Below are positions 1 through 42,005 of a stretch of 42,005 nucleotides of DNA, in pieces. The position numbers and the translations under genes were made by a program. The DNA comes from Octopus sinensis (taxonomy: Eukaryota). Numbering within the stretch: the first letter of the stretch is position 1; every line of letters begins with the position of its first letter. The notes beneath the pieces were generated by a model. That model searched no databases. It had not been told where the DNA came from and saw nothing but the letters and a program-made list of their open reading frames with translations. Where the stretch lies: contig NW_021835195.1 in NCBI RefSeq assembly GCF_006345805.1, forward strand, positions 1-42,005, in the 5' to 3' direction.

Positions 1-75
1 CTAATTTTTTCTTTTCTTTTCTGCCTTTTCAAATTATTGACAAGACTTCCTTTGTACCCCTCTTATATATATATA

Positions 76-468
76 CTAGCAGTATCGCCCGGCGTTGCTC
101 GGGTTTGTAAGGGAAATAATTATATAAGCATTTTTAGAGATGTAAAGTATAATAGCCATCTCAATATGGCTAACCACAAAGGGGGAGGGGTGTTACTGTA
201 GCTTTTTACGTTCTGAGATTTAATAATAATTTTAGAGAGTTACTTCCCTTATATATGTCAAAAATGGATTAAAAATGGGAAAAATTGATGGTAAATTTTT
301 TTTAAATCGTAGACTCATCGTAGACGCGCGCTAATACCCAGACGGTCTCGATATGAATCACGACTATAAGATACCCGGTTTTGGTTAAACTGCACCGCAA
401 AATGTGGGAGTAGTTAGGAATCTAAATCGTAGGAGACAGACACACAACCTCACTTTTATATATAAAGA
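76..468 (-). mobile_element. Non-autonomous Helitron, copy A
   Basis: Minus strand starts A|TCTTTATATAT and ends CCCGAGCAACGCCGGG hairpin ... CTAG|T. These are canonical Helitron ends in an AT target with no TSD. Ends are shared with 9529-10036 and 41160-41991. Confidence 0.8.
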
Positions 469-634
469 TTTCCTCAATTTACATAATATTGAGGTCTCTT
501 TCTTTCTTTTGTTATCTTACTGTTTTTACCAATATACATATATATATATATATATATAAATATATATATAGTTACAGAGATGTACTTGCATAGCAAGTGA
601 CTTGATCTGAGATCGTGTGCTGGAACGAAAACAG

Positions 635-893
635 TTGCAGCGTTGAAGGTGTTTATAAGCCATTTAAGAAACACACAAAAACCGTTAGATTCACTTCAAC
701 ATTTAAATTTAATTTGTCAAAATATTTTCGTCGCTTTGAGACCGCGATGTGTTAGCACGATATTTTTGTCAGTGAACAGGTCGCGGTCTCAAAGCGACGA
801 AAATATTTTGGCAAATTAAATTTAAATGTTGAAGTGAATGTAACGGTTTTTGTGTGTTTCTTAAATGGCTTTCAAACACCTTCCACGCTGCAA
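635..893. repeat. Long hairpin: 113-bp inverted arms (635-747 / 781-893) around a 33-nt loop; unclassified repeat
   Basis: Direct reverse-complement match, e.g. AATATTTTCGTCGCTTTGAGACCGCGA vs TCGCGGTCTCAAAGCGACGAAAATATT, with few mismatches. Confidence 0.85.
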
Positions 894-959
894 TATATAT
901 ATACACACATATATATGTATGTATGTATGTATGTATGTGTGTATATGTTATGCATGTAT

Positions 960-1190
960 GTGTGTGTGTGTGCGTGTCTGTGCTTGTGATTGTCCTCCAC
1001 CACTGCTTGACAACGAATGTTGGTTTGTTTACATCCCTGTCACCTAGTGGTTTGACAAAGGAAACAGATAGAATAAGTACAATGCTTACAAAAATAAAAC
1101 TGGAGTTGATTCATTAAACTACAATTCTTCAAGGCATTGCCCCAGCATGGCCACAGACCAATGGCTGGAAAAAGCAGAAGAATAAAAGAA
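960..1190 (+). mobile_element. Degenerate 3' half of the tRNA/CORE-type SINE
   Basis: Matches the tail of the full copies at 26237-27040 (GCTTGACAAC, GATAGAATAAGTAC, CCAGCATGGCC). Confidence 0.6.
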
Positions 1191-1261
1191 TACATTCTCT
1201 GCTTTGGTCTTATGTTCAAGGCATGAGAAAGCTTGAGTTTACATGAGAAGGCCTAACAGAC

Positions 1262-1421
1262 CTGGTAGAAATAGCAGCCAAATTTCCCCCAAATCACACC
1301 TTACTGTCTTATCTATGTATATATGTATGTATGAGCCTATGAGGGAGACCCCTACATGGCAGCTAGACATGGTAGAAATAGCAGGCAAATCTCCCTCAAA
1401 TCACACCTTACTGTCTTATCT
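1262..1421 (+). repeat. Two ~52-bp direct repeats
   Basis: TGGTAGAAATAGCAG(C/G)CAAAT...CAAATCACACCTTACTGTCTTATCT at ~1262 and ~1370. Confidence 0.65.
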
Positions 1422-1989
1422 TTCTGCTACTTGGATATAGGTCTTATATTCGTCGTAAAAAACTTTCCTGTCACACACTCACGCACACGCACACACACAC
1501 ACGCACCCTCACACACACACACACGCGCACACACACACACACTCACACACACGCACGTTAGCTTACAATTTTATTTATATATTTGCGTGTCTATGTGTGG
1601 AAAGAGGAAGTGGGAGGCAGAGTGAAAGAATCACTCACTACAGTAAGTGAATTACTTTCATTTTATTCGTTGCCCACTGTGTGTGTGCGTTTGCGTGTGG
1701 TGTAAACCAGACTAAGAAAAGCATTTGACACACACACCAGAATGTGAGTTTTCTGTAAATTTTGCTTAATTGGAGTTTAAATTTTAAAAACTGGACCTGG
1801 CATGACGCGATGCATTGTACTCTTTAAAATGCTAGGTAAATTGTAATTGAAGAAATCCTATATTGTAGATTTCTATAACTCCCAAAGGGAGGCAGATAAA
1901 ATCTGCCTTTTATAATAAGAGATAAGTTATAAATTGTAATAACGGAGAAGAACTAGCAAAAATAAAGACATTTTTTAAATGTTTCACAC

Positions 1990-2486
1990 AAATGCCGATC
2001 CATGTGAACCATCCTCTTTTCGTTTCAGTATTTCGAGTGCACAATCTAAATTTTATATATTCTCCATTTTTCAGTAATTACATCGTAATTTCCCTGCATT
2101 TAACTAAATTCTTAGATTTACAAGCCAAAAATAAAGGAAAATGTTGTGTAAAGAAGGTATTGCACTGACACAAAGCAATGTAAAAAATAACCAAAACTGG
2201 AACGGAATGTCTAAAAGAAAATAAAACAAAATTATTCGAATCTCAGCCTTACTTTCATATAATTTCGGCTTTGTTTGGTGAGATTCTTTTAATTTAATTA
2301 TTCAACACGTCAGAATAAGCAAATGTACGTAAAATGACACATATACAATAGAAATGCTTAAATAAATATAATACTCACATAGAAATATATGTATATATAT
2401 AGAGAGAGTCACCGAGGAAAATGTGAGAATATGAAGCAGTGAGGACTGGAGTCTGAGTGGACAGTGACAGCTTCAAGAGAATTTCT
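1990..2486 (-). other. Putative non-coding first exon (2486-2379) with GTGAGT donor and start of intron, for a gene running leftward out of the window
   Basis: Inverted paralog of 2903-4680. Donor context ATTTCTAT|GTGAGTATTATATT mirrors TTATTGT|GTAAGTATTATATT. Gene assignment is inference. Confidence 0.5.
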
Positions 2487-2902
2487 AGATTTTTAATAGC
2501 AAACGTTGATTTATATTTTGCAGGTGAATTTAATAAAGAATACTGTACGGATTTCTTTACACAGTTAATTATCAAACGTGTGTATATTCAATTGGGTTCT
2601 CTCTTAAACGGAAACAGAATTGGAAAGATTTAGCAATTAACAGACGAGGGTAAATCACTCTATTTCTAATATCCGTTTTTAATTAAGAGCTGAGGTGCTT
2701 CACATAAATTCGTAAAAGGCCTTCTTGCTCCTGTTTCTTACGCATTTTTATTGCTTGATCGGTTCCACTTTACAACTGATATTTAAGAGAAAACCAAATT
2801 AAATATATACACGATTGGTAATTAAATTTCTAAAGAAACAGATGCAGCATTTTTGATTATGTGGACCTGAAAAATATTAATTAACGTTTGTTGTAAAGAG
2901 GA
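2487..2902. promoter_or_regulatory. Putative bidirectional promoter between two head-to-head first-exon modules
   Basis: Positional inference only: 416 bp between two divergently oriented homologous exon-like blocks. Confidence 0.3.
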
Positions 2903-3006
2903 AGAAATTCTTTTGAAGCTCTCTTTGTCCACTCTGAGTTCAGTTTTCACTACAATATATTCTTCTCACACCTTCCTCGTTGACTCACTCTGCGTATATA
3001 CACACA

Positions 3007-3045
<39 letters not shown>

Positions 3046-3058
3046 CACACACACACAC

Positions 3059-3137
<79 letters not shown>

Positions 3138-3140
3138 TGT
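2903..3140 (+). other. Putative non-coding exon 1 of the first ZNF gene, containing a (CA)n(TA)n tract
   Basis: Ends in the GTAAGT donor at 3141. Homologous to 2379-2486(-). The first paralog-conserved acceptor I found downstream is TTTCAG|7151. Confidence 0.45.
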
Positions 3141-3419
3141 GTAAGTATTATATTTGAAACGAGCTTTGCGTGAGTGATGTGAATATCTGATCTTGTACTT
3201 TCGGGGTACAAGAAAGCAATCACTCACTAGCCGTTGCTTTAATAATCCAGAATTCTACTAGTCAGAAACAACAAGACGCAGACGTAAAATATATATATAC
3301 TACTTTATTCTCTTTCTTGGTAACAATAACAATAAGTGTGTTATCTGATGTCCTTGATTCTGGGCGCGCAAGGCTGAAAGTTAATAGATTGTAATATTTA
3401 CAATGTCCAGCCGCTAAAC

Positions 3420-3760
3420 CAGAAAGGGGTCAAGATGGCGTCGAACAGGGAAGTTGAATGTGGTCGGCAACAATTTGGTTAAAGGCATTCGGCCGACTGC
3501 TGCTATCAACCGGAGAGAATATATGCGTGACCGCCGCCTTCAATCGCTGGGTCCCAAGTCCCCGATGACTGCTGCTAGTGGTCAAACGTTCTACGACCCC
3601 TTGCCTCGCTAACTACCACTACACGATAGGCAAGCGGGTCGTGCTTCCGGTGGTTCGCGCATGCGCGAGAGGGCCCTTCCTTTCTCTGCCTTGTAAGGCA
3701 CCAACACGCGCGAAATACAAATGGACGGTGCGCGCGCGCGCCGTTGTAGGATCACTACAT
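3420..3760. promoter_or_regulatory. CpG-rich island-like segment with YY1, ETS and NRF1-type motifs
   Basis: CAAGATGGCG 3431-3440, CTTCCGG 3644-3650, CGCGCATGCGCG 3656-3667, and a (CG)n run near 3730. Confidence 0.4.
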
Positions 3761-3841
3761 ATTTATATAAACATTTCTATTATATATGTGTCATGCCATA
3801 TATCTGATTGTTTCAATGTGTTGAGTAAGTGAAAAGGGTAC

Positions 3842-4066
3842 TACTTTAAGAAGAGTGCTCCAGGTGCGCGCACTCGCGTTAGCTAGTGGTCACTAGTCGA
3901 TCCTTACTTTGTGTTTTAATTACTTTCTTTTTAAAAAATTATTTACTTTGAGTAAAAAAAATTATGTATTTTGTGTTTTATTTACTTTGCTACCTAGTCG
4001 TTGTAGGATCGACAAGTCACGACTAGCTAGCGCGAGTGCGCGCACCTGGACCACTCCCATTAAGTA
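3842..4066. mobile_element. MITE with ~65-bp imperfect TIRs, TA at both ends
   Basis: CCAGGTGCGCGCACTCGCG...TCGATCCT at left vs AGGATCGA...CGCGAGTGCGCGCACCTGG at right. It is absent from the inverted paralog. Confidence 0.65.
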
Positions 4067-4102
4067 ATACCAGTTAAAAGAAAGAATTTCACCAAACAAA
4101 TA

Positions 4103-4436
4103 GGATCTATTGCATTTCAATCTGTTTTAGGGTTAGGGTTAGGGGAAGGGTATCTTTTTTTCTTCATAAATGTAAATAAACCCAATCTGTTTCTTAAACG
4201 AGGGACATATTCATACGGCACAGAATTTGTTTTTTACCTCAATGGACGTCATTGATTGGTTGAAATTACAGAAATTGAAGAAAGAAACAATAAATATCTT
4301 ACAAACTATAGAATTTTCTCAATAAAGCCAAGAGAAAATGATGTTTTATAAACACATTCTACCAGTATAAGAAGTTTTTAATTTTTTAATTACCGAGAAA
4401 TTATGTTAAAAACTGCCGTTCAAACCGAAAAGATCC
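4103..4436 (+). mobile_element. Dispersed ~335-bp repeat with GGATCT...AGATCC ends and an internal TTAGGG run, copy 1
   Basis: Second copy at 8906-9247. It is absent from the paralogous region near 2250. No TSD visible. Confidence 0.7.
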
Positions 4437-4879
4437 AGGCTGTTATTTTAATACTTTCATTCTGTTTATTTTCCTTTAGACATTTCATTGCACTTTTGGT
4501 TATTTCCTATATTCGTTAACGTCAGATCTGTATCTTGTTTAGGTAAAATTTCTCTTTCTTTGTGGCGTGTAAATTTGATTATTTAAGTTAAATGCAGGAA
4601 AGTACAATATAATTTGTATAAGAAAATGGGGAATATATAAAAATACGAGTGTGCACCTGAAATACTGAAACGAAAAGTAAATGTCGTATACAGAAGAAAT
4701 GAAACACTAGAACGTACCTAATTTGACCAAAAGTAAAAATAAAAATCCGTTTATATAATCTTTTACTCGAAAATTAGTAGTAAATATATTTTTTAAAATG
4801 TGGAGATGACATATAGAAATGATGGCTGATCGCTATTGTTGAAAAGAATTTAGTTAGCCCTTAATCCTTGCTTAACTGG

Positions 4880-5900
4880 TTCCTTCCTGTATTTGGCGCT
4901 CGCTTGAAAGTATCTATAAATCGTTCTGCTTACCCATTTGACCTTGAGTGATAGGGTAGGGTGGGGTAGACGTACTTGCCTACATGTATTTTGCAGGATT
5001 TCTTTAACTGGTATCCTGTAAATTGTGTTCCCTTGTTCGATGGTGTCCGAAACACCTTTCTGAGCAAAAAAAAAAAATGGGCCGGAACGATATAGTTGCC
5101 TTCAAGGTAGGTTGAATGCACCTACATCCTTCCAACCACTTTGTAAGGCTATCAATCATGATCAAGTAGCATGCACCATTCACTTGTCAAGCATAGTCTA
5201 TATGTACCATATATATGTGTCATGTCATATACCTGATTGTTTCGATGTGTTGAGTAAGTTAAAAGGGTACTACTTAAGAAGAGTGCTCCCGGTGCGCGCA
5301 CTCGCGTATCCGCGCTTGCTAGTCATGACTAGTCGATCCTTACTTTGTGTTTTTGTGTTTTATTTACTTTGTTTTGAAAAAAACAGATATTACACCTGTT
5401 TTGCCACCTGAATAGGCAGGTGCATTGTCACTCCCTGGAGGCATCGAATTGTGGCCCTTTCCAATGAATAGCATCCCGCAAACGTCACAGTAGAACCCCT
5501 GGTTTACTGTCTAACCAGGTGGAGCATACTCATGATGAACAATCCCCTGGAGTCGAAGAAAACAGTCAACAGTATCTTCACATTCGTCAGTCTTGGAGAG
5601 GTCGAGGTGTTCTTCGTCTCAGACCACAATTGGTATTTCACTGGTGGTGCCTTGGCTGCTAATGCACAATCCCTACATGATTTTTACCAAATTTTGAATG
5701 TCCCGGTCCATTGCTGGCCAATACACATGACTCCCCATCAAAGCTTTCAGTCATGACATCCCCGGGGGTTCACAATGAACTTCATGTAATGTCCTTTTCT
5801 GTACTGCAGTTGGTTCTACCACTCTTTGTGTTTACATTAATACATTGTCACAGATTTTCCTGCTTCATTGGTGTGTCTAGGAGTTGTTATTATATTACAT
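4880..5900 (-). mobile_element. Ty3/Gypsy integrase remnant, interrupted by insertions at 5200-5612
   Basis: Minus-strand translations: CDNVLM...EVHCEPPG..KALMGSHVYWPAMDRDIQNLVK..CRDCA (H2C2 domain); DYA*QVNGACYLIMIDSLTKW; GTQFTG...PYHSRSNG*AERFIDTFKR (core). Confidence 0.75.
5409..5612 (-). mobile_element. Mariner transposase fragment
   Basis: Minus strand reads NVKILLTVFFDSRGLFIMS/HEYAPPG*TVNQGFYCDV...DNAPAY, the mariner VFFD/HDNA region, with frameshifts. Confidence 0.7.
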
Positions 5901-6074
5901 GTGTCCACTCTATGATAGAAACTTCTTAGATATGATGAGATTGGATAAGTTTAATACTTCTACAAATTAGCAAAATAACATGACCCATCGTCTGAAGTTT
6001 TGACACCTCCTTTGGGTTTATTGTCCTACATCACTCATGAAGATCAGCAAACACAGGACCTGTGACACATAAAA

Positions 6075-6298
6075 GCACCAACCAATCGTGGCCATTTGCC
6101 AGCGTCACTGGCCGGTGGCACGTAAAAAGCACCCACTATACTCACAGAGTGGTTGGCGTTACGAAGGGCATGCAGCTTTAGAAACACTGCCAGATCAGAC
6201 TGGAGCCTGGTGCAGCCTCCTGGTTTCCCAGATCCCGGTCAAACCGTCCAACCCATGCTAGCGTGGAAAACGGACGTTAAACGATGATGATGATGATG
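6075..6298 (+). mobile_element. RTE-type 3' end / derived SINE with (GAT)n tail
   Basis: GGCACGTAAAAAGCACCCACTA...GAGTGGTTGGCGTT...AAACGATGATGATG; the same 3' UTR follows an RTE ORF end at 36463-37080. Confidence 0.75.
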
Positions 6299-7109
6299 AA
6301 GATGTGGTTGGTTGTTCATTTGTGGGTAACAGGGAACCATTGAGGTGACTGACTTGCCCTTCGACTGTGAATGGCAGTGTAAATCCATGTTCAACTATCT
6401 CCTTAGATGCACCAAACAATGTCATTTGTGATGCAGGATTGTCTGATATTGCTCAGGAAATCCTTTGACTGGATGGAAGTACCTTCCAGAAGAGGTTGAG
6501 AAGGAGCTAGTAGTGCTGGCAATATTACCTTACTGCCTGGGCATTGCATGCCATTAGTTTCATTTGGAAATTTTAAAGCTTTACAGAAACAATGATTTGA
6601 GTTTAGCACACTAATTTGGACAAAATTATCATTTTCATAAAAATGGGATGGATTATATATGAAAGCAGCTCCAGGATTTGTGAAAAACGAATGTATACAT
6701 TCTCAGTTCAAATTCCGCCAAGGTCGACTTTACCTTTCAACCTTACGGAGTTAATAAATTAAATATCATCATTCCATGCTTTTCGTATGCAAGCCGGTGG
6801 GGCTCGCTCTGTCTAATCATTAAAATGTTTTAATGGCTAAGCATTAAATGCTGCAGCATGTGTTTGCTGATCTTGCAAAAGTCTCATCTCCCTTCTGTAT
6901 TGAGACTCCATCTGACGTGCTGCGGCTTGCCTTTGCTGATCTCGAGAAAGTCCCATCTTGCTTCTGTCTTAAGAAGCAAGATGGAAATATTGTCCAATAA
7001 TATGTAATTTAATGTTTTACATAATATCTGAAGGAAGTAAAAGTTTATATCCACAGTTTATCATTATGAAAATGTAGTTATATTTTCTATTGTTGAATCT
7101 CTGCTTTTT

Positions 7110-7150
7110 AAGTCTTTCCTATATCTTCTACTGTTTCTGTGTCATTTCAG
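7110..7150 (+). promoter_or_regulatory. Splice acceptor of the coding exon of ZNF gene 1
   Basis: Pyrimidine tract plus GTCATTTCAG|AATATGAGATG, conserved at 20410 (+) and 32850 (-). Confidence 0.65.
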
Positions 7151-7505
7151 AATATGAGATGTTAGTGGTATAAAGGAGTTTTTACTTCAGATACATCAGG
7201 AATATTGATCGTCATTTGAAGACTAATGGAAGATGTTATAAATAATATATATAACCACGTTTATAAAATTTATCTATGGTGAAGAACTGAAAAATTCCAT
7301 CTGAATTAGCAGCAACATTTTTTTCCATCACTGCCTGGAATATTTGCTAAAGTATTTCCGATTCAGTCTGAACTTGGAAAAATCTGCAAAGGTGTTTCTA
7401 TTACCTTTAGCTATTGACAAAGACCAAACTTGTGGAAAATCAACAAAGGAATATATAAGAAGAACAGGAAAAATATATTTTGTGCTTGTATACTATAGAA
7501 CAATA

Positions 7506-8619
<1,114 letters not shown>

Positions 8620-8905
8620 AACTGTAATATCTGCAGTAAATTACACTAAGTCAGACCTTTTCCTTTTGAACGGCAGTTTTTAACAAAATTTCTAGTTAAC
8701 TAAACACTTTAAAACTTCATATACTGGTAGAATGTATCAAAATATAACATTTTTTTCTCTTGGCTTTCTTGAGAAAATTGTAATTTGCTTGTTTAACGTA
8801 GTTTAATTTTTCAAATTTTAACCAATCCTATGCCCTCTATTGGGAACGGCAGTTTTTTCTAGCAGTGTCATATGAAATTGTCACCCATAATTATGGCTCT
8901 AGTAT

Positions 8906-9247
8906 CGATCTATTGCATTTCAATCTGTTTTAGGGTTAGGGTTAGGAGTTGAGGAAAGGGTATCTTTTTTTTTTTTTACAAATGTAAATAACCCAATTTG
9001 TTTCTTAAACGAGGGACATATTCATACGGCAAAGAATGTTTTCACCTCAATAGACTTCATTGATTAGTTGAAATTGCAGAAATTGAAGAAATAAAAAACA
9101 ACAAATATCTTACAAACTATAGGATTTTCTCAATAAAGCCAAGAGAAAAAGATGTTTTATAAACACATTCTACCAGTATACGAAGTTTAAAATTTTTTAG
9201 TTACGTGGAAATTATGTTAAAAACTGCCGGTCAAACCGAAAAGATCC
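8906..9247 (+). mobile_element. Dispersed TTAGGG-containing repeat, copy 2
   Basis: Colinear with 4103-4436 (GATCTATTGCATTTCAATCTG...CAAACCGAAAAGATCC). Confidence 0.7.
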
Positions 9248-9528
9248 TAAATTCTTTCTGGAGTAGTTTGAAGAATTAGTTAGAAAATTCAATACTTGTC
9301 CTTCTCATCAAGTAAACTCTTAGCAGGAAAAGAATAAGAAAAATGCCTTTTATCTTAAACAAAAAAAAAAGGAAACTGTTTGAATGGCGGTGCCCCAGCA
9401 TGGCCACAGCTCGTTTGCTGAAACTTGAGGAAAATAGAAACAAATAAATAAATAAAACTAAGGGAGATCACTCCCGTTTTCATTTCTAATACTCTTTAAA
9501 CGATTGAATTTGGATTTAATAAAAATAA

Positions 9529-10036
9529 TCTATATATATAAAACTGTAGTTGTGTGAGTGTCTGTCCCCTTCGATTTAGATTCCTAACTACTCCCACATT
9601 TTGCGGTGCAGTTTAACCAAATTTGGGTATCTTATAGTCGTGATTCATATCGAGCCCGTCTGAGTATTAGCGCGCGTCTACGATGAGTCTACGATTTTAA
9701 AAATAATTTAACATAATTTTTTATTCCATTTTAATGCATAATTTTTCGTGTCAATGGCGGCGGAGTTGGCGTCCATGGTCACACCTGCACCTGTTTGCTT
9801 CTCCCCCTTCTTCTCCCTCGTGAAGCTGTGGGGAAGGGAGTGTACGGAAATCAACGTCGTAAAGCGTTGTCAAGGAGACCAGCGTTCTTTTAGAACAACG
9901 ACTTCATGGCTTGAAGACACCAATACAGAAATGGCTAAGAAAGCCCGAATTGGCATCTATAAGGGAAGTAACTCTCTAAAAATGCTTATATAGTTATTTC
10001 CTTACAAACCCGAGCAACGCCGGGCGATACTGCTAG
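9529..10036 (+). mobile_element. Non-autonomous Helitron, copy B, with different internal cargo
   Basis: A|TCTATATAT ... CCCGAGCAACGCCGGGCGATACTGCTAG|T; ends shared with copies A and C. Confidence 0.8.
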
Positions 10037-10269
10037 TATTGAATAAGACTTTGCGAGTCAGCTTTACATAATTTCTTGGGTATTGGTTAGAAAACAACCG
10101 ACGGGTTTCTCACCTTAACCTTAAAAAGAAATAGACGAAGAACGACACTAGAGGTTTAAAGAGGAGATCGTAAGAGTAGCAAAAAAAACTGAATATAAGT
10201 AGTCAGCATATACTTTTGTATTTTTTGCCATTATTCGTGGTTTTTTCATTATAATTCACATTTCGTAAA

Positions 10270-10278
10270 CGTAATTAT
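10270..10278 (+). repeat. 9-bp target-site duplication (left), CGTAATTAT
   Basis: Identical to 16476-16484 and directly abuts the GG terminus. Confidence 0.9.
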
Positions 10279-11029
10279 GGTACTTGTCTATTGTCGTGGT
10301 CCCGGTTTTGCACACGCGAATTCGCGCGCGCGCGCGTCAGACGTAGGTACTCGATACTCGAGATCCTACGAGGTGACTTGCGCATGCGCAGTGCGCGATT
10401 CGCGCATGCGCGTTAAACCCCCCCCCCCCCCGGAAAAAAAAAGGATTTTTTTAAAGATACCTTTCTGCTTTTTAAGACAAAAAGGTGTTGGATTTAACTA
10501 AAAATATATATATGTGTGGTGGTGTGTGTGTGTGTGTATATATAACATATTCAATTTTACATAAAAAAATTACATAGTCGCTTTCCTCGCGGATTTACAG
10601 ATAAATGAATTAATTACTATTTTACAGAATAAATTAATTAATTAATTATATAAATTAAATAATTCTTGAAAATTAATTATTATTAATACTCGAGATCTTA
10701 CGAGGTGACTTGCGCATGCGCAGTGCGCGATTCGCGCATGCGAGTTAACCCCCCCCCCCCCCGGAAAAAGAAAAAGGATTTTTTTAAAGATACCTTTGTT
10801 CGCTTTCCTCGCGGATTTACAGATAAATGAATTAATTACTATTTTACAGAATAAAATTAATGAATTAATTATATTAATTAAATAATTCTTGAAAATTAAT
10901 TATTATTAATAATATTTTTGAACAAGTAAAAAGTAATTACTTTTTTTTACAGAAACGCGAACGGGGAATTTTTCAGTTTAAAGTTTATAAATAAATACAT
11001 TTCATGTGTAATGTAAAATAGTAGTCAAT

Positions 11030-13198
11030 TAATTAAATACCTTCTTTTTATGGGGTATTATTCTTGTTCAAACTCGTCACATATTTGTAACTTTTCGATG
11101 TAAACCTTTCAATGTAAGTCTTAAAAAGTTGCGGCAGCTTAGCAGAAATGTCACGTTATAATTCTACCATGCAATGGTTTCAATACACGCGGGAGATCAT
11201 ACCCCTTCAAACTTTATATCATTCTGAAACATCTTTCAGAATATTCATCACACGACCGTTTTCATTTTGTCCAAATATTTTTTTCACAGAAATTCATCAG
11301 AATTGTGGCGATTTTATGACAGTGTAGCAAATTAGTAATCAACTAATTAAATACCTTCTTTTTCTGGGGTATTATTCTTGTTCAAACTCGTCACATATTT
11401 GTAACTTTTCGATGTAAACCTTTCAATGTAAGTCTTAAAAAGTTGCGGCAGCTTAGCAGAAACGTCACGTTATAATTTCTAACTATGCAATGGTTTCAAT
11501 ACACGCGGGAGATCATACCCCTTCAAACTTTATATCATTCTGAAACATCTTTCAGAATATTCATCACACGACCGTTTTCATTTTGTCCAAATATTTTTTT
11601 CCACAGAAATTCATCAGAATTGTGACGATTTTATGACAGTGTAGCAATTAGTAATCAACTAATTAAATACCTTCTTTTTATGGGGTATTATTCTTGTTCA
11701 AACTCGTCACATATTTGTAACTTTTCGATGTAAACCTTTCAATGTAAGTCTTAAAAAGTTGCGGCAGCTTAGCAGAAATGTCACGTTATAATTTCTAACT
11801 ATGCAATGGTTTCAATACACGCGGGAGATCATACCCCTTCAAACTTTATATCATTCTGAAACATCTTTCAGAATATTCATCACACGACCGTTTTCATTTT
11901 GTCCAAATATTTTTTTTCACAGAAATCATCAATCAGAATTGTGGCGATTTTATGACAGTGTAGCAAATTAGTAATCAACTAATTAAATACCTTCTTTTTC
12001 TGGGGTATTATTCTTGTTCAAACTCGTCACATATTTGTAACTTTTCGATGTAAACCTTTCAATGTAAGTCTTAAAAAGTTGCGGCAGCTTAGCAGAAATG
12101 TCACGTTATAATTTCTACCATGCAATGGTTTCAATACACGCGGGAGATCATACCCCTTCAAACTTTATATCATTCTGAAACATCTTTCAGAATATTCATC
12201 ACACGACCGTTTTCATTTTGTCCAAATATTTTTTTTCACAGAAATTCATCAGAATTGTGGCGATTTTATGACAGTGTAGCAAATTAGTAATCAACTAATT
12301 AAATACCTTCTTTTTCTGGGGTATTATTCTTGTTCAAACTCGTCACATATTTGTAACTTTTCGATGTAAACCTTTCAATGTAAGTCTTAAAAAGTTGCGG
12401 CAGCTTAGCAGAAATGTCACGTTATAATTTCTACCATGCAATGGTTTCAATACACGCGGGAGATCATACCCCTTCAAACTTTATATCATTCTGAAACATC
12501 TTTCAGAATATTCATCACACGACCGTTTTCATTTTGTCCAAATATTTTTTTCCACAGAAATTCATCAGAATTGTGGCGATTTTATGACAGTGTAGCAAAT
12601 TAGTAATCAACTAATTAAATACCTTCTTTTTCTGGGGTATTATTCTTGTTCAAACTCGTCACATATTTGTAACTTTTCGATGTAACCTTTCAATGTAAGT
12701 CTTAAAAAGTTGCGGCAGCTTAGCAGAATGTCACGTTATAATTTCTACCATGCAATGGTTTCAATACACGCGGGAGATCATACCCCTTCAAACTTTATAT
12801 CATCTGAAACATCTTTCAGAATATTCATCACACGACCGTTTTCATTTTGTTCCAAATATTTTTTTCCACAGAAATTCATCAGAATTGTGCCGATTTTATG
12901 ACAGTGTAGCAAATTAGTAATCAACTAATTAAATACCTTCTTTTTATGGGGTATTATTCTTGTTCAAACTCGTCACATATTTGTAACTTTTCGATGTAAA
13001 CCTTTCAATGTAAGTCTTAAAAAGTTGCGGCAGCTTAGCAGAAATGTCACGTTATAATTTCTAACTATGCAATGGTTTCAATACACGCGGGAGATCATAC
13101 CCCTTCAAACTTTATATCATTCTGAAACATCTTTCAGAATATTCATCACACGACCGTTTTCATTTTGTCCAAATATTTTTTTCCACAGAAATTCATCA
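11030..13198 (-). repeat. Tandem array in the left arm: ~316-bp unit, 6 full copies and 1 partial
   Basis: Marker TACCTTC at 11038, 11352, 11668, 11988, 12304, 12620, 12934; units nearly identical. Confidence 0.95.
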
Positions 13199-13846
13199 AT
13201 GCTGTTCCTTCTGCTGTCTTCTCTCTCCTTCTCCCTTATTTACTTCAGGCAATCTCCATCTATCGCAAAAAAGGGATTTTGAAAATCTTTGTCATGATTT
13301 TAATTCCGAGGAGTATCTTTTAACATTTTTTTATTTTCGAATATCTCATTCTATATGTGGCCTTTTTATTTTTCTCAAGTTAATAAGTGCCAGTAATGAG
13401 AGGAACATATCACAATTTTCAGTTTCCTTTACATGTTCACATAATAAATAATATTATGTCATTTTCTGTTAGGAAAGGCATAATTAATTTCAGTTAATGT
13501 TTGTCTAATTACCACAGTATTATGTAGATAACAGTTTGTTTATAAGGTTTTTATTGCCTACTTCAGAAAGCACATGACAAATATACTGAATCGGACAAGA
13601 ATCTAATAAGACTCAACATCATGACAGTCAAATCCTTATTCATGTATTTTCGTTAACTTGGGTTTCAGCCCAAAACAATCTTTCATAGTAGGACTACAAA
13701 TGTTTTTGAAAGAATATATTTATCATCAGAATATATATACTTTTCTCACACTACAATTAAGATATATTTATTTTAAATCGTTCATTTTTCTCCCCCCCCC
13801 ACAACAAAATTAGTTTGAAAGAGGGACAGAGAAAGTTCTAAAATCT

Positions 13847-13856
13847 AACCAATCAG
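13847..13856 (+). promoter_or_regulatory. CCAAT box upstream of the transposase
   Basis: AACCAATCAG about 100 bp before ATG 13951. Confidence 0.35.
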
Positions 13857-13950
13857 AGCTAACTGAATGATAGTCAGCTAACTGATACTGAAAATAACTT
13901 TATTTTCAGTTTATCTTCATCAGTTGAACTGTGAGTTAAATTAAGAAAAA

Positions 13951-14829
13951 ATGTTGTATGAGATAGAAAGCATCGTAAAAGACTTTGACAGTATCTATTC
14001 ATTCCTAAAGGACAAAATGTTGAGTTCCTCAACTCCAATTGCTCAAAATGCCATAGAGAGATGACTCTTATAAACACAACCAGGAAAAATTTTTCGCTGC
14101 CCAACTCACAAAGGGGAAAAAGAGTCGATTAGAAAGAAATCGTATCTCGAAAATAGCAGATTGAAACTGCACGATTTCATTCATGTTATATATTGTTGGG
14201 GCAGTAACCTAACAATAACAGGAGCAATAGCAATGACTGGATTGTCAAAATCTAGCGTTATTCAATGGTATCAATACATGCGAGATATCTGTAGCAATAA
14301 TCTAATCAACAATCCATACCAAATTGGTGGTGTCGGACACGTTGTTGAAGTAGATGAAAGTCTGATGTGTAAGAGAAAATACAATAGAGGGAGAACGCCA
14401 CAAGAGAGATGGGTTTTTGGAGGTTACGACAGAGAAGACAAAAAAGGCTTCATACTGTTCGTAGCTGACCGTTCCTCGGAAACTCTGCTACCCATCATCA
14501 AAAAATTTATTAGACCGGGCACAACAATTCATTCGGATTGCTGGCCCGCCTATAATGGTATTGCAGAAATGGATGTGACACCAAAATACATCCATTTCAC
14601 AGTAAACCATTCCCAGAATTTTGTGGATCCGCTAACAGGTGTACTCACAAATTCTGTGGAATGTTACTGGAAGAATGCCAAAAGAAAATTTAAAACGATG
14701 ATGGGGGTACATTCCACCATGGTGGACTCGTACCTTGATGAGTTTCTGTGGAAGGAACAATATGGGCAAACTGCACACGATTGCTTGATGAATATTCTGA
14801 AACATCTTTCCGAATGGTATAGAGTTTGA
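13951..14829 (+). CDS. Merlin/ISXO2-like DDE transposase; N-terminus broken by two compensating frameshifts (~14040, ~14085)
   Basis: VVEVDES, RWVFGG, TIHSDCW..Y, HFTVNHSQNFVD, TNSVECYW, YLDEFLW. A reconstructed N-terminal CSKC...FRCPTH zinc ribbon spans frames. The frame is open from ~14074 to TGA 14829. Confidence 0.9.
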
Positions 14830-14852
14830 AGGGGTATGATCGCCCGAATGTA

Positions 14853-15730
14853 TTTTTGGACAAAATGAAAACGGTCGTGTGATGAATATTCTGAAAGATG
14901 TTTCAGAATGATATAAAGTTTGAAGGGGTATGATCTCCCGCGTGTATTGAAACCATTGCATAGTTAGAAATTATAACGTGACGTTTCTGCTAAGCTGCCG
15001 CAACTTTTTAAGACTTACATTGAAAGGTTTACATCGAAAAGTTACAAATATGTGACGAGTTTGAACAAGAATAATACCCCAGAAAAAGAAGGTATTTAAT
15101 TAGTTGATTACTAATTTGCTACACTGTCATAAAATCGCCACAATTCTGATGAATTTCTGTGAAAAAAAATATTTGGACAAAATGAAAACGGTCGTGTGAT
15201 GAATATTCTGAAAGATGTTTCAGAATGATAAAAGTTTGAAGGGGTATGATCTCCCGTTGTATTGAAACCATTGCATGGTAGAAATTATAACGTGACATTT
15301 CTGCTAAGCTGCCGCAACTTTTTAAGACTTACATTGAAAGGTTTACATCGAAAAGTTACAATATGTGACGAGTTTGAACAAGAATAATACCCCATAAAAA
15401 GAAGGTATTTAATTAGTTGATTACTAATTTGCTACACTGTCATAAAATCGCCACAATTCTGATGAATTTCTGTGGAAAAAAATATTTGGACAAAATGAAA
15501 ACGGTCGGTGATGAATATTCTGAAAGATGTTTCAGAATGATATAAAGTTTGAAGGGGTATGATCTCCCGCGTGTATTGAAACCATTGCATGGTAGAAATT
15601 ATAACGTGACATTTCTGCTAAGCTGCCGCAACTTTTTAAGACTTACATTGAAAGGTTTACATCGAAAAGTTACAAATATGTGACGAGTTTGAACAAGAAT
15701 AATACCCCAGAAAAAGAAGGTATTTATTAA
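14853..15730 (+). repeat. Tandem array in the right arm, inverted relative to 11030-13198, ~3 copies
   Basis: GGTA of the marker GAAGGTA at 15091, 15404 and 15719. Confidence 0.95.
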
Positions 15731-16209
15731 TTGACTACTATTTTACATTACACATGAAATGTATTTATTTATAAACTTTAAACTGAAAATTCCCCGTTCG
15801 CGTTTCTGTAAAAAAAAAGTAATTACTTTTAACTTTGTTCAAAAAATATATTAATAATAATAATTTTCAAGAATTATTTAATTAATATAATTAATTCATT
15901 AATTTTATTCTGTAAAATAGTAATTAATTCATTTATCTGTAAATCCGCGAGGAAAGCGACCAAGGTATCTTTAAAAAAATCCTTTTTTTTTTCCGGGGGG
16001 GGGGTTAACTCGCATGCGCGAATCGCGCACTGCGCATGCGCAAGTCACCTCGTAAGATCTCGAGTATTAATAATAATTAATTTTCAAGAATTATTTAATT
16101 TATATAATTAATTCATTAATTTTATTCTGTAAAATAGTAATTAATTCATTTATCTGTAAATCCGCGAGGAAAGCGACTATGTAATTTTTTTGTGTAAAAT
16201 TGAATATGT

Positions 16210-16250
<41 letters not shown>

Positions 16251-16475
16251 TTTTAGTTAAATCCAACACCTTTTTGTCTTAAAAAGCAGAAAGGTATCTT
16301 TAAAAAAATCCTTTTTTTTTTCCGGGGGGGGGGGGTTAACGCGCATGCGCGAATCGCGCACTGCGCATGCGCAAGTCACCTCGTAGGATCTCGAGTATCG
16401 AGTACCTACGTCTGACGCGCGCGCGCGCGCGAATTCGCGTGTGCAAAACCGGGACCACGACAATAGACAAGTACC

Positions 16476-16484
16476 CGTAATTAT
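16476..16484 (+). repeat. 9-bp target-site duplication (right), CGTAATTAT
   Basis: Identical to 10270-10278. Confidence 0.9.
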
Positions 16485-16852
16485 AGCAATAAAAACTATT
16501 AAAAATTTACCACTTCAATTTTAGCATCCGACAAATGCGTAGTAATAGGATGGATACAATATTTAGAAGTTAGTTCGTTTCGTTGAAGTTCCGTGTCGAT
16601 TTTTCTAAAGTGCCTTTAAATTATATTTCCCGCCAGATCGATCCTTTATGTAATTAACGTTAATTCATATTAAACACTAATTTATTTATCATAACAGGTA
16701 AGATACAATACATGTTTTGTTTGTGGTAAAAGCCAATGACCCTGGTTTATTGGAAACTCTAGACAATTGTGAAAGTTTTGAATGTTGCTAATCTGATTTC
16801 GATATTAATTCCATCTCCGTTAAACAATGCCAAGAAAATCTAATCTTAATTT

Positions 16853-18568
16853 GGTAAAATTACAGATTAACACCCGCACGATTTTCACTAAAAAAAAAAA
16901 AAAAAAACTCGGATTTTTTGCGTGGAATCAAATACCCTGACCTCCTAATATGCTGCAAATCCCATATTTTGGTCCGGAATTTCTCCGGAAGGGGGGGGGG
17001 TGACACCCCCCCCCGGAATTTTCACAAGGAAAAAAAATCAGATTTTTTGCGTGGAATCAAGTACCCTGACCTCCTAATATGCTGCAAATCCCATATTTTG
17101 GTCCGGAAGGGGGGGGGTGTTACCCCCCTCCCGGAATTTTCACAAGGAAAAAAAGAATCAGATTTTTATACATGCATAGACACATCCTTAATTAAACTAT
17201 TGACCGCCTTAAAACGGGTTTTAACAGAGAAATATTACTATAATGGATAATATAAGCATATAACTACTTATACACACATACAATAAATACAGACACACAC
17301 ACACACATTAGTCACACATATAGTCACATATACACACGTGTGTATGATTGGTGTATGTGATCGCGGTGGTGGTCATTTGTGCAGCTAAAAGCATGACAGT
17401 GCCATTTATATAATTAATTCATTAATTTTATTCTGTAAAATAGTAATTAATTCATTTATCTGTAAAATAGTACAAATATTCTGCAAATCCGCGGGGGAAT
17501 CGCTATGTTGTTACTCAGCCAGCTAGAAATAGCAGCCAGATTTTCCTCCAATAACACATGCACGCTATTGGAAAGACATCCTCCCAAAGTTGTTGTATGA
17601 ATGCATGCGTATAGTAATTGTGTCTGTGTGTCCGACAGAAGGTGCAGATAAAGGTGCATGCGAATACAACAGAAATACAGGTAAAAATTCAGAGAAACTG
17701 CTACTTACCTCTTGCTGTCAAAAAAATGGATTAATTCTCAAGGGTTCCGCAAGAAGTTGCAAAACTGCTAAAATCGGCAGTAATTTTTAATTCTCCTGTG
17801 CAGATATGTGTGCATAAGACTATTAAATTATTGCACAGGGGTTCCTCGAGCCATTGGAATGTTTGAATTACGCTGTGTGGTTTCAGTTTCTAATTTTTGC
17901 TTCTGATCTCTCTTTGCCCCCCCCCCTCTCTATCTCAAACTAATTTTTGTATAGGTGGAGGTGTGGTGGGGAGACAGATGAATGATGTCTCATTCTCTGA
18001 TATATATATATATAATGAACCATTTCTTAAACATACACGATATAGTCTATAAATTTGGGATGTTTTTGAAAGATAATATATTTTATCATCAGAATATATA
18101 TACTTTCTCACACTACAATTAAGATATATTTATTTTAAATCGTTCATCTTTTCCCGCCCACAACAAAAATTGGCGCGAAAATTTTTTTAAATATCAGCGA
18201 AATGAACAACTGAGATAGAGAGGGGGGGGGCAAAGAGAGATCAGAAGCAAAAATTAGAAACTGAAACCACACAGCGTAATTCAAACATTCCAATGGCTCG
18301 AGGAACCCCTGTGCAATAATTTAATAGTCTTATGCACACATATCTGCACAGGAGAATTAAAAATTACTGCCGATTTTAGCAGTTTTGCAACTTGCGGAAC
18401 CCTGGTTTAGCATAACAGTATGTTTTGCTGAGAATTAATCCATTTTTTTGACAGCAAGAGGTAAGTAGCAGTTTGTCTGAATGTTATCCATTACATTATC
18501 CATTATAGTAATATTTGTCTGTTGAAACCCGTTTTAAGGCGGTCAATAGTTTAATTAAAGATGTGTCT

Positions 18569-18644
<76 letters not shown>

Positions 18645-18929
18645 CATGTGTATATATATATATTATATATATATATACATGTATATATATTTATATATAT
18701 ATATACGTGTGTATATATATATATATTTATATATATATATATATACATGTGTATATATATATATATTTATATATATATACATATGTATATATATACATGT
18801 GTATATATATATATTTATATATATATTATATACACATGTATATATACACCTGTATATATATATATATATTTATATATATATGTATACACATGTATATATA
18901 CACCTGTATATAAATATATATATAAACAC

Positions 18930-18971
<42 letters not shown>

Positions 18972-19589
18972 TATATATATAATATATATATATATACATG
19001 TATAGATACATCTTTAATTAAACTATTGACCGCCTTAAAACAGGTTTCAACAGACAAATATTACTATAATGGATAATATAAGCATATAAATACTTATACA
19101 CACATTAGTCACACATATAGCCACTATACACACACTGCAAGAATATATTTATTTATAAAGTTTAAACAGAACATAGAATGAAATGTATTTATTTATAAAC
19201 TTTAAACTGAACTTCAATTGTTTTATAAACCTAACAGCGAACCTCACGTAAATACACGAAGTTGACGACTTTCACTTCTGACAGCTAAAAGCATGACAGT
19301 GTGCCAAATCTTCTTTTGCGCAATAATATATCAATAATTTGTTCACACTTCAATTTACTATTTTCTAGAAATGTTTCTTTTCTAAATTATTGATATATTA
19401 TTTTTTTTTTTCCTTGTGAAAATTCCGGGGGAGGGGGGTCACCCCCCCCCTTTCCGGACCAATTCCGGACCAAAATATTGGATTTGCAGCATATTAGGAG
19501 GTCAGGGTACTTGATTCCACGCAAAAAATCCGAGTTTTTTTTTTTTTTTCTTAGTGAAAATCGTGCGGGTGTTAATCTGTAATTTTACC
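16853..19589. mobile_element. Non-autonomous GG...CC TIR element, probably Merlin-related
   Basis: ~185-bp TIRs (GGTAAAATTACAGATTAAC... / ...GTTAATCTGTAATTTTACC). Internal blocks are homologous to the Merlin element (17410-17500, 18060-18180, 19175-19210). No TSD found. Confidence 0.7.
18575..18996. repeat. Compound (TA)n microsatellite
   Basis: Direct inspection; flanked by 80-bp inverted repeats. Confidence 0.95.
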
Positions 19590-19790
19590 GGCACCACCGC
19601 TGGAACTCATATCTTCAGAGATGTAAACAAAGTCACGTGTTTACATATACCGAAGGATCGCCACATACCCTAACCCTAGCCCTAACTTTAAACCTAACCC
19701 TAACCCCCCATATATAAAAAAAACACTTTTTTGAAATGTATCTGGTACTTCCGGAAGTACACCGGTACTTATACCGTAAGATCGCCTTCT
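19590..19790. repeat. Unclassified repeat with a degenerate CCCTAA run
   Basis: ACCCTAACCCTAGCCCTAAC...CCTAACCCTAACCCC at ~19657-19700. Confidence 0.35.
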
Positions 19791-20774
19791 TTTATTACAG
19801 TAGATATTCTATTTGTTACTTGTGTCTATCGTTTCAGTCATTTGACTGTGGCCATGCTGGAGCACCACCTTTTAGTCGAGCAAATCGACCCCAGGACTTA
19901 TTCTTAGTAAGCCTCTTTCCATGCTTCCTGAGATTCGCCAACACTACACCTGATTTTCTCCCCTCCATACACACGCAAACCTGTATCTGACTCGTACACT
20001 GTTCACTTCCCAGACATTTGTACATTACTGTATCTAATTTATACGCATTTTTGACAAGTTGTGGTGCACCTGAGCACTGTATACAGTAATTTCATTATTA
20101 TTTTAAAAGTCGTGAACACAACCTAATTTCATTAATAGACCTGTTCAGCCAGGGATGATTCCGGGCTAAACAACAGTGACTTATCACATTTCTGAAGATA
20201 GTAGGAAGTTATTGTCCAATATTTTGTAGTTTAACAATTTACATAATATCTGAAGGCAAAGGAACGGAAGTCTGTCTATAGAGACTAATTATTCGGGTTA
20301 AGGTTTATATAAACAGTTTATTATTATGAAAATGTAGTAATATTTTCTATTGTTGAATCTCTGCTTTTCAAGTCTTTCCTATATCTTCTACTGTTTCTGT
20401 GTCATTTCAGAATATGAGATGTTAGTGGTATAAAGGAGTTTTTACATCAGATACATCATGAATATTGATCATCATTTGAAAACTAATGGAAGATATTATA
20501 AATAATATATATAACCCTGTTTCTATTACAAATCTATGGTGAATAACTGTAAAATATTTCTTTGGAATTAATAAGAACGTTTGTTTTCTTCATTGCCAGT
20601 ATTTTACATTCTGTTTGAATTTGGAAAAATCTGTGAAGGTCTTTGTATTATCTTCAGATATTCGAGAAGATCAGATTTGCTGTAAATATAGCAGTAGAAG
20701 TATTTGAATCAACAAAGACATTTATAAAGAAGAAAATAAAAATATATTTTGGGGTCGTATACTGCAGAAGAATA

Positions 20775-21823
20775 ATGAATCCGCCGGAGATGACAAGAGA
20801 AAGAGAAAAATTATCAGACCAATGTGATATCTGTAAAAAGACTTTTCTAATACAGCAAATCTCACTGTTCACAAGTGTATTGATCCAAGTGGAAAGCAAT
20901 ATCGCTGTGATATCTGTGGTAAATCATTCTCTAAAAAATATAACCTTACTCATCACAAATACATTCATACAGGAGAGAAACCATATCAATGTGGTATTTG
21001 TGGTAAATCATTCTCTAATAGGAGTAGCCTTACTTGTCACAAATACATTCATACAGGAGAGAAACCGTATCACTGTGACATCTGTGGTAAATCATTCTCC
21101 CAAAAAAGTCACCTTAAACCTCACAAATACATTCATACAGGTGAGAAATCATATCAATGCGATATCTGTGATAAATCCTTTTCACTAAGGAATGATTTAG
21201 CTAAACACAAACTTTCACATACTCATGAAAAGCCGTATCACTGCGAAATTTGTGGTAAATCATACTCTCAAAGAAGTCACCTTGGTTCTCACAAATACAT
21301 TCACACAGGAGAGAAACCATATCACTGTGATATTTGTGGTAAATCATTCACTCAAAAATGTAACCTTGATTCTCACAAACACATTCATACAGGAGAGAAA
21401 CCACATTACTGTGATATTTGTGGTAAATCATTCTCTCAAAAAGGTAGCCTGACTTCTCACAAATCCATTCATACAGGAGAGAAACCATATCACTGTGATA
21501 TATGTAATAAGTCCTTTTATATAAGAAGTTCTTTAACTAAACACAAACTTATTCATGCTGATGAGAAACCATATCAATGTAGCATTTGTGGTAAATCATT
21601 CACTCAAAAATGTAACCTTACTCATCACAAACACATTCATACAGGTGAGAAACCATATCAGTGTGATATCTGTGGTAAATCATTCACTGGAAAAAGTAAC
21701 CTTAGTCATCACAAATACATTCATACAGGAGAGAAACGATATCACTGTGATATCTGTGAATCATTCTTTCATAAAAGTAACTTTAATAGACACAAATACA
21801 TTCATACAGGAGAGAAATCATAG
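20775..21823 (+). pseudogene. C2H2 zinc-finger gene 2: 12 fingers, 1-nt deletion in finger 1 (pseudogene or consensus error)
   Basis: MNPPEMTREREKLSDQCDICKKT, then ACTTTTCTAAT (4 T) vs ACTTTTTCTAAT (5 T) in gene 1. The shifted frame 20846-21823 is open for 325 codons of finger repeats. Confidence 0.85.
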
Positions 21824-22620
21824 CACTGTGATATCTGCAGTAAATCATTCTAAGTCTATTCATAAAGGAGACAAACTATGTCACTGTGATATCTGTGGTA
21901 AATCATTCTCTTGGGAATGTGCTATATGTACTCATAAATGTATTTATACAAGAGAGAAGCCCTATCACTGTGATATCTGTGGTAAATCATTCTCTGTGGA
22001 ACAATATTTAACTAATTACAAATTCATTCAGACAGGAGAGAAAGCATAGCACTGTAATATCTGCAGTAAATCATTCTGCGTAAGAAAATATTTTCGTCAC
22101 AAATCCACTTACATTGGGCAGATATTGTATCATTGTGATCATCATCATCATCGTTTAGCGTCCGCTTTCCATGCTAGCATGGGTTGGACGGTTCAACTGA
22201 GGTCTGGGAAGCCAGAAGGCTGCACCAGGCCCAGTCTGATCTGGCAGTGTTTCTACAGTTGGATGCCCTTCTTAACGCCAACCACTCCGTGATTGTAGTG
22301 AGAGCTTTTTACGTGCCACCGGCAAAGGTGCCAGACGAGGCTGGCAAACGGCCACGATCGGATGGTGCTTTCTACGTGCCACCAGCACGGAGGCCAGTTA
22401 GGGTGGCGCTGGCTCTGGCAACATTCGGATGGTTCTCTTATGTGCCACCGGCACTGGTATCACAACTTCAAATTCCATTGATGTTGATCGATTATGATTT
22501 TGATATCTGTAGTAAATCATTCTCTTAGGATTATGTTGTTTAACTAATTTTAAATGCATTCATACAGGAGAGAAGGCATATTGCTGTGTTATCTGTGCAA
22601 AATCATTCTCTTAATGTAAT
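21824..22620 (+). pseudogene. Decayed fingers 3' of ZNF gene 2, interrupted by an RTE-tail insertion
   Basis: [33 protein letters not shown]..., with stops and indels. Confidence 0.7.
22137..22500 (-). mobile_element. RTE-type 3' end / derived SINE
   Basis: Reverse complement of the (GAT)n-tailed element. Confidence 0.75.
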
Positions 22621-22959
22621 TTAACTAAACCTATATTTATTCATATTGATCAATAACAATACCAGTGGGGAATGAAATACAGCAATTGTATTACTTTATT
22701 TGAGACAAATAAATTTTTTACATTTTCCTCATTTGCATCAACTCATTAATTATGATGTGTGTGGTTTTCATTCAAACAATTTTAATTACATTAATTTGCT
22801 GTTTTCTTGTGGATATATTATTTCGACACCATTGTATCACATTCCAGTTCCCAACGATGATCAGTTGTTCCCTGCTGGACATGCTTAGGCTATCCCACGA
22901 TCTGCAGCCTATAATCTAATGAACAATATGTGTCCATAGCTTGTACTGGGTACACTACA

Positions 22960-23830
22960 TGGAGTTTCTCCTGACATCTTTTCTACATGCCTAAAAGGGC
23001 CATCTCTGTCTTTGGTCTTTGCTAAATTTACTGTATGGTTTTTCAATCCAGATGTTGTTTCCAAACCTGAAATTTGTTCTCTAATTGTGGTAGGGATTCA
23101 GCAATAAGAAGGTCATCAGCTTGAAAGAGATCCCAAGGGCAGCCAATCTAAAATTCCTCTGTTATTGCTTGCAGGACTATGATGAACAAGAGTGGGGTGA
23201 AAAACGATCCTTGGTGGACTCCTATTTTGACACTAAAATTCATGCTATACTCGTTGGTGACATTTACCTTACTGACAGCATCCCTATACATGGCTTTTAC
23301 ATGTCTCACCAACCACTCATCTCTCCCTAAACGACGATGCCGTGCTGATCTCATTCTCGCTCACAACATGATAAGCGGAAAGTGTAACCTCTCGAAAGAG
23401 TTGTTCTTCACTCCTGCTCCAGAGCGTCGGCTGCGGGGTCACTCCGAAAAGCTCTATCTGTGACAATTTCATCTCAATCAAAGGAGAGGGGCTTTCTCCC
23501 TCTGGGTTGCGGATCCGTGGAACAAGCTGCCGGATGAGATAATGAAGATGCCGATGACCGCTTGGTTCAAAGTCTCTCTTGACCAGAAACGGCCTGAACT
23601 CTTTGTATGACCACCCTCCCTGTACATAACTCCATGTCCCCCTACATGGCCTTGCTTTTTGCTTTTTGAGCCAAAAAATTAACTTAACTTAGCTTCTCTA
23701 TTGCTCACCAAATAATGGAGTAGGGGACTCTGTCAAAAGCTTTCTCCATGTCAACAAAATCCAAATACAAAGATATATCTTTGACCAAGTACTTCTGCTT
23801 TTGCCTCACCAGGAAGATAGCATAGTTTGT
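22960..23830 (-). mobile_element. RTE-clade LINE reverse-transcriptase fragment, split by a CR1-type insertion
   Basis: AIFLVRQ...LDFVDMEKAFDRVP | LGRDEWLVRHVKAMYRDAVSKV...GVHQGS..PLLFIIVLQAITEEF. Confidence 0.8.
23329..23690 (+). mobile_element. 5'-truncated CR1-type LINE
   Basis: RRCRADLI...RLRGHSEKL...WNKLPDE...FKVSLD C-terminus with a short (TAACT)n tail. Removing it rejoins the RTE frame (IEK|LGRDEW). Confidence 0.75.
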
Positions 23831-24074
23831 GCTTCTACTTGATACAATTCTACTCCTTGATCCATGGAACTTACATTTATATATGAGGAGACCCTGCTGT
23901 GCTTGAGGGGACCTATTGACTCAAGTACATTAACATCAAAAAATCAAATGGAAATTGTAGATGTGATACCTGTGCTGGTGGCAAGTAAAAAGCACCATCC
24001 GAACATGGCTGATGCCAGCACCACCTTGACTGGCTTCCATACCGGTAAAAAGCACAACTGATCATGGCCGGCAT

Positions 24075-24400
24075 TTAAAGGAATTTAAGATTGGCTGCCC
24101 TTGGGATCTCTTCCAAGCGGATGACCTTGTTCTTATTGCTGAATCCCTACCTCAATTAGAGAACAAATTTCAGGTATGGAAGCAAGATCTGGATTGAAAA
24201 ACCATACAGTAAATTTAGCAAAGACCAAAGACAGATCCTGTCAGGGAGATGGCCCTGCTTGGCATGGAGAAAAAGGCATCCAGCTGTAGAAACACTGCCA
24301 GATCAGACTGGAGCCTGGTGCAGCCATCTGGCTTCCCAGAGACCCGGTCAAACCGTCCAACCCATGCCATGAAGGAAAGCAGACATTAAACGATGACGAT
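24075..24400 (+). mobile_element. RTE RT fragment fused to an RTE 3' tail
   Basis: GCPWDLFQADDLVLIAESLPQLENKFQVWK, followed by the (GAT)n-tailed end. Confidence 0.7.
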
Positions 24401-24404
24401 GATG

Positions 24405-24606
24405 CAGAAACGTTAGCAAGCCGGGCGAAATGCTTTGCAGTATTTTGTCTGTCGTTACGTTCTGAGTTCAAATTCCGCCAAGGTCGACTTTGCCTGTCAT
24501 CCTTTTGGGGTCGATAAATAAAGTACCAGTTTCACACTGGGGTTGATGTAATCGACTTAATCCCTTTGTCCCCTCTATGTTTAGCCCCTTGTGGGCAGCA
24601 AAGAAA
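24405..24606 (+). mobile_element. Second SINE family; central domain resembles the Meta-type domain
   Basis: GAGTTCAAATTCC B-box-like motif, then GGTCGACTTTGCC..CATCC..GGGGTCGATAAA..AGTACCAG. A fragment also occurs near 6700-6770. Family assignment is from recall. Confidence 0.5.
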
Positions 24607-24879
24607 TGGATGATGATGATGATATAATTAACGGAAGATACAAGAATATTTATTGATCACAACAGTTGTTTCAACATATCTTGCTTCAATCCTTTATGAG
24701 TGGAATATTGAAGAGTTGCTTTATGTGTAGCCAACAGTGTAGATGTGTCTTTTCAGGTGATTACAAGATATATTTCATTAAAATAACGTCTGTTTTGCAA
24801 AATTTCTTCTTGTTATGCGTTTGTTTTATAATTTGTTGATATTATTTGATTACAAAACACAAGGTATTAAATATTAAGA

Positions 24880-25200
24880 TGGCCATTTGCCAGCCTGCTG
24901 TGGCCTCTTGTGCCAGTGGCACGTAAAAAGCACCATCCGATCGTGGACGTTTGCCAGCCTCATCTGGCACGTAAAAAGCACCAACCGATTGTGGCTGCTG
25001 CCAGCCTCCCCTGGTACCTGTGCCGGTGGCATGTAAAGAGCATGCACTACACTCACGGAGTGGTTGGCGTTAGGAAGGGCATCCTGCCGTAGAGACACTG
25101 CCAGATCAGACTGGGCCTGATGCAGCCTTCTGGCTTCCCAGACCCCAGTCGAACCATCCAACCCATGCTAGCATGGAAAACAGACACTAAACGATGATGA
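24880..25200 (+). mobile_element. RTE-type 3' end / derived SINE
   Basis: Same 3' UTR and (GAT)n tail; another partial copy at 25470-25640. Confidence 0.75.
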
Positions 25201-25689
25201 TGCTGTGAATGTGAGATAAAGAGTTGGCACAAAAGAACTACCATTTGAGCCTTATCTATGCCAGTGCTATCTGGCTGCGCCCCCCCCCCTTCTGTGCCAG
25301 TCACACTTGAAAAACACCCACTACACTCTTGTTGTTAAGCAACAAGACAGGTAAGGGAAATAAAAAATCTTTGGTCGTCTTGTTGCAGTCGAGGGCGCTT
25401 TCCATTGACGCCCGACACCACTGGGAGGTGGCCCTTGAAGTCGCTGGAAATGGAGATCTCCAGGTCCAAATTCTTGGACGGCCCGCTACACTCTCGGAGT
25501 GGTTGGCATTAGGAAGGGCACCCAGCTGTAGAAACTCTGCCAGATCAGATTGGAGCCTGGTGCAGCCATCTGGCTCACCAGCCCTCAGTCAAAATCGTCC
25601 AACCCATGCCAGTATGGAAAGTGGATGTTAAATGATGATGAACCATTTACATTTTTACAATAGATATTTATAGGGAAGTCCCATATTGA

Positions 25690-26090
25690 ATAATTCTAAC
25701 TAATTGCATTGTAAACTACAGCAATTTTAGAATGGGACAACATTGCATAGTGCCAAAGATCCCGGCAATGACATCATGCTACAGGACCAGCTTCTGCAAC
25801 AGCCTGGGTTTCAAGGGCCCACAGCTTTTTAATATTCTCCCAAAGAGTCTGAGGAACTTGCACAAAGTAGATGTAGTGATTTTTAAATCAAAGCTGGACA
25901 TCTTCCTGTCGAGAGTCCCAGATGAACCTACATCACGGCAAGAGGTGCAAATGAGAGTAGCTATATCAAACTCCATTCTTCACCAAGTGCCACATATTAG
26001 AGGAAGTTCTTCATAATAACGTTGTTGTACAAAACGGCGGTGCATCAGCATGGCCGCAGCTCTGAGCTGAAACAAGTAAAAAAAAAAAAA
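25690..26090 (+). mobile_element. 3' end of a CR1/L2-like LINE whose tail is shared with the tRNA-CORE SINE
   Basis: FCNSLGFKGPQLFNILPKSLRNL...FKSKLDIFLSRVPDEP, then GGCGGTGCATCAGCATGGCCGCAG...CTGAAACAAGTAAAA. Confidence 0.7.
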
Positions 26091-26236
26091 TTGGTACCAA
26101 ACAGATAATCAACATATTTAACAATAAAGACATTGCATGCTTTCACTTGAAATGTGACATATCCCCACATTTCGCCTATGAAATTTAATTTGTCACCCAT
26201 CATGCTACAAAGAAATGTTGCTGTTTTTCTCAACAT

Positions 26237-26601
26237 AGGTGCAGGAGTGGCTGTGTGCTTATGAACCATAAGGTTCCGGGTTCAGCCCCACTGCATGGCA
26301 TCTTGGTCAAGTGTCTTCTACTATAGCCTTGGGTTGACCAAAGCCTTGTGAGTGGATTTGGTAGCTGGAAACTGAAAGAAGCCCGTCGTATATATATATA
26401 TGCGTGTTTGTGTTTGTCCCCCTAGCATTGCTTGACAACCGATGCTGGTGTGTTTATGTCCCCGTCACTTAGTGGTTCGGCAAAAGGGACCGATATCATA
26501 AGTACTGGGCTTACAAAAGAATAAGTCCTGGGGTCGATTTTCTCAATTAAAGGCGGTGCTCCAGCATGGCTGCAGTCAAATGACTGAAACAAGTAAAAGA
26601 G
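26237..26601 (+). mobile_element. Near full-length tRNA-derived SINE with a CORE-like domain
   Basis: A-box-like TGGCTGTGTG, B-box-like GGTTCAGCCCC, CTTGGTCAAGTG core, internal microsatellite, LINE-like tail. Confidence 0.75.
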
Positions 26602-26604
26602 TAT

Positions 26605-26770
26605 AGGCATAGGAGTGGCTGTGTGGTAAGTTTCTTGCTTCTGAACCATAAGGTTCCGGATTCAGTCCCACTATGTGGCACCTTGGGCAAGTGTCTTCTA
26701 CTATAGCCTCGGGCCGACCTAAACCTTGTAAGTGGATTTGGTAGACAAAAACTGAAAGAAGCCCATCATA

Positions 26771-26835
<65 letters not shown>

Positions 26836-27040
26836 AAGTTTGTATGTCTATGTTTCTCCCCCCAACATCGCTTGACAATTGAATCTGGTGCGTTTAGGTC
26901 CCTGTAACTTAGCGGTTCGGCAAAAGTGACTGATAGAATAAGTACTGGGCTTACAAAGAATAAGTCCTGGGGTCTATTTGCTCGACTAAAGGTGGTGCTC
27001 CATCATGGCCACTGTCAAATGACTGAAACATGTAGAAGAG
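26605..27040 (+). mobile_element. Second full-length tRNA-CORE SINE, in tandem
   Basis: GGAGTGGCTGTGTGGTAAG...CACCTTGGGCAAGTG...GACTGAAACA. Confidence 0.8.
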
Positions 27041-27299
27041 ATAGGTTTCCCTATTTTCTTCCATATACAGTCAACTCTCGCTACTTTGCCACCCTGCGGG
27101 ACTGAGCCAAAGTGGCATAGTACCGAGGGTCTGTTATCTAAACACTACATAACCAAAAATTTACTGAACACACGAATAAAAATTCATAGGGTAGGAAGTA
27201 AGGCCAATAAGAAGTTCAATGCAATGGTAAAAAGAAGACAACCATGTTTATTAAGTTCAAATTGCTTTTAGTTAATTCTGAAGCTCTCAAAAATTGTCG

Positions 27300-28475
27300 G
27301 CTGACTCATCTACTTTCGGCGGTTTTCATTCATTTCATTGTCTAGCCTATCATACCCCTGCATGACGCTGGGTTCTCCGCTGCTCTTCTGCTGCATAAAC
27401 TTTCAGATAGTGCTCCATGCTCTCTGGGCATCTGCAAAACTGGCATAGTAGGGAGAGTTGACTGTATCCATATTTATTATTGAAATATCACTTCCAGTAT
27501 CGAACTGAAGTTTAATATGTATTCCAATCATTTTTGCATGTACGAATTTTGTTTCTGTTGAGAGCCCTCTAGGATCTTTAATGGTTGATCTTCATAATTT
27601 AGTTCTGCAGTGTGAATTTCTGTATATTCAGTGTTGTAAGGCCTTGTACCAAAATAAGACACCTGAACATCTCAGGTGTAAATTCTTTGAGTTTAAAAAT
27701 ATTCACACATTCTGTTAATTGTTCCTGCGTATGTGATAAAATCACCATCCTCTTTTTTCATTATATTCCAAAACACCATCCAAGTGTTAGAGAAGTTTTA
27801 TCACTGAATATGTTAGACAGTAATTCCATTGTTTCTTTAAAACAAATTTCATTGAGTTTTTTTGGGTAATATGAAATTAAAATAATGTTCATATTCAGAT
27901 GGGGCTCATTTATGTCATAATAACCTTACTTTTTCTGTGTCTGACCATGTCTTACAATCTTCCTTAAAAATTACCTGCTGTAGTACAATGCAAAAGCTAT
28001 ACTGTCCTCTGGGTTATAACTGGATTCATCGAGTCCAAAACGGCGTCTGGCAAAAATGTACTTACCTCATTTTTGGACTTCTTTGAATAAAGCACCAATA
28101 ATTGTTGTTGTTGCTGCCTTTGTCGTTGATTTTGCAACAGTTTTATAGAAGCTAATTAGTCTTCCATGATTTAACAATTTTTTATCACAAAAATTTTTTA
28201 ACTGACCTGCAAGAGCTTCGAAACCCTCATCGCCAGATGTTGTAACATAATTGTTCCGTACAATAAATAAGATAACCAGAAAATTGTAACAACAATCTAA
28301 TGAACTAACAAATCTTTTACGAACCAACATTCAATATTCCTTAGGAAGTAAACCAAGCGACACCTTCCGACTTCACTTGACTCTGAACCGCAAACCCACT
28401 CAGATCGTTACTATTTATACTTTACACGAACCAATCTATCTCTCACAAGGGGACATGGTAACTCTCATCACAACA
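27300..28475 (-). mobile_element. Truncated Ty3/Gypsy element: 5' LTR, PBS, degenerate gag and protease
   Basis: LTR 28475-28238 with TGTTGT...ACAACA ends; PBS-like TGGCGATGAGGG at 28235-28224; gag PKKLNEICFKETMELLSNIFSDKTS...FRCLILVQGL; protease KLQFDTGSDISIIN near 27500. No 3' LTR seen. Confidence 0.8.
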
Positions 28476-28739
28476 GGTGCCATTCTAACCAGATGCCCAT
28501 CATGAATCCCTGCTTGCTGTCTGGTAAGAACAAGACCATGAAAACCTGCTCAACAGAATGATTTAGCAAAAAATAAGTATCATCCGTTGCATGGGTTGAG
28601 CGAGGATGTGTTTGAACCATAGGTAGAGCGGGGCATTAGGCTCTTGAAAAATATTTCCCACTCTGCACCCAAAACTGTAACAAACAGCAATAAGCCTCCA
28701 GCTAGGGCTAGAATATGTGGGCAGTAGCACAAAGGGTGC

Positions 28740-30000
28740 AGATCCTGGGATCCCTGAGCGTGTCCAGCAGAGGATAACTGATCACGGCTGGGAACTGGAG
28801 TGTAATACATTTGTGTCAAAATAATATATCCACAAGAAAACAGAGCAAATTAATATAATCAATATTGTTTGAATAAAAAACACACATCGTAATTAGTGAG
28901 TTGATGCAAATGAAGAAAATGTGAAAAATGAATTTATTTTGTAAAAAGTAATACATTTGCTGTAATTTATTCACCAGGACATCTGTTTTATCATTGATAT
29001 TGTTATTGATCAATATGAATAAGTATATGTTTAGTTAAGGTAGATTATTGAGAGAATGATTTAGCACAGATTACACAGTCATCAGAATCTTCTCCTGTAT
29101 GAATATGTTTGTGTTTAGTTTATTATTTCTCTCTATGAAAGAATGACTTGTCACAGATGTCACAGTGATATGGTTTCTCTCCTGTATGAATGTATTTGTG
29201 ATGAGTTCAATATTGTTCCACAGAGAATGATTTACCACTGATATCACAGTAATAGGGTTTCTCTCCCGTATGAATACATTTATGAGTATATACAGCAATA
29301 CTATATTTGAGTATATATAATGAAAATCGAAATCGATCAACATCAATGGAGATTGTAGCTGTGATACCAGTGCCGAAGGCACGTAAGAGAACCATCCGAA
29401 CGTGGCTGTTGCCAGCGCCGCCCCGACTGGCCTCCGTGCTGGTTGCACGTAAAAAGCACCATCCAATCATGGCCGTTTGCCAGCCTCGCTTGGCACCTGT
29501 GTCGGTGGCACATAAAAAGCACCATCCGATCGTGGCCGTTTGCCAGCCTCACTTGGCACCTGTGTCGGTGGCACGTAAAAAGCACCATCCAATCATGGCC
29601 GTTTGCCAGCCTCGCCTGGCCTCCGTGCTGGTGGCACGTAAAAAGCACCATCCAATCGTGGCCGTTTGCCAGCCTCGTCTGGCACCTGTGTCGGTGGCAC
29701 GTAAAAAGCACCCACTACACTCACGGAGTGGTTGGCGTTAGGAAGGGCATCCAGCCTTAGAAACATTGCCAGATCAGACTGGGCCTGGTGCAGCCTTCTG
29801 GCTTCACAGACCCCAGTTGAACCGTCCAACCCGTGCATGGAAAGCAGATGCTAAACAATGATGATGATGATAGCTCCTTCTTGAGAGAATGATTTGCTGC
29901 AGATATCCCAGCGGTATAGTTTCTCTCTGGTATGAGTTAACTTATGATTAGTTAAGTATTTTCATTCACAGAATGATTTACTGCAGATATCACAGTGCAT
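28740..30000 (-). pseudogene. Decayed distal fingers and 3' trailer of ZNF gene 3, displaced by insertions
   Basis: HTGEKPYYCDISGKSFSVEQY etc. The trailer 28740-29050 is homologous to 22620-22900. Confidence 0.65.
29323..29872 (+). mobile_element. RTE-type 3' end with an expanded 63-bp tandem unit
   Basis: AAAAAGCACC markers at 29451, 29514, 29577, 29640, 29703; (GAT)n tail. Confidence 0.8.
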
Positions 30001-31134
30001 CTTTATTTGTTAGAATACGTCCATACACGAGGAGTTTGGTGACATATTTCTCCTCTTGTACAGCGCATGGCCGCTTCCCAACATAACATAATGTTATATA
30101 AGCCATAATACATGTTTGATATACAGTGCCTAAGTAAATGAATAAAGGACGCCAAAAACCGTTCTACTTTTATAAAGAGAAGATAGATTTTATTCACAGT
30201 GTACAAAGTGATTTGCGATTATTAGCGTAGTGTTGTGTCATGAATGCATGCTTATAATATTTGTGTCTGTGTGTTCGTGTGTGCGACAGAAGTACAGAAT
30301 AAGGTGTATGTAAATACAACAGAGCATAAGAGAAGTCTCAACAATTTGAGTTAAAATGGAGTTATTTTACCAGTTCATGTAGTACACGATAATGAGTTCT
30401 ATACAAGATTTGAGTCTCGGAGCGGAGATTAGTTGAGTCACTTGTGCATATTTTTCTCTTGATATAGATTTTCTTTCAGATATATATACTGCAATTGTTT
30501 TTCCGTGGTGAGATATTCACACTAACAGCATGAGTTGAATCTGTATTTATCTTGTTGTGTACAAGTTGAAATCTTCGTAGATGGAGACGATGTTGGTGAT
30601 GACGTTCTGTCTGTCACTGGTTTACAATAGCGTCTTCATATTATGTTTGGCTTGGCTGTCGTCTGCCTTTTGAACTGGAACATGGTTGAGTAAGCTCTGT
30701 GTGGTCTCCGACCAAGACCTTAAAAGGTCTTAAGCTGAAAGACAGTGAATCACGAGATGATCAGCCTATTTAAAGAGTTAAGATGGCTCAAATGAAAGGT
30801 CCTATCTGAAAGCCGTGATTGGTCATTTTACACCCTGGCGCGAAGTAAGTAGAGAGACAGACCGTGCTTAGATGCTAACCAATCAGATCAGTGGACACAA
30901 CAAGGTTAAACTAGCCAAAGAAGTTTGTAATCTCAAACAAGATCATTCCTAATGTTTTTCTCAAACAGTGAAGATAGCAATATTGCTACAATATAATAGA
31001 TATGTTTGTGTGTGTGTAAGCATTGCGCAGTAAATGTACTGAAGTTATTGAGGTGATGTCCAGTCATAGAGTAGCCAAATGCTTTGTGAATGCAGAAGCA
31101 TTGAAGACTCTATAATCCGACATTAAACCTAATG

Positions 31135-31560
31135 TTGGGCTGCCCCTGGGAGCTCCACTATGTTGATTGCCTTCTTATTTTAGCTGAATAAATAATGGCA
31201 TGAGAAAAGAAATTTCAGGAATGGAAGCAAGAACTGCAATTTGTGGAACTTATATTTCATGGAACAAAGACTATAGTCTTAATAAATTTGAAAGCAAACA
31301 AATGTTTTCAGGGAAATGGCCCTGCTTGACATGTGGAAAAGGCAAAAGTAGAAACTCCATCAGGTGTACCTCATGCAAGCTATGTACACATAAGAGGTGC
31401 TGCAATGTTAGAGGAATGTCAACATGGAAAATAGTCTTTGTGTGTGGTAGATGTACACGTGCAATAAACACAAGAAATGTACAGAAAATAGATGAGGTCA
31501 AATGCATTTTACTTAGAAGAAGGTGATGAGAACAGAATTCAGGAATCTGGGGCACACAGA
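31135..31560 (+). mobile_element. RTE LINE fragment: end of RT plus Cys-rich insert
   Basis: GLPLG/WELHY; GKWPCLTCGKG..RNSIRCTSCKLCTHKRC...FVCGRC. Confidence 0.7.
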
Positions 31561-31676
31561 CTCAAGATTCAGTAAATGTTGGGCAATCCTTTTAGACAAA
31601 TATTTCACAAGAATATCGTTTCTCTGCTGCGTGAATGTATCTATGAGAGGTTAAACTGCCTTGAGAAAGAAATGAT

Positions 31677-32533
<857 letters not shown>

Positions 32534-33284
32534 TTATATATTTCTCTGTTGATTCAAATTCTTCTACAGCTATAATCACAGCAAATCTGATCTTTGTGAA
32601 TATCTGAAGCTAATACAAACACCTTTGCAGATTTTTCCAATTTCAAGCAGAAGTTCAGATACTTTTGTAAATATTCCTGGCAATGGAATAAAGCAAATGT
32701 TGCTATTAATTCTAAGGAAATATTTCAGTTATTCACCAGAGATTTGTTATAGAAACAGGGTTATATTTATTATTTATAATATAAGTGATGATCAATACTC
32801 ATGATGGATCTGATGTAAATACTCCTTTATACCACTAACATCTCATATTCTGAAATGACACAGAAACAGTAGAAGATATAGGAAAGACTTGAAAAGCAGA
32901 GATTCAACAATAGAAAATATAACTACATTTTCATAATGATAAACTGTGGATATAAACTTTTACCCCAATAATTAGTCTTTAAAACTTATTTTGTGATTAA
33001 AGTTATATTATACAACCTTGTGTAATGTCCACATATGCACAGCTCGTCCACCTTCAAGTATTATGTAAAATGCTAAACTACAAAATACTGGACAATAACG
33101 TTGTACTGTCTTAGAAAACATGATAAGTCACTGTTGTTTAGCCCTAGGTCACCCCTCACTGAGTAGATCCATTCAGGAAATTAGTGTTCACGAGTGTCAT
33201 GACCTTTAGAACAGATCAAACATAAATATCACTATAATTTAGTCACTAACCACAATACACACACACACACACACACACATATAC

Positions 33285-33640
33285 TGGGCTGCCCCTGTGA
33301 GATCCTCTATGCTGATCATCTTACAGCTGAATCAATACCAGCAAGAGAAAAGAAATTTCAGGTGTGTAAGCAGGGTCTGCAATTAGTGGGCCTTAGAGTT
33401 AATTTAACAGAGACCAAAGTCTTAGTAAGTTAGTAAGCAGACAAATCTTATAGGGAAATGGCCCTGCTTGAAATATGGAAAAGGAATATGCAGGAACTCG
33501 ATAAGGTGTAGCCAGTGCCAGTTATGGATACATAAGATGTGCAGCAATATTAGAGGAACGTCAACACAAAAAATAGTAGATGTACATGTGCAATAAATAC
33601 AAGGAAATAGATGCTGTGAAATGTGGAGTGGAGAGCGAGT
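33285..33640 (+). mobile_element. Degenerate RTE LINE fragment
   Basis: GGGCTGCCCCTG..CTCTATGCTGATCATCTT (GCP.ELLYADDL-like) and a GKWPC-like segment. Confidence 0.6.
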
Positions 33641-34360
33641 TCTAACTTAGAAATAGTTGGTAGAATGTAACAAGTTAGGGAACAAAAGACTTGCCACAGG
33701 GGGTTTTGTCTCTGAAGACCTTCTGTCAAGAATTTCCTACCATTGTTATATTTTAACATTTTATCAGTGACTAGGAAATATATTTTCCACACATTCACTC
33801 TCACATGGCTACCATCTACTCAATGGCTCCATCACGTATTCACTAGATAACCACCATCATTAGCATATAATGAACAAACTTATCCCTTCGTTTATCTCTC
33901 ATCACTGTATCTTAGTATCTAATATCAAGTATTTTGTATATTAAAAAATGTCATCAAATTATATAACTTGAAAACAAACATTTATTGTAGATTAGTTTGG
34001 AGAAATGTGTAACTTTTATCATACATTGATCAAGTGTGAATTCTATGCTGTATCATCAATTGGATCGGCTCATAAGGGACATGTTTGGATAGGGTTGCCA
34101 GATTAAAAAACCATATATACGGCACACTTTTAAAATCTCTCTCTCTATATAAATTTATACATGCCTACACACGCAATATATTATATAAAAACAGAGAGAT
34201 AAGTTAAAAACATAATGCAATTTTTTTAATGGGTAACGAAGTCAAAATTATTTAATACAAGCTAAAAAAATTGGTGTAGCATCATTCATTTTTCTCTAGC
34301 AGAGATAAATAAATACCTGGCCAGGTACAGGTGTAGATAGTTTGAAGGAATACTAGGCTA

Positions 34361-34600
34361 TTAAAAATCGCCAGGTGCATGTATGCTATCAACAAAAGTT
34401 TCTTTGTGGTTTATCATGTAATGCTGAGAACCCAATGTTTGTATATCTTTGTAAGCCGTCCAAGAATCACTGTACATAACTGAGCCAGGTTTGATGTATT
34501 TTTCAATTAGTGGAAGCAATGTCATTTGGTCACGCTTCTGACCAGTCACAGGAACAACAAAGCGACGTTTGCTAATCCACTCAATTCCAGCGAACAACCA
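34361..34600 (-). mobile_element. Fragment of a divergent Merlin/ISXO2-like transposase
   Basis: WLFAGIEWISKRRFVVPV...TLLPLIEKYIKPGSVMYSDSWTAY...HYMINHKETFVD aligns with the WVFGG..TLLPII..SDCW..Y..VNHS..FVD region. Confidence 0.8.
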
Positions 34601-36208
34601 AACATAAACACTTTACTTAGAATATACAATCTATAAATGGGATTAATTGATTATATGTATGAGAGCAATCAAGACGATTGCAACGGGAAAAAAAAAACAT
34701 TTAAACTATTAACGTGGATCATTTTGTCAGAAAAAAAAAACAGCAGAGATATGTAGCAAGTGATAATTTTAAAATAAAATAATAGACGGCTTTGGATGGG
34801 GACAATTAGCAAATGGAATATTTACGGTAATAAAGAAATTTTTAATTTGGTGCTTTTTCGTGGCAATACCAAATAAAATACAATTTAGTTGGTTAATATA
34901 TAGATCTGCGCCCAGGTGGCAAAAATGGAAAAAAATATGTGTAACAGGTGTAAGGCATCATATATTGAAGGAATATGACGAAAGAAAAGCGCGCTGACAA
35001 AGGAGGGGGCCACAAAAATTCACACGATCAACCGTACTAGATTCGCGCCCGGGTGGCAAAAATGGAAAAAAATGTGTAAAAGGTGTATATATATATCACA
35101 CACACACACACACACACACTTACGTGCACAAACACACACGCACACATACACACGCGCTCGCACACACCAGGCGCACGCACACGCACACACACACGCACAC
35201 ACATATATTTCCATATCTGTGACGTGTGTTTGTCCCAAGTCAACGCTTCATTTTCGGTTTCATTTTACGTCATCGTAACTTAGCAATTCGACAAAAGGAG
35301 AAGGAAGGAATGAGTAGCAATCTGAAGAGAGATAAGCCCAGCCGTCGATGAGTGTGAGTAAACACGCTGATGTGGTGCTCCAGCATGGCAGTTGCTCAAG
35401 AATTGAAACAAGTAAGCGACGGACGATAAAATCTATTTTGTAGGTAAATGGTGTCAAGGGAGAGAACTCTTATATATAAACCATCTATACTTGAGACTAG
35501 TCTCCCTTAAAGGTTAAATTCAGAAAATGGCAGTCAAGCGGTTTCGCAGCATTGTTCGAGGGAGCTAACTCCTGTAGCATATATTTGTAAGTAGTCTCCC
35601 TTAAAACCAAACGTTATGCCAGCATTATAGTGCAGAGGGTGAGAGATGGAGATGTAGAGAGACCGACAGACACGTAAATCGGTGAGTGAAGGATAGACAC
35701 ATATTCTGTGTCATTCCATAATTAATGCGGGTTTTTTTTTAAATTTAATTTTCAAAATTAAGATAGGCAGTGTTTTTTTTTTAATCTAAAATTTTCTACA
35801 TATATATTATATATGTTTTCACCGTTATTGCTTTTGTATTTCATGTTTTTGTATTCCATTATTGTTTTTTGCTTTTTATATTCGTCCTTTTTGCTGTCCC
35901 GGTGTTCGTATGCATTCGATCCCTCTTCCAGGAAATCTACGCTCCCAGCTTAGTTTTTCTAATGCTCGTTGCTTAGTTTTCTTGGAGGGCTGGCCGGATC
36001 TAGTAATCTCAAGATTAATCAGCCGAAAATAACTACGATGATCCGGTTCTTGACTGAAGACTGAGGGCTTCGAATGTCCTGTCCGTGTTTATTGTATCGT
36101 CTTCTAAGAGTTATGCGTTCTTGACCCTGTTTGTATTATTCTACATATCTTAATATATATTCCTGGCGCCACATATCTTAATATATATTCCTGGCGCCAC
36201 ATATCTTA

Positions 36209-36250
<42 letters not shown>

Positions 36251-36330
36251 ATATGTATGTATATATATATATGTGCGTGTGTGTATATATATGTATATAG
36301 TGTGTGTGTGTGTATATATTTATATTATAA

Positions 36331-36452
<122 letters not shown>

Positions 36453-36462
36453 TATGTATATA

Positions 36463-37080
36463 GCAGTTGAGGGAACCTGTGGAAGAGGTAGACCCAGGAA
36501 AACCTGGGACGAGATGGTGAAGCACGACCTTCGAACTTTAGGTCTCACCAAGGAAATGACTAGAGACCGAGACCTATGGAAGTATGCTGTGCGTGAGAAG
36601 ACCAGTGAGAACAGTCAAAATCAAACCAAATCAACATCAGTGGAAATTGCAGCTGTGGTTAAGCAAACCATCCGATCGTTTGTCCGTTGCCAGCCTCGCC
36701 TGACCCCTGTGCCGTTGGCACGTAAAAGCACCATCCGCTCGTGTCCGTTGCCAGCCTTGCCTGGCCCCCGTGCCGGTAGCACGTAAAAGCACCATCCGTT
36801 CGTGTCCATTGCCAGCCTCACCTGGCCCCTGTGCCGGTGGCACATAAAAACACCATCTGTTTGTGGCCGTTTGCCAGCTCTGTCTGGCACCTGTGCAGGT
36901 GGCACGTAAAAGGCACGCACTACACTCACGGAGTGGTTGGCGTTAGGAAGGGCATCCAGCCGTAGAAACGCTGCCAAATTTGACTGGGCCTGATGAAGCC
37001 TTCCGGCTTCACAGACCCCAGTTAAACCGTCCAACCCATGCTAGCATGGAAAACGGACGCTAAATGATGATGATGATGAT
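36463..37080 (+). mobile_element. RTE LINE 3' end: ORF C-terminus, repeat-containing 3' UTR and (GAT)n tail
   Basis: GRGRPRKTWDEMVKHDLRTLGL...DRDLWK is an RTE C-terminal signature. Confidence 0.8.
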
Positions 37081-38069
37081 ATATATATACAAAATTTACT
37101 TGGAAGAGGATGCGTGACGTATGTTGTGTGCGTGTGTGTGTATATATATATATATATATGTATGTATTATGTATGAATGTAGGGTGGTCGGGAGGTATAT
37201 ACAGTAATGCCTCAATATACAAGTTAATTTGTTCTCAGAGGTTGTTCGTAAAGTGAGAACTCGCAAAATGGTGCTATAATTTCCCATAATAGCAAGGTTA
37301 TAATTCGTTCCCAGAAAAATATTTTATCAATAAAATTTATAATACTCTAAAATAAATGACAATAAAACAACAGCAGAATGTAAAGAATATTTTATGTAAA
37401 GTAAAAAGAATGTTGAGATCATTTATAATAAGAAGTATTATTATTAGAATTGTTTTCTGAATCACTGTCACTCGCATTAGACTCACGCACACCATCACTT
37501 GAAAATGTGATCACCGATTCACAAGCACTTGTAGATTTCTTTTTAAAACACAAGTCTCAACTTCTATGAAACATCCCCCTCTATGCTCTGTACCACTAAT
37601 ATTCCCCCACCACCACTACCTTTTGTGTATGTCCTCATACATCTCCAACATCATCTACTTCTCTCTATATATCTATCATTCTCTCCTTTCTTTTCCTACT
37701 GGAATCGTCAGGTTTCTCCTCTATAGTAAGACACTCGTCTCTCTCCTGCTGTTATACATCAACCTCCCAACTGACAAAAAGCCATCCCCCTCGCTTCCAC
37801 TCCCTCTGACAACCGAGTGGATCTTTATCTTGCGAGTTACTTGGTGATCCCCAATGATGCTGGTGCCACATAAAAAGCACCCAATGCACTTAGTAAAGGG
37901 GTTGGTGTTAGGAAGGGCCTCCAGCCATGGGAACCTTGCCAAAGCAGACAATAGATCCCCAGGACTTATTCTTTCTACACCTAGTACTTATTCTATCTGT
38001 CCCTTTTGCCAAACTGCTTAACTCACCAGCATCGGTTGTCAAGCGATATTGGGGGACAAACACAAACAT

Positions 38070-38427
38070 AGGCGCAGGAGTGGCTGTGTGGTAAGTAGCT
38101 TGCTAACCAACCACATGGTTCCGGGTTCAGTCCCACTGCGTGGCATCTTGGGCAATTGTCTTCTGCTATAGCCTCGGGCCAACCAATGCCTTGTGAGTGG
38201 ATTTGGTAGACGGAAACTGAAAGAAGCCTGTCGTATATATGTATATATATATGTGTGTTTGTTTGTGTGTCTGTGTTTGTCCCCCTAGCATTGCTTGACA
38301 ACCGATGTTGGTGTGTTTACGTCCCCGTCACTTAGCGGTTCGGCAAATAAGTGCCGGGGTCGATTTGCTCGACTAAAGGCGGTGCTCCAGCATTGCCGCA
38401 GACAAATGACTGAAACAAGTAAAAGAG
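38070..38427 (+). mobile_element. tRNA-CORE SINE, flanked by inverted fragments of the same and RTE families
   Basis: GGCGCAGGAGTGGCTGTGTGGTAAG...GGTTCAGTCCC...CTTGGGCAA...GACTGAAACAAGTAAAAGA. Confidence 0.8.
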
Positions 38428-39489
38428 AAAAGAGAGAGAGATATACATACACATAACAGGCTTCATTTAGTTTCCACCCACCAAATCCACTCACAGGGCT
38501 TTGGTCAGCTCGAGGTTATTATAGAAGACACTTACCCAAGGTGTCCATGCTTGGCATGGGTTGTACATTTTGACCAGGGCTGGAAGGCTGCATCTGATTC
38601 CTGTCTGATTTCGCATGGTTTCTACGACTGGATGCTCTTCCTTTCACCAACCACTCTGAGAGTGTAATGGGTGCTCAACAATAGAATGAAGAGTTAAAGA
38701 ATGCAGATGTCCGAAATGTGGAACATTCTTGAAACTACTGGAAAGTTTAGAATTCCATTTTAAACAAGGACAGAGATTCATAATTGAGACTGATTTCACT
38801 TGTGCATCAAAAATTTAATTTGTGCAATAACTAGTTCAGGATGTGAACACACAAAAAAGAAGAAGCATGGATGTCCCTCAGACAGAGAACACATTTCATG
38901 AGGAATAGATTCATTTCCCAAGTTACAGACATTGTTTATGAGTTTTATTTTTCAAGCACAACATCCAAATTTTGAAAGCTTCTACTACCATAACAAATGC
39001 ATCTGTGTCTTACCAAGAAGTTTATAAAGAGCAAAGGAATGCTTCTCAGTAAACAACTCTAGACTTGTTTCTTTGCTTGTGAATCAGTGGTCACGTCTAC
39101 AAATGATGGTGTCCCTGAGTCTTTTCAAAGTGATTCAGAAAACAATTATAATAATAATATTTTGTTTATTCTAAATGATCTTGACATTGTTTTTACTTTA
39201 CATAAAATATTCTTTACATTCTACTGTTGTTTTATTGTCATTTATTTACAAGTATTATGAATTTTAGAGGCAAAATATTTTTCTGGGAATGAATTACAGT
39301 TTATAACATTGCTTCTCTGGGAAATTATTGCTTTGCTTTATGAGTTTTCACTTTAGGAGCAATCTCCAGGAAGAAATTAACTCATATATCAAGGCATTAT
39401 TGTATCTGACATTATTTTGGCTCAAGTCCAGCAATTTCAGGGGAAGGAATAAGTTGAATAACCACATGAATCAGCATGTGTGCTTTTTA

Positions 39490-39850
39490 CATGAACTAGG
39501 ACAGTGGCCTTTTACAGGGACCAGCTGAGATCCCCTTCGGTCATGACTGACTATGGGATTGCACCTAGAAAGTTACCCTCCCAGGCACAAGTCCGGGCAA
39601 GGTTGTTTATGGAAGACCAGCAGTCGCCCATGCATACCGGCCTCTCCTCTCCACGCCACCAGTGTTATCCAAGGGAAAGGCAAAGGGGCCGGTACAGCTT
39701 GGCATCAGTGATGTCACAACTCGTTTCTACAGCTGAGTGAACTGGAGCAATGTGAAATAAAGTGTCTTGCTCAAGAACACAACATGTAGCCTGGTTCGGG
39801 ATTTGAACTCACAACCTCAGAATCATAAGCTCAATGCTCAAACCAGTGAC
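39490..39850 (-). mobile_element. tRNA-headed SINE with an RTE-like 3' end
   Basis: Minus-strand tRNA-like head (TTGTGAGTTCAAATCCC) and tail AGTCATGACCGAAGGG. Confidence 0.55.
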
Positions 39851-40519
39851 ATATATATATACATGTATATATATATGTATATATATACATACATATATAT
39901 ATATATATATACATACATATATATATATATACATACATATGTATATATATACATACATATGTATATATATACATATATATGTATATATACATACATATGT
40001 ATATATACATACATACATATATGTATATATATATATATACATACATATCTATATAAGAATTGTTTGCGTAAGGAGATAAACAAAACCAAGGCTGTGTAGA
40101 TATTAGAACGTTTATAGACCTTCTATCTATAAATGTTCTAATATCTACACAGCCTTGGTTCTTTATCTCATTACGCAAATAATTCTTATATACACACGCT
40201 GACATGTGACCAACGTTGAAACCCCTTTGCAAAATTACCGAACCTGGAACTTAACTATGTAATTTGCACCTGTGTAATTTACACAGGTAATTTTCTGGAT
40301 AAAAACTGTTAAAAAGAAGCTTCTACTCATGTAAAATTCACACCCAATTGTTAGCCAGAGGGAAAAGGTTTCCAATTTAGTTGTATTTAGCATAATTTCA
40401 CTTATGATTAGATTTTATTAAATTTTCCCTAATTAAAAATAATTTGTTTAACAGGTATCACATTGAAAGTTATTAAATTATGAAGTGTTTGTGTTGTTTA
40501 TAATAAACTTTATTTTACA

Positions 40520-41159
40520 CTAGCACTATGACCCAGCAACACCGGGTCATAGTGCTAGTGCATGCATATACAGCTGCGTGTGTGCACACGTACACGCAAG
40601 TACTGTCCAAATCTCCGACCATTCACATTCCGCTAGCTGCGGAGGCACATGGCCTAGTGGTTAGAACAGCGGACTCGCGGTCAAGGGATTGTGTTTTCGA
40701 ATCTCAGACCGAGCGATGTGTGTTTATGAGCGAAACACCTAAACTCCACACAGCTCCGACAGAAGGTAATGGTGAAACTTCTGCTGACTCTTTCCTCCTG
40801 CATCTTGAAGTTCACCTGCGATGGACTGGCGTCCCGTCCTGGTGGGGGACCTATACGCCAAGAAACCGGCCCTTATGAGCCAGGCATGGCTCAAGAAGGA
40901 ACAACCATACAGCTAGCTGGCATTCAATTGGTGTATCAAGTTTTGAGCTATTTGATTGAGTTTTGGATAGAAAATTCACAAAAAAGTCATTTCTATTGAT
41001 TTTTTAATGGATTTGCGGGGTGGCTGGGGAAATGTAAAGATGTGCACGACCACCCTTGGACGGTTTTGAATGACCATAGAAAGTGCAAGCCCTCTAATTC
41101 AAAAATTGTGGATTTGTATAAAGGACACACACACAGACATTTTGCCATTTATATATATA
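40520..41159 (-). mobile_element. Second non-autonomous Helitron-like family, carrying a SINE
   Basis: 3' hairpin plus CTAG|T at 40520. The 5' end abuts the CTAG of Helitron copy C. Confidence 0.55.
40641..40905 (+). mobile_element. tRNA-derived SINE with an imperfect 14-bp TSD
   Basis: TGGCCTAGTGG A-box, TTCGAATCTC B-box-like; flanks CATTCCGCTAGCTG / CATACAGCTAGCTG. Confidence 0.6.
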
Positions 41160-41991
41160 CTAGCAGAATTGCCCGGCGTTGCTCGGGGCTGAATTGCTTG
41201 AAAGTACTGAATTATGATGATTAATCAGGCAAATATTGATATAAGTTTACGGTGGGAGATAAGGACTTAACGATCAAACGTGTGCCATTGCATTGTTTTG
41301 GGGGAACCAAATTTCTGATGAGCATTATAGGGGCACCAACTTTAAGTTTGAGAAAGTGTGGTGGTAGTCCGGGGTGCTCAATGGAATTGAGTACCTCTAT
41401 TGTATAGTTGATGACGTCCTCTGGGTCAGGAGTTGTATCGATAGACTGATATACATAGAATTCCCCAGGAATGAGTTTTAGCATTTCATCATTAATATGG
41501 TGAACAGTTTTATTCCTCGGGGCCAGTATAGCCTTTTTGCCAATCCAATCCAAATTCTGATAATTAACTTGTAGATCTGGGAACACTGCATCTCTGAGAT
41601 CAGAAGGCGTCTTAACAATGGTACAAATGGAATCGATGGCAATATTACCATTTTCATCCCCTGGTATTTTGCCTTCGCCAAGTGCAAGGAGGGTGTGAGG
41701 AAATGCTGCTGATGTGATATTACGTCGCATATGAGCACGCATATTGGTGTGAAGTTTGAGAGTTACTTCCCTTTATTTAAAAAAATATGCATTAAAATGG
41801 AAAAAAATGATGGTAAATTATTTGTAAAATCATAGACTCATTGTAGACACGTGCTAATATCCAGAAGGGCTCGATATGAATCATGACTATAAGATACCCG
41901 GTTTTGGTTAAACTGCATCGCAAAATGTGGGAGTAGTTAGGAATCTAAATCGGAGTAGACAGACACACAACCTTTCTTTTATATATAAATA
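41160..41991 (-). mobile_element. Helitron deletion derivative, copy C, carrying a PIF1-family helicase fragment
   Basis: Same ends as copies A and B, with the 5' TC mutated. Confidence 0.8.
41221..41742 (-). pseudogene. Helitron Rep/Hel PIF1-like helicase fragment
   Basis: (HTN)MRAH...ILAPRNKTVHHIN...GLPPHFLKLKVGAPIMLIRNLVPPKQCNGTRLIV; truncated on both sides. Confidence 0.85.
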
Positions 41992-42005
41992 TTTTCGTCC
42001 TAAAA

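Follow-up and report, generated by a model that had tools for sequence, protein, structure and literature searches.

The Merlin superfamily (Feschotte 2004; surveyed in PMC8101967) was originally described with inverted ends of 24-462 bp. According to the zebrafish entries in the S1 Table of PMC8101967, Merlin-1_DR and Merlin-N5_DR have 1,000-bp inverted ends with mirrored 44-bp and 113-bp arrays, and Merlin-2_DR has mirrored 79-bp arrays at 847-1832 (12.5 copies) and 12117-12880 (9.7 copies). Inverted-end length is not a defining character of Merlin, and Repbase already holds ends of 1,000 bp. In the P superfamily, Galileo of Drosophila possesses inverted ends of up to ~1.25 kb, which gain length from ~210-bp internal tandem repeats; the copy number is unequal between the ends of one copy, sequence is exchanged among copies, and a further mode of end growth is recruitment of the spacer beside the transposase gene (PMC3573991). 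Tetris arm repeats can act as seeds of satellite DNA, according to PMC4079207.

We analysed 42,005 nucleotides of Octopus sinensis DNA (contig NW_021835195.1; hereafter the window). Self-BLAST and matches of the terminal 30-mer delimit a single 6,197-bp Merlin copy at 10279-16475 on the + strand, with a ~290-aa transposase gene between inverted ends starting with GG. We estimate a probability of roughly 85% that this region represents a single insertion from an octopus family of Merlin (IS1595/IS1016-related DDE) cut-and-paste transposons, the arms of which grew by the steps proposed below. The element begins with GGTAC and finishes with GTACC; GGTACTTGTC... starts at 10279 and its reverse complement ends at 16475. 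The window contains exactly two copies of the terminal 30-mer, identical and on opposite strands, one at each end, against 0 matches expected by chance from shuffled sequence. Neither the terminal 18-mer nor the 30-mer is present in the element interior, and no internal GGTAC termini were found. The GG...CC ends and the perfect 9-bp target-site duplication of the original prediction are both there: the two copies of CGTAATTAT match perfectly and were left by a 9-bp staggered cut at integration (Table 1). Elsewhere in the window, element-related DNA is confined to a 113-bp and a 34-bp stretch, with no solo array and no related miniature element.

Table 1. Features of the Merlin copy and its insertion point, in window coordinates.
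Feature	Position	Strand	Description and basis
Left target-site duplication copy	10270-10278	.	CGTAATTAT; sequence reading
Left terminal/subterminal section	10279-11014	+	736 bp; repeat families, four-arm alignment, motif positions
Left duplicated modules	10354-10455 with 10686-10787; 10578-10688 with 10800-10911		Shorter extent of the second pair: 10578-10633 with 10800-10855
Palindrome GCGCATGCGC in left section	10380, 10402, 10712		
Left tandem array	11015-13198	-	6.9 x 316 bp; Tandem Repeats Finder (TRF) score 4165, 97% matches
Unique 5' spacer upstream of transposase start	13199-13950	+	Presumed promoter and 5' UTR
Transposase gene	13951-14832	+	ATG 13951, stop 14830-14832; translations, alignment to L001/P0001
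Intact 222-codon ORF, catalytic core DDE_Tnp_IS1595	14161-14829	+	Pfam
Candidate triad in the 222-aa ORF	D65 14353-14355; D126 14536-14538; E167 14659-14661		Alignment with 8 relatives
Proto-unit	14737-14851	+	Last ~31 transposase codons, stop, ~20 nt
Right tandem array	14852-15744	+	2.8 units of 314-317 bp; TRF score 1680, 96% matches
Right terminal/subterminal section	15745-16475	-	Mirror of 10279-11014, with the same duplicated modules
Right duplicated modules	15983-16067 with 16314-16398; 15861-15972 with 16078-16189		
Right target-site duplication copy	16476-16484	.	CGTAATTAT; sequence reading
Flanks at insertion point, joined form			...TTTCGTAAACGTAATTAT joined to AGCAATAAAAAC...

The arms measure 2,920 bp on the left (to 13198) and 1,624 bp on the right. 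Along the ~1.63 kb that they share, 10279-11910 is 97.3% identical to the reverse complement of 14852-16475 (1,643 columns), and the left-arm surplus consists of additional repeat units that extend to 13198. In the left terminal section, a ~330-bp module occurs twice, the second copy being without ~110 bp. The arrays begin 736 bp inward of each end and lie in reverse orientation to each other, and the outermost unit of each is truncated (264 bp on the left and 263 bp on the right). TRF places the right array at 14855-15744 with a 314-bp unit. The copy numbers of 6.9 and 2.8 are as-assembled figures that collapse or expansion of the arrays during assembly may affect. Near-identical arms of 2.9 and 1.6 kb, subterminal modules duplicated in both of them and a ~316-bp array of unequal copy number had all been predicted, and each was recovered. 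The unique centre, predicted at ~1.6 kb, measures 1,653 bp (13199-14851), and its size stands while its uniqueness does not hold throughout, the last ~115 bp being a diverged piece of the repeat unit. Within the 5' spacer, the stretch 13700-13809 resembles window positions 18060-18168 at 92%.

The sole Pfam match is PF12762 (DDE_Tnp_IS1595; E = 2e-19, 70.6 bits against a cut-off of 27). By alignment, D65, D126 and E167 are the candidate catalytic residues; they lie within the conserved blocks VEVDES, HSDCW and SVECYW, and K174 is invariant across the relatives. The transposase has 690 homologues, the best of which all carry PF12762, and the top one, LOC115210589 of O. sinensis (98% identity), is the transposase of this Merlin family and not a host gene. 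Exact-protein look-ups of the 222-aa core ORF and of a 55-aa array ORF returned no recorded match. As assembled, the gene contains an in-frame 3-bp deletion at ~14017 and 1-bp deletions at ~14038, ~14071 and ~14084, which leave ~46 nt frame-shifted with two stops. The three frame-breaking deletions sit in the N-terminal zinc-finger region, each within a short base run, and may be homopolymer sequencing or consensus errors. If the broken frame is real, this copy would need transposase from another copy to move.

A 4.3-kb paralogous copy with unrelated flanks was found at 7899-12199 of a second O. sinensis locus (L001; CM016862.1). It has mirrored ~1.3-kb arms with ~1.9 units per arm, GGTAC ends and its own 9-bp duplication, GAATTTCTA; its transposase is also damaged as assembled, by a 2-bp deletion near the C-terminus, where the window copy has lost its frame N-terminally. 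The two centres differ by six 1-bp indels, and in each of them the base is missing from the window, a one-sided excess that could reflect assembly error and not biology. The element had been called young, which agrees with its perfect duplication and with the 1.6% divergence between the two centres, but less well with arms that differ by 2.7% and a transposase with three 1-bp deletions as assembled. Two more distant relatives also have GGTAC ends, and theirs are of ordinary length: L003 (transposase 61% identical) has ~354-bp inverted ends and the 9-bp duplication TTCGATGTT, and L004 (51% identical) has ~79-bp inverted ends. Another O. sinensis locus (L002/P0007, 60% identical) was not used, as it lacks clear inverted ends and its inverted matches are a multi-copy repeat. 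When metagenome contigs were scanned, neither the terminal 27-mer nor a conserved 36-mer from the unit gave a match (0 each).

The element shares with the Merlin superfamily a ~290-aa DDE_Tnp_IS1595 transposase, GG ends, an 8-9-bp duplication and a single gene between inverted ends, and the predicted Merlin identity is thereby confirmed. Its ends of 1,624 and 2,920 bp fall outside the originally described 24-462 bp and overlap the last ~31 transposase codons. The zebrafish Merlins, compared here by their table entries, likewise have kilobase-scale ends and mirrored arrays, with unequal copy number in Merlin-2_DR, but they come from another host phylum, their units are 44-113 bp against 316 bp in the octopus, and the entries do not trace the unit to the transposase gene. 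The suggestion that a Merlin of such architecture is undescribed therefore fails at the superfamily level, since arms of about 1 kb or more with mirrored arrays are already on record for Merlin-1_DR, Merlin-2_DR and Merlin-N5_DR (PMC8101967 S1 Table). An earlier family with the same architecture had been named beforehand as the result that speaks against this suggestion.

Galileo and the octopus Merlin show the same modes of end growth in different superfamilies. Galileo has a P-type (THAP) transposase and a 7-bp duplication (PMC3573991), whereas the octopus element is Merlin-type with 9 bp. In addition, the longest ends of Galileo occur in copies without the transposase gene, whereas the long octopus arms flank the gene. 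Foldback (FB) and Tetris also carry long inverted arms, rich in tandem repeats and able to fold back, and the predicted "Foldback-like modular arms" are a fair description of the anatomy. The arms of FB consist almost wholly of short repeats reaching near the termini, and the FB protein is unrelated. With arrays that start 736 bp from the ends, a 316-bp unit and a Merlin-type protein, the octopus element is not an FB element in the strict sense. It neatly exemplifies a known trend and is not a new kind of element.

The source of the 316-bp unit can be traced within the element. The proto-unit at the 3' end of the transposase gene is homologous (78-83%) to a stretch spanning every unit-unit junction of the array, and each unit shares ~120 bp of homology with that gene end. 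In the relatives, the part of the ORF that overlaps the proto-unit encodes a conserved C-terminus. To judge from these alignments, the 316-bp unit is a decayed duplicate of coding sequence and spacer.

The variants of the units are arranged as mosaics in the unit alignment. The units at 11278-11594 and 14852-15168 are 100% identical, even though they do not occupy the same rank counted from the end. The four arms of the window copy and the second copy all share one outermost truncated unit. In the four-arm alignment of the 736-bp subterminal part, eight sites are copy-specific, one is arm-specific and none is a cross site. The units of the window (10/10) differ from those of the second copy (4/4) by five fixed substitutions and a fixed 4-bp indel, and at three of these fixed sites the second copy retains the state of the real gene end. 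In the two copies compared, variants common to the arms and units of one copy indicate what is probably concerted evolution, although re-expansion of the array of each lineage from one unit could also be the source of this pattern. Two copies are already sufficient to display both a change of array size and homogenisation of the arms.

Among the other explanations, the one that keeps the most weight, although it is still improbable, regards the modules and 316-bp units as selected arrays of secondary transposase-binding sites or promoters and not as neutral by-products. Such a role would recall the long inverted ends of Galileo with their multiple binding sites, as described in PMC3688188 and PMC3573991. 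The palindrome GCGCATGCGC occurs three times per arm, within the module, and conservation across the four arms extends to the module and to the outermost truncated unit. Against this, with up to one mismatch allowed, no 11-mer of the terminal 75 bp was found again in the element interior, and there is no IR/DR-type layout; moreover, the unit has the decayed-gene composition noted above, and counts of it range from 1.9 to 6.9 and show no visible constraint. There is very little to recommend a composite, in which a truncated second Merlin copy lies head-to-head with, or nested in, a complete one. The left arm does resemble an inverted partial copy of the right end, and such a copy may be how the arms of the family first arose, but the duplication flanks the outermost termini only, the GGTAC termini and the terminal 18-mer and 30-mer are restricted to the two ends, and the same architecture has moved as a unit to the second locus. 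Least probable of all is that the mirror structure arose during assembly or sequencing (for instance through a foldback chimera or a mis-joined palindrome), for although long inverted repeats with arrays readily misassemble and the one-sided 1-bp deletions hint at imperfect consensus quality, a perfect 9-bp duplication brackets the whole structure, the arms are 97.3% and not 100% identical, the unique 1.65-kb centre carries a transposase gene, and an independent O. sinensis locus with the same mirrored design and its own 9-bp duplication identifies a mobile family.

The best-supported reading remains a single Merlin insertion, and its arms could have grown as follows. The 316-bp tandem unit would have formed from a segment that starts within the transposase gene, ~95 nt short of its 3' end, and takes in the spacer downstream. 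The right-hand end, including its array, would have come to exist inverted on the left, so that the inverted repeat reaches into coding sequence, and the ~330-bp subterminal module would have been duplicated within each arm. This listing implies no relative order of unit formation, end inversion and module duplication. Unequal exchange or replication slippage probably made the arrays of the two arms expand and contract independently of each other, with 6.9 and 2.8 units as the outcome here and ~1.9 and ~1.9 in the second copy. Finally, gene conversion between arms and between units would keep the repeats of one copy more alike than those of different copies.

The element was also thought to be relevant to inversions in the surrounding zinc-finger cluster, which found no support: nothing ties the Merlin copy to rearrangements of the cluster, and the intact duplication argues against recombination with another copy. 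The similarity among the zinc-finger paralogues is 76-79%, which makes them far older than the element. A search with the neighbouring zinc-finger protein (7344-8393) for an orthologous or empty site returned generic C2H2 proteins and no orthologue.

For annotation, such elements are easily split into a "satellite", an "unknown inverted repeat" and a "transposase gene". The octopus family adds a mollusc example to the kilobase-scale repetitive ends that arise independently in P/Galileo, FB and zebrafish Merlin, and such independent origins across superfamilies make end length a poor classifier. The origin of the unit is directly readable here, as the unit still matches the transposase gene's 3' end in alignment. 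It is a tentative claim, with the odds somewhat against it, that this family combines the longest known inverted ends of Merlin (up to 2.9 kb), a clear instance of a transposon assembling its ends out of its own coding sequence, with mirrored 316-bp arrays seeded by the last ~31 transposase codons, and intramolecular conversion that homogenises the arms; if true, the family would be a natural system for studying the rise of foldback-type architecture and of proto-satellites.

The element is a genuine, sharply bounded octopus Merlin whose modular, co-evolving arms are unusually long. The nine bases CGTAATTAT stand at both 10270-10278 and 16476-16484 as a perfect target-site duplication, and the 6,197-bp element between them starts with GGTACTTGTC and ends with the reverse complement of this start. 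The terminal 30-mer has exactly two matches within the 42-kb window, one at each element end and on opposite strands, against a chance expectation of 0 matches from dinucleotide-preserving shuffles. In the self-comparison of the window, 10279-11910 is 97.3% identical to the reverse complement of 14852-16475 over 1,643 columns, and the left arm extends beyond 11910, via extra repeat units, up to 13198. Each arm combines a tandem array with two copies of a ~330-bp subterminal module, the second of which lacks ~110 bp (repeat families D6-D11 and alignment). The coordinates and sizes in the original prediction were accurate, as the duplication, the terminal 30-mers, the self-comparison, and the Tandem Repeats Finder arrays all agree with them.

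Features of the element and of the surrounding zinc-finger cluster in the window
Feature	Position	Size or copies	Remarks
Left tandem array	11015-13198	6.9 copies of the 316-bp unit	Tandem Repeats Finder, 96-97% matches for both arrays
Right tandem array	14855-15744	2.8 copies	Tandem Repeats Finder, 96-97% matches for both arrays
Centre	13199-14851	1,653 bp	
Transposase core ORF	14161-14829	222 codons	Intact
C2H2 zinc-finger copy	7037-8652 (+)		84-bp finger periodicity
C2H2 zinc-finger copy	20297-22093 (+)		84-bp finger periodicity
C2H2 zinc-finger copy	31596-32978 (-)		84-bp finger periodicity

The core ORF, taken with its upstream sequence, matches Pfam DDE_Tnp_IS1595 (E = 2e-19, 70.6 bits, curated cut-off 27), a domain common to Merlin and the bacterial IS1595/IS1016 group. 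A protein search with the window transposase returned 690 homologues, with PF12762 in all best matches; the top one, P0001 (Octopus sinensis 'uncharacterized protein LOC115210589'), shows 98% identity, and the next come from O. bimaculoides, which identifies the window DNA as that of an octopus. In an alignment with eight relatives, D65, D126, and E167 lie within the conserved blocks VEVDES, HSDCW, and SVECYW, and K174 is invariant. GG ends, a 9-bp duplication, plus a DDE_Tnp_IS1595 domain, by which Merlin is recognized in the account that PMC8101967 gives after Feschotte 2004, are all present in the window element, and its predicted classification as Merlin stands.

The duplicated subterminal module contains the palindrome TGCGCATGCGCA (10379-10390, 10711-10722, 16031-16042, and 16362-16373), which matches the consensus recognized by NRF1-type transcription factors and which could be a promoter element or a transposase-binding site. 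Further sites of GCGCATGCGC are located at 10402, 16341, and, beyond the element, 3657.

The gene encoding P0001 maps to CM016862.1, a chromosome record of O. sinensis (locus L001), where 7899-12199 forms a 4.3-kb copy of the window element, 92-97% alike, with flanks unrelated to those of the window. This second copy has the terminal 18-mer of the window element at both ends, mirrored arms of ~1.3 kb with ~1.9 units in each, and its own 9-bp duplication, GAATTTCTA. The mirrored design therefore belongs to a mobile family, array size differs among copies and among arms, and an assembly artefact as the source of the mirror structure in the window is ruled out. At L001 12199-12212, four additional bases (GACC) separate the right terminus from GAATTTCTA; the right terminal region lacks 14 bp present in the other three arms, and the right arm bears an additional 22-bp duplication of the TGCGCATGCGCA palindrome motif.

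Between the two centres, 1,673 aligned bases show 27 substitutions (98.4% identity). Compared with L001, the window lacks 3 bp in frame near 14017 and one base each near 14038, 14071, and 14084; these three 1-bp deletions shift the frame for ~46 nt over the N-terminal CxxC...C/H region and introduce two stops. L001, for its part, has lost 2 bp near window position 14754, with replacement of the final ~23 residues of P0001, and the C-terminus conserved in relatives is that of the window (…EQYGQTAHDCLMNILKHLSEWYRV) and not that of P0001. Neither transposase is thus intact as assembled, and the damage lies at complementary places, each copy being whole at the site of the other's lesion. The six 1-bp indels that separate the centres (13450, 13718, 13822, 14038, 14071, and 14084) are all deletions in the window, with none in reverse, and may stem from consensus errors in homopolymers or short base runs of the window assembly instead of real mutations. 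The supposed youth of the element is borne out by the perfect duplication and the <2% divergence between copies, but does not extend to a demonstrably active copy.

The anatomy of the element suggests how the arms were built. The segment 14737-14851, comprising the final ~31 transposase codons, the stop codon, and ~20 nt, is 78-83% alike to the stretch across every unit-to-unit junction of the arrays, which points to the 3' end of the gene as the source of the 316-bp unit. The unit would be a decayed copy of this gene end together with ~200 bp of downstream spacer. The inner limit of the left arm (13198) coincides exactly with the start of the gene-end homology, so that the inverted repeat extends into coding sequence. 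In the four arms, two from each copy, the outermost unit has a common truncation point (263-268 bp) and the same private variants, so that the arrays would grow and shrink in their interior. Unit variants are arranged as mosaics, and the units 11278-11594 and 14852-15168 are a perfect match (100%) despite their unlike ranks from the respective ends, as unequal exchange or slippage in the arrays would produce.

The four arms (left and right, window and L001) were compared over the 736-bp subterminal part, in which eight sites are copy-specific, one is side-specific, and none shows the cross pattern. The array units show fixed differences as well: all 10 from the window are set apart from all 4 from L001 by five substitutions and a 4-bp indel. 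L001 agrees with the real gene end at three of these sites, and the derived state has therefore spread across both window arms. Independent mutation could not easily yield such a copy-specific pattern. Conversion from arm to arm and from unit to unit could, as could re-expansion from a single unit and later copying from one arm to the other. With two copies compared, the pattern is suggestive of concerted evolution of the arms, but not conclusive.

Among Merlin relatives, the L003 element on a metagenome contig (transposase 61% identical, GGTAC ends, 9-bp duplication TTCGATGTT) has inverted ends of ~354 bp in a total of 3.9 kb, and the L004 element (51% identical) has ends of ~79 bp; the long arms are thus derived in the octopus family and are no trait of its wider clade. 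In the L003 element, the interval from the transposase gene to the right end has at 12537-13026 a dense cluster of the GGAATACCCAAC motif in both orientations, an internal repeat of another kind than the octopus units. Galileo of Drosophila mojavensis has ~210-bp tandem repeats in its inverted ends, unequal in number between the ends of one copy, and also recruits the spacer adjoining its transposase gene into its end (PMC3573991); both routes of arm growth are inferred for the octopus Merlin too. The architecture had been thought possibly undescribed, but zebrafish Merlin families already have it, according to the entries in S1 Table of PMC8101967, a summary of Repbase 23.11; a family of this kind had been named in advance as a refutation, which applies at superfamily level. 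Merlin-1_DR and Merlin-N5_DR are listed there with 1,000-bp inverted ends and mirrored arrays of 44 bp ×4 (200-387 and 10141-10328) and 113 bp ×5.2 (531-1114 and 3193-3775), respectively. Merlin-2_DR is listed with three mirrored repeat blocks, including a 79-bp array pair at 847-1832 (12.5 copies) and 12117-12880 (9.7), and by this entry has arms of ~1.8 kb with unequal arrays, as in the octopus element. Internal tandem repeats are also noted for several Merlin families in the text of that paper. The same table holds no octopus Merlin entry, and a repeat annotation published for O. vulgaris in 2026 counts 18 Merlin families (2.19 Mb) and two families with 11 recent insertions, giving no description of their structure (PMC13282606); the octopus family is possibly uncatalogued.

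Long inverted arms are able in principle to promote breakage, and a role in rearranging the zinc-finger cluster had been proposed, of which there is no sign here. Similarity among the zinc-finger paralogues (7037-8417 (+), 20297-21685 (+), and 31668-32963 (-)) is only 76-79%, whereas the element copies differ by ~2-5%, so the duplications and inversion are far older than the element; the perfect CGTAATTAT duplication also argues against an exchange of ends with another copy. A long open frame is kept only in the zinc-finger copy at 7344-8393 (349 codons), the other copies being split among several frames. Adjoining zinc-finger copies are related 61-63-bp tandem repeats (29441-29712 and 36667-36912) and three alike, spurious ORFs (…FYVPPA…; 22184-22528, 29071-29466 (-), and 36621-37034 (-)) that match no Pfam family above cut-off; both are probably parts of a dispersed repeat family.

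The left flank of the insertion (9879-10040) is 97% alike to 8256-8417 of L002, a locus on another O. sinensis chromosome, placing the insertion site in, or adjoining, a dispersed repeat. On the right side, 1.6 kb from the element, 18060-18168 is 92% alike to 13700-13809 in the element 5' spacer (a 113-bp stretch); this stretch may be left over from a related element or belong to another repeat. The flanking 19178-19211, which adjoins a long (TA)n tract (18568-19008), perfectly matches 34 bp of the subterminal regions (10972-11005 and 15754-15787). In addition, a 173-codon ORF at 41221-41742 (-) has a match to the 2B domain of Pif1 helicase (E = 2.7e-16) and probably represents a fragment of a helicase gene, Helitron-type or Pif1-like.

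Overall, the element is a Merlin with a known kind of architecture and is of modest interest; its value lies in a repeat unit whose origin is still legible in the 3' end of the transposase gene and in the signs of arm homogenisation.

Follow-up and report, generated by a model that had tools for sequence, protein, structure and literature searches.

Merlin elements are eukaryotic DDE transposons of the IS1595/IS1016-like type (Feschotte 2004, summarised in PMC8101967). They typically produce a 9-bp target-site duplication (TSD), their terminal inverted repeats (TIRs) have been reported to span 24-462 bp, and internal tandem repeats have been noted in some families (PMC8101967). The TIRs of Galileo contain tandem repeats of ~210 bp that vary in number between arms and between copies, and they have also been extended by taking up, in inverted orientation, the F2 sequence that directly follows the transposase gene (PMC3573991). 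The repeats of Tetris-type TIRs are potential seeds of satellite DNA (PMC4079207).

A complete Merlin DNA transposon of 6,197 bp, consisting of a transposase gene and inverted arms, occupies positions 10279-16475 of the window, the 42,005-nt stretch of the Octopus sinensis genome that was analysed. Both ends start with the 5'-GG expected of Merlin (GGTACTTGTC...), and the 9-bp duplication on either side falls within the 8 or 9 bp expected of the superfamily. Its parts, in window coordinates, are as follows.

10279-16475, plus strand: whole Merlin element, termini GGTACTTGTCTATTGTCGTGGTCCC, inverted at both ends
10270-10278, no strand: left TSD, CGTAATTAT; the identical 9-mer abuts both termini
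10279-11014, minus strand: outer (flanking) domain of the left TIR, ~736 bp, with internal duplications; collinear with and inverted relative to 15745-16475
11015-13198, minus strand: left subterminal array, 6.9 units of 316 bp (TRF), antisense to the gene; its inner end is unit position 1 (GAT)
13199-13950, plus strand: unique 5' region from the left arm to the ATG, 752 bp, presumed 5' UTR and promoter; shared with the second copy
13951-14829, plus strand: transposase coding region, 292 codons and stop, with a DDE_Tnp_IS1595 domain
14855-15744, plus strand: right subterminal array, 2.8 units (TRF), sense; begins at unit position 24
15745-16475, plus strand: outer domain of the right TIR, 731 bp; inverted partner of the left outer domain
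16476-16484, no strand: right TSD, CGTAATTAT

The arms are collinear and 97.2% identical over 1651 bp (10272-11910 against 16483-14852), and extend for ~2.9 kb on the left (10279-13198) and ~1.7 kb on the right (14737-16475). Each is made up of an outer domain (736 and 731 bp) and an array of 316-bp units (6.9 and 2.8). The right arm begins inside the open reading frame (ORF), where its innermost, partial unit is the true end of the gene itself. On the inside, both arms stop in mirror-image fashion at the GAT of DEFLW, the left one at 13198, one base beyond the antisense GAT, and the right one at 14736/14737. From the gene end the sequence passes at 14854/14855 directly into position 24 of the following unit, with a TATT microhomology at the junction. 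Many of the differences between units are homopolymer-length changes of the kind typical of long-read errors. No inverted partner was found for 13199-13950, a part of which (13700-13809) resembles another repeat at 18060-18168. Known RNA families were absent from 10000-16800 at gathering thresholds.

A second O. sinensis copy, L001, was found in assembly GCA_006345805.1, which was called independent. It is a paralogous copy at another locus, with unrelated flanks and its own TSD (GAATTTCTA, with 4 extra nt at the right end), and it can be aligned to the window precisely over 10279-16475 and not beyond, which sets the same element limits. Both junctions seen in the window recur in L001, with about 1.9 units per arm. 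The tandem repeats in the TIRs thus vary in number, as in foldback-like elements, from 6.9/2.8 in the window to ~1.9/1.9 in L001. Mobility with long TIRs is also documented, as far as two copies allow, by insertions at two loci that have unrelated flanks and separate TSDs; all comparisons between copies rest on this pair. A protein search with the 55-amino acid antisense ORF of the unit yielded no further copies.

The gene is a Merlin transposase, as the preliminary description had it. Its DDE_Tnp_IS1595 domain (PF12762; Pfam E 1.1e-19, 71 bits against a cut-off of 27) is shared with 107 homologues, and its catalytic residues are the D of VDES (14350), the D of HSDCW (14530) and the E of VECYW (14656). 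VDES and VECYW occupy invariant or near-invariant columns (D65, E66, E167); the second Asp lies outside the conserved columns reported and was placed from sequence only. Alignment to L001 shows that three homopolymer deletions of 1 nt each (about 14039, 14072-74 and 14085-89) disrupt the frame of the window copy and lead to stops at 14062 and 14071, and that this copy also has a 3-nt in-frame deletion. Both copies examined are already broken. No AATAAA or ATTAAA occurs from the stop to the element end, and for this reason the mRNA may extend into the sense units.

The link between gene and arms lies in the last codons of the ORF, where four further features are needed.

14737-14854, plus strand: gene end (last 30 codons, stop and 25 nt), equal to unit positions 1-118; 96/118 nt identical to the units
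14754-14786, plus strand: 33-nt diverged core, EQYGQTAHDCL in the gene and KIFGQNENGRV in the unit; 13 of the 22 differences
14794-14815, plus strand: 22-nt palindrome, ATTCTGAAA-CATC-TTTC(C/A)GAAT; in window units an exact reverse complement with the loop GATG
12436-12465, plus strand: 30-nt segment at unit positions 102-131 (one per unit; this is an example), 25/30 identical to gene-internal 14260-14289 (IQWYQYMRDI)

The end of the transposase (14737-14829) translates as DEFLWKEQYGQTAHDCLMNILKHLSEWYRV*, and the window units in sense orientation read DEFLWKKIFGQNENGRVMNILKDVSE*YKV*. That the unit holds a diverged copy of the last 30 codons, 17/30 identical and colinear without gaps, had been claimed before. 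A recount returned the same 17/30, together with a shared stop, and at the DNA level 96 of 118 nt (81%) are identical in a gap-free alignment. The proposed extension of the homology by about 25 nt past the stop was likewise recovered: 22 of 25 nt are identical, and the match ends sharply at 14854. The other end is equally sharp, at the GAT that had been named as the limit of the left array, and homology is absent upstream (15/60). About seven antisense copies were said to precede the gene, in agreement with the 6.9 units counted. The suggested shuffle test left no doubt about the alignment, with 2000 shuffled units, placed at any offset, giving 46 +/- 2 matches and a maximum of 55. Elsewhere in the 42-kb window, on both strands, no other match exceeded 58/118. 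Independently, when the Merlin family was modelled as an HMM from 45 homologues, the unit peptide aligned to its C-terminus, at HMM positions 266-295 (E about 1e-4, although the search space was tiny).

Divergence between gene and unit is unevenly spread. Thirteen of the 22 differences fall in nt 18-49 (scan p = 0.014), within the core, where 9 of 13 changes are to A or T, as read from the gene/unit alignment, and almost all are non-synonymous (10 of 11 codons). The second copy sharpens this mosaic. Its unit reads DEFLWKKIFGQNENGRVMNILKHLSEWYKV* with an intact reading frame, and its differences from the gene are confined to the 33-nt core plus one base: about 13-15 in nt 18-50 vs 1 in the next 68 nt (67/68 identical). 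Other states are uniform within each copy, in keeping with concerted evolution, with GAA/GATG/TGA in all window units of both arms and GAG/CATC/TGG in all L001 units. The innermost left unit of L001 keeps the gene-type AAGGAA.

The 30-nt segment is oriented opposite to the C-terminal remnant. It is found by blastn at E 4e-4, its score is reached by 2 of 1000 dinucleotide shuffles, and the HMM detects it weakly (E 0.19). A six-frame HMM search of the unit, the outer TIR domain and the 5' region for further transposase pieces returned only the C-terminal remnant and a weak antisense hit to the HTH motif.

These features are probably best explained by recruitment of the element's own 3' end into its TIR, followed by tandem amplification and concerted evolution, to give a foldback-type Merlin. 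We infer an order of events in which the right end of the element, from codon D263 to the terminus, became present in inverted form at the left end, with the consequence that the right TIR would begin inside the ORF. The innermost 316 bp, comprising the 30 codons, the stop and ~220 bp downstream, would have been amplified in tandem. Copies outside the gene, free of coding constraint, would have decayed, and such decay may be seen in the AT-biased changes of the core and in the TGG>TGA stop of the window copy. Unequal exchange and gene conversion could homogenise units within and between arms, alter unit number, and still swap sequence with the gene end. Rather than being a selected device, the arrays most likely arose as a by-product of unstable TIRs.

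Judged by sequence similarity, the amplified segment is the 3' end of the gene and about 200-220 bp downstream, not a transposon terminus. A unit derived from a whole transposon 3' end, including an old terminus, was rejected as a candidate, because nothing in the unit resembles the GGTACT...GGTCCC terminus. The earlier proposal that the TIR grew by capturing and amplifying a Merlin 3' end therefore stands for the 3' segment of the gene, which was incorporated and amplified, and falls for the terminus.

Four findings count against recruitment of the element's own end. Simple duplication and decay predicts an even spread of changes, whereas ~40% divergence in the 33-nt core stands beside near-identity; an extra assumption is therefore required, for instance that the flanks were later converted or are under constraint, or that a crossover took place. 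The boundary of the tandem unit coincides with the inner TIR boundary. The junction from position 118 to 24 requires an additional deletion. Finally, the unit retains at least one ancestral state, N14, which is shared with other octopus subfamilies and lost from the gene, so the split between gene and unit was not recent.

A possible but unlikely alternative is that the arms come from a different Merlin lineage, a remnant of whose gene end became the unit, and that the present ORF recombined in later. The crossover would then lie between the core and nt 51, and in the gene end nt 1-50 would descend from the gene lineage but nt 51-118 from the arm lineage. The mosaic in L001 fits such an exchange, as does the intact reading frame of its unit. 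In the core, gene and unit are as far apart (13/36 nt) as the gene is from L002, a different octopus subfamily at 57% protein identity. The ancestral N14 in the unit also favours a foreign source, and where L002 has TGT, the unit has CGT, a single step away. Furthermore, chimeric copies and exchange between subfamilies are documented in Galileo (PMC3573991).

A foreign source predicts a Merlin lineage with an intact ORF whose end reads KKIFGQNENGRV... The search for such a donor compared the C-termini of the 107 homologues, then of 256 transposases once the 150 top-ranking representatives from a library of 1.84 billion proteins had been included. None of the 256 has a unit-like C-terminus or core, with at most 3/12 matches at the homologous position. 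The subfamily whose C-terminus best matches the unit, which the preliminary description had proposed to look for, turned out to be the element's own: the ancestral-type unit matches its own gene at 20/30 residues, against at most 15/30 among the 256 sampled Merlin transposases. A foreign donor subfamily was accordingly rejected, with 0/256 beating the own gene or matching the unit core. Gene and unit also share the derived K6, Q11 and M18, the stop position and the 3' flank, and the gene is nearer to outgroups than the unit is. The AT-biased, largely non-synonymous core changes are as expected of an unconstrained copy. A crossover should moreover lead into a full unit, and instead the sequence jumps from position 118 to 24. 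The preliminary description's suggestion that ORF and arms stem from different subfamilies thus finds no support in these comparisons.

Related Merlins were used to place the architecture. L003 and L005 also have GGTACT..N14..GG(T/A)CCC termini, and the GGTACT start is found in L003, L005 and L004. TIRs of 74 bp and 365 bp in two relatives are separated from the ORF by 244 bp and 2.2 kb. An overlap of TIR and ORF as a general Merlin trait was rejected, being absent from L003 and L005. No usable TIRs were found around L002 and L004.

Subterminal repeats bound by transposase are familiar from the IR/DR of Sleeping Beauty and the subterminal repeats of Ac. It is conceivable, though improbable, that the 316-bp units are likewise secondary transposase-binding sites, or transposition enhancers, amplified for better end recognition. 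THAP-domain sites occur in the TIR tandem repeats of Galileo (PMC3688188), and at least about 2 units per arm are retained in both copies. However, in an indirect comparison covering both strands, the unit and the terminal 150 bp had no k-mer of at least 8 nt in common, and terminus and unit have no significant local alignment. The arrays lie ~740 bp from the element ends, and their unit numbers are strongly asymmetric (6.9 vs 2.8).

The arms also invite an RNA-level explanation. As in the inverted duplication at Mu killer, transposase sequence is included: 118 nt of the gene end lie antisense, ~7 times, upstream of the gene. The duplex of an antisense unit with the mRNA end is predicted at -136 kcal/mol vs -43 +/- 4 for shuffles, and a transcript crossing both arms would fold into a hairpin of at least 1.6 kb. 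A selected self-attenuation device, in which the arms would produce hairpin or antisense RNA that lowers expression of the element's own transposase, at a dose set by array length, is a doubtful reading of these facts. The geometry permits it, with the left arm antisense to the mRNA end, and the lack of AATAAA/ATTAAA may let the mRNA reach the sense units. A precedent exists in Mu killer, where an inverted partial duplication of a transposase can silence a family through a read-through hairpin (PMC3440606). On the other hand, normal transcripts need not include the left arm, because the 752-bp unique 5' region separates it from the ATG; silencing would need read-through from outside the element. 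Perfect matches of the window units to the coding end reach only 17-19 nt, selection for self-silencing on a transposon is hard to justify, and both copies are already broken.

According to a 2025 survey, molluscs, O. bimaculoides among them, have no dedicated endo-siRNA pathway (PMC12479628), which weakens the idea of dsRNA silencing. In octopus such a hairpin is more likely to be a substrate for ADAR hyper-editing or piRNA targeting than a source of siRNA. A related and similarly speculative proposal is a built-in 'Mu killer' in every member of the family: the TIR overlaps the ORF, arm RNA from read-through or antisense transcription, complementary to the mRNA end and 3' UTR, would be directed to piRNA production or ADAR hyper-editing, and 2 to 7 units would tune the strength. 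If true, this would be a self-limiting transposon design undescribed for any superfamily.

Chance similarity or an assembly artefact (a mis-joined palindrome or collapsed repeats) is effectively refuted for the architecture by the 96/118 matches against a shuffle maximum of 55 and by the recurrence of architecture and junctions in GCA_006345805.1, at a second locus flanked by a separate TSD; the homopolymer-length differences and the possibly wrong array lengths of assemblies limit doubt to exact unit counts and single-base indels.

The element extends the foldback, long-TIR habit to the Merlin superfamily, with arms of 1.7-2.9 kb against a published maximum of 462 bp. It is an unusually legible case of TIR growth because the unit can be traced base by base to the end of the element's own transposase gene; the real gene end is the first repeat, and the second copy displays intermediate states. 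The family is a convenient natural setting in which to study how a coding segment and its non-coding paralogues evolve in concert, and how satellite-like arrays are seeded inside transposons. If the arms are transcribed, they would provide a clean test of how cephalopod cells respond to a long perfect hairpin homologous to an mRNA.

Compared with known systems, the element resembles other Merlins in its ~292-amino acid DDE_Tnp_IS1595 transposase with an N-terminal CxxC...CPxH zinc finger, its 5'-GG termini, its 9-bp TSD and its single ORF. It differs in that its right TIR overlaps the last 30 codons and in its arms of ~1.7 and 2.9 kb, outside the described 24-462 bp, which is a descriptive range and not a strict criterion.

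TIR growth here probably follows an already known route of transposon-end extension, by analogy with Galileo and Tetris. Galileo, a foldback-like autonomous element of the P superfamily in Drosophila, similarly has long, internally repetitive TIRs and evidence of exchange between copies (PMC3573991). It belongs to another superfamily, its TIRs reach up to ~1.25 kb, and its longest TIRs are in non-autonomous copies, whereas here they are in a gene-carrying copy. Recruitment in Galileo is reported for spacer regions and here involves coding sequence; secondary binding sites are demonstrated there and are only candidates here. Tetris and the classical Foldback (FB) elements of Drosophila share a layout in which tandem repeats follow an outer flanking domain, which measures ~736 bp here and up to 866 bp in Tetris, as well as variable repeat number (~220-bp units in Tetris, 316 bp here) and unequal arms (PMC4079207). 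In contrast to the octopus element, Tetris and most FB copies have no transposase, and their repeats were traced to the flanking domain, not to the end of a transposase gene.

Mu killer of maize is likewise an inverted duplication with part of a transposase gene, from which a hairpin RNA to the transposase mRNA is possible (PMC3440606). It is, however, a separate rearranged locus that contains the 5' part of mudrA and the TIR; a flanking gene drives its transcription, and its silencing works by way of plant siRNA and RdDM. The octopus inverted copy lies inside every element of its family, comprises only the last 118 nt, and is found in a host clade reportedly without endo-siRNAs.

The element occupies positions 10279-16475 (6,197 bp), as delimited by its inverted arm ends, both GGTACTTGTCTATTGTCGTGGTCCC, by an identical 9-mer, CGTAATTAT, flanking it at 10270-10278 and 16476-16484, and by termini of the Merlin type, since the form GGTACT..N14..GG(T/A)CCC is common to two other Merlins on public contigs. 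The open reading frame at 14161-14829 matches the Pfam domain DDE_Tnp_IS1595 (1.1e-19), which is of the Merlin/IS1016 type, and the nearest proteins are octopus 'ISXO2-like transposase' entries, with O. sinensis LOC115210589 at the top (93% identity). Merlin elements are recognized by this domain, GG ends, and an 8-9-bp TSD (PMC8101967). All three are present, and every criterion tested places the element in the Merlin superfamily.

The transposon sits between 84-bp-period arrays that encode C2H2 zinc-finger repeats on both strands (7601-8618, 20899-22077, 29051-29285, and 31747-32445); arrays of this kind typify the expanded clusters of ZNF genes in octopus. A 48-63-bp tandem repeat with GGTGGCACGTAAAAAGCACC...GCCAGCCTCGCCTGGC recurs at 24917-25008, 29441-29712, and 36667-36912 and probably belongs to a further family of dispersed octopus repeats.

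The inverted repeat far exceeds the tandem arrays: 10272-11910 is collinear with 16483-14852 at 97.2%. Both arms have an outer domain, of 736 bp on the left and 731 bp on the right, and inward of it an array of the 316-bp unit, in which units are 96-97% alike.

Tandem arrays of the 316-bp unit, from TRF
11015-13198: left array, 6.9 units
14855-15744: right array, 2.8 units

The left arm ends inward at unit position 1, and the mirror of this end on the right falls at 14736/14737, at the GAT of DEFLW. The right arm therefore starts within the ORF rather than at 14855, and the true gene end (14737-14854) is its innermost repeat. Position 118 of this innermost repeat abuts position 24 of the next unit, with TATT microhomology at the junction. 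The arms measure 2,920 bp (left) and 1,739 bp (right) and enclose 1,537 bp of unique sequence, made up of a 752-bp 5' region and codons 1-262. As the preliminary description had it, the left array ends at the GAT of DEFLW (13198, one base past the antisense GAT).

The outer domains (10279-11014 and 15745-16475) have duplications of their own, 10354-10463 resembling 10686-10797 and 10577-10688 resembling 10800-10911, along with a C/G homopolymer and a (GT)n/(AT)n tract. Outside the element there are further copies of some outer-domain modules and of 13700-13809 in the 5' region (window 17404-17508, 19178-19211, and 18060-18168; O. vulgaris Merlin locus L004), and other octopus repeats may thus have contributed parts of the arms. 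A dispersed repeat, …GGATTTTTTGCGTGGAATCAA(A/G)TACCCTGACCTCCTAATATGCTGCAAATCC…, with several copies to the right of the element (16918-17160 and 19400-19590, minus strand), has G/C homopolymers resembling those of the outer domain.

LOC115210589 lies on O. sinensis chromosome CM016862.1 in a second copy of the element, L001. The two copies align over exactly 10279-16475, at 95-97%, with no alignment beyond. L001 has its own flanks, its own 9-bp TSD (GAATTTCTA), and 4 extra bases at the right end; it shares the left boundary and the 118-to-24 junction and carries only ~1.9 units per arm. The shared architecture between independent flanks and TSDs thus belongs to a mobile family and is neither a local accident nor an assembly artefact, and unit number varies between copies and between arms. 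Both copies are damaged, L001 by a 2-nt deletion directly after DEFLWK and the window copy by the loss of one nucleotide from each of three homopolymers, all within ~50 nt and near the zinc finger, with stops at 14062 and 14071.

Deletions in the window gene relative to L001 (14017-14090)
~14039: T absent
14072-74: A absent
14085-89: A absent
same interval: in-frame AAG also absent

The deletions in the zinc-finger region reflect true pseudogenisation or else homopolymer errors of long reads. Unit-to-unit differences, too, are in many cases changes in homopolymer length.

Positions 14737-14829 translate as DEFLWKEQYGQTAHDCLMNILKHLSEWYRV and a stop, and every unit in right-arm orientation as DEFLWKKIFGQNENGRVMNILKDVSE, a stop, YKV, and a second stop, in agreement with the translations first reported. 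Gene end and unit are identical at 96/118 nt without a gap, whereas 2000 shuffled units, compared at all offsets, reached 55 at most (46 +/- 2); the colinear homology claimed earlier is real. No other match to the gene end exceeds 58/118 on either strand of the 42-kb window outside the arrays. The homology starts sharply at GAT, the preceding 60 nt matching at 15/60, and runs the reported ~25 nt past the stop (22/25) to end at 14854. In a profile HMM of 45 homologues, the unit peptide falls at the C-terminal 30 positions of the family.

Unit positions 102-131 also resemble a transposase-internal segment, 14260-14289 (IQWYQYMRDI, a conserved HTH motif), at 25/30, in the orientation opposite to the C-terminal remnant and overlapping the gene's 3' flank.

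Copies of the HTH-like segment, one per unit
12436-12465: HTH-like segment
11169, 11485, 11801, 12120, 12750, 13067: further copies
14932, 15561: reverse complement

Its blastn E value is 4e-4, its score was reached by 2/1000 shuffles, and HMM support is weak; an old repair or template-switch event may have left it as inverted 'filler'.

The 22 differences between gene and unit in the window were sorted into four classes by comparing the two genes and the two unit sets of the window and L001. Some 13-15 lie in a 33-nt core (nt 18-50) and are found in both copies; a single R/K difference is old; GAG>GAA, TGG>TGA, and CATC>GATG are specific to window units and occur in all of them, in both arms; and four bases are specific to the window gene. 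Even within the window copy the differences cluster significantly (p = 0.014), and past the core the L001 gene and unit are 67/68 identical. L001 units read GATGAG...CATCTTTCAGAATGGTATAAAGTTTGA, giving DEFLWKKIFGQNENGRVMNILKHLSEWYKV and a stop with no internal stop, and the innermost left unit there retains the gene-type AAGGAA. Judged from these comparisons, the uniform copy-specific variants in all units of both arms show that the units undergo concerted evolution. One of the variants lies in a palindrome.

Palindrome within the NILKHLSEW codons
14794-14815: 22-nt palindrome in the gene, 9-bp stem, 4-nt loop
14888, 15205, 15517: the palindrome in units, with left-arm equivalents

CATC>GATG replaces the loop by its exact reverse complement; the loop is GATG in all window units of both arms and CATC in the gene and all L001 units; one inversion or template-switch event therefore accounts for both H>D and L>V.

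The source of the coding remnant was sought among the C-termini of 107 homologues and then of 256, a set that takes in the 150 best representatives from a library of 1.84 billion proteins. Neither set held a better donor than the gene of the element itself: the ancestral-type unit matches that gene at 20/30 and other sampled transposases at <=15/30, and no lookalike of the unit core occurs at the homologous position among the 256 (<=3/12). K6, Q11, M18, the stop position, and the 3' flank are common to gene and unit and absent in other octopus subfamilies. The gene lies closer to outgroups (up to 20/30) than the unit does (up to 15/30), and 9/13 core changes from gene to unit, with bases taken from their alignment, are to A or T. 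Together these observations fit a unit remnant that descends from the element's own gene end as a paralogue free of constraint. Two observations run counter to this: the unit retains N14 in common with other octopus subfamilies, whereas H stands there in the gene, and the core divergence of 13/36 nt equals that between the element's gene and a different subfamily. They point to an old split of the core, so that flank identity, in the two copies compared, must be secondary, putatively through conversion, crossover, or constraint. The earlier proposal that ORF and arms come from different subfamilies is not supported, as none of the 256 sampled transposases matches the unit's C-terminus better than the own gene. 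Growth of the arms by capture and amplification of a Merlin 3' end holds in that the own gene end fits as source; the unit did not derive from an old transposon terminus, having no similarity to the element's terminus. TIRs reaching the ORF were not found in the other Merlins examined.

At L004 (O. vulgaris OX597841.1), an uninterrupted Merlin transposase frame at 8001-8861, 68% identical to the window transposase, lies hidden in a 199-aa multi-exon gene model. Its right terminus, of type GGTACTACTGG...GGTCCC, is at 9953; neither gene-end-derived repeats nor a left end was detected there.

The arms had also been proposed to silence or attenuate the gene through dsRNA. The antisense units do lie upstream of the gene, as in that proposal. 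Predicted pairing of antisense unit RNA with the mRNA end reaches -136 kcal/mol; a perfect duplex gives -206, and shuffles give -43 +/- 4. Neither AATAAA nor ATTAAA occurs from the stop to the element end, so the transposase mRNA may extend into perfect sense units, which would make a diverged coding copy needless for pairing. The left arm lies upstream of the 752-bp unique region, and a hairpin would need read-through from outside, as does that of Mu killer (PMC3440606). A survey of 32 species including O. bimaculoides, in which molluscs have miRNAs and piRNAs only, without dedicated endo-siRNA machinery or siRNA signatures (PMC12479628), also weighs against silencing. A regulatory role of the arms is an unproven possibility. 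Judging by cephalopod ADAR activity, hyper-editing would be the likelier fate of the putative hairpin. A binding-site role of the units, like that of TIR repeats in Galileo (PMC3688188), is not supported: a search for motifs common to terminus and unit found none.

In Galileo of Drosophila mojavensis, long TIRs attract recombination and conversion, and they grow by internal tandem-repeat expansion that differs between arms and by inverted recruitment of sequence just inside the TIR, including the post-transposase spacer (PMC3573991). Growth of this type is the best-supported account of the octopus element. Recruitment into the TIR would have reached 93 nt inside the ORF, and the recruited piece would have become the head of the tandem unit. 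Which duplication came first, the inverted or the tandem one, and why the unit boundary coincides with the TIR inner boundary are matters of inference. New, and of moderate interest for transposon specialists, are the foldback-type combination within Merlin and a TIR that overlaps the transposase ORF, which makes the repeat unit a traceable paralogue of the gene end. Merlin TIRs have been described in the range of 24-462 bp, which the arms of the octopus element exceed by a factor of 4-6. Its structural working is like that of Galileo, Tetris, and FB elements, and the foldback element Tetris has the same arm plan of an outer domain followed by a tandem array.
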